A stretch of DNA of 64,000 bases from positions 2,112,001-2,176,000 of the forward strand of contig OZ220744.1 of the NCBI GenBank assembly GCA_965116925.1, read 5' to 3'. Below the pieces are notes generated by a model. It worked only from the letters and a program-made list of their open reading frames with translations, had not been told where the DNA came from and did not search any database. Both the position numbers and the translations under genes were made by a program. Positions 1 through 64,000 of this stretch are shown here, one piece after another. The DNA is from Candidatus Poribacteria bacterium (lineage in GTDB: Bacteria; Poribacteria; WGA-4E; PCPOR2b). The stretch's first letter is position 1. Each line of letters opens with the position of its first letter.

Positions 1-1536
1 GAACAAGATGCCCGTCGGATTGAGACGGATGGTATATTCATAAGGCTGCCCCGGCTCGATGAGGCTCGGATTGTCATAACCTTCTCGATACCTTGCTCGC
101 ATAATGCCGTATGTCAGATTCACCGCCAACCCGTTGGGGTGAACATCAATCAGCTTGGCAGTGAAGTCAGTGTCAGGTGCACTTGATGCTGCCCATAACT
201 TCAGCACTACCGGTCCGGTCACCTCAATATCTTCATGCAGTGGTGGTGTTTGGTAGACCAGAATGTCCCGTCGTCCGTTCAGTGGGGATTGATCTCTCGG
301 TGCCGCTTGCGCGTCGATTCCCATCAGACTCATCACCGGATCCTTGGGATCATAGTCGTACCTATCGGGGGATTCTTCTTCCGGTTCAGAGATGGAAAGC
401 ACACCGTCACCGTGCACAGTGTTGGCGGAGCCGCCGCTGTGCAGGAAAAACTCGGTGTATTGTGTGCGAGCAGGGGGCCACTCATGCTCAAAGCGCCACC
501 TATTTTCACCCATGATAAATAACTTCACCGACGGCTCAGATCCGATTCCATTATCAATCCCTTTGAAGCGGTAATCGTACCATCGAGTAACTTCTTGAGG
601 ATAGGTGGTATCTGCATCGGGACCGAAGTCCAACGGTCCTTGGGTTCGAGTTAGGTTATTGCTATTATGTCCCCACGGACCGACGATTAGCCGGTGCTGG
701 TTTCGTAGCGATTCGGGCCCTTCTTTTACCATACCTGTGAAGTTGTCAATCGTCCCGATGAGCCGGTCATACCAGCCCGTCAACTGGCACGTGGGAACGT
801 TGACCTTGTGGTGGATCTCTTGAAACGCCCAGAACTCCTTATCCTGTTCCCTGAGATAGGTTTTGAGGAGCGGAGTCAGAGTAGAAAACAGATAGTTGGG
901 GAGTCCATCCAGCGGCAGATACCAGATCCACTTGCCGCGTTCCACCTCGTGCCACTGTGCATCGGCCTCATCCTCGGATTTGGGGCCAAACTCGTCTCCG
1001 ACTCGGTGCCGTGCGTTGACCGCCATCTTGTAGGTCCACTGGAGGCGCCGCCCTGTTTCAAATATGCCGAAGTTTAGGTCAAGCAGCCGCGCTGACATAC
1101 CGCTCGCGAACAACGCCTTGAGGGAGGGAGGCTGCGTTCCAGCAAGACGCCAGATGCACCACGATGGGTAGGAATGTCCCCATGTCCCGACCTGCCCGTC
1201 GCTGCCGGGAATATCCGCTGCCCATTCGACGGTGTCGTACCCATCCTGCGGGTCAAAGGTTTCGGTGTTGTTCTGAAATTGCCAGAAATACTCTCCATCG
1301 GAAATACCTCTGCCCCGGATATCTTGGACAATAGCGATGTAACCGCTGGAAGCCAAGGCTTGTGCAATCTGGATGTAGGTGTTTTGGCTCTTGTCATACG
1401 GTGTACGGCATAACAATACTGGACAGGCTGCAGCCCCCATAGGTCTATATATATCTGACCGCAGCAGTACACCATCGCGCATTTCGGTGGGAACGTCCCG
1501 CTCGATATTTACGGCAAAATCAGTGCTTTTAGTCAT
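1..1536 (-). CDS. CocE/NonD family serine hydrolase, running off the left edge of the window
   Basis: Manual translation from ATG at 1536 gives MTKSTDFAVNIERDVPTEMRDGVLLRSDIYRP...PVLLCRTPYDK, nucleophile motif GRVGTWGHSY, and C-terminal SSAPDTDFTAKLIDVHPNG. Absent from the ORF track, probably because no stop lies inside the window. Confidence 0.85.
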   Translation of the reverse strand, partial: MTKSTDFAVNIERDVPTEMRDGVLLRSDIYRPMGAAACPVLLCRTPYDKSQNTYIQIAQALASSGYIAIVQDIRGRGISDGEYFWQFQNNTETFDPQDGYDTVEWAADIPGSDGQVGTWGHSYPSWCIWRLAGTQPPSLKALFASGMSARLLDLNFGIFETGRRLQWTYKMAVNARHRVGDEFGPKSEDEADAQWHEVERGKWIWYLPLDGLPNYLFSTLTPLLKTYLREQDKEFWAFQEIHHKVNVPTCQLTGWYDRLIGTIDNFTGMVKEGPESLRNQHRLIVGPWGHNSNNLTRTQGPLDFGPDADTTYPQEVTRWYDYRFKGIDNGIGSEPSVKLFIMGENRWRFEHEWPPARTQYTEFFLHSGGSANTVHGDGVLSISEPEEESPDRYDYDPKDPVMSLMGIDAQAAPRDQSPLNGRRDILVYQTPPLHEDIEVTGPVVLKLWAASSAPDTDFTAKLIDVHPNGLAVNLTYGIMRARYREGYDNPSLIEPGQPYEYTIRLNPTGILF

Positions 1537-1820
1537 GGACTGTTCTGTCCTTACTTTTCCAAGCTCAACGGTCGTTGTGTCAAGATGTGAATCTCGACCT
1601 ACAGTTACGCGATTATTTTAACGCGATTGTTACGGCGTGTTGACATTTTGCTGTTGCTCATTCAGCAAACGCTATAATCATTGGGTAATCTGGCATAAGT
1701 AGTACAAACTGTTAGTTTGCGAACTAAGATCACAATCTAACAGATCGTGGTACAATCGACTCCTTTTAGGACTTTTAGGAAATAAGTTTTTGAAAAGGAG
1801 GCTTCTCGATGAAAAACGGA

Positions 1821-1921
1821 GTTGGGTTTCACTCTATCTGTGTCTCAACAAGCGTTGTTGAACGACTGAACCTCTATTATAGTTGATAGGGATTGGCATT
1901 TAACCGTTCAACCCAACCTAC
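1821..1921. repeat. 101-bp dispersed repeat GTTGGGTTTCAC...CGTTCAACCCAACCTAC; other copies at 1991-2091, 35262-35362, 36552-36652, 40788-40887
   Basis: Five copies with identical ends and lengths of 101, 101, 101, 101 and 100 bp. Confidence 0.9.
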
Positions 1922-1956
1922 GGGCTGTCAACTTTTCCAAGCTCAACGGTCGTTGT

Positions 1957-1980
1957 GTCGAGATGTGAATCTCGACCTAC
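1957..1980 (-). repeat. REP-like hairpin GTAGGTCGAGATTCACATCTCGAC; other copies at 1579-1602, 2120-2143, 40290-40313, 60502-60525
   Basis: GTAG tetranucleotide followed by the palindrome GTCGAGAT-N4-ATCTCGAC, five copies. Confidence 0.85.
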
Positions 1981-2149
1981 AGATTACTGAGTTGGGTTTC
2001 ACTTTATCTGTGTATCAATAGGTGTTGTTGAACAACTGAACCTCTATTATAGTTGATAGGGATTGGCGTTTAACCGTTCAACCCAACCTACGGGCTGTCA
2101 ACTGTCAACAGAACCTAGTGTCGAGATGTGAATCTCGACCTACAGGTTG

Positions 2150-3376
2150 CTACAGTGGTAGCCTCGCAGCACTGGGGTTTACCGGTTCTACGCCGAGCAC
2201 TTTGGCGATGGTGTACACATCTTTATCTCCGCGCCCGGAGAGACATAGGACGATTATCTGGTCTCGATCGAGTGTGGGTGCGAGTTTACGGATGTAAGCC
2301 ATTGCGTGCGCTGCTTCTAGCGCGGGGATGATCCCTTCCGTTTCTGAAAGTAGCTTGAACCCTTCAATCGACTCCTCATCGGTGACGGAGACATATTCGG
2401 CACGACCCGTTGCTTTGTAGAAGCTATGTTCGGGACCGACTCCGGGGTAATCCAGACCCGCTGAGATAGAGTGTGCTGGCGTGATTTGCCCGTCCTCTTC
2501 CTGTAGCACGTAGCATTTCGCACCGTGGAACACGCCAACACTGCCCGCACTGATGGTCGCTGCGTGTTTACCACTCAGTATGCTTTCGCCCGCTGCTTCG
2601 ACACCGACTAATTTCACACCGTTATCCGAGTAAAATGGGTAAAACATACCTATTGAGTTACTGCCACCGCCGACGCAAGCAACCACGTAATCTGGCAATT
2701 GTCCTGCCCCCTCAAGGGTCTGCGATCTCGCTTCCTGACCGATGACAGCTTGAAAATCCCGGACAATCATCGGATATGGGTGGGGACCGACGACAGATCC
2801 GATCAGATAGTATGTCGTCCGTACATTCGTCACCCAATCGCGGAATGCAGCGTTGATTGCATCCTTGAGGGTGCGCGAGCCGGAGTTCACCGGGACCACC
2901 GTTGTCCCCAGCAGTTTCATGCGAAAAACGTTCAGGGCTTGCCGTTCGATGTCTTCTTCGCCCATATATACTTCGCATTCCATGTTGAACTTTGCTGCCA
3001 CGGTTGCTGTTGCAACGCCGTGTTGTCCTGCACCTGTCTCGGCGATGATCCGATTCTTGCCCATCCGTCGGGCGAGCAAGATCTGTCCGATTGTATTGTT
3101 GATTTTGTGTGCGCCTGTATGGTTGAGATCCTCGCGCTTGAGATAGATTCTTGCCCCACCGAGTGCCTGAGTCAGTCGCTCGGCGTAGTACAGCGGGTTG
3201 GGACGCCCGACGTATTCGCGGAGATAGTATTGAAATTCCTCTTGGAAGTCGGCATCCTCTCTCAGAGACATATAGGCGTCTTCTAGTTCCAGTAGTGGGG
3301 ACATTAACGTCTCCGGGGCGTATCTGCCGCCGAATTCTCCGAAATGTCCCGTTGCGTCGGGTAAATTCTGATTCAA
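2150..3376 (-). CDS. trpB: Tryptophan synthase beta chain
   Basis: [15 protein letters not shown] (PLP lysine), [37 protein letters not shown]. Confidence 0.98.
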
Positions 3377-3429
3377 TTTATAGCTCCTCCTGTTTTTGAT
3401 ATGCTACTATAATTCAATTTTCGCTCATG

Positions 3430-3569
3430 TAGAACTTACGCAGTTGAACGTTCAACGCCTTGTAGTTCGGCGATTTATCGCCCGTCCCCCCCTCTATCCC
3501 CCCGCAAGCAGAGGGAGGGAAGAACGCGCAATGAATTGCGCTACTACAAACTGGAGTGCGTAACTTCGA
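3430..3569. mobile_element. MITE-like shell A (TAGGACTTACGCA...TGCGTAAGTCCTA type) with REP cargo; other copies at 6118-6483, 10779-10933, 16597-16735, 34799-34873; lone left ends at 35043, 39173, 45427
   Basis: Recurrent imperfect 13-bp terminal inverted repeats around variable interiors. Confidence 0.7.
3525..3547 (-). repeat. REP-like hairpin GTAGTAGCGCAATTCATTGCGCG; other copies at 16691-16713, 50238-50260
   Basis: Three identical copies of GTAG plus palindrome. Confidence 0.85.
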
Positions 3570-3628
3570 TCATGCTAAGAAATAGTACAAAGAAAGCGAG
3601 TTTTCTTTTAATATGAACCTTAATTTTA

Positions 3629-5962
3629 TCACGCCAAACCCCGTCGTTTGCGTAAAAACCACTCTAGTCCCAAAAGTAGGATAACGATTACAAAAATGAG
3701 CGGCATATCCCAAACCTCCTCCTCAACGAGACGCGATGTTGCACTCTCGACTAAGGGGATATGGTTTACCATCTGTGGCGCGTCTTCGAGGGTATAATAC
3801 CTGCCACCGCTGGTATTGGCAAGCGTTTGCAGCAGTTGTGCGTTGAGTTCTGCATTTGTAAACTCAGCGTAGGATTCGGCAACCTCAAAGAGACCGCTCT
3901 GCTCACCGAGACTTTTGCCCCTTAGTGCCCCAACCAGAGTGACCCGATACTCGCCGCGCCGAGGTGGAATATATCGCACCGTATAAAGTCCGTCCTGCCC
4001 AAGCACCTGTTCAAGCGACAGCTCCCGCTTTCTGCCATTTTCGTCTGTAATGATAGCACGGACTTTCGCCTGATTGGTCAATTCAAACTGGTGATCGTAG
4101 GCGGTTGCATTGATAATCACCGCTTCCTTCAGGGCATAAGAGGTTTTTGGGATATCTAACTTGAGTTGATCTTTCTGAACGGTTGTCAGCCACTTTGCCG
4201 TCTGACGCCAAAAGCGTTCATGGCTGTCATCTTCATGCGGCATGTTCATTTGCCAATCCCACGAAGTGACAGCTGTGAAGACCATGACCCGGCCGGCATT
4301 GTAGTTGTGGGTTGCAATAAGGATACGATTGCCGAATTCATTCCGATCTGTGGGATGTACCGCAAGGATTGTTGCGCCCGCTTTCGCTCGCCGCACCCGG
4401 TTATAGCTAGATAAGGTCAACTGTTCCCAACGCATTACGTTCTCACGTGGTTCGTCCGCTAGAGCCATCAACGGATCTGCTTTCCCTTCGGCGGTCAACT
4501 GTAAGGCATATTTCGGGATCGAGGTCCTCTGACCGCGTCGTTGAGGGGTTGCAAACCGGCGTATCGGTGGAGACGGTGCTGGTGGCGTTCCTAGCTCAAG
4601 TTCGACCGGAAGCACCTGTGCAATCGGTGTATTGATGTAAGAATTCGCCATTTCGTGATTGCCCAACGAATGTTTCCCGCCTAGCATCAGGAATCCACCG
4701 CCTCGTGTGCGGATAAACTCAACCGTGTTTTCAAGTTGCTGTTTGGTAAATTTTGATGACGCTATATTTCCGATAATAATTGCGTCGTAATCAAAGAGCA
4801 CCTCTTTCGATGTTGGATAGAGATCGAACTGGTGTCCAGTGCCGTCACTCGCACCTCCGATAGTTGTATCAGAAGTGAAATATCGAAGTGTCAATTGGAT
4901 ATTTGGATCGTTCTCCAAAGCACGTCTGATGATTCCGATTTCCTTACGCAGCCCGCCCTCAACGTACAAAATCTTGACGCGCTTGCTGGGTGCGACTTTT
5001 AACAGAAACTTCTTGGTATTGTTTTGTGGGACAGCCTCGTCGGTTTCGGTTGGGATTTCTACCACATACTTCTGCGTCCCCGGATTCCGGGGAATGAACT
5101 TGATTCGTATGCGGCGGGTGGGACGTTCTTTGTTAAGGTTGACGTTGAACGTCTTGACAACACGGTTTTCATCTCTGAGCCTCAGCGTTATCTCCCTTGG
5201 ACCGTAGCCTTTGCGGCGGATAGTCGCCCAAATCTCGACTGGGAAATCCTCTTCTGCCGTCCGTGGGGCATCAACTTTCACCACCTCAATATCTTTGATC
5301 CCCTCCGGAGAACCGATCCCGACGGTGTGCACAGGCACTTTCCGATCACGCATCCGGAACGCAAGTTTGGTGATGTCTTCACCGCTCGCATCTGCACCGT
5401 CAGAGAACATCACGACACCCGACAGCGGCACCCCTTGCAGATTGTCCAATGTATCATTCAGCGCAGCGGGGATATTTGTGGTTTCGCCGTTTGCTTCGGT
5501 CAACGCAGCGGGAGTCATCCGTTTGGGACCGTCAGAAAAGGAGAACAGTCGTGTTTTGAACTTTTCGTTGAGCGAATTGAGTATCCCGCCTTCGGGGTCA
5601 AAGAGCAGATTGTTGACGCTGCTCAGACGGGGTTCCTGATTTACGGAATCGGTCACCTGCATACTTTTCGATTCATCCAACAGCACCGCAAGGTAGGAAT
5701 CGTCCGGGCTGGTTTGGTAGATCGTCACAAAGGGCTTTAGCAGACAGAATGCCAATCCACAAAGTGCGAGGGTGCGGAGGAAGATCAGAAAGCCGCGGAA
5801 TCCTCGATGCGTCCGTCCCTGCGTCGTTCGATATGCCCAGATCGAGGCTGCGATTAAGCCCACGAAGATCAGGAATAGGATGAGCCCCGGCAGGCGGATC
5901 CCGAAATAGAAATCGCCCTGGCGGAAGATGTCAATTGGATATTTTAGTAGTTGCTCAAACAT
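3629..5962 (-). CDS. Membrane protein with a VWA domain and a class-I glutamine amidotransferase-like (DUF1355-type) domain
   Basis: N-terminal TM helices, MIDAS-like LDESKSM and FSDG, GGGFLMLGG, LLQTLANTSGGRY, and C-terminal TM ending EWFLRKRRGLA. Confidence 0.8.
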   Translation of the reverse strand: MFEQLLKYPIDIFRQGDFYFGIRLPGLILFLIFVGLIAASIWAYRTTQGRTHRGFRGFLIFLRTLALCGLAFCLLKPFVTIYQTSPDDSYLAVLLDESKSMQVTDSVNQEPRLSSVNNLLFDPEGGILNSLNEKFKTRLFSFSDGPKRMTPAALTEANGETTNIPAALNDTLDNLQGVPLSGVVMFSDGADASGEDITKLAFRMRDRKVPVHTVGIGSPEGIKDIEVVKVDAPRTAEEDFPVEIWATIRRKGYGPREITLRLRDENRVVKTFNVNLNKERPTRRIRIKFIPRNPGTQKYVVEIPTETDEAVPQNNTKKFLLKVAPSKRVKILYVEGGLRKEIGIIRRALENDPNIQLTLRYFTSDTTIGGASDGTGHQFDLYPTSKEVLFDYDAIIIGNIASSKFTKQQLENTVEFIRTRGGGFLMLGGKHSLGNHEMANSYINTPIAQVLPVELELGTPPAPSPPIRRFATPQRRGQRTSIPKYALQLTAEGKADPLMALADEPRENVMRWEQLTLSSYNRVRRAKAGATILAVHPTDRNEFGNRILIATHNYNAGRVMVFTAVTSWDWQMNMPHEDDSHERFWRQTAKWLTTVQKDQLKLDIPKTSYALKEAVIINATAYDHQFELTNQAKVRAIITDENGRKRELSLEQVLGQDGLYTVRYIPPRRGEYRVTLVGALRGKSLGEQSGLFEVAESYAEFTNAELNAQLLQTLANTSGGRYYTLEDAPQMVNHIPLVESATSRLVEEEVWDMPLIFVIVILLLGLEWFLRKRRGLA

Positions 5963-6565
5963 CTAAGTGTCCTTGTTATTTTCTGAAAGCACCAATCACT
6001 AACTTTGGTATGTGAGGCAATGCCTGGGGGTGGATTGCTCGTTCGGTTGGCGGTATCGTGCCGTCTTGGCATTGAGTTATTTCCTCATAGGGTGAGGGGA
6101 TTTGTCCCCAAAATAGTTAGGACTTACGCAGTTGAACGGTAAAATCCAACCCCTTCTGCTACGCGGAACCTATACCTCTGTTTCAATGATTCACCGGCAC
6201 GATTCGGTGATTTGGCAGGGCACTGGCAGGTCCAAAAAAAAATTTCAACCTCACATCGGGGGTTCATCATTGGTGCGTGTCTCTCTGAACCCTTATGGGG
6301 CCTAGCTTCAGGGCGTTTGTAGATTTTTACCACCCAACAGCGGGTGCGTCTAGACGGCTTTTTGACCTGCCAAATACGCACTGTTCATGACCCATTTTTC
6401 ACTGAAATGGCACCATAATTCGCCAAATGTTAGGGATTTGGCAGGTCCCTGACAGGTCAAAACTCTGAAATGCGTAAGTCCTGGTGCGGTTATATTCGGT
6501 GTATTTGAGTGGGTGCATTGCCTCTATTATACCCTATTTTTTGATCATGTGCGTAGGTCCTAAAA

Positions 6566-6675
6566 TTATAGTGGATCCTAGAATTAATGAGATACTCCAA
6601 ATCGGCGCAGTTGGAAACAGCACCTACCAAACATGAGGAGCGAAAGTGTCTATTTATTTTTTGAGTTCACTATAA
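6566..6675. mobile_element. MITE-like shell B (TTATAGTGGAT...TTCACTATAA) carrying REP GTAGGTGCTGTTTCCAACTGCGCC; other copies at 16750-16859, 32704-32813, and inverted/expanded at 58005-58176
   Basis: Three closely similar 110-bp copies plus one 172-bp copy with extra hairpins. Confidence 0.85.
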
Positions 6676-6772
6676 GCATATTGGTCTGCGATTAGAATAA
6701 GATGCTGGTATTTCTGCGGCAGCATTATTCGTTTGTCTTTCGCTGCTCCATTTCGACTTTGCTCTTTGCTCC

Positions 6773-8056
6773 TCAATCGCTCATCTCATCACCAAAGAAG
6801 TATTGTTGCCAATTGGTAATGTTGCCGTACTCGTCCATGTTGAGCTGTTCAATTTCGGAAGTGCCATCGTTGACTTGGCAGAAATAGAGTGCCGTATCAG
6901 ACGCTGGAATCTCCTCCTCGGCGATGCGTCGTTGCAGGCGTCGCAGCAGATGTTCGCTGTGGGTCTCAAGGATAATCTGGATATTCCGATTTTTTACCAC
7001 GTCGATGAGGATATCCGTTAGATCCGCCTGCGCTTTCGGATGCAGATGTGCCTCAGGTTGTTCAAGGATGAGGATTGAACCTTCGGGGACATAATAGCAG
7101 AGTGCCAACGTCGGCAGGATCTGGAAAACACCCAAGCCGATGTCAGTGAGTCGGACTTCGGGACCGTCCTTGTACTGTTTGAGGCGAAATTCGTAGTCCT
7201 TCTCCCCATCAGGATCCGCTTGGAGACGATAGGAATCAATCAGTTCCAGTCGTTGTAACCATTTCAATATCTGCTCATCGATGGAGAGGAGTTGAATCCG
7301 TCCGGAAAGCAGTGCGGCAATTGCCTGTTCCCCGTACTGTCCGACACCTTTCGGGTGTTCACCGCCGTATGCGTAGCGATGTCGAGGCGGTTCACGGAGC
7401 GGGCTAAGGTGATAGATTCGAGAAAACAGGTCCTTGAAAGCCCGTTCAAACGACAAGAAAGGGGTATCTGGCACTCTAGTCGATCCGTCCCGAATCCCGT
7501 AGCATCGGAACGGGAATGAGGAGAGTGCCCCTTGGGGTTTATGGTTGGGGGGACATACTATTTTGTACTGACTGTCAGCATCCCGCACGATTCCAAAAAA
7601 TTCGTACCCATCGGACATATAACCGAAGCCATCGACAGCAACCGAATCATTTCCTGCAGCGACAATAGTGGTTGAAAAGGAGAGCGCGCCAATTTCGAGG
7701 CGATTGGAACCTTGAGGGGTTCGGGGCAGTGCCTGCCCAAGCGTACTCCCACCTCCAATAGTCAGCTTTTCAGGCAACTGCCACGACACAGAGATGTCGA
7801 GACTTAAACCCGTTTTGTGTCGATGGATGACCTCATTAAAGTTGGATAAGTTGACCACCGATCTCTCATCGCCGAAATCAATTACCCCGTTCCAATCCGG
7901 CGGACGCTCCGCGGTCTGCTTGAGCATGAGCAGCGTTTGAAAAATGCTGGTTTTGCCGGAGCTATTCGCGCCGAAGAACCCTGTCAATGGGGCTATCTGC
8001 AACTGACCCGTATTTTCCCACGACTTAAAATTCTGCGCGCTGAGTTCGGTAATCAT
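6773..8056 (-). CDS. AAA/ABC-type ATPase with C-terminal DUF3696-like domain, possibly ending at a premature TGA
   Basis: Walker A GANSSGKT, signature-like DIGLGVFQILP, Walker B/D-loop ILEQPEAHLHP, H-loop ETHSEH. Confidence 0.85.
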   Translation of the reverse strand: MITELSAQNFKSWENTGQLQIAPLTGFFGANSSGKTSIFQTLLMLKQTAERPPDWNGVIDFGDERSVVNLSNFNEVIHRHKTGLSLDISVSWQLPEKLTIGGGSTLGQALPRTPQGSNRLEIGALSFSTTIVAAGNDSVAVDGFGYMSDGYEFFGIVRDADSQYKIVCPPNHKPQGALSSFPFRCYGIRDGSTRVPDTPFLSFERAFKDLFSRIYHLSPLREPPRHRYAYGGEHPKGVGQYGEQAIAALLSGRIQLLSIDEQILKWLQRLELIDSYRLQADPDGEKDYEFRLKQYKDGPEVRLTDIGLGVFQILPTLALCYYVPEGSILILEQPEAHLHPKAQADLTDILIDVVKNRNIQIILETHSEHLLRRLQRRIAEEEIPASDTALYFCQVNDGTSEIEQLNMDEYGNITNWQQYFFGDEMSD

Positions 8057-8131
8057 AACGGATACCTCGCTTACTATTTTTTACGCATTACGTTGCCTAT
8101 ACACATTGCGCTCCTCTGGAGCGCGGTCTCA

Positions 8132-8525
8132 TAGGTATTAGCATTCTATAGACATATCGCTCCTCTGGAGCGAAAGATAAAGCACTGAACGGGCGGGGTG
8201 CGCCCCTACACAGAGCCGACGGATTTTCAATACGTAGCAATTTGGTTTATTTTAATTCAACACGCTGTCCTGTGTGGGCTGACTCGTGCAGACCACCAAT
8301 CACACGCCTGTTCCCTAACGCATCCGCTTAGGTATTAGATTCTATAGACATATCGCTCCTCTGGAGCGAAAGATAAAGCACTGAGCGGGCGGGGTGACCC
8401 CCTACACAGAACCGATGGATTCTCAAGGCATAGCGATTTGGGTTATTTCAATTCAACACGGCGACCTGTGTGGGCTGACTCGTGCAGACCATCAATCACG
8501 CGCATGTTCCCTGATGCATCTGATA
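8132..8525. repeat. Imperfect tandem duplication with a unit of about 197 bp, including the 3' end of the Gfo/Idh/MocA gene
   Basis: 8132-8328 versus 8329-8525 align throughout. Confidence 0.9.
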
Positions 8526-9435
8526 TTGGTAGGAGCGGAGGCTTCCCGGTGGAGATGGCTTCGCACAAGCTCAAGAGTTCAGCGGCATACGGATTTACCC
8601 CTTCGACTGTCACCGTCTCGGTTTTGCCCTCTCGAATCAGCGTGAAGCTACATTCGCCTTCGCTGTTTCCCCATGCCTTGGGCGCGACAATTGTCCCTTC
8701 CGTGCCAGCTACCTCATAGGACTCACGCCATGTCCAGCCGAAACTGCAATCAAACTGCCCAGTAATGCCATCGCCGAAATCGAGCGTTCCAATCAGTGTA
8801 TCCCATACATCACTGATTGGTTCAAACTTGCCGGTCGCCCAGACAGCTTGCGGTTCCGTCCCAATCATATAACGGATGACATTGATGCAGTAGCAGCCCA
8901 AATCCATCACCGCGCCGCCGCCCTGATCGCCGCGCAGCCGCCAGTTTGTTCGATCTGTCAATCCAGTCGAAAAGGAGGATCCGGCAAAACGGACATCGCC
9001 GATCGCGCCGTCAAGGATATGCTGCTTGACAGAAAGCGTCAGGGGGTGGTGGCGATACATGAATCCCTCCATCAACAGCACGTCGGCAGATGAGGTGACT
9101 TGAATCATCTGTTCAAGCTGCGTTGCGTTGACAGCAATCGGCTTTTCGCAAAGGATTGCCTTCACACCGCCGCGGACTCCTTCCAAGATATGTTTCAGAT
9201 GGAGTGTGGGCCATGTTGCGACTATCAATACGTCTGGTTTTTGCTGCTCAAGCATCCGTCTCAAGTCGTTATAAGTGTTTTTAACATTGAATTGCTCTGC
9301 GAAGTTTTTGACTGCTTCGAACTTAACATCACAGGCACCGACGAAGTCGATCTCCGGGAGGTTTTGTGAGGCGTTTCCGTGTGCTCTGGAAATCCCGCCA
9401 CAACCGACTATGGCAACCTTATACTTTTCGCTCAT
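8443..9435 (-). CDS. Gfo/Idh/MocA family oxidoreductase
   Basis: AIVGCGGIS, CEKP, GGGAVMDLGCY. Confidence 0.93.
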   Translation of the reverse strand: MSEKYKVAIVGCGGISRAHGNASQNLPEIDFVGACDVKFEAVKNFAEQFNVKNTYNDLRRMLEQQKPDVLIVATWPTLHLKHILEGVRGGVKAILCEKPIAVNATQLEQMIQVTSSADVLLMEGFMYRHHPLTLSVKQHILDGAIGDVRFAGSSFSTGLTDRTNWRLRGDQGGGAVMDLGCYCINVIRYMIGTEPQAVWATGKFEPISDVWDTLIGTLDFGDGITGQFDCSFGWTWRESYEVAGTEGTIVAPKAWGNSEGECSFTLIREGKTETVTVEGVNPYAAELLSLCEAISTGKPPLLPISDASGNMRVIDGLHESAHTGRRVELK

Positions 9436-9455
9436 GGTTTCTCCTTATCAACCGA

Positions 9456-9483
9456 GTGTGGAACGCAGATCTGCGTTCCCTAC
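9456..9483. repeat. Palindromic REP GTAGGGAACGCAGATCTGCGTTCCCTAC; perfect copies at 39322-39349 and 45449-45476
   Basis: 28-bp palindrome bounded by GTAG/CTAC; this copy has mismatches at its left end. Confidence 0.85.
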
Positions 9484-9494
9484 ACCGACTACTC

Positions 9495-10472
9495 TTACCC
9501 TATAGAGGATATAGATACTGGACTTCCCGTCTCACTTGACTGAATGGCTGCTAGTGAAATTGCCAGACTCTTAACGGCATCACTGTAGGGACTCAGGATC
9601 TTGGATGCATCCGTGTTTCGGATAGCATCGACAAACACCTCGTCAATGCTCGGTCCCGGTGCTGTTTTGGTAACAACTTCTCCATTTTCCCTCACCTCCA
9701 AACCACCAACACCCCAGTGAATCAGTTGATTCTCATACAAGATGTCCAACACGTTTGCGTGTGACCAATCGCCTGGATCATAGGACCAAGAGGTGGTCAA
9801 CGATCCAACTGCTCCGTTGACGAACTTCATTGTCACGCAGTTATTGTCGGGGCAATCAATCTCCTTTAGCACACGGTTTGCGCTGATTGCGTAGACCTCC
9901 TCCACCTCGCCGACGAGGTAACGCATCATGTCGATGGTGTGGGTCGCCTGTTCCAAGATCTGTCCGCCGGATTTGCTCATCTGTCGCTGCCAAGAATTGG
10001 GATCGCCGCGTCCGCTGCCGGACCAATATTTGCCGATGGCTATGTTGACCACTTTTTCACTGAGCACCTGACGTGCCAATTGCGTTGAGCCTAGATAGCG
10101 TAGTTGATAGCCAACACAGGTGATGATGCCAGCGGTATTCACGGCTTCCTCAATCTGCCGTGCGGTCTCGATGTTGACCGCCACCGGTTTCTCAACAAGA
10201 AACGGCAATCCACGCTCGATTACGTCCAACTCCGGCGTTCCGTGTGCAAACACAGGAAGGCTCAGGTAGATGCCATCCAGATCATCACGTTCCAGCATGA
10301 GATTGTGATTGGTGTAAGGTTGGGCATTGTAACTCTCGGCGGCGTTTTGCGCGCGTTCTTCCTGAACATCGCAGGTCCCAATGATACGGACGCCTTCCAG
10401 ATCGGACAACCGTCGCATGTGTCCATTGGCGTTGCCTCCACAGCCGATAAAACCGATTTTGACTTCTTGCAT
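9495..10472 (-). CDS. Gfo/Idh/MocA family oxidoreductase
   Basis: GFIGCGGNA, VEKP, SGGQILEQATHTID. Confidence 0.93.
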   Translation of the reverse strand: MQEVKIGFIGCGGNANGHMRRLSDLEGVRIIGTCDVQEERAQNAAESYNAQPYTNHNLMLERDDLDGIYLSLPVFAHGTPELDVIERGLPFLVEKPVAVNIETARQIEEAVNTAGIITCVGYQLRYLGSTQLARQVLSEKVVNIAIGKYWSGSGRGDPNSWQRQMSKSGGQILEQATHTIDMMRYLVGEVEEVYAISANRVLKEIDCPDNNCVTMKFVNGAVGSLTTSWSYDPGDWSHANVLDILYENQLIHWGVGGLEVRENGEVVTKTAPGPSIDEVFVDAIRNTDASKILSPYSDAVKSLAISLAAIQSSETGSPVSISSIG

Positions 10473-11000
10473 TGCCTTCCTCTTCTAATTTATGATTGGG
10501 TTTTTCTTCTCAAATTGTAGCAAATCGGAGCGTGTCCGTCAATCTCTTTATCGTGAGCCTACGCTGTAATTCTTCGGTCAGTCTCACACGACTACAACAC
10601 CTCTGTAAAAAAGGAGACAAATAAACGTAGAAGTTTCGCTTCAGCAGAAAATTTTTCCACAGAACGGACGATTAAATCAGATTTTGCTTATTTATAATTA
10701 GACGTTTTATCGTAGTTTCCGTCATAGAAATAAATCAATTATAAATTTCAATTGACATAAAAAGAAAATTGACAATAATAGGAGTTACGCGCTTCGCTGG
10801 CAAACATCGCACACCCCGTACAGGTTAGGCAACCTGTACCCACTATTACAGACTGGGAGCCCCCAATTTCTTCAAGAGCAGGCACCGCCCCCCGAAGGCA
10901 GCGGCGATAGTTATATCAACTGCGTAAGTCCTAAATAAATAACTTGAAGGATAATATTTGGGAGTTAGTTTATCGTTATGGGAAACGAGGAAGCAAACCG

Positions 11001-12737
11001 ATGAGAAAAGAAAAAATAGAAGATAGAAAGCCCGAAATTCCATTTTTATCAATCGGTAGGTTATCCCAATGGTTTGGTTGGATCTGCTTATTTCTATGTT
11101 ATTCGGCTGCAAAAACTGCCTACACAGATGACTATTTTGACCGGGTAACGGTTGCCTCGAATGGTCGTCTGACGCGGTTTGATCGCGATCGCATTACGGT
11201 CTATACGGATACTATTCCATTTGAATCGGGGGTTTACGAGGAAGCATTGCACCAATCGTTGTCGCTATGGGAGCAGAAAACCCACGGCCAATTGCAATTT
11301 GAATTGACACCAGATGCTGCCGCAGCAGACATTCGGATAAAGTGGGCATATCAGCAGGACAGACGACAAAGCAACGAATATATCGGCGAGGCGATGTTGG
11401 TTCGAGAAGACGAGGGATTTCATGTAGAAATTGAGGTTGCGCTGCGTGACCGAACATCGCTGAAGCCTCACTCATCTGACGTTATTCAAACCGTCTTGCT
11501 GCATGAGATTGGACACGCTATCGGGCTATGGGGCCACAGCGACGATCCGCACGATGTAATGTATTTCGCTGCAACGGCGAAAGCACCGACAGCGCGAGAT
11601 ATTGCAACGTGGACGAAGGTGAACGAAACGCCGGGTGATACCCCCTTTCACAGACGTGCCCTTCAGACACTAGCGGCTGAAATTGAGGAAGATCCGAAGA
11701 TTGCCGGCAATCACTATCTCATCGGTATGGTCTACGCGGATTTGGGCGATTATCATTTGGCGATTAACGCCTTCCAGCGTGCCCTTGAGATAGAGCCACA
11801 GCTCGGTGTTTCATCGGTGCAAATCGGCCGTATCTTCCAGCAGAGGGGGATATATGACCAAGCAATTAGGCACTACACAGAGGCGTTGAAAACCGCACCT
11901 TCCGCCGAGGTGTTTGGTGCTTTAGGGACACTCTGGTTACTTCAGGGTGAGTTTGATCAAGCGGTGAACTCCCTGCAACGCGCACTTACTTTTGCCCCGG
12001 CTTCCGCAACGTTAAACCAGAACCTCCTAGCAGCGTACCATCGTTGGGGTGTTCATTACCTGAAGACAGATCAGCTTTCTGAGGCGTTCAAATGCTTCGA
12101 GCGAGGCTTGAAGCGATTCCCGTTTTCTGAAATCCTACTTTCCGATCTCGCTGCGGCACACACCGCCGCGGAGGAATACCAAAAAGCCTTAGACATCTAT
12201 CAACGGGTCCTCCAGATTAACCCTAAATATACCGCTGCAAGAGTTGGGATGGGAACCACCTTAAACAACTGGGGATCACAATATGCCCGTAATAAAGATT
12301 GGGAGCAGGCACTTGATTGTTATGAACAGGCGTTGGGATACGATCCAGCGTGCCGATCCGCGCTTCAGAATCTGGGCGAGACGCTGATGCGGATCGGTTG
12401 GGAGCAGGGAGCAAACGGAGATATGGAGGGGGCGATCGGTACATATCAAAAGCTGATAGCAGTTGCCCCCGATAATGCGGAAGTTCACAATAATTTAGGT
12501 GTCATCCACTTCAGAAAGCGGGAATACGGCAAGGCAAAAACCTACTTTGAAACTGCACTTGCATTGGACGCGAACTATGATGAAGCACACGCGAATTTGA
12601 GTTATGTCCGGCGGGAACGGGTCTATAGCATAGTCAAACAGTGGGTTGTACCGGTGGGGGTCGTTTTGCTAGTTGGGTTTGCCTGTGTAAAAATGATAAA
12701 CAGACGCCGGAAAACGATGCGTCTGAAACCGATGTAG
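11001..12737 (+). CDS. Matrixin-like (metzincin) zinc metallopeptidase with a TPR array and C-terminal membrane anchor
   Basis: HEIGHAIGLWGHS zinc motif, Met-turn DVMY, many TPRs, C-terminal TM followed by basic residues. Start uncertain (ORF is open from 10944). Confidence 0.85.
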   Translation: MRKEKIEDRKPEIPFLSIGRLSQWFGWICLFLCYSAAKTAYTDDYFDRVTVASNGRLTRFDRDRITVYTDTIPFESGVYEEALHQSLSLWEQKTHGQLQFELTPDAAAADIRIKWAYQQDRRQSNEYIGEAMLVREDEGFHVEIEVALRDRTSLKPHSSDVIQTVLLHEIGHAIGLWGHSDDPHDVMYFAATAKAPTARDIATWTKVNETPGDTPFHRRALQTLAAEIEEDPKIAGNHYLIGMVYADLGDYHLAINAFQRALEIEPQLGVSSVQIGRIFQQRGIYDQAIRHYTEALKTAPSAEVFGALGTLWLLQGEFDQAVNSLQRALTFAPASATLNQNLLAAYHRWGVHYLKTDQLSEAFKCFERGLKRFPFSEILLSDLAAAHTAAEEYQKALDIYQRVLQINPKYTAARVGMGTTLNNWGSQYARNKDWEQALDCYEQALGYDPACRSALQNLGETLMRIGWEQGANGDMEGAIGTYQKLIAVAPDNAEVHNNLGVIHFRKREYGKAKTYFETALALDANYDEAHANLSYVRRERVYSIVKQWVVPVGVVLLVGFACVKMINRRRKTMRLKPM

Positions 12738-12775
12738 CACAACTTATATGCTCCTTGCTTTGGGATTTTTAATAC

Positions 12776-12893
12776 GCTCATGTTAAGATTTAGTGCAAAG
12801 AAACCGAATGTTCGTAGGAGTTGGGTCCCCCAACCCTTACGGCGGGCGGGGAGACCCCGCCCCTACGATTTCGCTTCGTGTTTTGCACTTTCT
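12776..12893. mobile_element. MITE-like shell C (GCTCATGTTAAGA...TTTGCACTTTCTTT[TGACATGAGC]) with paired REPs; other copies at 24959-25048 and a partial inverted copy at 54696-54730
   Basis: Shared termini with different internal hairpins (12814-12866 versus about 24983-25018). Confidence 0.65.
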
Positions 12894-14915
12894 TTAATTT
12901 ACATTTGAAATCACCAGGGGTTCTATGCCCAATTCTGCTACTTGACTGATGAGCTCTGCGGCATCTTCTCTGTTGTGGAATCCTCCGATTGTTACACGAT
13001 ACCACAGTCTTGATCGGATCACCACCTCGGTGAGATGAGTTTTCGCCCCTAATTTCAACGCTTCCAATGAATCAACCAGCGATTCGGCGTTCGTGCGATT
13101 TTGGAATGAACCGACCATTATGGTGTATTTTGGCGGCGTGCGGGAAACCTCCACTTCTTCCTGCTTTTCCTCACTTGATGTTGCTACAACTTTGTCTTCC
13201 CTATTGTCTAAATCTTCTTTATCAACTCTGATAGTTGAAAATGATGCTTCGCCGGTGCTGCGATTGCCCGCAATATCGTGGACTGTCAATACACAGCGAT
13301 AGGTGGCTTTTTGAGTGTTATCCGATTGCTCCCAGTTGTTCCAAACAACGGTATCGGACGGTTCGCCTTCTTCATCGATGCGATGAACCAATTTTTGATC
13401 TGCATCGAAAAATTGTAGCTGCCAACGGGCGAGCGGATTCAGATCTGACGCTTGGAGATGCACTTTCGGCATTTGGAGAACAGTTCCCTCGTCAGAGGCG
13501 GCAAAGACAGGTGGTTCTGCTGATATCTCAAGTGAGGCGGGTGTCGTATCGACAGTGATTTTTACTTCACTCTGCAACTGGCGGTCACCTGCAGCATCAA
13601 TGGTGAACCACTGGGCGGTGTATATGCCGTCACTCACCCGGTTACCTGCGTCATCTTCGCCTTCCCACACTATCTTTGTCGATGGCAAGCCAGTGCCGGA
13701 ATAGCGCTGGAGAATCCTGTTCAGTTTATCCTTCTCAGTACGCTGCTGAATCTCTAGTTCCCACGCTACTTCTTCGCCAACTTCCAGATCGAAAGTGATT
13801 TGGTCTTTCACGCCATCTCGGTTAGGAGAGATTATTTTCTCTGGGATGTGCAGCACAGCGGGAATTGGCTTGGGCATAACAATCGGTGCCGGCCGAGTCG
13901 GCGTAGCAGGCGGCACTTCGACGACTGGGGGAATTGAAACCTTGATTCCAGCGTCACCTTCTCCCCAGCGTAGGGTGGCAGAGATCCAGTGCATCGCTCC
14001 CTCCAACTCATTGCCTCTGACATAAGCGTAATCAAGCTGTCCGGAGGGACTTTGAATACTTAGACCCGTTGACCATTCCCCCGTTGTGAGTCGGCTGGGA
14101 ACCGCTGTGTATCCGAGCCGGAGTCCCAATCCTTTCCTAAACAGCCAACGTTCGACACCGAGATGGGTGCGTAGCCGTTCTCCGAAGCCAATACGGGTGT
14201 CGTTGTGCAGTACAAAATCTCCAGATAGGGTTGTATACTGATTAAAAGAGTGGGCTGCGCCAAGGCGTGTCACCGTGGGTATTCTTGCGACGGTTTCGGC
14301 GTTCTCCCAGATGTGTCCAGCAAGATCCTCCAGAGCCAAGCCGAATGTGATTTCCTCCCCGGGACGATCCAGCTCACGAACGAAGCGGATACCCAAGTCG
14401 AAGCTCCAAGCATACCGAGGACTAACAGAACTTCTGTGGCGGTAGTGCCGAAGGTTCGTACCGGCAGCGATACCTTTTCCCAAGGAAGCCCCGTATCCCA
14501 CAAGCACCATTCGGTTCTTTTCGGCGTCATTTCCCCAGCCATCAAACCAAGAAGATATTGAGAAATTCCCTACATTTGTTGATGCGATTCCGAGCTGCTG
14601 CGGATTTAACCCCAGCGAGAACGCCCCTTCTCGATCATCGGCGGATGCCGGAAAAGGGAGCCCAATGAGAGAGAGTTCTGTTGCGTCCAACAACCCGAGC
14701 GATGAGGGATTCCAGAATGAACTATCACTTGATGCGGGTCCCGCCGTGAACGCGCCTCCCATCCCTAAGGCGCGTGCGCTTGTTCCTACGAAGATCTGTC
14801 GGTTCTTGATGCCCGATTCTGCCTCGGCGAGTGCTACATTGAAGACAATGAGAGTGAATATGCCTAACACTGTAGTTATGAGATTCTTTTGATTTTTCAT
14901 GCCGTGCTGCTCCAT
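12894..14915 (-). CDS. Secreted/outer-membrane protein: PorV/FadL-like barrel, FlgD/Ig-like modules and C-terminal SPOR domain
   Basis: Signal peptide, SARALGMGGAF...FWNPSSL, Pro-rich linker, ISPNRDGVKD...WEGEDDAGNRVSDGIY, YTIMVGSFQNRTNA...WYRVTIGGF. Confidence 0.75.
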   Translation of the reverse strand: MEQHGMKNQKNLITTVLGIFTLIVFNVALAEAESGIKNRQIFVGTSARALGMGGAFTAGPASSDSSFWNPSSLGLLDATELSLIGLPFPASADDREGAFSLGLNPQQLGIASTNVGNFSISSWFDGWGNDAEKNRMVLVGYGASLGKGIAAGTNLRHYRHRSSVSPRYAWSFDLGIRFVRELDRPGEEITFGLALEDLAGHIWENAETVARIPTVTRLGAAHSFNQYTTLSGDFVLHNDTRIGFGERLRTHLGVERWLFRKGLGLRLGYTAVPSRLTTGEWSTGLSIQSPSGQLDYAYVRGNELEGAMHWISATLRWGEGDAGIKVSIPPVVEVPPATPTRPAPIVMPKPIPAVLHIPEKIISPNRDGVKDQITFDLEVGEEVAWELEIQQRTEKDKLNRILQRYSGTGLPSTKIVWEGEDDAGNRVSDGIYTAQWFTIDAAGDRQLQSEVKITVDTTPASLEISAEPPVFAASDEGTVLQMPKVHLQASDLNPLARWQLQFFDADQKLVHRIDEEGEPSDTVVWNNWEQSDNTQKATYRCVLTVHDIAGNRSTGEASFSTIRVDKEDLDNREDKVVATSSEEKQEEVEVSRTPPKYTIMVGSFQNRTNAESLVDSLEALKLGAKTHLTEVVIRSRLWYRVTIGGFHNREDAAELISQVAELGIEPLVISNVN

Positions 14916-15084
14916 TATTTTATGTTTTTTGGAAGTGATTGACTATCGGTTACAATTAACGCCTATCCTCCAATAATTGATACAGAAAACAGCGTCCTAG
15001 GAGAATACCGTCTCCAAGCCCATAGGTGGTTTTCACTCACGCTGCATCGCTGCGGCTAGGTGAACAGGATTCAATTGCAGGCAT

Positions 15085-15139
15085 AAAAAAAGGCGAGGGA
15101 GTGCCAAGTATATCATACTTAACAGTCTCCTCGCCTTTA
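15085..15139 (-). terminator. Probable intrinsic terminator of the symporter gene
   Basis: Long hairpin AAAGGCGAGG...CCTCGCCTTT followed by a T-run on the minus strand. Confidence 0.55.
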
Positions 15140-15197
15140 GAAAAACAGCATCAACTGTAGCGATTCAATCCGTATGCGTTCGGCGCACCGGGACGTG

Positions 15198-16571
15198 CTA
15201 TGATTTGATTATATCTTTGTATTGCTCAAAATATGTTCGCGTCGCCTGCATCACTTTTGGTGCTAGCAGAAGTGTGGAGATCATCGTCGGAATCGCCATG
15301 AGAGCAAACGCACCATCAATGAGACTGATTGCGGCATCCAAAGAGACCACGGCAGCGACCACCATCAGTACCACATAGAAATAGTTGTAGATATGCTGAC
15401 GCTCTGCACCGATTAAAAAGCCCATACATTTCGCGCCGTAGTAGGAGTAGGCAAACATGGTGCTGGTGCTGAAGCAGACTACGCAGAGGGTGAGTAGATA
15501 GGGTCCGAAGCCGGGCATCGCTTTGTTAAAAGCCATTACTGTCAGCGTGATGCCGTTGGCTTCGCTGCTCTGCCATACCCCCGATGTGAGAATGATAAGT
15601 GCTGTGACAGTGCAGACAATAAGCGTGTCAATCGCAGGACCAAGCATGGCGATAAGCCCTTCTCGGACCGGCTCGGTGGTCTTAGCAGCACCGTGAGCCA
15701 AAGCTGCAGTGCCAATGCCTGCCTCGTTTGAATAAGCTGCTCGACGTATGCCCGTCATAATAACGGCACCAATCGCTCCACCGGCGACTGCCTGTCCGGA
15801 AAATGCGTCTGTTATAATTAGCCAGAGGCATTTCGGAATATTGGCGTAATTAACAGCAAGAATCCACACAGCGGCTGCCATATAGAGAATCAACATCCCC
15901 GGCACTAATTTTGAGGCGACTGTGCCAATCCGTAGGATACCGCCAAATATAATGAGCGCGACCACTCCTGCGATGATAATGCCGGCTATCAAATTAAAGG
16001 TAAAGTGCGATTCACCGATCCATCCGTTTGGAATAAAGATTACGTCCCGGAGAATCTGAACGAGTTGATTCACTTGGAACGCGGGCAAGGCACCTATCAG
16101 CGCGGCTACACAGAAGAAAGCCCCCAGAGGTTTCCATTTTTTCCCAAGCCCCTCAACAATTGCATACATCGGTCCGCCCTGCGTTGTCCCGCGGCTGTCC
16201 GTCCCTCGATACATGATGGCTAGGGTGCACGTGAAGAACTTTGTTGCCATCCCCACCACGGCACTGAGCCACATCCAGAAGATCGCCCCCGGTCCACCGA
16301 CTGTTACAGCGACTGCCACACCGGCGATATTTCCGACTCCAATTGTTGCTGCCAAGGCACTAGATAGTGCCGCAAAGTGCGAAATATCCCCAGGATCGCT
16401 GGGGTCATCGTATTTTCCACGTAAGATGTCAATGGCGTGCCTAATAAACCGAAAAGGCAAAAACCGGGAATAGCAGAGAAAAAAGGCGCCGCCTCCTAGG
16501 AGCAAGACCAGTAGCCAAGGTCCCCAAGCAACATCAGCAAAGCCAATTATGATTTTCTCGATCTGTTGCAT
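15198..16571 (-). CDS. Alanine/glycine:cation symporter (AGCS) family protein
   Basis: ATIGVGNIAGVA, GGPGAIFWMW, GGPMY, SNEAGIGTA, IDTLIVCT. Confidence 0.95.
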   Translation of the reverse strand: MQQIEKIIIGFADVAWGPWLLVLLLGGGAFFLCYSRFLPFRFIRHAIDILRGKYDDPSDPGDISHFAALSSALAATIGVGNIAGVAVAVTVGGPGAIFWMWLSAVVGMATKFFTCTLAIMYRGTDSRGTTQGGPMYAIVEGLGKKWKPLGAFFCVAALIGALPAFQVNQLVQILRDVIFIPNGWIGESHFTFNLIAGIIIAGVVALIIFGGILRIGTVASKLVPGMLILYMAAAVWILAVNYANIPKCLWLIITDAFSGQAVAGGAIGAVIMTGIRRAAYSNEAGIGTAALAHGAAKTTEPVREGLIAMLGPAIDTLIVCTVTALIILTSGVWQSSEANGITLTVMAFNKAMPGFGPYLLTLCVVCFSTSTMFAYSYYGAKCMGFLIGAERQHIYNYFYVVLMVVAAVVSLDAAISLIDGAFALMAIPTMISTLLLAPKVMQATRTYFEQYKDIIKS

Positions 16572-16900
16572 ATTGTCAATCCTTTCTCATATTGGGTAGG
16601 ACTTACGCACTTGAACGTTCAAAGCGGGCAACCACAAGGGTTGCCCCTACAGTCAGATTTTCGGTTTATAGTCGGGCAAGCCTGTCGGGACGCGCAATGA
16701 ATTGCGCTACTACAAACTGAACTGCGTAACTCCTAATTGGGTTTAATTCTTATAGTAGGTTTTAGAATTAATGAGACACTCCAGATCGGCGCAGTTGAAA
16801 ACAGCACCTACCAAACATGGGGGGCGAAAGTGTCTATTTATTTTTTGAATTCACTATAAAATCTGTTTTCCGGCACATTTTCCACGCCTAAAGATAAAAA

Positions 16901-16929
16901 TTGACACGCTATTCCATCTATGTTACGAT
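16901..16929 (+). promoter_or_regulatory. Sigma-70-like promoter TTGACA-N17-TACGAT
   Basis: Perfect -35, 17-nt spacer, extended TG; points antisense into the rhodanese gene. Confidence 0.45.
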
Positions 16930-16967
16930 AAAAAAGTGGCTGATGGTAAGATATGCGGATGGCTGTG

Positions 16968-17354
16968 CTACTGCTTATCTGTCTCATCCCCTTTTTTAGT
17001 TGGTAAGCCCGCCGCTTTCCAGCCTCGGAATCCTCCCGTCAAGACGGAAGCGTTCTTGTATCCCATAATCTGCAAGGTGTGTGCGGACAGCGAACCGCGG
17101 GTGTTACCGCCACAATGCGCGACAATGTACGTGTCCTGATCGGGGGCGAGTTCATCAATTTCTAACTCGATAGCTGCGCGGGGCAGTGAGATGGCACCGG
17201 GCAGATGTTCTGCGTCGTACTGTTCTTTATCACGCACATCTAGGATGACGACGGGGTCGTTGTTATCAATAGCGGTTTTCAGTGTTTCTGCAGCGGTATG
17301 TCCAATCTGTGCTTGGGCTTCAGCAACCAGTTGTTCTAAGGTTTTTCCACGCAT
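16968..17354 (-). CDS. Rhodanese-like sulfurtransferase domain protein
   Basis: ILDVRD, HLPGAI, active-site loop HCGGNTRG, LTGGFRGW; AAGGAG RBS upstream. Confidence 0.9.
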   Translation of the reverse strand: MRGKTLEQLVAEAQAQIGHTAAETLKTAIDNNDPVVILDVRDKEQYDAEHLPGAISLPRAAIELEIDELAPDQDTYIVAHCGGNTRGSLSAHTLQIMGYKNASVLTGGFRGWKAAGLPTKKGDETDKQ

Positions 17355-17610
17355 AATTCTCATCTCCTTATGTGAAAATGTCCTACGCCTTGAGGCACAT
17401 TGAGCGCGTCGATATGAAGGATTAAATGATTCCATTTTATTTTGCAACGATAAATGACCGCATTTTAGCACAGGTCTTAAATATGGTCAAGCAAGCCCTA
17501 ACATTTTTCACTTCTTTGATTCGGTAGAGATTTCGGATTCGGTTCGCGGTGGATTCCTACCGTGCCTGATCCTGCGTTAATGACATCCCTATTAATGGAG
17601 GTTTTTTTTT

Positions 17611-18066
17611 ATGATACAGTCACTTCAACAATCCGTGCAATCGGTCATCGATGAGGGACGAATTGGCAGTCCTGTGTTTTTACGCTGCATCGTGTACGCA
17701 CCGATCGAAGCGGCGGACACAGTGGAGGGGATTGCCGCCTTGACTGGGGTTGCCAATAATTGGATGCCCGATCTGCCAGAACAGGTCTACGCCTTAGACA
17801 ACGCGGACAAAACACAGATTACCGCGATGGTGAAGTATGCCGGCGGACAGTCTGCGCTGCTAAGTGTGAATCGTCTCCCAGCAGGTGGAGAGGTAACTGT
17901 CGATTTAAGATTAGTTGGAAACAACGGGATCATCTATCATGAAACGCCTACGGGGCCGTATCGCCTCATGAATGAGCCTCTCAGCTTCAGTGGTGGGGAA
18001 GATATAGTAGATGCGATTCGTCAGGGATTAGAAACAAAACAGCCAATCAGCGTGACGGAGGGTTAA
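17611..18066 (+). CDS. Hypothetical protein resembling the Gfo/Idh/MocA C-terminal region without a Rossmann fold
   Basis: IDEGRIGSPVFLR...LRLVGNNG; GGAGG RBS; coupled to the next gene. Confidence 0.65.
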   Translation: MIQSLQQSVQSVIDEGRIGSPVFLRCIVYAPIEAADTVEGIAALTGVANNWMPDLPEQVYALDNADKTQITAMVKYAGGQSALLSVNRLPAGGEVTVDLRLVGNNGIIYHETPTGPYRLMNEPLSFSGGEDIVDAIRQGLETKQPISVTEG

Positions 18067-18067
18067 A

Positions 18068-19213
18068 ATGAAAAACGGAAGATACGGCGTATTGGTGATA
18101 GGTGGACGACGGACGCACCAGGAAAGCTATGCCCGCTGCTTTGCCGAGGATGAGCGGTGTGAACTGATAGCAGCCTCAGATGAACTTGATGCGCCGCCTG
18201 AATATGTCAAATTGAATCGACAGCTTGCCGAAGACCTGCAAATTCCTTATATTCCGGATATAGACGAAGCGTTGGCACGTGATGATGTCGATATCGTCAG
18301 TTCGTGTGTCCAGAACGAGCGGCGGGGGCGTGTGAACGTGAAATGTGCAGAGGCTGGAAAGCATCTCTACTTGGATAAACCGTTGGCAATGAGTGTTGAA
18401 GATGCCCAAGCGATTACAGCGGCGGTGCAGAAGGCAGGTATTTGTAACCAGATGTTCAGCAACATGCACACGCCATGGGCGCAAGCTGCCAAAAAGGCGT
18501 TGAATGATGGTGAAATCGGAGATCTCCGCGCCATCCACTGTGATGTACTCTTCGCTAAGGGACATGTTGGAACCGCACCCGTGGGGAAAAAAAGAATAGA
18601 AAAGCCGACCGTCGATAGATACACCTTCATTGAGGCGAAGCGGGAGATGTTTGATGTTGGCATCTATCCTGTATCACTGATTAATTGGCTGACGCAGAAA
18701 CGGGTTACAACGGTTTTTGGTACTACTGCCAACTTCTTCTTTGAAGAACACATCGCATGTGGTATTGAGGACTTTGGTGCGTTGATGATGACGCTGGAGG
18801 ATGGCGTTGTAGCAACCATCATCGGTGGACGTGCGGGGTGGATGAGCCATCCGAAAGGCGGGGTGCAGCGGCTGCATCTCATCGGTACGCGTGGCACATT
18901 GGCATTTGACGGCGCGCAACCGCGTCTTGAGGTGTTCGCTGACGAAGAACCTTTCCAACAAACGCCGCCGCATCCGATGGATCCAATGGGCATGTGGTCG
19001 AGCACACAGACCGAATCGGGGATGATCCCTAAACGTCAGTGGGTTGCTGTGAATCAGGCAGCCGAAGGGCAGGGACCCGATATGGTGGGGTTTGTGGATT
19101 GCATCGAAGCGGGGAGAGAGAGCGAGATGAACGCCGCGGTCGCCGCACAATCGGTCGCTGTCATTCGTGCCGGATACGAATCGGCAGCCAATGGCGAAAT
19201 TATCACGCTTTGA
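18068..19213 (+). CDS. Gfo/Idh/MocA family oxidoreductase
   Basis: AEAGKHLYLDKP, GEIGDLRAI, FDVGIYP. Confidence 0.9.
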   Translation: MKNGRYGVLVIGGRRTHQESYARCFAEDERCELIAASDELDAPPEYVKLNRQLAEDLQIPYIPDIDEALARDDVDIVSSCVQNERRGRVNVKCAEAGKHLYLDKPLAMSVEDAQAITAAVQKAGICNQMFSNMHTPWAQAAKKALNDGEIGDLRAIHCDVLFAKGHVGTAPVGKKRIEKPTVDRYTFIEAKREMFDVGIYPVSLINWLTQKRVTTVFGTTANFFFEEHIACGIEDFGALMMTLEDGVVATIIGGRAGWMSHPKGGVQRLHLIGTRGTLAFDGAQPRLEVFADEEPFQQTPPHPMDPMGMWSSTQTESGMIPKRQWVAVNQAAEGQGPDMVGFVDCIEAGRESEMNAAVAAQSVAVIRAGYESAANGEIITL

Positions 19214-19330
19214 AATTCAACCGCTTGTTTGTTCCTTAAGCCTTTAATCCCTTTGTACCCATGAACAACTGAATTCGCGTTTCACGTGGTGTCTTTTACG
19301 CATTACGTTTCACTTGAATGGAGTCTAGCC

Positions 19331-21400
19331 ATGCGAACTTTTGGTGCCAATGTTAATGGTTACCACGACGTTTCAGATCAGATGATTGATAATCTGCGTC
19401 GACGGGCAGAAGCGCACTTCCGTCGGCAGGAAGTAGAAAAAGCAGGGTTGACATCGATCGCTGCTTTTGAGGAACACCGCAAACGGGTGCGCGATCACTT
19501 TATGACCGCTATCGGTGGATTGCCGGAAGAACGTACACCGTTGAACGTGCAATGTACGGGTAGCGTCGATCGCGGTGGATTTACAATCGAGAAGTTAATC
19601 TATGAAAGCCTGCCCGAATTTTATGTCACGGCTGCACTGTACCTCCCGAAAGGCATCGTCTCTCCCCAACCCGCCGTTGTTTTCGTGCATGGACATAGTG
19701 ATCTTGGAAAGTCTTATCCGGTCTATCAGGCGGTGTGCGTTGACCTTGCTGCGAACGGCTTTGTCGTGCTTGCGGTTGATCCACCGGGTCAGGGTGAGCG
19801 ATTTCAGTATTTCGATCCAGAAAAAGGTGAGCGGATTATTGGTGGTTGCACAACGGAGCACACCTACGCTGGACTACAATTTACCCTCGGCGGTGCTAGC
19901 ATCGGTCGGCATTTTATTTGGGACGTTATGCGCGGCATTGATTACTTGGAAACACGTCCAGAGGTTGACCCGACGCGCATCGGCTTAACTGGCAATTCGG
20001 GCGGAGGCACCCAATCCTGCTTGCTGATGATGAGCGAACCGCGCTTTGCGATATCCGTGCCGTGTACTTTCGTTATGACGTTGGAGTCTTACATGAAAAC
20101 GGGACAGGCACAGGACAGCGAACAGATTGTGCCGGGCTGTTTCGTCAACGGACCTGACCATGACGATTATATCACCGCTATGGCACCGAAGCCGGTACTC
20201 GTCGGTGCAGCAGCTTACGACTACTTCCCAATTGAAGGCGCGATCGAAGCTGTGGAAAGAGCCAAGCGGATCTATTCTCTCTATGATGCCGAAGACAAAG
20301 TTGACATCGCAATTGCCCCGACGCGGCATCAGTATTCCTCATATCTGCGTGAAGCGTGTGTCAACTGGTACAAGCGGCATTTTCGCGGTGAATCGCCCGA
20401 CTTTACAACCGGTGAATTGGAAACTTTGCCTGATGAGGCACTCTGGGCAACACCAAACGGTCAAGTACTTGATCTGTATCCGAACAGTAGAACGGTGTTC
20501 GACCTTAACAGGGAACGGTTAGAAGTCTCACATGTCTCCGGATTTGGGATTAACCACAGTGTAGGTCAGAATGGGTACGATACAGATCAGATGCGAGAAA
20601 CAGTCACGGAAGTTCTCGGAATTCCAGAGGGACGTAATCAAAAGATCTATCCTCGCATTGTCGCTGAAAATGTCGTTGATGGTTACCAGACGGAGGAGAT
20701 TTTTTTCTTCAGCGAACCCAATATCGTGGTTACCGGGACCTTCATCCACCCACTTGAAGGAACTACTGTTGAACAGACCGACCTGATTCTGTTTGAAAAT
20801 GGCACAAACGATACCCCTGACAAACAGGAATGGCTCGAAGCGCGGCTTGCATCCGGTCGCCAGTTGTTTGTCTTTGACCCGCGTGGCATCGGCGGTGTGC
20901 AGGCGCGCCCGTTCAATCGAGGCGGCAATCCGCATGGAAGCGAATATAAACTCGGTTCGGATGCCATGATGCTCGGTATCTCAACGATGGGCTTACGCGT
21001 CTTTGACATCCTGCGTGGATATGACTATCTCCGCACACGGGCAGATGTTGATCAGATCGGGCTATACGGAATCGGCAAAAGTGCGTTTTACGCCTACTTC
21101 GCTGGGGTGTTAGAGGACGGATTTGCATCGCTCGAATTTGAAGATCTGCTCTACTCATATCGCAACCTGACGAACACGCGCTACTACGATCAAGAACGCT
21201 ACGATCTCGAAGTCATGGCGTGGGGAATCCTACGACACTTCGATCTGGTGGAGTTGGCAGCGTGCTTTGGAAATCGTCCCGTCCAATGGGTTGCACCGAG
21301 AAATGCCAAAGGGGAAATTTTGACAGATGAAGTGTTTGATCGAGAATTTCTCACTGCTGCGAGGGAACGGGGATATTTGGGTGAAGGGACAAGGGCGTGA
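19331..21400 (+). CDS. Acetylxylan-esterase-like tandem alpha/beta hydrolase
   Basis: VFVHGH, DPPGQGER, RIGLTGNSGGG nucleophile elbow, second degenerate alpha/beta domain. Confidence 0.85.
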   Translation: MRTFGANVNGYHDVSDQMIDNLRRRAEAHFRRQEVEKAGLTSIAAFEEHRKRVRDHFMTAIGGLPEERTPLNVQCTGSVDRGGFTIEKLIYESLPEFYVTAALYLPKGIVSPQPAVVFVHGHSDLGKSYPVYQAVCVDLAANGFVVLAVDPPGQGERFQYFDPEKGERIIGGCTTEHTYAGLQFTLGGASIGRHFIWDVMRGIDYLETRPEVDPTRIGLTGNSGGGTQSCLLMMSEPRFAISVPCTFVMTLESYMKTGQAQDSEQIVPGCFVNGPDHDDYITAMAPKPVLVGAAAYDYFPIEGAIEAVERAKRIYSLYDAEDKVDIAIAPTRHQYSSYLREACVNWYKRHFRGESPDFTTGELETLPDEALWATPNGQVLDLYPNSRTVFDLNRERLEVSHVSGFGINHSVGQNGYDTDQMRETVTEVLGIPEGRNQKIYPRIVAENVVDGYQTEEIFFFSEPNIVVTGTFIHPLEGTTVEQTDLILFENGTNDTPDKQEWLEARLASGRQLFVFDPRGIGGVQARPFNRGGNPHGSEYKLGSDAMMLGISTMGLRVFDILRGYDYLRTRADVDQIGLYGIGKSAFYAYFAGVLEDGFASLEFEDLLYSYRNLTNTRYYDQERYDLEVMAWGILRHFDLVELAACFGNRPVQWVAPRNAKGEILTDEVFDREFLTAARERGYLGEGTRA

Positions 21401-21455
21401 ATATTTCGACGAGAGATAGGTGCACTGAATAAAGGTTCGCTTTTCTGTTTTGCTA

Positions 21456-21484
21456 TTGACGCTCGCTTAGGGGAATGTTATACT
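21456..21484 (+). promoter_or_regulatory. Sigma-70 promoter TTGACG-N17-TATACT
   Basis: Near-consensus boxes with extended TG, about 90 bp upstream of the gene at 21573. Confidence 0.65.
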
Positions 21485-21572
21485 GCCTTGAATCGCTAAA
21501 TTGAAAGTGGCAAGCCATTATCAGTCTTTTGCTGTACAAACGAATTCAGGGCTTCTACGAAGCGGAGGATGT

Positions 21573-23807
21573 ATGAACCGGAAGTTTATCCTGTTTTTAA
21601 TCAGTTTTTTCCTGTTATGGGGATGCCAGTCCCAAGATCAGAATACACAGCCAACCTCGAAACCGAAATCTCAACCGGAATCCCAGCTAAAAAGCCCACC
21701 TGTCGTTCCTGCGGTGCCGACCCGTCCCGAAGATTGGCCCATGTTCATGTACGATTTGCACTTTTCTGGTAGAAGCCCTGATCAAACACTCAAACCCCCG
21801 CTCAAGCTACTTTGGAAATATAAAACCGGTGGTCCCATTCAAGCAAGTCCTGTTGTTGCCAACGGCACGGTGTACGTCGCCTCCACAGACCACTGGCTTT
21901 ACGCGCTCGACGCAAAGCAATGGGGAATCAAATGGAGATTCAAAGCTGGTGGTATAATCCGATACGCGCCAGCAATTTGGAATAACCGTGTCTATTTTAG
22001 TGCACGAAACAATCATGTTTACGCTCTCAACGCTGAAACTGGTGAATGGCTTTGGGAATTTCGATCGGAAACGTGGATGGATTCTCCGCCGATCTTGTCG
22101 AAGGGAAGACTATATATTGGGGCGTATACCAAGAAGATCCACGTTATTAATGCGACAACCGGTGAACTAGAATCGCAGCCGCAGGGACGGGTATATATTG
22201 ATGGGATTGAATACGTATGTTCTCGAGGGCAGCTGCGTCCCATCTCACCTCAGCATAACGTCAACGCTTGGCGCGAGCTCACACCGCTAACTTACAGCTA
22301 TCCCGCAACCGCCAACGGTGTGGTGTATATCGGGGCGCGGGACAATCAGATTCACGCCTTAGATATTGAATCGCGTGAGGAGATCTGGTCTTATCCAACG
22401 AAAGGTTTTATTGATGCTGCGCCCGCTATTTCCGACGGAGTACTTTATGTGACATCGGATGATGGGTATGTATACGCCTTTACCAATCAGGAAGGTGAGG
22501 ATCCTCAAGTCCTACCACAGGAACGGACCGCCCAAACCTCGCCGGAGGAACGTCCAATCGGCACGGTGGTGCGTGATCAAGCTCCCGTTTATACGGAAAG
22601 GGATGCAGAATCTCCTATCAAACTGACCCTCAATGACGGAGTGGTGCTTCCAATTTTGAATCAAACAGAGGGGTGGTATGAGATTGAGCTTCCAAACGGC
22701 GAAGTGGGTTGGATGGACAGGGGCGGGATAGGTGTGTTTGTAGAGGCGGATGACATCCATTTCAACACAGCAATCTGTAAGTACAATCGGACATTGGCAT
22801 TGATTCAAGGGGCGGAATATCCCCACTGGTCTCCTCGTGGAAAAAGGCTTGCGTTTTTGAAGCGGACCAACCTGTCCGGGCAGTATTGGCAGGCGAGCGA
22901 GCTTTGGATTTCTGATGCTTGGGCAAAGCAAGCTCGGCCTTTGCATAAAGGTGTCTTTTTCAATCCCCATCTTTCGTGGTCACTTGATTCTAATTTTATT
23001 GCCTTTGAGGCTTACGATGAGTCAAATGAGAGTTATATCTGGGCAATTGATTGGCAAACGTTGCGCCTAATTAAGTTAGTCCGAGGCGACGCGCCTGCCT
23101 GGTCCCCAACCGCCAATCAAATTGCATTTAGACGTTGGGAAGACGGGACAGATGTCCTTTATCGGATTAATATCGACAAAACGGGCCTTACGGCAATGGC
23201 GAGAGTTCCAATTGATGGACGGATTGTACCGTTCAGCTATTTGGATCCGCCGGTGTGGTCTCCCGACGGCAAGCGTATCGCAGTTGGGCTAGACCACCAG
23301 CATTATCAGTCCGGGCATTCTCGGATTCGGATCCATAATGTGGATGGAACCAAGTTCGGGGAGATTCCTACCCAATCTCAGCGCGTTACAGAGATCGCAT
23401 GGTCGCCGGATGGTTCGCATCTAGCTTACGTGCTTCGGGGCAATCCAACACCAGATCCTGCACTTGATAAACAGCTGCATATTGTCAATGTTTCCGCGAT
23501 GGAATCCGCTAATACCGTTGGTAATAGGCAAGTTCTGAAGCATACTTCTCCGTCATGGTCGCCGCAAGGAAATCGGCTCGCATACATGGAACGCGAGGAT
23601 TGTATGGGGCTGCGTTGGAAAGTATGGATTCTGGACCGGGATACGAATCGTACCCTGCCGGTGGCGCGGACAACACTCTCTTTGACTGCTGTTACTTGGT
23701 TGCCGGATGGTCAACGTCTGTGTTTATGGCATACGTCAGAGTATTTGCGCGGTGGAGAGTACAAACCTGCCAAGACGAGAGGCTGGATTGTGGAAATCAA
23801 TCAATGA
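21573..23807 (+). CDS. Lipoprotein with PQQ-like beta-propeller, SH3b and TolB/PD40-like repeats
   Basis: Lipobox LLWGC, repeated LYALDA..W motifs, GWYEIELPNGEVGW, repeated WSPDG motifs. Confidence 0.85.
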   Translation: MNRKFILFLISFFLLWGCQSQDQNTQPTSKPKSQPESQLKSPPVVPAVPTRPEDWPMFMYDLHFSGRSPDQTLKPPLKLLWKYKTGGPIQASPVVANGTVYVASTDHWLYALDAKQWGIKWRFKAGGIIRYAPAIWNNRVYFSARNNHVYALNAETGEWLWEFRSETWMDSPPILSKGRLYIGAYTKKIHVINATTGELESQPQGRVYIDGIEYVCSRGQLRPISPQHNVNAWRELTPLTYSYPATANGVVYIGARDNQIHALDIESREEIWSYPTKGFIDAAPAISDGVLYVTSDDGYVYAFTNQEGEDPQVLPQERTAQTSPEERPIGTVVRDQAPVYTERDAESPIKLTLNDGVVLPILNQTEGWYEIELPNGEVGWMDRGGIGVFVEADDIHFNTAICKYNRTLALIQGAEYPHWSPRGKRLAFLKRTNLSGQYWQASELWISDAWAKQARPLHKGVFFNPHLSWSLDSNFIAFEAYDESNESYIWAIDWQTLRLIKLVRGDAPAWSPTANQIAFRRWEDGTDVLYRINIDKTGLTAMARVPIDGRIVPFSYLDPPVWSPDGKRIAVGLDHQHYQSGHSRIRIHNVDGTKFGEIPTQSQRVTEIAWSPDGSHLAYVLRGNPTPDPALDKQLHIVNVSAMESANTVGNRQVLKHTSPSWSPQGNRLAYMEREDCMGLRWKVWILDRDTNRTLPVARTTLSLTAVTWLPDGQRLCLWHTSEYLRGGEYKPAKTRGWIVEINQ

Positions 23808-23862
23808 GCAGATTGTGGGAGATCCAAGGACTCAGCAACCCCAGTGACGGAAAGGAATCACA

Positions 23863-24930
23863 ATGAAACAACTCATCTTTGATGACATCTACAGTTGGTC
23901 AATTTTCAGCGATATGCGTCAAGTTGATTTCAACGGACATTTATGGGTTCGTCCTGAGGGCAACATTCTCATAGATCCTGTCCCAATGATTGATTCGGAT
24001 TTGAACCAGTTTGATAAACTCGGTGGTGCGCGGCTAATCGTGCTTACCAATGCTGACCATGAGCGGGAAGCGGAGTTCTTTCGGCAACGCACAGGGGCGG
24101 ATATTGTAATCCACGAGGCGGATATGGCTGCGTTAGAGGTTGCGGCAAACCGTCAAATCACCGATGGTGAGGAGATTGTGCCGGGGTTGCAGGCAATCCA
24201 TCTGCGTTACGGAAAAAGTCCGGGTGAGATCGCACTCTACTTCCCCGAAAAGCGTGCGGTGCTGTCGGGTGATCTCATTGTTGGATCCCCAATTGGCTCG
24301 TTGACGCTGCTAGCAGATGAAAAGTTAGTGGATCCACCGAAAGCCGCGTTGGAACTGCGAAAAATCCTCGCTTTGCCCTTTGACGCGATTTTGGTTGGAG
24401 ATGGCCACTCAATTCTCCAAAATGCCCGTCAGCGATTGACCGAATGCCTCCAACAGCGCACAGATATCTACATTAATCGAATCAACATTGATGAGATTGA
24501 TTGGGCTAAACGCGATGCCCCCGAACCGTACGACTTTGAGGATAAAGATATTGATCCACTCATTGGGGCGCAGCTGTTAGGATATCGACTCATCCGCCTG
24601 CACCCCAACAACGCCAGTTTCCCCATGCACTTTCATCACTTCAGCGACGAGATGTTCTATGTCATGGAGGGAGAGTGTACGCTCAAAACACCGCGGGGCG
24701 ATCTGACGATTACCACCGGAGATTTTATCGCCTTTCCGCCGGGGGAGGCGGGTGCCCACAAAATAGTCAATACGGGGCAGGCACCGTGCACGGTACTGGC
24801 GGTAGGGATGAGTCAACCACACGGTGTCAGCGAGTATCCGGATTCCAATAAAGTCTTCCCTTATGTTTCTGGACGGTTGTTCCGCAAAGATAATAATGTG
24901 AGTTACTGGGACGGTGAGGTGGAAGAATAA
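23863..24930 (+). CDS. MBL-fold metallo-hydrolase-like domain fused to a cupin domain
   Basis: LIDP, LTNADHER, SGDL, LVGDG; cupin HFHHFSDEMFYVMEG...AHKIVN...EYPDS. Confidence 0.8.
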   Translation: MKQLIFDDIYSWSIFSDMRQVDFNGHLWVRPEGNILIDPVPMIDSDLNQFDKLGGARLIVLTNADHEREAEFFRQRTGADIVIHEADMAALEVAANRQITDGEEIVPGLQAIHLRYGKSPGEIALYFPEKRAVLSGDLIVGSPIGSLTLLADEKLVDPPKAALELRKILALPFDAILVGDGHSILQNARQRLTECLQQRTDIYINRINIDEIDWAKRDAPEPYDFEDKDIDPLIGAQLLGYRLIRLHPNNASFPMHFHHFSDEMFYVMEGECTLKTPRGDLTITTGDFIAFPPGEAGAHKIVNTGQAPCTVLAVGMSQPHGVSEYPDSNKVFPYVSGRLFRKDNNVSYWDGEVEE

Positions 24931-25060
24931 GCAGCTATTCAAAATGTCTCACGGGTTGGCTCATGTTAAGAAACCGTGCAACAGAAACCGAGTTTTTTCG
25001 GCAAAACTCGGTTTCTCTGTGCACTTTGCACTTTCTTTTGACATGAGCCCAAGAGCTTTA

Positions 25061-25946
25061 GAACCTGTTTTAAAAAGATCCATTCTACTCAAGAGTTCAT
25101 GTTTACGTTTATTCATTGGAGCTGTAAATACCATTCCAATGAAAGGGCTAAACATGACCCAAACAACCTATCCCACAGATTTGACCGATGCCCAGTGGGA
25201 CAACCTGTTACCCTATCTGCCAGAACCTTCACCGGTAGGCAGACCACTCAAATGGGGGTTGCGCGCAATTATCAACGCTATTTTTTATGTAGTCAAATCC
25301 GGCTGTCAATGGCGAATGCTCCCCCATCAGATGCCACCATGGCAAACGGTCTATTCCCGTTTCAGAAAATGGAAAACTGATGGCACATGGATTCTGATTC
25401 ATCAAGCACTTCATAACCAAATCCGTTGTGATATTGGCAAAGCCCCTTCACCGACAGTCGCTATCATTGACAGCCAATCGGTCAAGACGACCGAACTGGC
25501 AGATAGTAGCGGCTTTGATGCACATAAGAAAGTCAAAGGGCGTAAACGTCATATAGTCACCGATACCATTGGCATCCCATTGGGAGTCAAGGTCACCGAT
25601 GCCAATGTCAGTGATAATCAAGTCGCAATAGAGTTACTCAAAGAGGTCTTTAATTGGCACATAACGATTCAATTAGTCTGTGCTGATGCTGGTTATCGTG
25701 GAGAATTAGGTGACTGGTTATATATGGCGCATCAGTGTCGATTGGACATTGCGCCATCTGTTAAGCAATCAGGATTTACAGGGGTCCCATTGCGATGGAT
25801 TGTGGAGCGCACCTTTTCTTGGTTCGCTTGGTTTCGCCGATTGACTGTGGACTATGAACGGTCTGCTCAGACTGCTGAAGCTATGGTGTATATTGCTTCC
25901 ATTTACTTGATGCAAAACCATATCAAATGAATTTTAAAACAGGCTC
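25061..25946 (+). mobile_element. IS5-family insertion sequence (IS1031-like group), 886 bp
   Basis: 15-bp TIRs GAACCTGTTTTAAAA / TTTTAAAACAGGCTC (1 mismatch), flanked by TTA at 25058-25060 and 25947-25949. Confidence 0.9.
25154..25930 (+). CDS. IS5-family DDE transposase
   Basis: YPTDLTDAQW, GCQWRMLP, IIDSQSVK, GRKRHI, ADAGY, RWIVERTFSW. Confidence 0.95.
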   Translation: MTQTTYPTDLTDAQWDNLLPYLPEPSPVGRPLKWGLRAIINAIFYVVKSGCQWRMLPHQMPPWQTVYSRFRKWKTDGTWILIHQALHNQIRCDIGKAPSPTVAIIDSQSVKTTELADSSGFDAHKKVKGRKRHIVTDTIGIPLGVKVTDANVSDNQVAIELLKEVFNWHITIQLVCADAGYRGELGDWLYMAHQCRLDIAPSVKQSGFTGVPLRWIVERTFSWFAWFRRLTVDYERSAQTAEAMVYIASIYLMQNHIK

Positions 25947-25975
25947 TTAACCATCGGAAGGCTAGTTGTTATAAG

Positions 25976-26266
25976 TCATGTGTTGCGTTCCGTTTTGTCC
26001 ATTGGCTGCGCGGAGAGATCGGTTCGTGGGGGAATATCCCACGAGATATGACCACATACCGGACACTCGAGTTCTGCTTCAACAAGATTCCTAAACTTTC
26101 CTGTTTTCCGCGGCTTTCGTTGGGTGTTGCACTGTGGGCAGCGAACAGATCGTAAATCGTAAGATTCACCGCGCCCGAAACGGGTTAAGAGATAGAAAAG
26201 TCCCCAAATCGCTCCCACGATAGCAATACAGCAAAGGATAAAAAGTAGGAAAGGGACAATCTCCAT
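25976..26266 (-). CDS. Small membrane protein with a CxxC...CxxC zinc-ribbon-like motif
   Basis: N-terminal TM, CPQC, CPVC; 4 bp downstream of the preceding gene. Confidence 0.6.
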   Translation of the reverse strand: MEIVPFLLFILCCIAIVGAIWGLFYLLTRFGRGESYDLRSVRCPQCNTQRKPRKTGKFRNLVEAELECPVCGHISWDIPPRTDLSAQPMDKTERNT

Positions 26267-26270
26267 TCTC

Positions 26271-28304
26271 TCAAACCTTATGTAAGTGCAGCACGCTCAA
26301 GCCGTAAACAATCACGCTTGGGATTGTGAAGTGAATCCGCTCGTCAAGCGTTTCGTGAGGTAGGGTAGCCGATTCGCCCTTCTCCGGATAGAGCCACTCG
26401 ACCTTATTTACCAGACAGCCCTTCGGCACCTTACACGCTACTTGAACGGGTCCTGTTGGTTGCGGTGTTTCGATATCCGCTTCCTCATCCTGTCGGTAAT
26501 TGACCCAATGCAGCACCAAAGCATCATGCCCTTCGGGCATCCAAGCGCGTACCCGAACAAACCAAGGCGCGTCGGTTTCCAAGTATACTTCCCCAAGCAA
26601 ATCTTCCAAATCCCTCAGAAAACCTTGTCCAAAGGAATCAGCCTCTGGGGAGGGATATACCGGTAGTTGTACACCATCTCGCACTTCCACCGAATCGGGT
26701 TCCCATTGTCCCTCCGCGACATAGCACACACTTTCCGGTTTTGTGCTCTGGTGCTCCTCCTCGGTTAGCGTCCAATCTGCTAACAACTCTTCCGGGTAGG
26801 GTTGTCCGTCAAGTTGATGTTTTCCGGTGTCCCCTGTAAAGACGAGTTTTCCACCATTTTCGACGAACTGCTTGAGGTGTGCGCCCTCCTGTGGGGATAG
26901 ACGTTTTACGTCGGGTAGGATGAGCGTATCGTAGTTAGTGGCGCGATCGAGAAGTTGTTCATCGAGAACAGTGTCGAAGAGTAGATGCTTGTCCTCCAAC
27001 AACCGACCAATCCGCTTGAGCGGTTCTAGGCAATCCGATTCGTCCTCTAATTCAGCGCGGCGCGGATAGACCAGTGCTAGCTGGGCCCAGGGTTGGGCGG
27101 GATGTAGAAGGGCTTCATGATCGGCGAGAAAACGTTGATAGCGGATAACGGGAGCGTAGTAATCCTCCACAGCAAAATCCGGGTTTTCATCATAGCCCCA
27201 ATGATATGCAAGTGCTGCGGCATGGTTTGCTGCGGCTTCGGCAATCGACAGTCGCAAGCGACGAAAATCGTATTTGTTAATTACAAAAGGCTTGCCGCCG
27301 CCAGCCGCATAGATGAACCGAGCGGGCAGCCCCATATCCGCCAGATAACGGTGCTTGATGAAACTCATCCCTTTATATCCGCCCTGACTGTACCAGATAT
27401 AATCCTCGTTTTTTGCCCATAGCCCACTCGGCAGCAGGCTGCGCTCGTCATGGGGCATGAAATCGTACTTGTGATACCACTGTGCTAGCAGGAGATCCGG
27501 CTTCAACGATCGACCATACGCGATGTATACTTCGTCCAGTGCCTCTTTGCGGCGAAGGTGGGTTGCACGGTTGATGGTTAGCTGAAACCGTTGTGCCAGA
27601 TCTTCCGGACATTCTGAGGACGGGGTTAAGTAATCTGCGACTTCGGTGAGGTCGTGCCCCCCAAAAATCCGTCGCAGGTCGGTAGTGTCGAAGGCTTGCT
27701 GTAGTTTGTCTCGCACATAATCTTGGCAATAACCGCATTGGCAGAAGTACTCGAAGTTATGATGCACATTGAATCCATCTATCCCCAATTCGATGGCTTT
27801 TTTCACCATCGGCTTCAGGGTGGCAAGCCAGTGCGGATTGCACATGCAACCGCTATATGTTAGATACGGACGACCTTCGATGTCCCATCGGCGCAATGTC
27901 CCGTCTGCGAGTCGTTGTTGGGTATCCTCTGCGCTAGCACAAGGAGCTTCTCCGAGAAGATCCTCCGTCCAGATTCGTTCCCACGCACCGAACAGTCCTT
28001 GTCCTTCTTCGTGGTTTCCGTAGTTCCACGCCATGCTCATCTGCCCGACAACCCGCGCGCCGGCTTCTTGGAGTTGGGGGATAAGTTCCGCTGCACAGGC
28101 AAGGTTTTCTCTTACCCCAACTAGCGGCATACCCACCCAGTGGCGATTAACTTCGGGGTCGTCCGCCAAGCTGTAGAACATTGGTCCGAAGGTTCCCACC
28201 TGCACAACTTGCAATTTTGCCCTTCTCACATGCTCCACTAGATCTAGCCGCTGTGGGATACTCCAGTGTTCAGCCATGCGATTAAACCAGAAATTTTCTG
28301 CCAT
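26271..28304 (-). CDS. Hypothetical glycoside-hydrolase-like protein (TIM-barrel-like plus beta-galactosidase trimerisation-like domain)
   Basis: CMCNPHW...GIDGF...CQCGYCQ pattern and YDTLILPDV...FVENGGKLVFTG; RBS AAGGAGG. Confidence 0.6.
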   Translation of the reverse strand: MAENFWFNRMAEHWSIPQRLDLVEHVRRAKLQVVQVGTFGPMFYSLADDPEVNRHWVGMPLVGVRENLACAAELIPQLQEAGARVVGQMSMAWNYGNHEEGQGLFGAWERIWTEDLLGEAPCASAEDTQQRLADGTLRRWDIEGRPYLTYSGCMCNPHWLATLKPMVKKAIELGIDGFNVHHNFEYFCQCGYCQDYVRDKLQQAFDTTDLRRIFGGHDLTEVADYLTPSSECPEDLAQRFQLTINRATHLRRKEALDEVYIAYGRSLKPDLLLAQWYHKYDFMPHDERSLLPSGLWAKNEDYIWYSQGGYKGMSFIKHRYLADMGLPARFIYAAGGGKPFVINKYDFRRLRLSIAEAAANHAAALAYHWGYDENPDFAVEDYYAPVIRYQRFLADHEALLHPAQPWAQLALVYPRRAELEDESDCLEPLKRIGRLLEDKHLLFDTVLDEQLLDRATNYDTLILPDVKRLSPQEGAHLKQFVENGGKLVFTGDTGKHQLDGQPYPEELLADWTLTEEEHQSTKPESVCYVAEGQWEPDSVEVRDGVQLPVYPSPEADSFGQGFLRDLEDLLGEVYLETDAPWFVRVRAWMPEGHDALVLHWVNYRQDEEADIETPQPTGPVQVACKVPKGCLVNKVEWLYPEKGESATLPHETLDERIHFTIPSVIVYGLSVLHLHKV

Positions 28305-28409
28305 ATTTCCTCCTTAACTATGGTGAATTCTTCTCTGCATTTCTCTGCGTTCTCTGTGCCTCGGCGGTCAGGTTTGGATAAAAGCCGGCAACGATTAATC
28401 TTGTACTGG

Positions 28410-29645
28410 TTATGCGAGTGCCTCTAACAGACGCGAGACATCTTCTTGGTTGTTGAAAACAGAGGGAGAGATCCGCATCTTGTTGCCGTGGCGCATTGCG
28501 ACGTGAACGCCGGCGTTTCTAAGCTTCTCGATTGTCGTTCTTGGATTTGGCACCAGAAAAGTCACAATGGGGCTTTCGTTCCCCTTGGGGGTGATAGTAG
28601 GATAGCCGAGAGCGGGCAGTTCCTCCATCAGCCGATCGGTGAGGGTGCGTACATGGTTGCGAATATTGTGAACACCCAACCGGAGAATATACTTCAGGCT
28701 CTCTTGAGCACAGATGGCACCCTCGTAGGACGGATAGCTAACTTCGTAACAGGTGGGTCCGGGCGTTGGTGTAAAGGTGTACTCCGGTATGTCCGGATCA
28801 GGTGCTTCAACCCAAGGAGGGTAATTGAAACTTATACCTCCGCAATGCTGGGTGGGTTTCACCACAGTTTCTTGGAGGTCTGAGCGCACGTAGAGGAAGC
28901 CGAACCCCTTGACACCCATTAGCCACTTAAAGGTAGAACAGGCAGCGAAGTCGATGCCCATCGCTTGTACATCTACCGGCACAGCCCCTACGCCCTGAAT
29001 AATATCGACATAGAGATAAGCACCGTGCGCGTGGGCGAGGTCACTGATGGCTTTCACATCCGAGAGATAGCCGTTGACGTTCGATACCAGTGTTATGGAG
29101 ACCAGTTTGGTATTGTGATCAATTGCGCGTTCCATGTCGTGGTAGTTGATCTGCCAATCGCGGTGTTTGACGATGCGGAGGATCTCACCGTTCCTGCTGC
29201 AAAAGAGTGGCGATTCCTGTTCCCGCATTTTATAGTTGTAAAGGGATGCGGCGTAGTGCAGGTCGTGGGTGACGATGTTGCCACCGGAGAGGTGCTCCTG
29301 CATACCGTTGATTAGGTTGCTCTCTGCTTCAACAGCACTGCGGGCAAAGGCGATATCTTCCGGTTGGGCGTTGATGAGTTTGGCGAAAAGACGTTTGGAT
29401 TCGTCCCGTGGTGCTGCCCAAGGGGGCCACCACGGCTCGCCGACCTCGTGCGTGACCCAGTCGATATAGCGGTGTAGGGCAGCGGCGGAGTGAACACTGA
29501 GTGGGTGTGATGAGGCGTTATCGAAGTACGCAGCGGTCTTTGCCCGCGGAAAGTCGTTGCGGACTGCGTCGAAGTCGGGTTTTTCCACCGAGGCTGTAAC
29601 GGATGCCGGCTGCTCGTCAATAGAAGTGACTTGGTGATGATTCAT
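28410..29645 (-). CDS. Class V PLP-dependent aminotransferase / cysteine desulfurase-like protein
   Basis: YFDNAS, VDIIQGVG, CSTFKWLMG (PLP lysine), RISPSVFN. Confidence 0.9.
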   Translation of the reverse strand: MNHHQVTSIDEQPASVTASVEKPDFDAVRNDFPRAKTAAYFDNASSHPLSVHSAAALHRYIDWVTHEVGEPWWPPWAAPRDESKRLFAKLINAQPEDIAFARSAVEAESNLINGMQEHLSGGNIVTHDLHYAASLYNYKMREQESPLFCSRNGEILRIVKHRDWQINYHDMERAIDHNTKLVSITLVSNVNGYLSDVKAISDLAHAHGAYLYVDIIQGVGAVPVDVQAMGIDFAACSTFKWLMGVKGFGFLYVRSDLQETVVKPTQHCGGISFNYPPWVEAPDPDIPEYTFTPTPGPTCYEVSYPSYEGAICAQESLKYILRLGVHNIRNHVRTLTDRLMEELPALGYPTITPKGNESPIVTFLVPNPRTTIEKLRNAGVHVAMRHGNKMRISPSVFNNQEDVSRLLEALA

Positions 29646-29866
29646 GATGGATCTCCAACGCTATGTTGAGGAAATATCTGAGGTTTTCGCGATTATCTTA
29701 TCAGTGTTTTATCAATTTTACAACAAAAATGCGATTAGTCTGTAATGGCATTGTTTTATCGCTAATATTGAGAAAGGGTGGTATAATAAATATATAGAAT
29801 TTCTTATGATCACATTGGCGGCTATTCATCATACAAAACTGGTTATATGACAACGGAGGTGCTTTT

Positions 29867-30892
29867 ATGCCGTTTGGAGGCAATGACTGGCTTGCTTTAA
29901 CCCCGGAACCGACCTTGGAGCCGGAGATTCCTATCTGTGATCCCCATCATCACTTCTGGGACTTTCGGACAGAGCGGGTTCCTTATCAACGGTATCTGCT
30001 TCACGAGCTAGCTGATGATGTGAACAGTGGTCACAATGTGCGATCCACGGTGTTTGTTGAAGCAAGAGCGATGTACCGCGCTGACGGACCGGAGGAGATG
30101 CGTCCTGTGGGCGAAGTTGAATTTGTGCAAGGGTTGGCAGCCGCCAGCGCGAGCGGGTTATACGGACCTTGCCGGGCTGCAGCAGCAATCGTCGGCCACG
30201 CCAACCTGAACTTGGGGGAGCGGGTTGAACCGGTGCTTCAAGCGTTGCAGGCAGCGAGTCCTAATCGCTTTCGGGGTATCCGCCATGCTGTAACTTGGGA
30301 TCCCCATCCAGAGGTCGAAAACACGAGTGCTCACAGAATGCAGGGACAGTTGGCTACCGATAATTTTCGGGCTGGTGCACGGGTGCTAGCAGGTATGGGG
30401 CTGTCCTTTGAGGCTTGGATGTACTTCCCCCAGCTGCCCGAATTGGCGGATTTTGCCAAAGCTGTGCCTGACCTGACTATTATTCTCAATCATATCGGAG
30501 GTTTGCTACGGGTTGGTCCTTATGCCAACCGGGACGACGAGGTACTCGCCACTTGGCGGAACGGCATCGCTGCTGTGGCAAAATGTCCCAATATCAACCT
30601 TAAACTGGGCGGCATCGGAATGCCCCGCACCGGTTTTGACTGGCACGACCGAACAACACCCGCTGGGTCGGAAGAGCTTGCATCGGATATGGCACCCTTG
30701 ATGAATTACTGCATTGAACAGTTCGGTCCCGACCGGTGTATGTTTGAGAGCAATTTCCCCGTCGATAAAGTGTCGTATTCCTACCACGTGATGTATAACG
30801 CTTTCAAACGTTTATCATCGGGTTACTCGGCTGACGAGCGTGCTGCTATGTTTCACGATACCGCTGTGCGTGTATATAAGATAGATCTGTGA
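29867..30892 (+). CDS. Amidohydrolase_2 family protein (lactonase-like)
   Basis: DPHHHFWD, FRGIRH, LNHIGG, FESNFPVD. Confidence 0.92.
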   Translation: MPFGGNDWLALTPEPTLEPEIPICDPHHHFWDFRTERVPYQRYLLHELADDVNSGHNVRSTVFVEARAMYRADGPEEMRPVGEVEFVQGLAAASASGLYGPCRAAAAIVGHANLNLGERVEPVLQALQAASPNRFRGIRHAVTWDPHPEVENTSAHRMQGQLATDNFRAGARVLAGMGLSFEAWMYFPQLPELADFAKAVPDLTIILNHIGGLLRVGPYANRDDEVLATWRNGIAAVAKCPNINLKLGGIGMPRTGFDWHDRTTPAGSEELASDMAPLMNYCIEQFGPDRCMFESNFPVDKVSYSYHVMYNAFKRLSSGYSADERAAMFHDTAVRVYKIDL

Positions 30893-30994
30893 ACTAACGA
30901 TAACGGTTTGGAACTGTTATTGACGTGAAATGTGATGCGTGATGCGTAAAAAGTTGGGGCATGAACCAGTGCCCCCTTGAACAATGAGGATATT

Positions 30995-32689
30995 ATGCAA
31001 ATTAAAAATCCGTCAGGCATCAAAAGCGGCTTAACAAACTACGGGGATCCAGAGTTCAGCGTCTACATCCGTAAGGCGTTTGCCAAGGCGATGGGATATT
31101 CGGATCAGGAGTTGGAACGTCCTATCGTGGGCATCATCAACACCTTCAGCGGTTTCAACAGTTGTCATCACAATTTTGCCGACCTTATCGAAGCGGTGAA
31201 ACGAGGGGTGTTGTCTCACGGTGGGCTGCCGATTGAATTCCCGACAATTTCGCTTGGCGAGATGTTTACATCGCCCACTACGATGATGTTTCGCAACCTG
31301 ATGGCAATGGACACGGAGGAGATGATTCGTGCCCAGCCGATGGACGGTGTTGTCCTGTTGGGTGGGTGCGATAAGACAGTTCCCGCTCAGTTGATGGGAG
31401 CAGTGAGTGCAGATCGTCCGGCGATCTGTCTGGTTGCGGGCCCGATGATTACCGGGGATTATCAGGGACAACGACTTGGGGCTTGCACCGACTGCCGTCG
31501 GTTCTGGGGTGAATATCGCGCTGGTCGTTTGAACGAAGACGAGCTGGCTGAGGTCGAGAGTCGATTGTGTTCTAGCACAGGAACTTGTATGGTGATGGGC
31601 ACAGCCAGCACGATGGCGACGTTGGCGGAGGCACTCGGACTGATGTTGCCCGGCGGTGCGGCTATCCCTGCGGTGATGTCGGAACGGCGGCGTCATGCGG
31701 AAGCGGCGGGTAGGATGATTGTTTCAATGATTAAGAACGATCTCCGTCCCTCGAAGATTTTGACAGAACGGTCTTTCGAGAACGCGATCCGTCTTCTGAT
31801 GGCGATTGGTGGTTCAACAAACGGTGTCATCCATTTGACAGCGATTGCGCGGCGACTCGGCATTAAGCTTGAACTCACGGATTTTGATCGGATCAGCGAT
31901 GAGACACCGGTCATAGTAAATCTCAAACCGAGCGGTGCGTATTATATGGAAGATCTCTTTAAGGCGGGCGGAATCCCTGTGGTGATGAAGGCACTCGAAG
32001 ATGTTCTCCACCGAGATGCCCAGACGCTGTTAGGGACTACGGTTGGGGAAAATCTCGCTGCGGTGCCTCAGCCGGCAGCGTGGCAGGATGTCATCAAGCC
32101 CAGAACGGCACCGCTGTTTGAGTCCGGTACGCTTGCCAGCCTCTATGGGAACTTAGCACCTCAAGGAGCGGTGATTAAACGTTCGGCTGCCTCGCCCAAT
32201 CTACTGACACATCGGGGTCCGGCGGTCGTCTTTAAGTCGTTGGAAGATCTACACAATCGTATTGATGATCCCAATTTGCCGGTTACTAAAGATCATGTCA
32301 TCGTTCTGCAGAACGCGGGCCCGATCGGTGGACCGGGGATGCCGGAGGCAGGCTATCTCCCGATCCCGAAAAAACTCTTGCGGGCTGGCGTTAAAGATAT
32401 GGTTCGCATCTCCGACGCTCGGATGAGTGGGACAGCGTTCGGCACGATTGTGCTTCACATCGCTCCTGAAGCGGCTATCGGTGGACCGCTGGCGTTGGTG
32501 GAGGATGGCGATCTGATTGAGTTGGATGTCCCAAACAAACGGTTGGAACTGCGCGTTGATGACGCAGTATTGGCAAAGCGGAGGGAGCGGCTCGTCCTTC
32601 CTGAACCGTACTTCCAGCGGGGCTATGGGTTGCTATACACCCAGCACATCGAACAGGCACATTTGGGCTGTGATTTTGATTTCCTTTAG
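30995..32689 (+). CDS. IlvD/Edd family dehydratase, probably of the sugar-acid type
   Basis: GCDKTVP, CMVMGTASTM, GGSTN, GPGMPE, SDARMSGT. Confidence 0.93.
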   Translation: MQIKNPSGIKSGLTNYGDPEFSVYIRKAFAKAMGYSDQELERPIVGIINTFSGFNSCHHNFADLIEAVKRGVLSHGGLPIEFPTISLGEMFTSPTTMMFRNLMAMDTEEMIRAQPMDGVVLLGGCDKTVPAQLMGAVSADRPAICLVAGPMITGDYQGQRLGACTDCRRFWGEYRAGRLNEDELAEVESRLCSSTGTCMVMGTASTMATLAEALGLMLPGGAAIPAVMSERRRHAEAAGRMIVSMIKNDLRPSKILTERSFENAIRLLMAIGGSTNGVIHLTAIARRLGIKLELTDFDRISDETPVIVNLKPSGAYYMEDLFKAGGIPVVMKALEDVLHRDAQTLLGTTVGENLAAVPQPAAWQDVIKPRTAPLFESGTLASLYGNLAPQGAVIKRSAASPNLLTHRGPAVVFKSLEDLHNRIDDPNLPVTKDHVIVLQNAGPIGGPGMPEAGYLPIPKKLLRAGVKDMVRISDARMSGTAFGTIVLHIAPEAAIGGPLALVEDGDLIELDVPNKRLELRVDDAVLAKRRERLVLPEPYFQRGYGLLYTQHIEQAHLGCDFDFL

Positions 32690-32835
32690 TCATACCTTTG
32701 CTATTATAGTGGATCTTAGAATTGATGAGACACCCAAAATCGGCGCAGTTGCAAACAGCGCCTACCAAACATGGGGAGCGAAAGCGTTCATTTATTTTTT
32801 GAATTCACTATAAATTATTGGAGGAGAAAAGCAAA

Positions 32836-33204
32836 ATGCTTGAAGAACAGTATCAAAAAGGTGTTGAACAGTTTTCAAAAATGGTTGGCACGAATAAAAT
32901 AGACGAATTGAGGGAGAAATTTAGGTCGTTATCTCCGGATTTTGAAAGGTGTGTGATGGGAGTTGTTGGTGGTGAGATTTGGAGCCGTCCCAACTTAGAT
33001 TTAAGAACACGGAGTCTTTGTAGCATTGCGATTTTAGCGGCGTTGGGCCGAGTGAATGCCCTAGAACTGAACGTTCAAATGGCATTGAATAACGGTGCAA
33101 CGAAGGCTGAAATCGTTGAGGTCTTTTTTCAGGTTGCCGCGTATGCTGGTTTTGCGGCGGCATGGGACGGGTTGGAAAAAGTCAATGAGATCTTCAAAGG
33201 ATAG
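32836..33204 (+). CDS. Carboxymuconolactone decarboxylase (CMD) family protein
   Basis: GEIWSRPNLDLRTRSL...ALNNGAT..EI.E...YAGF. Confidence 0.9.
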   Translation: MLEEQYQKGVEQFSKMVGTNKIDELREKFRSLSPDFERCVMGVVGGEIWSRPNLDLRTRSLCSIAILAALGRVNALELNVQMALNNGATKAEIVEVFFQVAAYAGFAAAWDGLEKVNEIFKG

Positions 33205-33234
33205 GTTACCTATTTTTAAGGAAGGGGAATTTTG

Positions 33235-34392
33235 ATGAGCCAACCAATTCGTGTTACGATCCTCGGTCTTGGACAGCGTGGACTTCAGCATTTGAAAGCC
33301 CTTTGGAAACTCCAAGGCGAGGGGCTTGCCAAAATTGCTGCGTTAATTGACGTTTTTGAGGACAACCTTGCGGAGGCGAAGATCCAGAAATATGTAGAGG
33401 GATTTCAGATTGATGGCATCCACACCTCAACAGATTTCGGGGAAACTCTCGCAGAATTATCATTAGATGCGATCTATTTCGCCTTACCGCCGGGGGTACA
33501 CAACGGCGAAATCATTCAAGCCGCGAATGCGGGGGTGCACATTTTCGCTGAAAAGCCGATGAGCCTATATCTGAATGAAGCCATTGAAATGGAGCGTACG
33601 ATACAGGGGAACGGCGTTATTTCCACAGCAGGGTTCCAACAGCGGTACGATGCGCGTTATGAAGCTGTCCACGACTTTCTCGCTGATAAACAGCCTGTAA
33701 TGACCACCATGATAGTCAACGGTGCGCTTGAGGGCCATTCAATCAAGCATACCAAAACTGAAACATTGGGGGGACCCGCCAATCGTGTCTGGACGGCAAA
33801 CTACGAGTGGTCTGGGGCGACCGTTGTGGAAGGGGGTATTCACCAAACAGACCTGATGCGGTATTGGTTTGGCGACATCTCATGGGTTGAGGCGAATTAT
33901 ATCCATCGTGACGCATCGGATATCATTGATGGTGGGAATAATCCGTATGCCTACAGTGTGAGATACGGCTTTGAATGTGGCTGCATTGCCAATCTCATCC
34001 TGTCCCGTCTGCGCCAAACCTACTATAGCGATGGCTACGAGAGTATACTCTGGACGCACGGACATCTGAAGCTTGAGGGGAATGATGTGGTTGCTTACTA
34101 CTACGATGGTCCATATCCACCAGCGCAAACACCGTCTCAGGAAGCGGTTCGACATGTCCTTCCGCTGCCCCACGGTGTCGATTCAACAGAGCAGATCAGC
34201 CGCGCTTTTCTCAGCGCGGTTGGCGCAGGCAATTCGGATCAACTTCGGAGTACCTTTGCGAGCAGCATGAATAGCCTTGCCGCGGTTCTTGGTGCGAACG
34301 TCTCTGATCAACTTGGGGGAGAGCGCGTATATCTGAAGGATTTTCTGGTTGATGCGAAGTATGATCGTTTCCGCCAAAAGCCTGCTGGATGA
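33235..34392 (+). CDS. Gfo/Idh/MocA family oxidoreductase
   Basis: ILGLGQRG, AEKP, EGGIHQTD. Confidence 0.9.
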   Translation: MSQPIRVTILGLGQRGLQHLKALWKLQGEGLAKIAALIDVFEDNLAEAKIQKYVEGFQIDGIHTSTDFGETLAELSLDAIYFALPPGVHNGEIIQAANAGVHIFAEKPMSLYLNEAIEMERTIQGNGVISTAGFQQRYDARYEAVHDFLADKQPVMTTMIVNGALEGHSIKHTKTETLGGPANRVWTANYEWSGATVVEGGIHQTDLMRYWFGDISWVEANYIHRDASDIIDGGNNPYAYSVRYGFECGCIANLILSRLRQTYYSDGYESILWTHGHLKLEGNDVVAYYYDGPYPPAQTPSQEAVRHVLPLPHGVDSTEQISRAFLSAVGAGNSDQLRSTFASSMNSLAAVLGANVSDQLGGERVYLKDFLVDAKYDRFRQKPAG

Positions 34393-34399
34393 CAAGAAA

Positions 34400-34463
34400 A
34401 AAGGCATATACATTTACTCAATCGAATGTCTGTCGATTATCCATGAGAAATATATATGCCTTC
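34400..34463. terminator. Long hairpin between convergent genes, possible terminator
   Basis: AAGGCATATAcATTTaCTCA...TGAGAAATATATATGCCTT with an A-run on the left. Confidence 0.45.
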
Positions 34464-34551
34464 TAATTTAGATGTGGATGGCAAAATATGCCAGTGCCAC
34501 TACAATCACTGTTGCAACGCTAATCAGGTCCCCGTTCCGAGGATTCTTGAC

Positions 34552-34752
34552 CTATCGTTGTCTAGAGTGAAAAGTGCGAATTTTATTTTTCCGTTGCCGT
34601 TTTAGTTCTAGGCGGCGTCGTTTTTCGCTCGGCTTCTCGTAGAAGCTGCGTCGTCTAATTTCCGTGACGATACCCGCCTTGCCGCAAATCTTCTTGAAGC
34701 GAGCAAGAGCTCTATCAAGTGTTTCGTCCGGTTCTACTCTAACATGGATCAT
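34552..34752 (-). CDS. rpsU: 30S ribosomal protein S21
   Basis: ETLDRALARFKK...AGIVTEIRRRSFYEKPSEKRR. Confidence 0.95.
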   Translation of the reverse strand: MIHVRVEPDETLDRALARFKKICGKAGIVTEIRRRSFYEKPSEKRRRLELKRQRKNKIRTFHSRQR

Positions 34753-34984
34753 TGTATCAAACCTATCCCCCTTTCGACGCTTGGGATTTTAGTAACTGCA
34801 AGACTTACACATTTCAGCATAGATGGCGCGGGGAAACCAGATGCCCCGCCTACGGTTGGCTGCGTAAGTCCTAACTAGTAACAGGTTGTGCAGAAAGTGT
34901 AATGCAGATAATCATGAATGCAAAATATTCTGAGTACCTGTCTTACCAAAATCTCAAATACGGTTTCTTAAAGTTCTGTTTCCT

Positions 34985-35013
34985 ATTATACCAACTTATT
35001 TCCTGATTCTCAA
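34985..35013 (-). promoter_or_regulatory. Sigma-70 promoter for rpsU, TTGAGA-N17-TATAAT
   Basis: Near-consensus boxes on the minus strand. Confidence 0.6.
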
Positions 35014-35222
35014 CAGAAAAATTCGATACAGGCAATATTAATTAGGAGTTACGCCCTTCAGTCCCGATTTTATCGGGATTCTATGAATGAAACGTGAAAC
35101 GTAATAAATGAATCACTGAACGTATGATGGGCATTGGGCTTCGTTTGCTTATCCGTGTTTTCCGCTGAACCCGTGATTTAGACAATAATTATACACACCT
35201 ATCGCGCGCTGTTCTAGGTGGT

Positions 35223-35246
35223 GTCGATTTTGGAAAATCGACCTAC
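35223..35246 (-). repeat. REP-like hairpin GTAGGTCGATTTTCCAAAATCGAC; second copy at 40321-40344
   Basis: Two identical copies. Confidence 0.8.
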
Positions 35247-35407
35247 AGAAGTTTTTATCCAGTTGGGTTTCACTGTATTTATTTCTAAGAGACCGTTGTT
35301 GAAAATCAGAATCGCTATTGCGGTTGATAGGGATTTGCATTTAACCGTTCAACCCAACCTACGTGGCCGTCAGATGTCAACAGAACCTTATCACTGAGGA
35401 GTATAAC

Positions 35408-36394
35408 ATGGCACTAAAATGGGGAGTGCTTGGCGCGGGAAGCGTTGCACAACGCCGGGCTATGCCGGCGATAACGAAAGCTGGAGATGCAGAACTCCAT
35501 GCTCTTCTTTCTAGAGATGCAGAACGTGCCCAGCGGCTTGCGATAGAGTATGGTGCAAAGAAATATTACACAACGGTCGATGAACTTTTGTCAGACGAAG
35601 TGTTGGATGCGATTTATGTATCTACGCCTGTGTATCTACATTGTGAGCAGGTCATCGCAGCTGCGGAACGCGGTTTCCATGTCCTCTGTGATAAACCGAT
35701 GGGGATGAATACGGCGGAGTGCCAACGGATGATCGATGCGTGCCAAGCCAACGGTGTACATCTGCAAATTTGCTTCCTGTTTCGTTTCCACTCCTGTTTT
35801 CAGGGGATAAAAAGCTGGGTGGTTGAGGGACGTTTGGGGCAAATTGTTCAAGGACGAGTGCCGTTTCTGAAGCCTTTTCCGGTTCCGCCGGGGGCGTGGC
35901 GTGGTAATCCAGATCAGGGCGGCGGTGGCTCGCTGATGGATCTCGGGTCGCACGGAGTTGATCTCTTACGTTATATCCTCGGCGAAGTGAGTCAGGTAAG
36001 TGCATTCTGTAATAGTGTGGTCCATGGGTACGATGTTGAAGAGACCGGGACGATTATGATGCGTTTTGAGAACGGTGCTCAGGGATTTGTTGACACTAGT
36101 TTCGCTGCTGCGGGGGGCGACCTTGTCATCGAAATATACGGCACCGATGGGTGGGTGTGGGTCTACAATGACGATGGTTGGAAGATTAAACTCTCCGTCA
36201 ACGGTGAATCGCAGATTATTGACTCTCAATTTGAAGATCTCTACCAATTGCAATTTGAGCATTTTGCACGGTGTGTTACGGAGAGAGAACAGCCGATTGT
36301 AACGGGGGTGGATGGGCTGCGGACCAATGAGATTCTCGCAGCTGCCTACGAATCGGATCGAACAGGAAAAGCTATTTCGTGTTCGGTGGACTAG
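35408..36394 (+). CDS. Gfo/Idh/MocA family oxidoreductase
   Basis: WGVLGAGSVA, CDKP, GGGSLMDLGSH. Confidence 0.93.
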   Translation: MALKWGVLGAGSVAQRRAMPAITKAGDAELHALLSRDAERAQRLAIEYGAKKYYTTVDELLSDEVLDAIYVSTPVYLHCEQVIAAAERGFHVLCDKPMGMNTAECQRMIDACQANGVHLQICFLFRFHSCFQGIKSWVVEGRLGQIVQGRVPFLKPFPVPPGAWRGNPDQGGGGSLMDLGSHGVDLLRYILGEVSQVSAFCNSVVHGYDVEETGTIMMRFENGAQGFVDTSFAAAGGDLVIEIYGTDGWVWVYNDDGWKIKLSVNGESQIIDSQFEDLYQLQFEHFARCVTEREQPIVTGVDGLRTNEILAAAYESDRTGKAISCSVD

Positions 36395-36806
36395 GGCGTG
36401 TTGACATTCTGATGCTGCTCATTCGGCAAACGCTGTAACCATCGGAGGACTTGGCATAAGTAGATGGGATCACAATCTAACAGATCGTGGTACAAAAGAC
36501 CGCTTTTATGAAATAAGTTTTTGCAAAGGAGCCGTCTTGATAAAAAACGGAGTTGGGTTTCACTCTATTTGTCCATAAGGAGGTGTTGTTGGGCAACCGA
36601 GCCTCTATTGGACTTGATAGAGATTGCCGTTTAACCGTTCAACCCAACCTACGGACTATCAATCAACAGAATCCAGTCAAATGGTTGAAAGAGCGCAGCG
36701 ACAAAATGACACGCTAATGACAAACATAAAGCCGTGATGACATTTTGTCTCGGTTTTAAGGGTGTCAAATTGTCATTGTAGGGCGAATAACCCAGTAATA
36801 GCGGGG

Positions 36807-36822
36807 TGGCATATCTATTGCA
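36807..36822 (+). promoter_or_regulatory. Sigma-54 -24/-12 promoter TGGCAT-N5-TTGCA upstream of groES
   Basis: GG-N10-GC spacing, 60 bp before the ATG; TGACA/TGTCA palindromes at about 36700-36778. Confidence 0.7.
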
Positions 36823-36882
36823 TATTATCTATGTGTTGTATCAGACTATTGATTCAAACCTTAACGAAAAGGAGACTAAGAT

Positions 36883-37173
36883 ATGGCACTCACGCCGTTA
36901 GGCGATCGGATTTTAATCCGACGCACTGAAGAAGATGAGCAGACAACCAGTGGCGGGATTATTATCCCTGACACTGCGAAAGAGAAACCTCAAGAAGGCG
37001 AAGTTATCGCTGTTGGGCAAGGTCGCTTGCTTGATAATGGCGATCGGCAACCCGTTGACGTTGCAGCTGGAGACAAAATTCTATTTGGGAAATACTCTGG
37101 CACAGAAGTGACGTATGAAAATGAAGAGCTGCTGATTCTACGCGAAGATGATATCTTGGCAAAGATTAGCTAA
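36883..37173 (+). CDS. groES: Co-chaperonin GroES
   Basis: [32 protein letters not shown]. Confidence 0.99.
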
Positions 37174-38841
<1,668 letters not shown>

Positions 38842-38842
38842 T

Positions 38843-38940
38843 CAATGGTGCTAGTTTGCCACTGTTGATAGCGTAACACGTGAAACGTGATGCGTGATAC
38901 GTGAAAATCATTTGTTCATCGGTTCATTAGTTCATTCATG
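38843..38940. repeat. Short-period (CGTGAAA/CGTGATG heptamer) repeat element, with an inverted copy at about 43221-43293 and related tracts near 19280, 30925, 35090, 54620, 57967
   Basis: Tandem heptamers, often followed by GTTCATT(A/G)G octamers. Confidence 0.7.
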
Positions 38941-39060
38941 AATTTGTGAACCGATGAACGTCCCGATAAATCGGGATCCAAAGCGACTTGAAGGGTGTGG
39001 AAACGGCATTCTCACCAACTCGCATCAAAGGTGATTAAACACTTGAAATTATAGGTAGAT

Positions 39061-39099
39061 ATGGAGGGCAGAGATTTTCTTTGCCCTCCATTTTTTTTT
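39061..39099 (+). terminator. Intrinsic terminator of groESL
   Basis: ATGGAGGGCAgAG-loop-CTTTGCCCTCCAT followed by a T-run. Confidence 0.8.
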
Positions 39100-39386
39100 A
39101 TGAGACTTGTGCAGCTGATATAATGTTCTATATTTAACGCAAAGACGCTATGACGCAAGGTTTTTACTTTGTTAGGACTTACGTGTGGTTGAGCGTTCAA
39201 AATCTTGTTGCTTCGACGATTTATTGCCAAAAAACACAACTCCCGATTCCGTTGCGTTGGAATGATGTTCCGATGTTGTTGGATCATTCCAATTCCTACA
39301 ACACGATAGATTCACGGTTTCGTAGGGAACGCAGATCTGCGTTCCCTACAGAATATATTATCTCCTACTAAAAGAGACTCAACGAC

Positions 39387-40181
39387 ATGCGCCTATCATG
39401 GAATGAAATCCGTGCCCGCGCCGCTGCATTCGCTCAGAAATGGGCGGATGCAGGCTACGAAAAAGGGGAGACCCAACTTTTCTACCGCGACTTTTTCGCC
39501 ATCTTTGACGTATCCGTGCGCCGGATTGCCTCGTTTGAAGAACACGTTAAACTACTCGACAATAGGCACGGCTTTATTGACCTGTTTTGGAAAGGGGTGC
39601 TCCTTGTTGAGCAAAAAAGTGCGGGGCTCAATCTAGCAGAAGCCAAAACTCAAGCATTCTCTTACTTTTCCGGTCTCAAGGACGCTGACCTACCCCGCTA
39701 CCTCCTCCTGAGCGATTTCCAGACCTTTGAGTTATACGACCTCGACGAAGACGAAAGCGTTGCTTTTACCCTCCCTGAGCTGCCCCAACACGTCGAAAAG
39801 TTCAGTTTTATCTTGGGCGTACAGAAGCGATCCTTCAGGGATCAGGATCCGGTCAATATCGAAGCCTCCGAGCGTGTTGGGCAACTACCTCCTGTTCCTG
39901 CGGAACGGTTGGAACGCCTTGAACCTTACGCTGACGCTGTCTTCACCGCTCGCGCTGCCTACCCCGACGCAACCTTAGCCGATCTCTACGATCCGGATCT
40001 CATGCCGGTCGATCTCCGCAGGGCACATCGCGCCTTGGACGGTGCCGTTGATAAGCTCTACCGACGCTCTCCATTTTCATCTGACCGTGAGCGGGTTGAA
40101 CACCTGCTCGGTTTGTACGAAAAAATGATGGTGCCGTTAGCGGCAAACAACAAACCAAAAAGGAGACGACGGCGGAGATAG
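39387..40181 (+). pseudogene. Internally deleted MmeI-like type IIL restriction-modification gene (nuclease domain fused in frame to the C-terminal domain)
   Basis: N-terminal MRLSWNEIRARA...FIDLFWKGVLLVEQKS...DQDPVNIEASE and C-terminal TLADLYDPDLMP..LRRAHRALD.AVDKLY; no methyltransferase motifs. Confidence 0.8.
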
Positions 40182-40391
40182 TGGGGAAAATTGGGGCACC
40201 GATTGCTAGGAGCATGTGTCGGGCAAGATGCCCGACCTACGGGTGTTGGTCTCAATCCCGATAAATTGGGGTTTCGCTATGCTCAACCTGTAGGTCGAGA
40301 TTCATATCTCGACACAGCATGTCGATTTTGGAAAATCGACCTACTTAAAATGCTCTTTTTAATTTCAACTATTTTTTTAGGAGGTACGAAG

Positions 40392-40754
40392 ATGAGATAT
40401 TTACTGATTCTTGCTCTGCTGTTTCTGTCAGCTTGCGGTGTGGAAAATCCATTCTCTTCACTTGTTGACGAAGAGGAGCATATTGAAATTATCACGATTG
40501 GTCCTTACATCAAGCGGTGTCAGGGATTTATTGAGCAGGATTGCTATCTTGAGTACAATGAGGATTCAGCGCGCTGGGAGTTCTTTTACGAGAGTATTCG
40601 GGGCTTTGATTTTGAGCCGGGATTTATCTACACGCTTGAGGTCAGGTTGGAAGATCGGGGTACGGAGATACAGGATGTGGGACGATATGCCTATCACCTT
40701 GTTAAAGTAGTCGAAAAGAAAAAAGCCCCTGAAGATTTTAGTTACGGTTGGTAG
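40392..40754 (+). CDS. DUF4377-like lipoprotein
   Basis: Lipobox LSAC, two Cys, WEFFYESIRGFDFEPGFIYTLEV. Confidence 0.75.
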   Translation: MRYLLILALLFLSACGVENPFSSLVDEEEHIEIITIGPYIKRCQGFIEQDCYLEYNEDSARWEFFYESIRGFDFEPGFIYTLEVRLEDRGTEIQDVGRYAYHLVKVVEKKKAPEDFSYGW

Positions 40755-40911
40755 GGTTTAGCGGAGGATGGTATGTAGTTGGATTAAGTTGGGTTTCACT
40801 CCGCCTATATTGAAAAGACTGTTTTTAAGGATCGAACCTTTATTGTCGCTGACGGGAATTCACGTGTAACCGTTCAACCCAACCTACGCGCATTAGTGTA
40901 TGATTTGTGCC

Positions 40912-43020
40912 TTATTCCAATTCATCACGGTGATTCCAAGCGAGAGGTTGTCCTAGAAGATGATGACAGAACCATTTCAGGTTTTGCGACATCACCGCCC
41001 GGGCAGCTCGTGGAGTTTCGTTAGGTACACCGTGCCCCATGTTAGGATAGCGGAAAAGTTCGACGGGAACCCCTTGGGCTTCAAGTTGGCTATACAATTC
41101 TTGTGCGTTTGCAAAATGCACAATTGAATCGGCGTCACCGTGTTGAACTAGGGTTGGTGTCTTTTTAATACTGTCAGCAGTTGCGGGAGATGCCTGTTGA
41201 TAGCTTTCCGGGATTGCATAGGGAAACCCTCCAAGCACCTTTTCTGGAAAACGGTGGAAATCGGACGTCGCGTGATACGTTGTCCAGTTGGTGATGCCCG
41301 CTCCAACACTCACAGCAGCAAAACGATCTGAGTGCATGCCCACAAAAGCAGCCACAAAACCACCGTGGCTCCAGCCTGCACAGCCAACGTGTTCTGGATC
41401 CACATAGCCTTGTTCAATCAGATAATCGACACCACTTTCTACATCCCACAATTCGCCCCTGCCTACGTTACCGTGACTTAATTCAAGAAATGTGTGACCA
41501 CGCCCATCCGACCCCCGATAATTTGGTTTGAGTATCAGAATTCCGCGAGCTAGGAACTGAAGTGTTGGGTAGAACCAACGATCCTCCCAGTCAAGCCGAA
41601 GTTGTAGGGACGCAGTGGCTGGACCGCCGTGCACCACCACGATGAGCGGATATTTTAGAGTTGGATCAAAATCCGTGGGTTTGAATAGAACCCCCTCGAT
41701 TTCTGTGTTGTCGCGGCTTTTCCAGTTAATGACCTCTCTTGTCCCCCAATCCCAGTCCTTGCATAAAGAGTTAAAAGCCGTGATTTGCTGTGTTTCTAGG
41801 GGCGGGGATATTGTCTGTATGGACGAAGATGGAGTAGGAGAACATTCTGTTTTGGGAACAACAACGACTTCCGGAACGTTGTGTGCTCCACCCGCTGCGA
41901 ATGTTAGGGTTCCTACTTTGGAAATATCGAAACAGGTTGGTGGCGTGCAGAGTGGATAAATATCTCCAAAATTAAGGGTTTCCAATTGACTAGACACATC
42001 AAGTCGAGCGAGGCGTGATATGGTTCCGTCGATGTAGTGAAGGTAAATGCCTTGCTCATGCCATCTCGCGGCGAGAATTTGTGATTCAAAATGGGTTGTG
42101 AGACAACGTAGGTCTGATATTGAGGCATCCGGGGATAGCGAATGTGTCCAGAGGGCCCAAGGCTCGTTAGAAAAGAACTCAGAACGTCCCCCGTTCCAGT
42201 TAAGTAGAAGTGTCCGTCCGCCAGGAGCCACATCCATAACGGCTGCGTTTGAAGGTAAATCTAGCTGGTCCCAGGAAAGTTCCGCTTTCTCTTTCGCCTC
42301 AGAGGCTGCGATGAGTGCGAGTTCTCTTGGGCTTACGGAAAGCCTCCAGACACAAATCGCGTCGGGGTCATGTTGAAACTGACAATTCAGATAAAGGGTA
42401 TTGACCGACAGACAGAGATCACGTATCCGCAGAGAAGAATCCAATCCATCTGTTAATCTTAAGGCGTTGGGTGCATTGGTTGAAGGGAGGTTCATGGAGA
42501 CTTTTTCGTATACGCCGACGTTAGGCAAATCTATGTAGAAGAGTTGTGTTGTTCGTGGTTCTTGACCAACATGGACGTAAGACCCGTACCGCTGTTCTCG
42601 TTTAACGGTTTGATTACTTGGATCGCTATCGGCATGATAGATGATACCGTTGCCATAGCACCAAAACTTTTCAATACCGTGCGGCACAAACGTGATTTGC
42701 ATACCAGAAGTATCAGCGGGGTTAAAGAGCCATATCTGTGATTTATTGCCAAGACACTCTGAACCTTTTGAGTCACGATGCAATACCACAAGCGTGTTGT
42801 CATTCAACCAGCGGGGCTGCCATGTATTCTCTGCTATCTTTCGTGTTTCGTTTCGATTAATGTTGTGAAGGAAGCACGTCAGCACGTACCTGTTTTCTGC
42901 CCAATCCGCAGTTCGCACCACATAGGCAACATATTCGCCGCCCGGGGCAATAGTAACCTCAGTGATGAAGGGAAAGGAGATTGTGTCAGTAAGGGTCGGT
43001 GTGTGTCGATGTACTTTCAT
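40912..43020 (-). CDS. S9 family peptidase (prolyl oligopeptidase / acylaminoacyl peptidase-like)
   Basis: VHGGP, PNYRGSDG, GWSHGG, HGDAD, GHG. Confidence 0.93.
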   Translation of the reverse strand: MKVHRHTPTLTDTISFPFITEVTIAPGGEYVAYVVRTADWAENRYVLTCFLHNINRNETRKIAENTWQPRWLNDNTLVVLHRDSKGSECLGNKSQIWLFNPADTSGMQITFVPHGIEKFWCYGNGIIYHADSDPSNQTVKREQRYGSYVHVGQEPRTTQLFYIDLPNVGVYEKVSMNLPSTNAPNALRLTDGLDSSLRIRDLCLSVNTLYLNCQFQHDPDAICVWRLSVSPRELALIAASEAKEKAELSWDQLDLPSNAAVMDVAPGGRTLLLNWNGGRSEFFSNEPWALWTHSLSPDASISDLRCLTTHFESQILAARWHEQGIYLHYIDGTISRLARLDVSSQLETLNFGDIYPLCTPPTCFDISKVGTLTFAAGGAHNVPEVVVVPKTECSPTPSSSIQTISPPLETQQITAFNSLCKDWDWGTREVINWKSRDNTEIEGVLFKPTDFDPTLKYPLIVVVHGGPATASLQLRLDWEDRWFYPTLQFLARGILILKPNYRGSDGRGHTFLELSHGNVGRGELWDVESGVDYLIEQGYVDPEHVGCAGWSHGGFVAAFVGMHSDRFAAVSVGAGITNWTTYHATSDFHRFPEKVLGGFPYAIPESYQQASPATADSIKKTPTLVQHGDADSIVHFANAQELYSQLEAQGVPVELFRYPNMGHGVPNETPRAARAVMSQNLKWFCHHLLGQPLAWNHRDELE

Positions 43021-43146
43021 ATCAAAAGCCTTTCTCTAACCTTTGGTGCTGGCTAGTGGAAAAGTCGTTTCCATATTATTCAAGAATTTATTGATTCATT
43101 AGTTGGTTGGTTCATCCATTCTTCTTGCGTTCCACCCTTGGGATAC

Positions 43147-43217
43147 ACATGTCGCCCCGCTGGGCTTTCGGGTATTTGTTTATCTATGTGCTATAAACAT
43201 GTCGCCCCTCTGGGGCT
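43147..43217. repeat. ACATGTCGCCCC(G/T)CTGGGGCT hairpin repeats; also at 48476-48496, with variants near 8103, 8152, 8348
   Basis: Repeated palindromic motif. Confidence 0.7.
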
Positions 43218-43755
43218 AAATGAAGCGATGAACCAATGCTTTTCACGTTTCACGCATCACGTTATCAACAGCTGCAAACTAGCACTATTGGTTCTCTAGA
43301 CCATTTAACCTAATGTCAATCAGGGGCAAGATGGAGGCTATTGGTCGTTTTTGTATCTGCCCGAAATCGCGTAGACACGGGTTTCAGCAACCGGGCTTGC
43401 CATAGACTCGGTTGATGTTGCACGATTTTTTAACATAAACGCGAGATGTTTTTATTATCCTCCACGTTTCTGAGACAGGTGTTTACGGCTATACCGAAAT
43501 CGGCGACAATAGACTTGCCGCGTTGGATAATGTTTTCGCGGATACGCCCGTTGTTGGTACAGTTTATTTCAACGCATTCGATTTATTGGGATAATCCTCT
43601 CCTTCCTACCTCGTTCCGCCCACCGAAATCAAGAAAAACAGTTGTGCCAAATGGTGCAAGTCCAAACGTTCAATCTACACCATTTGGTGCGTTCAGTTGA
43701 TTAACCGATAACAGAAGCCCCTCGTTTTCTGCGGATTTCCCTAATTACAGGACAA

Positions 43756-43771
43756 TGGCACACTAGTTGCT
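43756..43771 (+). promoter_or_regulatory. Sigma-54 promoter TGGCAC-N5-TTGCT
   Basis: Consensus match; palindromes at 43643-43658 and 43676-43691. Confidence 0.7.
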
Positions 43772-43867
43772 CTTAGGTAACGCATCACAATGTAGACTCT
43801 TGCATTGCACCTGATGCGTAGGGTTATTCAGATTTTGAGACACAAACCATAACTTTGGAGGACAAAC

Positions 43868-45334
43868 ATGAGTGCCAAGAAGACTTCAGGGGCTGTGATG
43901 ACCTCGTTAATTGTTCACGGGATCGTCTTCGTTATCGCAGGTATCTATCTCGTTACCCAAACCCAGCAGTTCAGAGACCGGTTCGGTGCCGAAGTGCTAC
44001 AAGCCAAAGAGCCCCCCAAACCGCAAGTTCGTAAACCGGTTTTCAAAACAGTTAAGCCAACGGTTCCAACCACAAATACGATGGTTGTTAAACCAATTAA
44101 ACTTAAACACAGGGTTACAAGCGTGCGTACGACCTCCATACAGCCAGAAACGGTCCTGGACTTTTCCAATAAAGTGGTGAAGTTGGAGGATCCCATCAAC
44201 CCCAATATACCTAAAGTGGTCAACGCCAATGCGCCGGTGCCGCAATATATAACACATGCGGACTTACCTGTTTCTGACGCTCCCGGCGCACTCGCATTTT
44301 CCTCACCCGTCGCAACGGCGCCAAGTGCCGCACCCGCTAACATTGGTCGTGGTATTGGCGGTGTCGTGCAGGTGAAGGTCGCTTTTGAACGTCCGGCTGG
44401 ACTTGCTATGGTTGGACACGTTGGTGCAACCCGCGATGCCTTGGGTGATGTCACTGATAGCATTATTTTAGGTGACGCAGAAGTGCCACCACTGCCCCGT
44501 GGCGAACCCGGTGGTCGTGTCATTGGTCGTGGTGCCGATATTCGTGGCGTGTTCCGCTTCACCCGTGTCCGTCACAGTCTCTCTGACTGGTGGGCTGATG
44601 CTTCCTCGCTGAACGCGTGGACGAAGTGGATGAATGAACGGACGAAGATTAAAACAGACATGAATGTCGAGGGTGGCGCGCTCAAGTTCACCGATGCGAA
44701 CTTGCAGAAAGCACCTCTGCTTTTCATGACGGGACATGACCCAGCACTTGTCCGTGGCAAAAATCTGATGGGTCGTCAGTACGGCGGTGGTAAATTGGAC
44801 AATCGTCTGTCTGAAACTGAAGCAGCCTCACTCCGTCGGTATCTCGTTGAAAGAGGCGGCGTCCTTGCCTTTGACGACTGTGGGGTGAACGCCCCAGCAC
44901 AGGCGATGATTCGTCTGTTCCTCGCTCAGATGCGCTTTGTTATGCCTGAATATCAGGTTACACGAATTCCGAATGACCATGAGATGTACAGCAACTTCTA
45001 TGAGATGGGTGGACCGCCAGTTGGATTTGACCTGTGGTGGTGGGGAACGCACCCGCCGAAACGGAACTATCTCGAAGGAGTTATGGTTGGTGACCATATT
45101 TCCGTGTTAGTATTCCGTCGTGATTATATGTGTGCGATGGAGTCGGTGAGTTTGCCAACCCGTAGTGTCCACTATTCACCAGGTGTTTATCGTTTCATGA
45201 CCAATGTTGCAGTTTACGCATTGACACACGGCTCGATTTCTGATTACTCCGGTTATGTGCCAGAAGATACGCTGGCAAAGAAGAAACTGCCGACCAGTGC
45301 GCCAGAGGCTGTAAAGATCGGTGCCGTTGAATAA
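43868..45334 (+). CDS. Membrane-anchored DUF4159-domain protein
   Basis: N-terminal TM SLIVHGIVFVIAG, Pro-rich linker, PLLFMTGH, LRRYLVERGGVLAFDDC, IPNDHEMY. Confidence 0.75.
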   Translation: MSAKKTSGAVMTSLIVHGIVFVIAGIYLVTQTQQFRDRFGAEVLQAKEPPKPQVRKPVFKTVKPTVPTTNTMVVKPIKLKHRVTSVRTTSIQPETVLDFSNKVVKLEDPINPNIPKVVNANAPVPQYITHADLPVSDAPGALAFSSPVATAPSAAPANIGRGIGGVVQVKVAFERPAGLAMVGHVGATRDALGDVTDSIILGDAEVPPLPRGEPGGRVIGRGADIRGVFRFTRVRHSLSDWWADASSLNAWTKWMNERTKIKTDMNVEGGALKFTDANLQKAPLLFMTGHDPALVRGKNLMGRQYGGGKLDNRLSETEAASLRRYLVERGGVLAFDDCGVNAPAQAMIRLFLAQMRFVMPEYQVTRIPNDHEMYSNFYEMGGPPVGFDLWWWGTHPPKRNYLEGVMVGDHISVLVFRRDYMCAMESVSLPTRSVHYSPGVYRFMTNVAVYALTHGSISDYSGYVPEDTLAKKKLPTSAPEAVKIGAVE

Positions 45335-45374
45335 AGCCTACTGATTTGGACAGACCTTCATATTATGTCGCATC

Positions 45375-45408
45375 AAGCAGCCAAGCCATTCGCTTGGCTG
45401 CTTTTTTT
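45375..45408 (+). terminator. Intrinsic terminator
   Basis: AAGCAGCCAAGC-CATTC-GCTTGGCTGCTT followed by a T-run. Confidence 0.85.
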
Positions 45409-45618
45409 GTCTCATTTTAAGGACCTCAGGACTTACGCACTCCAGATTGTAGGGAACGCAGATCTGCGTTCCCTACGAATTACAAGGGGTGAATCGTCAT
45501 TACGAAGCATTAAGGTATTCAACCACAGAGGTCCTAGGGCTTCTAAAATGGTACCGGCTTATGACCTCCGTGAGCGAATGGACACTTTTATCCAGTCTTC
45601 CTATAGTGCCGGTCTCCA

Positions 45619-46701
45619 TTACCCCATCCGGAGGCTTCGGTCCTCCAACGGTAGATCTACCCGGACATTGCCACGGCGATGGGATTCGCGCAGTGCGATA
45701 GCAATCTCCAACGCCTCCCTACCAAATTCACCCGGACAGATTAATTCTTCGCCCGCCTCAAGCGATTTGCAAACGCCTTCGATTGCATCCACCATTGAGC
45801 TCCGTGGATACCAAGGATTGGGAAACTGACATTGGATAGGTCCACCTGTCTCTGGATGGGTACTCCGCAGTTCAAATTGGGCGTGGGCGTTGCGTGAGAC
45901 GATACGCCCCTTATTGCCGATAAATTCGAGCGTCCATGATTCCCCAGTCGTCTCGGATCGGGTATTCATGATAGCACGAACACCGTTCTCGTAGACGATA
46001 TATCCCGATCCCGCGAGGTCACTATCTGCCGCCGCACTTTCTTCATTGTCCATCACGCCGAACACCCACTTTGCTGGAGCATCGGCAAACAGGCGCAAAA
46101 GTGCAAAGGTATGGCTGTGAAGATTGGAGAGGCTGGCTGGACTGTGACAAACCATCGATCTCAATGTACCGATAGCTCCGTCAGCGATTGCTTGGCGTGC
46201 GTTTGTGTACCAGTTGTACCAGTTAAGGTGGCACGCAATAGCGAGGATGGTCCCGTGCTTGTGACAGGCATCAATCATCGCGTCCGCCTCAGCAAGGGTG
46301 CGACACATCGGCTTCGTGGCGTAGATCGCCTTTACACCTGCTTCCGCTAAACCGATAGTGACCTCTGCACGGGGTTCAGGACGGGTTGTTAGACAGACAA
46401 TGTCCGGCTGTTCCTTTTCCACCATCTCTCTATAATCTGTATAAAGGGCATCAACACCCCAGCGCCGCTTGAAATCATCTAGTTTTGCTTGATCTACATC
46501 AGCTGCGGCGATGAGGTCTACCCCTCGCGCCTCGATCATTGCCGGGGCGTGCGCCCAGGGCCAGGGGTAGTGTGGCATTCCGATATGCTCGTCGTCGATC
46601 GTGCTGCCCATCCTGCCACATCCGACAACTGCACCGCGATAGGTGTGTTTGGGTTTAGTTTCGTGGACGACACGAAATGCTTCGCCTTTGGGTTCAGCCA
46701 T
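45619..46701 (-). CDS. Gfo/Idh/MocA family oxidoreductase
   Basis: VVGCGRMG, ATKP, GAIGTLR. Confidence 0.9.
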   Translation of the reverse strand: MAEPKGEAFRVVHETKPKHTYRGAVVGCGRMGSTIDDEHIGMPHYPWPWAHAPAMIEARGVDLIAAADVDQAKLDDFKRRWGVDALYTDYREMVEKEQPDIVCLTTRPEPRAEVTIGLAEAGVKAIYATKPMCRTLAEADAMIDACHKHGTILAIACHLNWYNWYTNARQAIADGAIGTLRSMVCHSPASLSNLHSHTFALLRLFADAPAKWVFGVMDNEESAAADSDLAGSGYIVYENGVRAIMNTRSETTGESWTLEFIGNKGRIVSRNAHAQFELRSTHPETGGPIQCQFPNPWYPRSSMVDAIEGVCKSLEAGEELICPGEFGREALEIAIALRESHRRGNVRVDLPLEDRSLRMG

Positions 46702-46776
46702 GAGTTTTTCCTTTCGGTATCAGTTCTTGGAGACCGATGCGTAAAGTGTGAACCCAAAACGCGAAGTACCCATTTC

Positions 46777-47487
46777 CTACGTTTCACGGTTCACACTTGA
46801 TGCCTTCTCTGCCTCGCTTCCGTTTCCGACTTTTGCTTTCAACGCTGCGAGATCATCCTCAACGTTGCCCTTCGTCTCTAACGCTGCAAACTCATCTTCG
46901 AGGGGATCCTTCTCAAAATCAGCCATTTCAGCGGCAGCATCCGCCCTGGCTTCCATATCACCAACCTTCTGCTCCATCCGCTCAAAGGTGTCAAAGGCAC
47001 TGCTATCTTTCATACCCGCCATCGTTTCATGGATCTGTTTTTGCGCTTTAGCTCGTTTCTGGCGCGCAATCAACAGATGCTTCTTACGGTCCGCTTCACC
47101 AATTTTCAGTTCCAGTGCTTTCAGATGTTCCTTGAGTTGATCAACTGCCTGTCGCTGCTTGTCCCACTGGATCTTGTACTCATCTGCGAGTTGCTGCGCC
47201 TCATTTCGTCGTGCCAAAGCTTCTCGCGCCAAGTCGTCGCGCTCTTTCTGAACGGCGGTGGCGGCTTTATCTTCCCAACCCTTGGCTTGTTCGGCAGTTT
47301 CCTGATACTGTCTCTGAAGACGTTTTTCATCGGCAATGGCGGCAGCTACCTTCTGCTTCGTGTCGATAAGCTGCTCTTTCATTTCGATGGTAATTTGATT
47401 GAGAACCTTTTCCGGATCTTCCGCCTTGGTTAACGCTTCGTTCACATTGGCTTTGAAGATTGTGGAGATTCGACTGAAGACACTCAT
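46777..47487 (-). CDS. pspA: PspA/IM30 family protein
   Basis: MSVFSRISTIFKANVN...AEDPEKVL, DDLAREAL, coiled coil, FERMEQKV. Confidence 0.9.
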   Translation of the reverse strand: MSVFSRISTIFKANVNEALTKAEDPEKVLNQITIEMKEQLIDTKQKVAAAIADEKRLQRQYQETAEQAKGWEDKAATAVQKERDDLAREALARRNEAQQLADEYKIQWDKQRQAVDQLKEHLKALELKIGEADRKKHLLIARQKRAKAQKQIHETMAGMKDSSAFDTFERMEQKVGDMEARADAAAEMADFEKDPLEDEFAALETKGNVEDDLAALKAKVGNGSEAEKASSVNRET

Positions 47488-47565
47488 TTTACTATCCCTC
47501 CGTGTTATAGGCTGCGATGTAAGTGAATTGAACCGCCGAGCGGTTCATGAAATCGCTTTTGATGA

Positions 47566-47581
47566 TGCAAGGGAATTGCCA
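47566..47581 (-). promoter_or_regulatory. Sigma-54 promoter TGGCAA-N5-TTGCA upstream of pspA
   Basis: Minus-strand match about 80 bp before the ATG; pspA is sigma-54 dependent in E. coli. Confidence 0.7.
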
Positions 47582-47616
47582 TTCAGTCTTGTTGAATCTA
47601 AACATACCACAGCAGC

Positions 47617-48261
47617 TTACGCTTCGTTGCTTCCAGAGGACTGTAGTTCCAACCGCCCTAGCTCAATCAGACTTTCTAAGTCCTGCATGTCTTCAGGGAC
47701 ATGTTGGGCAAATAGCATACGCACCGCATCCAATGTTGCCTCTCCGGCCTGTCCCAACATTCGGGTCACATCGGCAATATCTTGAACCCGACCCGCCCGA
47801 AGTTTTATGAGAACGAGGTACGGTAAGGGAATAATTGGTAAGCCCTGACCATCCCGGTTCGCTTGTGCATCGGCGATGGCCTCTGTCCACCATATATCGG
47901 CACCTTCTAATATGTCTATCGATTCGCCATTGGGAGTAGTCCATGATGAGCCGCCAATGCTCAACTCCCCTCGGTAGGTGAACCCTGCTTCGGCGAGTTT
48001 TCGGCGTACCTGTGAACCATCAACAGTCCGAATCACGATATCCAGATCCTGAGTCATTCGCTCTGGCATATACAATCGTGTTGCCACTGCACCGACCACT
48101 GCCCATTGAATGGGTGATAGAATTGAAGTGAGATCTGGCCACATCATTTGTGTTGTCCGTCCTCTAAGGAAGTTGAGATGGCTGCCCGTGCCCGGGGCTC
48201 GCTTCCGCTGGGCAATTTTGATCAGAATCTTCCGGGAGTGTTTGCGAATGTCGGTTTTCAT
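47617..48261 (-). CDS. Nucleotidyltransferase-fold hypothetical protein
   Basis: WAVVGAVA...RMTQDLDIV, LVLIKLRAGRVQDIADV. Confidence 0.65.
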   Translation of the reverse strand: MKTDIRKHSRKILIKIAQRKRAPGTGSHLNFLRGRTTQMMWPDLTSILSPIQWAVVGAVATRLYMPERMTQDLDIVIRTVDGSQVRRKLAEAGFTYRGELSIGGSSWTTPNGESIDILEGADIWWTEAIADAQANRDGQGLPIIPLPYLVLIKLRAGRVQDIADVTRMLGQAGEATLDAVRMLFAQHVPEDMQDLESLIELGRLELQSSGSNEA

Positions 48262-48438
48262 AGCAATATCACCAATGGCACTGTTGTTGCCTGAATCTCA
48301 GATGAATGGTATTATACAACCAAATCCCGTACGTGTAAAGGGCATCTTGATTTTGGTCTAGGGTCATTATATCTAAAACCATATCAATGTTAAACGCTTG
48401 CAAAAAGGGGACAAGTGAGTTTTTTCCGAAATTTATCC

Positions 48439-48467
48439 TTGATACTTAACGTGTGTTATGGTAAAAT
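48439..48467 (+). promoter_or_regulatory. Sigma-70 promoter TTGATA-N17-TAAAAT
   Basis: Near-consensus boxes upstream of the ankyrin gene. Confidence 0.5.
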
Positions 48468-48572
48468 AGATTGCCACATGTCGCCCCGCTGGGGCTTTGA
48501 AGGTCGGGCAAGAACACCCGGCTTACTGGAAATAGGTAGTAATTCAATTAATCACACACATGGAGGATAGAT

Positions 48573-49259
48573 ATGGCACTCGGTTCAATTCACGACGCGG
48601 CAGCCAACGGTGACTTGGATTCAGTAAAGAAAATACTTGAGCAAGATCCCGATCGGGTCAACCAAGATGATCAGTATGAATGGCGTCCGATATTTCATGC
48701 CGGATTAAGACGGCACTATGATGTTGTAAAATATCTAATAGACTGCGGTGCGGATTTGGCAGCGCACGATGGGTATGTGATCCACTATGCTGGGGAGGTG
48801 CCGAATAATAAGGAGGTCGTATCGCTGCTCATTGCGTATGGGGGATTGGATGCACATACCAAACCAGCAAGCGAAATGGCGCGCCAGTTCATATACGCTG
48901 TTTTCTTAGCCAACGTGGGGCGGGTGAACGCAATGCTTCGTGATAACTCAGAGTTAGTCGAAGAACGCTACGCCCGCGGCGATACCGCTTTGCACCATGC
49001 TGCTCGAAATGGTGACTTGGAGATTGTAAGGCAGCTAGTCAGCAGCGGTGCAGATGTCAACGCAACAACGGATCATAACCATTTTCCCTTGTACTGTGCA
49101 GCCGGTCATGGACATGTAGAAACGACACGATATCTGGTAGAAAATGGTGCGGACCTACAAGCGAAACTTGCAGATGGCAAAACAGTTACGGAATGGCTAA
49201 AACAGTATGCGGATCACGATCGTCGCTTGAAATCGACTCTCGATGTATTGGAGAAATGA
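48573..49259 (+). CDS. Ankyrin repeat protein
   Basis: IHDAAANGDL, GDTALHHAARNGDLEIV, PLYCAAGHGH. Confidence 0.93.
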   Translation: MALGSIHDAAANGDLDSVKKILEQDPDRVNQDDQYEWRPIFHAGLRRHYDVVKYLIDCGADLAAHDGYVIHYAGEVPNNKEVVSLLIAYGGLDAHTKPASEMARQFIYAVFLANVGRVNAMLRDNSELVEERYARGDTALHHAARNGDLEIVRQLVSSGADVNATTDHNHFPLYCAAGHGHVETTRYLVENGADLQAKLADGKTVTEWLKQYADHDRRLKSTLDVLEK

Positions 49260-49329
49260 TTGCCCTATAAGATCTTGGTGAACTTTGATTTTATAGATTG
49301 TTACCACAAACGCTGATCTGGGGGAAGAT

Positions 49330-50079
49330 ATGCCAGAAGAAATTGATTTACTGCATCATGCGATTGAGGTATTCGCACGCGGATTCTGTTTTACGCGCAG
49401 CTTCACGCATCCCTATCTAGCAGAACGGGTTGGGCAAATTTGGGTGGTGCGCGATGCCCCACGAAAACGTGGGCAGTACCGCAGAGAAGAATGGATAGCA
49501 CACGGGGTAACACCAGAGGAGATTGACGAGACCGCCCGCAAATACACGCGGGGTCGATTCGCTGTATGTGTGATTTACGGCATTGATGAATCCGATCAGC
49601 TGCTGCGGGCAGGTTTCAAAGCACTCAACTATAGACTTGCGGGAACAGAGCCCATCATGGTGCATGGGCTGAAACGAATCCCTCGCTTTGAGGAACCTGT
49701 GGAAATTGTACGCGTCATTACAGCGGATTTAGCAGATCGAGTGAATAAAGCGGCAAGAGCGCGCCAGATTTTACCTGAACATCTGGGGAAAGATTCGCCA
49801 TTGCGCCAATACGCTGCGCTGGTTGAGGATAAACCGGTAGGATGGGTTCGCAGCATTGATGTGGCGCAGGCGACTTGGTGCGCTGATATGTATGTGATGC
49901 CGGAGTTCCGGCGTCGTGGAATCGCTCGTGCGATGATGGCTCAAATGCTCCATGATGATCGCACGCACGGCTCGAAATTGGCAGTACTCACCGCCAGCCA
50001 CACTGGTGCTAAACTGTATCCAATCGTGGGATACAAAGAGATCGGTACGCTCATGCTGTACACCCCAAAGAAGGATTAG
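49330..50079 (+). CDS. GNAT family N-acetyltransferase
   Basis: VMPEFRRRGIA, GAKLYPIVGY. Confidence 0.9.
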   Translation: MPEEIDLLHHAIEVFARGFCFTRSFTHPYLAERVGQIWVVRDAPRKRGQYRREEWIAHGVTPEEIDETARKYTRGRFAVCVIYGIDESDQLLRAGFKALNYRLAGTEPIMVHGLKRIPRFEEPVEIVRVITADLADRVNKAARARQILPEHLGKDSPLRQYAALVEDKPVGWVRSIDVAQATWCADMYVMPEFRRRGIARAMMAQMLHDDRTHGSKLAVLTASHTGAKLYPIVGYKEIGTLMLYTPKKD

Positions 50080-50396
50080 TGGTCAGTAACTTTGCCCGCC
50101 ATTGTTGGACTGGAACTCCCAAAACTGGTGGTACTATTAGGATCATTTAATTCTCCCATATTATTGTCTGAATCAGGGATAGACGCGGATTAACAGCTTG
50201 CACGGATAAAAGATGCTATCGACAGTTGGCACAAGAACGCGCAATGAATTGCGCTACTACAAACTGTGGGGAGACCGGCTGCGCTGCCTGCGGATTCGTA
50301 TCATCCCGAAATCGCTCAAAAAATGGAAAACTAAATAGCCTTAGTGGTACTATAAAACGAATGAAAACTGACCAACAACGAAAAGCAGGTTAAAAC

Positions 50397-50705
50397 ATGA
50401 CAGACAAGAGAACAGATGCTCAGATATTCTTTGAAGAGCAGTTGCAAGACCCAGAAGTGGCGGAATCATTCTATGAGGGACTTGATGAACTGCGAATTGC
50501 CATCCAAATTGTACAATTGCGAAAACGTCGGGGACTAACACAGACACAGTTAGCCGCAAAGATGAATACCAGCGCGCCTGTGATCAGTCGATTAGAAAAT
50601 CGCGGGAAGTGTACCATTGATACCTTAAAAAAGGTTGCAGAAGCACTGGATGCCGTTGTGCAAATTGATATAATGCCAAAAGAAAAACAAGCGACCAAAG
50701 CGTGA
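50397..50705 (+). CDS. XRE/HTH_3 transcriptional regulator (HigA-like antitoxin)
   Basis: LRKRRGLTQTQLAAKMNTSAPVISRLEN, TLKKVAEAL. Confidence 0.88.
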   Translation: MTDKRTDAQIFFEEQLQDPEVAESFYEGLDELRIAIQIVQLRKRRGLTQTQLAAKMNTSAPVISRLENRGKCTIDTLKKVAEALDAVVQIDIMPKEKQATKA

Positions 50706-50803
50706 AACGCAGATTTTTGCCAAGAGCAGCTGCGGTAGCTATTTCTCTGGAAACACCTGAAAAACAATAATGTATTTCGCCCGTTCCCATGCTCAATAGA
50801 ACA

Positions 50804-52153
50804 TTAATAGTGCAGCCACTTCCATAGCTCACCGATTGTCGGGCGTTTACCATACATCAGTATGCCGATTTTGTATATTTTTCCCATGACCAAGATTGCC
50901 CCGAAGATTGTTGCAATCATAACAGCAATATTGAGTGCAATTTCCCATAACGGTGGCGTGAGCACGTTGATTCTCATGAACATAATAAGCGGGGAGAAGA
51001 ATGGGATATGCGAAAGGACTATGGTCAACGTGGCATCTGGCGCGCGAAATAGACCGAACATCAGCATAAAAGGAAGGATCAACATCATTACCAAGGGAGT
51101 TGCAACCTGTTGTGCTTCTTCTTCGCTATTGCATATTGCGCCAGCAGCAGCATAGACGGTGGAAAAGAGAAAGAAACCTGATACAAAATAGATCAGAAAA
51201 TACAAAAATGCTGATACCCCCGCTGATTTGATAATAGCGGTGATTTCGATGAGCTCCGGTGGCAGTCCCTGTATTCCAAATAGCCCCAAAATAGGGCTGA
51301 TATTCATCAGTAACAGAACGGCGGAACCTCCCCATATTAAGAACATGGTGAGGCATACCAAACAGACACCGATGATTTTGCCAAACAGTAATTGATGGGG
51401 CTTAACAGAAGAGATAATCACTTCTACAATGCGGGTTGTTTTCTCTTCAAGCACACTTCGCATTATCATGCTACCGTATAACAGCGTGAAAAGATATAAT
51501 GAAAAAGTCAAAACGTAGGTCAGTCCTAGTTTAACCATAGCGGTCGCTTGACTCTCAACCTCGCTTGTTTCGGCATCTTCGCCCTTGTCTGTTTTGGTAG
51601 TAACAGCGTACTCTTTCAGACTAATCCGTCGCATCAGATCTCTGACTTCGTGTGCAGCATACCCTTTATCCTCAAGCCGCTTATTGGTGACAATTCGCGA
51701 AATGACCCTACTGAAAGCACCTTGTAACTCAAAGTTTGTAATATTTTTCGCGTAATAATTGACTTTGAGACGTTGAAAGACATCTTGTGGAATTTCGATA
51801 TACCCGTGGATTTCCTTTGCTTCAATCTGCTGATTCAGCTGTTTTTTTGTCTCTGCGTTGCCGTTGAAATCTGAAGGTTTTTCAATCAACTGATATACTC
51901 GCTTTCCTTTGTGATGGAAAAACGAATTCTTGTCAAGGGCGTCTTGCATTTTGGGGAAAATCTCGCCTGTTTCATCGAAAACGACAAATGTCTTGATTTC
52001 ATCGGACTTTGGCTCCCACATCACCATCAAACTGGGGAGGAGCATCACAATAAACATCATCACCGGCATCAATAGGACCGATGCCACAAACCCCTTCGTT
52101 TTAACTCGCGTTATGTATTCTCGCTTGATGACCGTAATGACCTTAGGCTGCAT
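50804..52153 (-). CDS. ABC-2 type permease (NatB/YhaP-like)
   Basis: KREYITRVKTKGF, EEKTTRIVE, GKIIG, IPFFSP. Confidence 0.9.
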   Translation of the reverse strand: MQPKVITVIKREYITRVKTKGFVASVLLMPVMMFIVMLLPSLMVMWEPKSDEIKTFVVFDETGEIFPKMQDALDKNSFFHHKGKRVYQLIEKPSDFNGNAETKKQLNQQIEAKEIHGYIEIPQDVFQRLKVNYYAKNITNFELQGAFSRVISRIVTNKRLEDKGYAAHEVRDLMRRISLKEYAVTTKTDKGEDAETSEVESQATAMVKLGLTYVLTFSLYLFTLLYGSMIMRSVLEEKTTRIVEVIISSVKPHQLLFGKIIGVCLVCLTMFLIWGGSAVLLLMNISPILGLFGIQGLPPELIEITAIIKSAGVSAFLYFLIYFVSGFFLFSTVYAAAGAICNSEEEAQQVATPLVMMLILPFMLMFGLFRAPDATLTIVLSHIPFFSPLIMFMRINVLTPPLWEIALNIAVMIATIFGAILVMGKIYKIGILMYGKRPTIGELWKWLHY

Positions 52154-53063
52154 ATGGTTCCTCTTCTTCCCCTTTCACACTTTGGACGAATATTTCGTGA
52201 AGCGTAGGCTCCATCAGTTCAAATCGGGTAATTTCTACCGATGCCTCGACGAGTTCCCGCAAGAGTGCACTATGATATTCTGGAGCGCGTAGTCTGACTT
52301 CTACATATTGACCGAAGTCGTTACATCTGTCGACAAATCGGGAGTTTCTGATTAGATTAATGTCTCCTGAATACTCGATCTCCACGGAGCCTCTGCCGAA
52401 GGATTTTTTGATTTCCCTCAAATCCCCCTCAAGCACAATTGTGCCGGCGTTTATTAGACAGATTTTTTCGCACAATCTCTCAGCCTGCTCCATAATGTGT
52501 GTAGAGAATATGATAGTCGCTCCATCGGTGTTCAGTTCAAGCATCAGATCTTTCAGCAGCGTCATATTGATAGGGTCTAGGCCGGAGAAGGGCTCATCAA
52601 GGATGATTAACTCAGGTTTGTGGATGACCGTGGCGATAAATTGGATCTTCTGCGCCATGCCCTTCGATAGATCTTCGATCTTCTTATTTTCCCACTCGAC
52701 CAGATCCATCTTCTGCAGCCAGCGATCTATTTCAGCGGAAGCGTCTGCACGGCTCATCCCTCTTAATTCTGCCATAAAGAGTATTACATCTTTCACCTTC
52801 ATTTTTCGATAAAGCCCCCGCTCTTCCGGCAGATAGCCAATCTGATCCGCAAAATCCCCACTCTGCTGGTTTCCGCTGAAGGTAATCTTTCCTGCATCCG
52901 GCGCAATGATATCCATAATCATGCGGATGGTGGTCGTTTTACCGGCACCGTTGGGTCCCAGTAAGCCGTACACGTCTCCTTTTTCAATGTTAAAGGAGAC
53001 GTTGTCAACGGCTTTGAATTCCCCAAAGTACTTACTGATGTTTTCAACCTGAACTATATTCAT
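52143..53063 (-). CDS. ABC transporter ATP-binding protein (NatA/YhaQ-like)
   Basis: GPNGAGKT, LSKGMAQK, LDEPFSGLD, EPTLHEIF; the ORF is open to 53105. Confidence 0.92.
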   Translation of the reverse strand: MNIVQVENISKYFGEFKAVDNVSFNIEKGDVYGLLGPNGAGKTTTIRMIMDIIAPDAGKITFSGNQQSGDFADQIGYLPEERGLYRKMKVKDVILFMAELRGMSRADASAEIDRWLQKMDLVEWENKKIEDLSKGMAQKIQFIATVIHKPELIILDEPFSGLDPINMTLLKDLMLELNTDGATIIFSTHIMEQAERLCEKICLINAGTIVLEGDLREIKKSFGRGSVEIEYSGDINLIRNSRFVDRCNDFGQYVEVRLRAPEYHSALLRELVEASVEITRFELMEPTLHEIFVQSVKGEEEEPYAA

Positions 53064-53097
53064 ACTGGAGCTCCCGTTGTTATAAACCAATTTCGAG

Positions 53098-54612
53098 TCA
53101 TCCAAGCATCAGTGCCCCTAGCTCTGCTTCATCTGTCTCCGATGGTTGAAGAATACCGGCAATTCTTCCGTTATACATCACAGCAATCCGGTCGCTCAAA
53201 CTCAAGAGTTCTTCCAAATCGACGGAGATGAGTAGAATTGCCTTGGATCGGTTGCGGGCGTCGATTAATTGTTGATAAACAAACTGGGCGGCGTTAATGT
53301 CCAAACCGCGTGTTGGGTGTGCGGCAATGATAAGTTCGGGATCACTTTCGAGCTCACGCGCCACAACTACTTTTTGCTGATTACCGCCGGAGAGGGTCCG
53401 AATTGGGAGATTGATACCTCCGACCCGGATTTCGTACTTTTTGATCACATCATTTGTGAATTGATGGGCGGTTTTCCGCTGCAACAATCCATGTCGGCAG
53501 AATGGCGGCTGGCTGTGGCTGCCGAGAATTAGGTTTTCATCGACCCGGTCCTCGAGACTGATACCGTGGCGATGTCGGTCAGCGGGTAGATGCGCCACGC
53601 GCTTCCGCCGAATCTCAGCCGGAGATCGATTCACAATAGACTCGCTATTGAGGGTGATGGTGCCACTTTCGCTTTTCCGCAATCCCGTTAGCACCTCAAT
53701 GAGTTCATTTTGTCCGTTCCCCTCCACCCCGGCGATCCCTAAAATTTCCCCCGCGAAAATGTCGAGGTCAATCCCGTCCAACAGGGCCCGTCCGTTCTTG
53801 GCGCGGAGTGTAACATCTTCCAGATGTAGCATGGGTTCGCTAGGTGTATCGGATCTGCTCTGGTGTGTGCTATTGTTGAAAGTTTTTTTGCCGATCATCA
53901 ACTCGGACAGTTCAGTGCTATCTGTCCCCGTTCTGGGAAGTGATGCAACGGATTTGCCACTACGCATCACTGTAACTGTATCAGCAACTGCCATTACTTC
54001 ACTGAGTTTATGCGTAATCAGAACAACGCTTTTTCCCTCTGCTTTCAACCCGTGTAGACAGTCAAACAGTCCAGCGACTTCCTGCGGCGCAAGCACGGCT
54101 GTTGGTTCATCAAGGATCAAGATCTCTGCACCATGATAGAGGGCTTTGAGAATTTCTGCATACTGCTGTGCGCCAATCGGGAGGGATTCCACCTTGGCAT
54201 CCAAATCGAGATGGAAACCGAGTTGCTCAGCGAGCCCTGTGATCGTACGGTGCGCTGTTGCGGTATCCAGAAGGGTTTTGAATCGGCGTGGCTCTTTCGC
54301 TAGGATTATGTTTTCGAGCGCAGTCAGTGCAGGGATAAGGGTGAAGTGCTGCTGCACCATACCAATGCCGAGTTGAATGGCGGTACGAGAGTTGTTGATG
54401 CGAACCGGCGCATCCCAAAAGTAGATCTCCCCCTCGTTCGGCTGGTAAAGTCCGTAAAGGATCTTCATCAATGTCGATTTGCCAGCCCCATTTTCTCCAA
54501 CAATGGCGTGGATCTCGCCCTGTTGCAGCGAGAAGTTTGCCCCGTCATTCGCCAGAACTTTGTCGAACCGTTTGGTGATGCTGTGCATTCTGATGAGCGG
54601 TGGGTTGGTCAT
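53098..54612 (-). CDS. Sugar/nucleoside ABC transporter ATP-binding protein with two ATPase domains
   Basis: GENGAGKST, LDEPTAVL, GVEGNGQ, LSGGNQQK, PTRGLD. Confidence 0.92.
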   Translation of the reverse strand: MTNPPLIRMHSITKRFDKVLANDGANFSLQQGEIHAIVGENGAGKSTLMKILYGLYQPNEGEIYFWDAPVRINNSRTAIQLGIGMVQQHFTLIPALTALENIILAKEPRRFKTLLDTATAHRTITGLAEQLGFHLDLDAKVESLPIGAQQYAEILKALYHGAEILILDEPTAVLAPQEVAGLFDCLHGLKAEGKSVVLITHKLSEVMAVADTVTVMRSGKSVASLPRTGTDSTELSELMIGKKTFNNSTHQSRSDTPSEPMLHLEDVTLRAKNGRALLDGIDLDIFAGEILGIAGVEGNGQNELIEVLTGLRKSESGTITLNSESIVNRSPAEIRRKRVAHLPADRHRHGISLEDRVDENLILGSHSQPPFCRHGLLQRKTAHQFTNDVIKKYEIRVGGINLPIRTLSGGNQQKVVVARELESDPELIIAAHPTRGLDINAAQFVYQQLIDARNRSKAILLISVDLEELLSLSDRIAVMYNGRIAGILQPSETDEAELGALMLG

Positions 54613-54737
54613 AAAGAGCTTGAAACGTGATGCGTGAAACGTGAAAACTATTGGTTCATTAGCTCATTGGTGCAGTCGGTCTTGGAACATCTGCTTTTCG
54701 GCTTCTGTTGCACAACCACTTAACATGAACCAAGATT

Positions 54738-57700
54738 TTATCGCCTGATTTTCATACGAGGATGCCAATGTTCGATTAGGTTAGATGGGATTTCGCGGAG
54801 GAACATCGATCCTCCCCGCTCATAGCCATCTTGGCGGCGGAGGACAGACGTGAGATAAAGCCGCGCTTGAGCGCGAGTCATACCAACGTAGAACAGGCGT
54901 CGTTCCTCCTCAATTTCCTCTAACGATTCATTGCTACGCCAAATCGGGAATGTTCCCTGCTCCAGCCCCATGATAATCACGACCGGGAATTCTGTTCCCT
55001 TTGCTGTATGCAGCGTCATCAACGTGATTTTGTCCTCTTCAATCTCTACTTCATCGGCACTGTTAATCAACTTCTGATAATCGAGAAAATTGGTGAGGTG
55101 CCTTTCAACACTAGTCGTTTCAAAATGTAAAACGCCGTTCATGAACCTTGCGCGTCTCGCCTCCCAATCCCTGTCTTCTGGTGATTCCTCAAGCTGCGTT
55201 TGCTTGAGTATATTAATCAGGTCTTGAAGCGATTGTTTCTCCGTAGGTTGCAGATCCGTTTCAAGCCAATCTAGATCTGGCGGATGTGTCCGAACATACC
55301 GCGCAGCAGCTTGGTAATAGGTTTTTATTCCGCCTGCCGTCTCTGCATCCATTCCGAGGTCCTGTTGGTCCCGTTGAGCAGCAAGGATCCCAATTCCGAC
55401 CAACGGTAAGAGTTCGGGCAGGGATTTCACTTCACGGCGGCGCAGATCCTCTTTGATCAGTTCATCAAACACCTCGTGATTGACCCGTACGTCCTCAATC
55501 GCTTGGTGCATAGTACCATGCTCGATATTGAATTTGGTCGCAAGGGCTTCTAAACTACAGCTTTCACGTGGATAGAGACGTTGCGCTGTGGCAAGGGTAT
55601 CGTAGTAAGGATTAGAAAGTCCATGCTTCAGATATTTTCCGAGGTCCCGTTCAAGCACAAGATTATCAAAATCGGCGATATTGTGTCCGATGAGGATGCG
55701 ATCTTGGATGAAACTCAGAAACTGTGGTAGCACAATCTCAATGCCCGGCTCATTTGCTACAGTCTCGTTGTCAATACCGTGGATAGTCGTACTCGATTTC
55801 GGGATCCTGCCTGTCGGTTTGACATATTGATGGTAGCTTTGAACCTTACTTCCAATTGCGCTTAAACGATTCGCATAGATCTCAATAATCTCCGCAGTTT
55901 TCGGGTTATTGTCTATCGTTTCGAGGTCGTAGACAATCATGTCCGCAAGGTTTGGCTTTTCAAAGCTGCTCAAGAGTCGTTGACACAGTTTTAATGCGGT
56001 AACGCTGCGAGATTGAGTGAGCTGCGATTTGTTGAGTTGGATGACGTTTGCATCTGCACCGGTCGCAGAGCCGAGCAGGATTGTTGTATCTTTGCGTTCA
56101 GGCAGCTCTCCAAAGTCCCCAATTAGGATGTTGACCCCACTCTCATCCACTGTCGGGGTCAGGGAAAAATCGGGAGGCAGAAGATCTATATAAATTGTGA
56201 GGTTGAGGTATCGCTCCAACGTCAACCGAATAATGTGGGCAGCACAGTAAGAATCAATCCCGTAGTTTGCTGTCAGATGGATGGGATCTCCACGGTCAAT
56301 GGCACTATACAGGGTATCTGTCGCAGCGCGAAGTCCGGGGATTTCCGATTGATTTTCCATCTTGTGCATGTCTTCGGATTGGTACGGACTGCGTCTCTGC
56401 GAAAGGAGATCGAAGAGCCGGATCGCGATGGTATGTATCTGTTCACCTTCAATCCCATTATGAAAATTATCAATCTGTTGGAAGAATTGACGTACATTCC
56501 AACGGGTGAAGGGCCCCACATCGTCTGGATAGTCATCAATTTTTCTGAGCAGTTCAATTAGCGTAACACCTTTCTGTTGTGCTAGCCACTTCAACCGGAC
56601 CAACGTGAGGTCGTCGATTAGCTGCTGTGGAAAATTGACTGCCTTCTCAATATCGCGGGGGAGTTGCCACTGGACGAAGTTCAGATAGGAGAGAATCCCT
56701 TGTGCGTGTTCCTCCTGGAAGGAGTTGATCCGTCCAATACGCTGAAACCCGACGCGCTCTTGGTGCAGCCGATCGACTAACGTATCTGCCAATTGGTGGG
56801 TGCGGTAGAAAACCCCGATGTCACCGTAGGAGTAATGTCGTCCTTCCACCAGTTTCCGAATCAACGTAATAACGTGGTTTGCCTCTGTATCAGGGGTGTC
56901 TAACGTGTAGTGATAGAGAGTGTTTCCAGCGTCCTTGTGCGTTTTCAGAACGCTCTCCTTCTGGCGTGTATTTTTGGCAATCACCGCCCCCGCAGCGCGC
57001 AGGATCCGCTCACTGCACCGATAATGTTCTTCTAACTCAACCACCGTTGGCTTGAAATCTTTCTTGAATTGTTCAATATATTGGGGACTGGAGCCGCGCC
57101 AGCTATAGATAGATTGATCTTCGTCCGCTACGACCATCACGTTATGTTGAGGAGCGTGGGAGAGGAGTTTGAGCAGGGTATACTGTGCAGCGTTAATATC
57201 TTGGTATTCATCAACGAGGATGAAGCGGATGTCATTGTGGTACTTTGCCCGAATGTCAGGCACCTGTTCAAGCACTTCGACAGATTTGGAGATCAGATCA
57301 TCGAAGTCAAGGGCGTTATGAGCGGCGAGTTTTGTCTGATAAGCTTTGAGCAGATCAGTAATGTCTTGCACTTGCACCGGATCGTCAATAACTGTTCCAT
57401 CACCTAGCCAAATTTCATTTTGATTAGCGGTTGGATCTTCCAACTTCACCTTGTACGCACCGATGATGTCGCGCAGCATCCACGGGGGGTAGGTGAGCCG
57501 ATTCTGACGAAGTTCGCGTAGACATTCGATTAGTACCTCTTCCTGTGTCTCCTGACTGAAAATTGCGAAGTTTACCCCCAGCCCAATTTCTTCTGAGTGC
57601 TGACGGAGCAGGCGGACGCAAAAGGCGTGGAATGTATGGATACGAACCTCTAACCCTTGCGTTGTGCCGAGCAGTTCTTTGATCCGATCAAGCATCTCCT

Positions 57701-57911
57701 GTGCGGCTTTGTTCGTGAAGGTAACGGCAAAAATCTGCTGCGGTGCTACCTGATGGTTTCGGATAAGATGTGCAATTCGGTGGGTAATGACATTTGTCTT
57801 GCCCGTGCCCGGTCCTGCTACCACCAGCATCGCACCGTCGGTATGGGCTGCGGCTTGCTGTTGCTTTTCATTGAGTTCCTGTAGGAGTTCCATAATCATC
57901 ACCTCATTCAA
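54738..57911 (-). CDS. UvrD/PcrA superfamily 1 helicase with inserted DEDDh exonuclease and degenerate RecJ-like DHH segment
   Basis: AGPGTGKT, TFTNKAA, DEYQD, DQSIYSWRG, TLHTAKGTEF, EERRLFYVGMTRA; exonuclease motifs YDLET, GHNIADFD, HQAIED. The true start is probably 57899 or 57893. Confidence 0.9.
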   Translation of the reverse strand: MNEVMIMELLQELNEKQQQAAAHTDGAMLVVAGPGTGKTNVITHRIAHLIRNHQVAPQQIFAVTFTNKAAQEMLDRIKELLGTTQGLEVRIHTFHAFCVRLLRQHSEEIGLGVNFAIFSQETQEEVLIECLRELRQNRLTYPPWMLRDIIGAYKVKLEDPTANQNEIWLGDGTVIDDPVQVQDITDLLKAYQTKLAAHNALDFDDLISKSVEVLEQVPDIRAKYHNDIRFILVDEYQDINAAQYTLLKLLSHAPQHNVMVVADEDQSIYSWRGSSPQYIEQFKKDFKPTVVELEEHYRCSERILRAAGAVIAKNTRQKESVLKTHKDAGNTLYHYTLDTPDTEANHVITLIRKLVEGRHYSYGDIGVFYRTHQLADTLVDRLHQERVGFQRIGRINSFQEEHAQGILSYLNFVQWQLPRDIEKAVNFPQQLIDDLTLVRLKWLAQQKGVTLIELLRKIDDYPDDVGPFTRWNVRQFFQQIDNFHNGIEGEQIHTIAIRLFDLLSQRRSPYQSEDMHKMENQSEIPGLRAATDTLYSAIDRGDPIHLTANYGIDSYCAAHIIRLTLERYLNLTIYIDLLPPDFSLTPTVDESGVNILIGDFGELPERKDTTILLGSATGADANVIQLNKSQLTQSRSVTALKLCQRLLSSFEKPNLADMIVYDLETIDNNPKTAEIIEIYANRLSAIGSKVQSYHQYVKPTGRIPKSSTTIHGIDNETVANEPGIEIVLPQFLSFIQDRILIGHNIADFDNLVLERDLGKYLKHGLSNPYYDTLATAQRLYPRESCSLEALATKFNIEHGTMHQAIEDVRVNHEVFDELIKEDLRRREVKSLPELLPLVGIGILAAQRDQQDLGMDAETAGGIKTYYQAAARYVRTHPPDLDWLETDLQPTEKQSLQDLINILKQTQLEESPEDRDWEARRARFMNGVLHFETTSVERHLTNFLDYQKLINSADEVEIEEDKITLMTLHTAKGTEFPVVIIMGLEQGTFPIWRSNESLEEIEEERRLFYVGMTRAQARLYLTSVLRRQDGYERGGSMFLREIPSNLIEHWHPRMKIRR

Positions 57912-57929
57912 TATGTTTTGGTTAATTAT

Positions 57930-57958
57930 ATTTTAACATATTGATAAAAACAAAGCAA
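57930..57958 (-). promoter_or_regulatory. Sigma-70 promoter TTGCTT-N17-TAAAAT for the helicase gene
   Basis: Minus-strand match with extended TG. Confidence 0.5.
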
Positions 57959-58273
57959 ACAAAATATGATGCGTGAAACGTGAGGACACTGGCTCATTAG
58001 TTGATTATAGTGAATTCAAAAAATAAAGGAACACTTGCGCCGCCCGGTAGGTGCGGTTAGAAACCGCACCGCATCGGCGCAGTTAGAAACAGCGCCTACC
58101 AAACAGGAGAACGGTAGTTTCATTTTCCTAACCGCACCGGTTTGGCGTGTCCCATTAATTCTAAAATCTACTATGAGTTCATTACTCATGCCAAAAGAAA
58201 GTGTAAAGCATGAATGCCTGACAGAGGAAGGTATACGGCAAGCGCGCAGTCATACGCTTGCCGCTGACTTTGA

Positions 58274-60223
58274 TTAATCCTTTGACAATGCCTCAAGGGC
58301 GTTTAGGTGCCAGTCTGGATCTTCCAATGCTTCGTAGACAATGCCGCCTTCGACGTTCCGAGGCATGGGAAGGCCCAGCAGATGGCAGAGCGTCGGTGCT
58401 ACATCAATGACCCGCACCTGTCTTTGGAGGGCTACACCTTGACGGACACCCGCACCGGAGAGAATAAATGTCGAGTGCTGTCCGCCGATCCCAAAGCTGA
58501 CGGACGGAAGTTGTTTGCCGTGTGCGCCATCAAACTCCGGGCGCAAGGCGTAAACCACATCGCCTACAAGGTTGCTGGTGAGATTGACCATCTCAGCGTC
58601 CGCATGTGTCAATGCGAGCGTGAATGGATGCCTACCGGTCTCCGGGTCCTTATAGGCGTGAAGGGCGGCAATAATCTCGCGCTGCGTCGCCTCATAATCG
58701 GCGGGGTCAACAATGCCTTCGGGTTCACGACCCTTGAGGTTGATGAAAACGTGCACCAAGCCAACATCAACAGCACGGGTCTTCGACCAGTCGATCTCAC
58801 GTGTCCCTTCTTTGTAAACGATGAAGCCCGATTCTTCTAGCACTTGGGTAATATTTACCGAACGGAACTGGTTTGGTGTGCCACCGTGATCTGAGCAAAC
58901 AAGGATAACCGTGTCATCGTCCGCGAGTTCCATCACACGCCCGATCATCCGATCGGTCGAAGCGTAAGTCCGAATAACGCCATCTCGACACCGTTGGATT
59001 GTTTCGGGAGGTGCACCACTTATTTCGTCCGCTTGACTCAAGAAGAAGTGGCTCGTGTAATCTGGCGCATGGGTTTCCACCATGAGGACATCCCACTCGT
59101 GTGTTTGTGTCAAATGGGTTGCGACATCGGCCAGACGCTCATGGTGGTATTCTAAGGATTCAAAATAGGTATCATCGTCGATTACACCCAAGGCATCTCG
59201 TCCGGGGTTTTGACGAAAAGGGCTAAGTTCCTTGTCGATCTCCAACGCAATTTCGGCGGGAACGGTGTACCCCTCGCGGGGCCAGATCTGCGGAACGAAT
59301 AGTTCAAAGGCATCCGCAGTCGGGGTCAGCGTAATCAGTTTCATGCGGACATATCCTTCGACATCAGCTCCATCAATCTCGAAGGTATCCAGCCAAAAAT
59401 CGCTCCAATCTCCCACACTAAGTTCTGTAACGATATCGGTTCCCGATCGGCTCCGACATACTCGCACGCGATCGTAGCCGTTTTCCCCGGCAGCGTAAAT
59501 CAGTCCGAAGAAGGGTTTGGGCGTCCCCTGTTTTCCCCGGTTCATATCTGCCCGTCCTCGTGTGAGCGGTTGGATTGTCAATTCAACTTCGCGCGGCGGT
59601 TGTGTCGAAGCCGGTAGATCGGTCCATCCCTTTCCATCAACCGATTCTATCGTGACCGGATCAATAGCACTAACGTCCTGTAATCCGCTTGGATCCAATG
59701 TCTCTGGATCGCGTTCTCCACCGATCGGACGCGGTGTCCATTTTCCACTAACGAAAAGATGGTAACCAGCAACCTGATGGTGGTTTGATACGCCCGGTCC
59801 CGTTCCTTCCACTTGGATGCCGGTGGTCACGGTCGGGGGCCAAGACATCTCCCATTTGACAAGGATCGGTTTTCGTCCAGCGCGCTCCGCCAGATTCCAG
59901 AGATATTCGGATTGACACAGCCCTGTATTGATGCCCCAAACGGTTTTATCCAACCGTTCCCCCAGAGCACGGATATTAAAATCCATCACTCGGTGAGTGC
60001 CGGGCCAGGAGCCGGTACTGAGTGCTGTCCACCCCGGCGGGGTCAAGGTTGGAAAAACACCGATCATGGGCCGAAAAACCCCTTGCTCTCGCAACTTCCC
60101 CATATTCGGGGCGTGTCCCCAATCGATCACATTGTTGACTAGTTCCATGCTCGCGCCGTCCATGCCGATCACAATCGCACGTTTCGCCGGAGACAGGTTT
60201 GATACGTTAGAATTTGTAGGCAT
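58274..60223 (-). CDS. Alkaline phosphatase superfamily (type I phosphodiesterase / nucleotide pyrophosphatase) protein
   Basis: IGMDGA, PTLTPPGWTALSTG, CSDHG, DVAPTL. Confidence 0.9.
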   Translation of the reverse strand: MPTNSNVSNLSPAKRAIVIGMDGASMELVNNVIDWGHAPNMGKLREQGVFRPMIGVFPTLTPPGWTALSTGSWPGTHRVMDFNIRALGERLDKTVWGINTGLCQSEYLWNLAERAGRKPILVKWEMSWPPTVTTGIQVEGTGPGVSNHHQVAGYHLFVSGKWTPRPIGGERDPETLDPSGLQDVSAIDPVTIESVDGKGWTDLPASTQPPREVELTIQPLTRGRADMNRGKQGTPKPFFGLIYAAGENGYDRVRVCRSRSGTDIVTELSVGDWSDFWLDTFEIDGADVEGYVRMKLITLTPTADAFELFVPQIWPREGYTVPAEIALEIDKELSPFRQNPGRDALGVIDDDTYFESLEYHHERLADVATHLTQTHEWDVLMVETHAPDYTSHFFLSQADEISGAPPETIQRCRDGVIRTYASTDRMIGRVMELADDDTVILVCSDHGGTPNQFRSVNITQVLEESGFIVYKEGTREIDWSKTRAVDVGLVHVFINLKGREPEGIVDPADYEATQREIIAALHAYKDPETGRHPFTLALTHADAEMVNLTSNLVGDVVYALRPEFDGAHGKQLPSVSFGIGGQHSTFILSGAGVRQGVALQRQVRVIDVAPTLCHLLGLPMPRNVEGGIVYEALEDPDWHLNALEALSKD

Positions 60224-60546
60224 TATAAATTCCTTTCTTTTGAAATTTCCAGATTTCTTGATGATTTAGACTGATTTTATCACAACTCCGTCAATCCGTC
60301 GATCACTAGAGATTGACAATTTAAGATTTACTACTTGTCAAGAATAGGGCAGATCAAGTATATTATCATAATGCAATCTATAATCCGAATGTTGCTGTAA
60401 GCTGCATCTCTAAATTTATGTTTTCACAGCCTTATGGATTGATCCCAAGTCAAGTGTTATAATAACCGAAGTTGCTAGTTATTGGAAATCCATCAGAACC
60501 TGTAGGTCGAGATTCATATCTCGACATCAAACTATGGAGAAAAACT

Positions 60547-61524
60547 ATGAATGTAGTTCCAGACGAATTTATCCGCGTAATGCCAGATGCACTTCGAGCC
60601 TTTATCAGTGAAGCTTTCCAGAAGGCGGGAACCTCGGAAGAGGATGCTGCACACATGGCGCACCTGCTAGTTCTCACGGATCTGCGCGGCGTATTCAGTC
60701 ACGGCACACGCCAGACACCGGGATATGTGGATATGATGCTTGAGGGCAAAGTAAATCCACGACCAACCGTTCGCTGCATTGATGAATCGCCGACAACGGC
60801 AATCTACGATGGTGATGGCGGCATGGGACATTTCGCCTCGTACCATGCCGCGAAGGCAGCGGTAAGAAAAGCCAAAGAGATGGGGCTAGGTGCCGCAACG
60901 AGTCGGAATCACTTCCATTTTGGGAGTGCCGGCAAGTATACACGGCTCGCAGCTGAAGCGGATTGCGCCGGGTTTGCGGTCTCTTGCCACCGTTTTCGCC
61001 ACAGCCCTGACAGTGCAATAGCCACCGCGACGGGGGCTTCCCCAATGAGTTTTGCGATTCCGGCGGGCAAGCAACCGCCGATAGTCGCAGATATGGCAAC
61101 CGGCATTGATGCCAAACTGCCGTTGGAACAGGCGTTTGAACAGAGTCCCGCTGCGTTTTTCAAGATGTTGGGTTTGAGTCATGTGAGTCACGCGCTCGGT
61201 GGGTTTATGGCAGGTATTTGGCTATTTGACAAGCCACCAGATCCGCCGACAATCTGGGAAGGTGCCAATCAAGGCGCTTTCATCGCAGCGATTGACATCT
61301 CCCGATTCCGACCGATTGATGAATTCAAAGCAGAGATTGATCAACATATCCACGATGCACGACAGATGCAACCTGCACCGGGTTATGATCGATCAGATCT
61401 GCCCGGCGGCTTAGAATGGGAACGCGAACGGGAGTGGGCAGAAAGTGGCATCCCGGTCGGCGACATACATCAGGAACAGTTGAAAATAGTTGCTGAACGG
61501 GTCGAGATTCCCCTTCCATTTTAA
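60547..61524 (+). CDS. Ldh_2 family (type 2 malate/L-lactate dehydrogenase-like) oxidoreductase
   Basis: DLRGVFSHG, DGDGGMG, NHFHFGSAG, DMAT, LPGG. Confidence 0.9.
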   Translation: MNVVPDEFIRVMPDALRAFISEAFQKAGTSEEDAAHMAHLLVLTDLRGVFSHGTRQTPGYVDMMLEGKVNPRPTVRCIDESPTTAIYDGDGGMGHFASYHAAKAAVRKAKEMGLGAATSRNHFHFGSAGKYTRLAAEADCAGFAVSCHRFRHSPDSAIATATGASPMSFAIPAGKQPPIVADMATGIDAKLPLEQAFEQSPAAFFKMLGLSHVSHALGGFMAGIWLFDKPPDPPTIWEGANQGAFIAAIDISRFRPIDEFKAEIDQHIHDARQMQPAPGYDRSDLPGGLEWEREREWAESGIPVGDIHQEQLKIVAERVEIPLPF

Positions 61525-61625
61525 TAACCTTAGTTTTATTATTCTTGCTTAAAATTTAGTGGGGAGCATGCCCGATAAATCGGGGTTTACACACGCTTCC
61601 CCCACATAGCAAAAGGAGCATCCTA

Positions 61626-62357
61626 ATGTCTCAGATTAAATCTGTTCTACTATGGGAAAATCCCCGACGATATATCCGTGAAGCGATTGATGAAGGAACG
61701 CTCAGGGGCGCGATTATCCCAACAGGCAGCACCGAGCAACATAACGAACATCTGGCAATGATCCACGATACCGCAAGTGCAGTGCATGTCTCAAAGCTGG
61801 CTGCACAGAAATTATTCCCGGAAGTTGTTGTGACGACGCCCCTAGCGATTGGCGTGTCAGAGCACTGGATGGATCACAAAGGAACGCTGACACTTCGCGC
61901 TGAAGTATTCGGACAGGTTCTGTATGACGTGGCAGATAGTATGCGTCGTCACGGGATTACAAATATATTGATTATCAATGGACATGCCGGCAATGCAGCT
62001 CCCGTAAATGAACGGTTGGATGGCTACCGCGAAAAACTCGGTATCAATATTGACTTTCACTCATATTGGGAAGCGTATTCCCCAGAGTTTGTCCAAGAGC
62101 AGATGGAGACGGGCAGATGCCCCGGCCATGCTGCAGAGTTTGAAACGGCGTTTGCGTGGGCAGCCTTTCCGGAAAATGTCGATTGGGACGGTGTGGACTA
62201 TGACAGTGCCAAATTGACTATCTCCAATCCGGATCAGGCTGAAGCTGATCGGATGTATCATCATGATGCGAAAGTAGCAACCGCCGAAAAAGGGCAGGCG
62301 ATGATTGATGTCGCTGTCGATTGGGTTGCTGACAGGATGCAGCAGATGATGAGCTAG
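61626..62357 (+). CDS. Creatininase family protein
   Basis: PTGSTEQH..HL...HD, NGHAGN, GHAAEFET. Confidence 0.92.
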   Translation: MSQIKSVLLWENPRRYIREAIDEGTLRGAIIPTGSTEQHNEHLAMIHDTASAVHVSKLAAQKLFPEVVVTTPLAIGVSEHWMDHKGTLTLRAEVFGQVLYDVADSMRRHGITNILIINGHAGNAAPVNERLDGYREKLGINIDFHSYWEAYSPEFVQEQMETGRCPGHAAEFETAFAWAAFPENVDWDGVDYDSAKLTISNPDQAEADRMYHHDAKVATAEKGQAMIDVAVDWVADRMQQMMS

Positions 62358-62415
62358 CCTTCAACCTTGCGTGGGTTTAATACCTTCGCAAGGTGCAGCT
62401 ACTGAGGTGAAAACT

Positions 62416-63417
62416 ATGCAAACCAAAATTCTGGGCAGAACTGGACTGGAAGTGCCGATTGTGGGTTTGGGGGCTGCGTTTATTGGGATTCCGACCCCTA
62501 ATCAGGCCGCTGAAGAATACCCTGAAGATCCCAATAATCTTCGGGGTGATGAATTTCTGACTAGCTACATGGAGGAAGATCTCGGTGTGCGAACCATCCA
62601 TGCTGCGATCGAGGCTGGCAGCACACTCATCGACACCGCTCCCCTTTACGGTGGCACCCGAAGCGAAACAACAATTGGTCGCGCGCTCCAAGCGCGTCCA
62701 GATTTAGCTGCCAAGTGTACCGTTACTACCAAGGTCGGACAAATCACGATGGATGCGAAAGATTATAGTTTCGATGCAATCCTACGTGATGTGGAAGCTA
62801 GCCAAGAGCGTCTAGGCATTGAACAATTTGAGGTTCTCTACATTCACGATCCCATGGATGTGCCTATGAAGCAGGTGATGGGACGAGATGGCGCGTTGGG
62901 AGCGTTGCGAAAACTACAGAAGGAGGGAGTTGTTCAATATGTTGGTGCTGCAGCTAACGAACCCGAAACGAATGCTCCCTACATCGAAACTGGGGAATTT
63001 GATGCTGCTGTAGTGCCAGAGGCTTGGAGCCTTCTGAATCAACTTGCGGCGGAACGCATCTTACCCGCTGCGGAGAAGCATAACGTCGGGCTTGTCGTTG
63101 CGACGCCGCTTGAACGAGGGCTGCTTGCAACAGGACCGGTGTCGGATATCAACTATCTGGCACGCAACTTCAGCCAAGATTGCCTAGACCACGTTTCCAA
63201 AATCCAGACACTCTGCCGTGACTACAATGTTCCGATGGTAGCTGCGTCCCTTCAATGGTGTACCCGTCATCCGCAGGTCGCTGCAACAATACCAGGTGCT
63301 CGTACCCCTGAAGAAGCGATTGAGAACGCGAAGGCAGGAACGGTTGAAATTCCGGATGCTTTCTGGGAAGATTTGGCACCTCTCGTGCGACATTTTGAGA
63401 TTGGGGTTGATCGTTAA
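62416..63417 (+). CDS. Aldo/keto reductase
   Basis: LGRTGLEV, IDTAPLYG, TTKVG, IHDP, IPGART. Confidence 0.93.
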   Translation: MQTKILGRTGLEVPIVGLGAAFIGIPTPNQAAEEYPEDPNNLRGDEFLTSYMEEDLGVRTIHAAIEAGSTLIDTAPLYGGTRSETTIGRALQARPDLAAKCTVTTKVGQITMDAKDYSFDAILRDVEASQERLGIEQFEVLYIHDPMDVPMKQVMGRDGALGALRKLQKEGVVQYVGAAANEPETNAPYIETGEFDAAVVPEAWSLLNQLAAERILPAAEKHNVGLVVATPLERGLLATGPVSDINYLARNFSQDCLDHVSKIQTLCRDYNVPMVAASLQWCTRHPQVAATIPGARTPEEAIENAKAGTVEIPDAFWEDLAPLVRHFEIGVDR

Positions 63418-63496
63418 GCAAGCTAAAAGAGCGCATCTGATGCTACATAAACGGCGTATGAATTCAAATCTTTTTCTGGTATTGAGGAGCAACTTG

Positions 63497-63922
63497 ATGA
63501 AACAGATATTAATGACGACAGCTGCCAGCTCAATTATTATTCTGATGGGTCTTGGTTGTAGTTCGATAAGTCAGCTTACTACGGAAACTATATACGACGC
63601 AAGAGTGCAAATAGAAGCAGCCAAAGCAGCGAACGCTCAAAACCTCGCGCCTCAAGAGTTAGCGGACGCAGAACAGATGCTTGTTCGATCGGAAGAGATG
63701 TGGAACGCGGGAAAAGAGACAGACGCATATAGATTGGGAATGCGCGCTCAGTTGAAGGCCAGAATGGCGGAAGCCATCGCTGTTGCAAATCAGACAGAGG
63801 TGGAAGCTAGCAGTTCGGAAGGTGCGTTGGAATTGAAATTACAGACTGCAGCAGCCGCACATAGAGACTTGGAACAGGCAAAACAGGAATTAGAAGAGTT
63901 GCAATTAACACCCGAAGAATAG
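63497..63922 (+). CDS. DUF4398-like lipoprotein
   Basis: Lipobox GLGC, AKAANAQNLAPQELADAEQ, coiled coil; GAGGAG RBS. Confidence 0.7.
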   Translation: MKQILMTTAASSIIILMGLGCSSISQLTTETIYDARVQIEAAKAANAQNLAPQELADAEQMLVRSEEMWNAGKETDAYRLGMRAQLKARMAEAIAVANQTEVEASSSEGALELKLQTAAAAHRDLEQAKQELEELQLTPEE

Positions 63923-64000
63923 TGCTATTCTGAGGTAAGAGGAAGATTAGCTTATTCTTAGAAAGAGAATAATTCTTAGTCGTAGTCATTGGAGGAATGG

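What the first reader, a model, noticed from the sequence alone, without database searches (positions are those of the whole stretch)
54738..57911. Nested helicase-nuclease fusion: UvrD containing a degenerate RecJ-like DHH segment containing an intact DEDDh exonuclease
Seen: all SF1 helicase motifs are intact, but a long extra region lies between motifs IV and V, where subdomain 2B normally sits. Seen: within it (about 55465-55940) is a DnaQ-like DEDDh domain with all five catalytic residues (YDLET, GHNIADFD, HQAIED). Inference from recalled RecJ consensus: the flanks look like RecJ pieces. IPGLRAATDTLYSAIDRGDPIHLTANYGIDSYCAAHII (about 56230-56343) resembles LPDMxKAVxRIxxAIxxGEKIxIYGDYDxDG; SVTALKLCQRLL resembles GVAFKLAQAL; and after the exonuclease, LPELLPLVGIGILA resembles LLDLVALGTIAD. 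The DHH catalytic residues appear lost. This suggests a RecJ-DnaQ module was captured inside a helicase, giving a single-chain unwinding and 3'-5' trimming enzyme. I do not recognise this architecture as described.
Basis: partly seen in the sequence, partly recalled or inferred. Interest (0 to 1): 0.8.

Follow-up and report, generated by a model that had tools for sequence, protein, structure and literature searches.

The report
Helicase nesting dead RecJ and exonuclease
This is a real, intact bacterial gene for a UvrD/PcrA-type DNA motor whose regulatory lobe holds a catalytically dead RecJ nuclease domain, which in turn holds a working-looking 3'-5' exonuclease; it belongs to an uncharacterised family and most likely unwinds and trims a DNA strand as one protein.

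Summary
Confirmed. The gene (probably 57893-54738, minus strand, 1051 aa) is a PcrA/UvrD paralogue with about 400 extra residues inside, not in place of, subdomain 2B. The insert is a whole RecJ DHH domain without its catalytic motifs (model versus RecJ 1ir6: Z 17.4, rmsd 2.6 A, 178 residues), interrupted by an intact DEDDh exonuclease. The likely donor type exists: intact RecJ proteins with a DEDDh at the same point. The fusion is not an assembly chimera. Its insert matches in 140 of 151 Poribacteria genomes; relatives occur in Chloroflexota and Gemmatimonadota. All parts are under purifying selection. It is this genome's only DEDDh; separate PcrA and RecJ exist, and DnaE keeps its PHP ligands, so it is probably not the replicative proofreader. 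Best mechanism (inferred, 0.5): a one-chain 3'-5' motor plus 3'-5' nuclease that removes displaced 3' strands in repair, the job of UvrD with ExoI/ExoX. No activity is shown and no conserved neighbour names a pathway. Seven completed paper searches found no description. This scan found the same family before in three other genomes.

The parts
54738..57893 (-). whole gene, UvrD[dead RecJ-DHH[DEDDh]] fusion, 1051 aa from the likely ATG (residue numbers in this report count from the TTG at 57911)
   Evidence: full-length model pLDDT 90.5, pTM 0.87
56712..57875 (-). helicase N-half: subdomains 1A, 1B and first part of 2A, motifs Q to IVa (residues 13-400); Walker A 57795-57818, Walker B 57198-57218
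   Evidence: Pfam PF00580 E 4e-80; PcrA 1pjr E 1e-100; motif counts
56382..56711 (-). 2B subdomain, N-terminal part (401-510); the duplex-binding GIG site of PcrA/UvrD is replaced by an acidic string at 56604-56636
   Evidence: alignments with PcrA; a GIG-like string in 1 of 69 non-redundant members; the role of GIG is recalled
55947..56363 (-). dead RecJ DHH domain, N-terminal part (517-655): remnants of motifs I-III
   Evidence: hhalign 96.5% to canonical RecJ; VIA-align to 1ir6; colinear with RecJ-DEDDh
55452..55943 (-). DEDDh 3'-5' exonuclease (657-820), D662/E664/D749/H802/D807 intact
   Evidence: PF00929; Z 23.3, rmsd 1.5 A to E. coli epsilon 1j53; all five residues in 66 of 69 members
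55218..55448 (-). dead RecJ DHH domain, C-terminal helices (822-898): remnant of motif IV
   Evidence: hhalign 72.5% to canonical RecJ and 92.1% to RecJ-DEDDh; structural range ends at residue 898
55041..55196 (-). 2B subdomain, C-terminal helices (906-957)
   Evidence: query 920 onward aligns to PcrA 512 onward
54762..55040 (-). 2A C-terminal part with motifs V and VI (958-1050); no Tudor domain follows
   Evidence: tails after motif VI are 28-60 aa in 68 of 69 members, whereas the genome's canonical PcrA has a longer tail

Best explanation
Shown: an ancient PcrA/UvrD paralogue captured the DHH(DEDDh) part of a RecJ-DEDDh protein in a loop of subdomain 2B; the RecJ active site decayed, DHHA1 and OB fold were left behind, and the motor and the DEDDh site were kept. 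Inferred: the protein is an ATP-driven 3'-5' ssDNA motor that loads on a 3' tail, flap or nicked strand, and the tethered 3'-5' exonuclease digests the displaced 3' end behind it. This is the job that UvrD and ExoI/ExoX do as separate proteins in E. coli strand excision. The dead DHH domain is a rigid mount that positions the nuclease and probably alters the regulatory swing of 2B. Most likely setting: removal of 3' strands in repair (mismatch excision from a MutL nick, 3' flaps, D-loop invading ends); the pathway is not resolved.
For: Both active sites kept together: DEDDh residues in 66 of 69 and motor K/DE/R in 67 of 69 non-redundant members down to 24% identity. The main clades recur in helicase and exonuclease trees. 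dN/dS 0.09-0.22 in all segments, the dead DHH included, over 20 close relatives. Same polarity for the two activities (3'-5' for UvrD-type motors, PMC13646824 introduction; DEDDh polarity from PMC12345164 passages). The only PF00929 match in a 99% complete genome, so no ExoI/ExoX/DnaQ-type stand-alone was found, while MutS, MutL with an endonuclease-type motif, XseA, RecJ, UvrC and canonical PcrA are present. High pTM (0.87) suggests a defined arrangement. The model is closer to apo PcrA 1pjr (rmsd 6.3) and Rep 1uaa_B (4.9) than to DNA-bound 3pjr/2is1 (12.7-13.2).
Against: No activity tested. No conserved repair gene among the 28 neighbours annotated. Four single-contig genomes of genus g2 lack the fusion and any PF00929 match yet keep MutS, MutL, XseA and UvrC. 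Three lineages lost the exonuclease residues but keep the gene. The 2B pose in a DNA-free model may only reflect training bias.
Confidence: 0.5

Rival explanations
1. Uncoupled tether: motor and exonuclease act largely independently; the fusion only delivers the cell's general 3'-5' ssDNA exonuclease to ssDNA and forks, and the dead DHH is a passive spacer that cannot be deleted without misfolding.
For: No partner genes; loss in g2 and exonuclease-dead lineages; the dead DHH is the fastest-evolving part (dN/dS 0.16-0.22 versus 0.09-0.11 for the motor N-half and DEDDh) and net acidic, which argues against a DNA-guiding surface.
Against: Both sites co-retained across at least three phyla; family-specific changes in the motor itself (His372 in 70 of 72, GIG loss) suggest the motor was re-tuned.
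Confidence: 0.25
2. Replisome accessory: a Rep-like fork helicase that carries the epsilon-like proofreader for a phylum with no stand-alone dnaQ.
For: 56 of 57 PF00929 matches in 61 Poribacteria genomes lie in the fusion's frame (compared by eye); the closest solved relatives of the DEDDh are PolC exonuclease and epsilon; one DnaE and no PolC found.
Against: DnaE keeps the full set of PHP metal-ligand motifs (ligand list recalled from mycobacterial DnaE1); g2 genomes have no DEDDh match at all; 10 of 10 Chloroflexota carriers have further DEDDh proteins; no convincing clamp-binding motif.
Confidence: 0.12
3. RNA-directed or CRISPR-related role: R-loop or RNA 3' trimming, or prespacer trimming as by Cas2-DEDDh.
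For: DEDDh enzymes include RNases and prespacer trimmers (PDB matches 8fyc, 8h18; listing of PMC10284694).
Against: No Tudor domain for RNA polymerase binding; no cas gene among the 28 neighbours annotated; closest structures are DNA exonucleases.
Confidence: 0.08
4. The flanks are not RecJ-derived and the protein is a plain UvrD-DEDDh fusion.
For: No Pfam DHH hit for 28 of 28 single inserts; no BLAST hit to own RecJ; the DEDDh tree does not place RecJ-DEDDh as sister to the fusion.
Against: Profile, structure and spacing all match RecJ; a profile built without DEDDh or RecJ seeds picked RecJ-type DHH proteins in 5 of 5 weak hits that fell on the flank.
Confidence: 0.02

Closest known systems
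PcrA / UvrD / Rep (SF1A 3'-5' helicases)
   Same: All motor motifs, four-subdomain fold (Z 44, about 595 residues aligned to 1pjr), 35% identity to the genome's own PcrA over the N-half.
   Different: About 400 residues inside 2B; GIG site lost; His in place of Asn in motif IVa; no Tudor domain; a separate lineage that coexists with canonical PcrA.
RecJ (DHH/DHHA1 5'-3' exonuclease) and the RecJ-DEDDh variant found here
   Same: DHH fold; colinear with RecJ-DEDDh over 390 columns with the same insertion point.
   Different: Catalytic motifs lost in all 72 members checked; DHHA1 and OB fold absent.
ExoDinG (S. aureus DinG with N-terminal DEDDh; PMC12345164, PMC11981726)
   Same: Helicase and DEDDh exonuclease in one chain; exonuclease Z 23.0 to 9ii8.
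   Different: SF2, 5'-3' motor with a terminal exonuclease; here SF1A, same-polarity motor with a doubly nested exonuclease.
WRN (RecQ helicase plus 3'-5' exonuclease)
   Same: 3'-5' motor and 3'-5' exonuclease in one chain (search listing of PMC1435914, PMC2653227).
   Different: SF2, eukaryotic, N-terminal exonuclease; unrelated origin.
RecB / AddA / AdnAB
   Same: UvrD-type motor fused to a nuclease.
   Different: Their nuclease is a C-terminal PD-(D/E)XK domain in a multi-subunit end-resection machine (recalled); this genome has a separate AddA-like gene.
Cdc45 and inactive archaeal RecJ homologues (PMC3307487)
   Same: Dead RecJ/DHH domain kept as a structural part of a helicase machine.
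   Different: Separate subunit of CMG; here fused in cis to a bacterial SF1 motor, without DHHA1.

Membership tests
UvrD/PcrA/Rep SF1A helicases | Motifs Q, I, Ia, II, III, IV, V, VI intact | tested here: met
   Present in the query; K38, D234/E235, R1013 in 67 of 69 non-redundant members, one miss being a truncated sequence. Motif names recalled.
UvrD/PcrA/Rep SF1A helicases | 1A/1B/2A/2B fold | tested here: met
   Z 44.1, 595 residues aligned to 1pjr; both 2B halves align.
PcrA/UvrD orthologue (equivalog) | Score over the curated cut-off; GIG site; C-terminal Tudor domain | tested here: not met
   TIGR01073 499 versus cut-off 911 bits; GIG-like string in 1 of 69, short tails; a separate canonical PcrA exists.
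UvrD/PcrA/Rep SF1A helicases | DNA-dependent ATPase and 3'-5' translocation or unwinding | not testable with these tools
   needs biochemistry
DEDDh (DnaQ-like) exonucleases | ExoI D-x-E, ExoII D, ExoIII H-x4-D and RNase H-like fold | tested here: met
   PF00929 92.9 bits over cut-off 24; Z 23.3 to 1j53; 66 of 69 members intact.
DEDDh (DnaQ-like) exonucleases | 3'-5' exonuclease activity and substrate | not testable with these tools
   needs biochemistry
RecJ (DHH subfamily 1) | DHH-domain fold | tested here: met
   Z 17.4 (1ir6), 16.8 (2zxo), 16.0 (8y30), 178 residues spanning both flanks.
RecJ (DHH subfamily 1) | Metal-binding motifs I-IV of the DHH domain (PMC4846377 passages) | tested here: not met
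   No member of 72 has DxDxDG or DHH at the homologous place (the 4 string hits lie elsewhere); none of 69 has TVDxG or GTxAD.
RecJ (DHH subfamily 1) | DHHA1 domain (motifs VI, VII) and OB fold | tested here: not met
   The colinear match ends at RecJ-DEDDh profile column 472 of 586 and the structural match at 1ir6 residue 268; no HGGH in 69 members.
DnaQ/epsilon replicative proofreader | Clamp- and alpha-binding segments; sole source of proofreading | tested here: inconclusive
   No convincing clamp motif; DnaE PHP motifs intact; binding not testable.
Shorter (825-880 aa) UvrD+DEDDh clusters of the ESM Atlas | Same insertion site and common origin | tested here: inconclusive
   Clusters listed; no sequence of them was retrieved.

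The most novel reading that the evidence does not exclude
A bacterial, single-chain counterpart of the Cdc45 idea: the dead RecJ domain is a built-in activator that holds the autoinhibitory 2B subdomain off the duplex, making a monomeric processive helicase, and steers the displaced 3' strand into the nested exonuclease, so that one polypeptide is the whole excision step (helicase, activator, nuclease) of MutH-independent mismatch repair or 3'-strand removal in Poribacteria and several other phyla.
Probability: 0.2. Interest if true: 0.85.

Novelty: new variant of a known kind. Interest (0 to 1): 0.62.

Why it matters
The 2B subdomain is the disputed regulatory switch of SF1A helicases (autoinhibitor or wrench; PMC13646824). 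Here evolution put a 400-residue nuclease module into it, removed its duplex-binding site and kept the result across phyla, which is a natural experiment on that question. It is also a traceable three-level domain nesting whose likely donor type is still extant, a second case of a dead RecJ kept on a helicase, and the nearly only DEDDh nuclease of a whole sponge-symbiont phylum. Which exonucleases act in MutH-independent repair is little known (PMC8744996, for Pseudomonas), and a one-chain motor-nuclease would make that step testable.

Tried and rejected
Pairwise BLAST of the flanks against own RecJ and the genome: nothing. Pfam on 28 single inserts: no DHH. Foldseek on the insert model: the rows shown were all exonucleases, no RecJ; VIA-align found RecJ. 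PDB profile search gave only sub-threshold DHH hits (5x4i E 0.04, 6raw 1.3, 5f54 2). Atlas search of the N-flank: three DHH clusters at 0.77-0.78, a lead only. DEDDh tree: sister group of the fusion unresolved. Co-loss test in genus g2 with MutS, MutL, XseA, UvrC and the PolA exonuclease: all retained, no pathway link. G022's 971-codon UvrD frame is not a degenerate fusion (800 aa of it read). Neighbourhoods of 41 loci: no family shared across lineages; 28 neighbours annotated, one RecD2 (seen at 2 loci), the rest not repair or defence. Three candidate short fusions were PolC (2) or a DEDDh-BRCT-like protein (1); a fourth is annotated as a stand-alone exonuclease. Hi-C raw reads: 0 laid, no test; RNA-run contigs cover the gene but do not show transcription. 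Promoter and terminator scan at chance level. No complex prediction was run.
Full report
Observation. The window has an uninterrupted minus-strand frame 57911-54738. Most close homologues are 1051 aa and a GAGGTG precedes the ATG at 57893, so translation probably starts there; residue numbers below count from the TTG. Pfam gives UvrD-helicase 13-287, UvrD_C 292-1022 and RNase_T 659-815. PcrA aligns to 7-458 and again to 920-1048 (PcrA 512-648), E. coli UvrD to 8-500, so about 400 residues are inserted between two parts of a complete 2B subdomain. A contig from another run spans 54400-58028 with 66 substitutions and no gap (run X3); two other runs cover all 30 bins in pieces and the raw-read run gave no reads.

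The flanks are a RecJ DHH domain. Single-sequence tests fail. From an alignment of 72 full-length fusions, the N-flank (515-652) matches 30 canonical Poribacteria RecJ sequences at hhalign probability 96.5 (E 1e-9) and the C-flank (822-885) at 72.5 (E 3e-5); reversed flanks and two neighbouring segments score 0.3 or less; the flank HMMs hit 30 of 30 and 28 of 30 RecJs at P below 0.001, the reversed ones 0 of 30. The insert model (pLDDT 88) aligns to T. thermophilus RecJ 1ir6 with Z 17.4, rmsd 2.6 A over 178 residues, covering protein residues 517-898 and RecJ 49-268, and to several other DHH proteins. A profile of six distant members that held no exonuclease and no RecJ seed gave five weak hits on the flank part among 251 Chloroflexota genomes; all 5 are DHH proteins, 4 with the full motif I. 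The catalytic motifs are gone: none of 72 members has DxDxDG or DHH at the homologous place, and none of 69 non-redundant members has TVDxG, GTxAD or HGGH. By the domain definition in PMC4846377 (passages read), DHHA1 and the OB fold are missing. It is RecJ-derived but not a RecJ.

The likely donor type survives. A profile search of 1.84 billion representatives returned, among the best 150, 88 UvrD-type, 13 RecJ-type and 49 other proteins by motif. Pfam on 42 of the 150 confirmed 27 UvrD+RNase_T and 13 DHH+RNase_T proteins, 12 of the 13 with DHHA1 and RecJ_OB. Named ones come from Elusimicrobiota, Hydrogenedentes, Brevinematales and an unplaced Firmicutes bin. The fusion insert is colinear with them over 390 columns (probability 100). 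In the 33 of 67 motif-selected proteins that my patterns parsed, the distance from the GVGVxFK motif to the first exonuclease Asp is 27-29 residues (query 26 from the Ser I counted, 27 from the equivalent start) and from there to motif IV 174-180 (query 177). The simplest history is capture of a RecJ(DEDDh) segment. The exonuclease tree does not resolve RecJ-DEDDh as sister, so two insertions at one site are unlikely but not excluded.

Distribution. Named homologues are Ca. Poribacteria. The insert matches in 140 of 151 genomes of the phylum, 124 of 131 high-quality ones; one match is a broken piece; the four single-contig genomes of genus g2 have none. In Chloroflexota 21 loci were found, but only 2 full matches (one the search centre) and one fragment in 251 sampled genomes, with at most 11 candidates scored per genome, so it is patchy there. 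A third clade includes many Gemmatimonadota proteins. Against 17 and 11 other UvrD-like proteins from the same genomes the fusions form one side of a branch, with weak support (65 and 80); one origin is compatible, not proven. The main clades recur in helicase and exonuclease trees. It was not found in phage, plasmid or viral collections.

Constraint. All five DEDDh residues are intact in 66 of 69 and the motor's K/DE/R in 67 of 69 non-redundant members (3 near-duplicates dropped from 72). dN/dS against 20 close relatives is 0.09 for the motor N-half, 0.11 for the DEDDh and 0.16-0.22 for the dead DHH parts. Family-specific motor changes: His372 in 70 of 72 where PcrA has Asn, loss of the 2B GIG site, and no Tudor domain. 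The full model is confident (pLDDT 90.5, pTM 0.87) and resembles apo PcrA and one Rep chain more than DNA-bound PcrA/UvrD; calling these open and closed is recalled, and a DNA-free model may be biased.

Genomic context. The genome has a separate intact RecJ, a canonical PcrA, an AddA-like and a fourth UvrD-like protein. RecJ is present in 61 of 61 sampled genomes. The fusion is the only PF00929 match in this genome and accounts for 56 of 57 matches in 61 genomes of the phylum (compared by eye). The single DnaE keeps its PHP ligand motifs (ligand list recalled), which argues against an epsilon role, as does g2, which has no DEDDh match. MutS, MutL (endonuclease-type motif, recalled), XseA and UvrC are present in this genome and in g2 (for the motif in this genome, 105), so loss of the fusion points to no pathway. 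Neighbours are not conserved.

Mechanism. Shown: architecture, origin of parts, conservation. Inferred: UvrD-type motors move 3'-5' (PMC13646824, abstract and introduction read) and DEDDh enzymes chew from a 3' end (PMC12345164, passages), so the strand the motor tracks offers the nuclease its substrate. In E. coli this pairing is UvrD followed by ExoI or ExoX (PMC8744996, passages), and no stand-alone member of that family was found here. I put coupled 3'-strand removal in repair at 0.5, an uncoupled tether at 0.25, a replisome proofreading helper at 0.12, an RNA or CRISPR role at 0.08. Since 2B is autoinhibitory in Rep and UvrD1 (PMC13646824) and dead RecJ homologues serve helicases in CMG (PMC3307487, passages), the dead DHH may be a built-in activator; that is the bold reading (0.2).

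Novelty. Helicase-exonuclease fusions are known (ExoDinG, PMC11981726 passages; WRN, search listing only; RecB/AddA, recalled). Seven completed searches of the open-access library on this architecture plus one on 2B insertions listed no description of this protein or of RecJ-DEDDh; I saw listings for most hits, no supplements were read, and subscription journals were not covered. Databases name members only as UvrD-domain or epsilon-family proteins. Shorter UvrD+DEDDh clusters exist in Cyanobacteriota, Bacillota and phages; their relation is untested. Earlier notes of this scan report the same family in three other genomes; I read them after fixing my reading and count them as no evidence. Verdict: real, new variant of a known kind, interest 0.62.

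Noticed in passing
P0191, P0198, P0200, P0209, P0214, P0218, P0221, P0222, P0229, P0242, P0243, P0246 and the RecJ-type rows: A family of intact RecJ proteins (about 740 aa) with a DEDDh exonuclease inserted in the DHH domain: two nucleases of opposite polarity in one chain; named members from Elusimicrobiota and Brevinematales. No description found.
   Followed up: partly
window 54621-54660, 58005-58040, 58043-58174: High-copy intergenic repeats flank the gene: 134, 137 and 466 matches of 24 nt or more in the genome, with very high depth in other runs; the last holds an inverted repeat.
   Followed up: partly
L052:4468-11107 and L053:3975-10573 (G032, G018): Tandem duplication of the fusion gene; the second copy is more diverged (44-46% versus 54-55% identity to the query insert) and keeps the exonuclease residues.
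   Followed up: no
L045, L046, L047, P0194: Members whose DEDDh residues have decayed while the motor is kept (P0194 also has an altered Walker B), a further step of decay.
   Followed up: partly
G003, G007, G022, G038 mutS loci: In genus g2, which lacks the fusion, MutS is 1277-1302 codons with about 380 extra residues inside the ATPase region, possibly an intein (guess).
   Followed up: no
G011:C1:2707131-2713913: An 1860-codon frame with four RecJ matches next to another RecJ gene: internal duplication or assembly artefact.
   Followed up: no
L001 and L069-L097: Poribacteria RecJ frames are about 850-900 codons, with a C-terminal extension beyond the 546-position model.
   Followed up: no
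hits H153, H155, H161, H165: Thermus plasmid genes annotated as RecQ-family helicases match the DEDDh domain, another helicase-exonuclease fusion.
   Followed up: no
ESM Atlas clusters: Shorter (825-880 aa) UvrD+RNase_T proteins in Cyanobacteriota, Bacillota, Bacteroidota and phages; insertion site unknown.
   Followed up: partly
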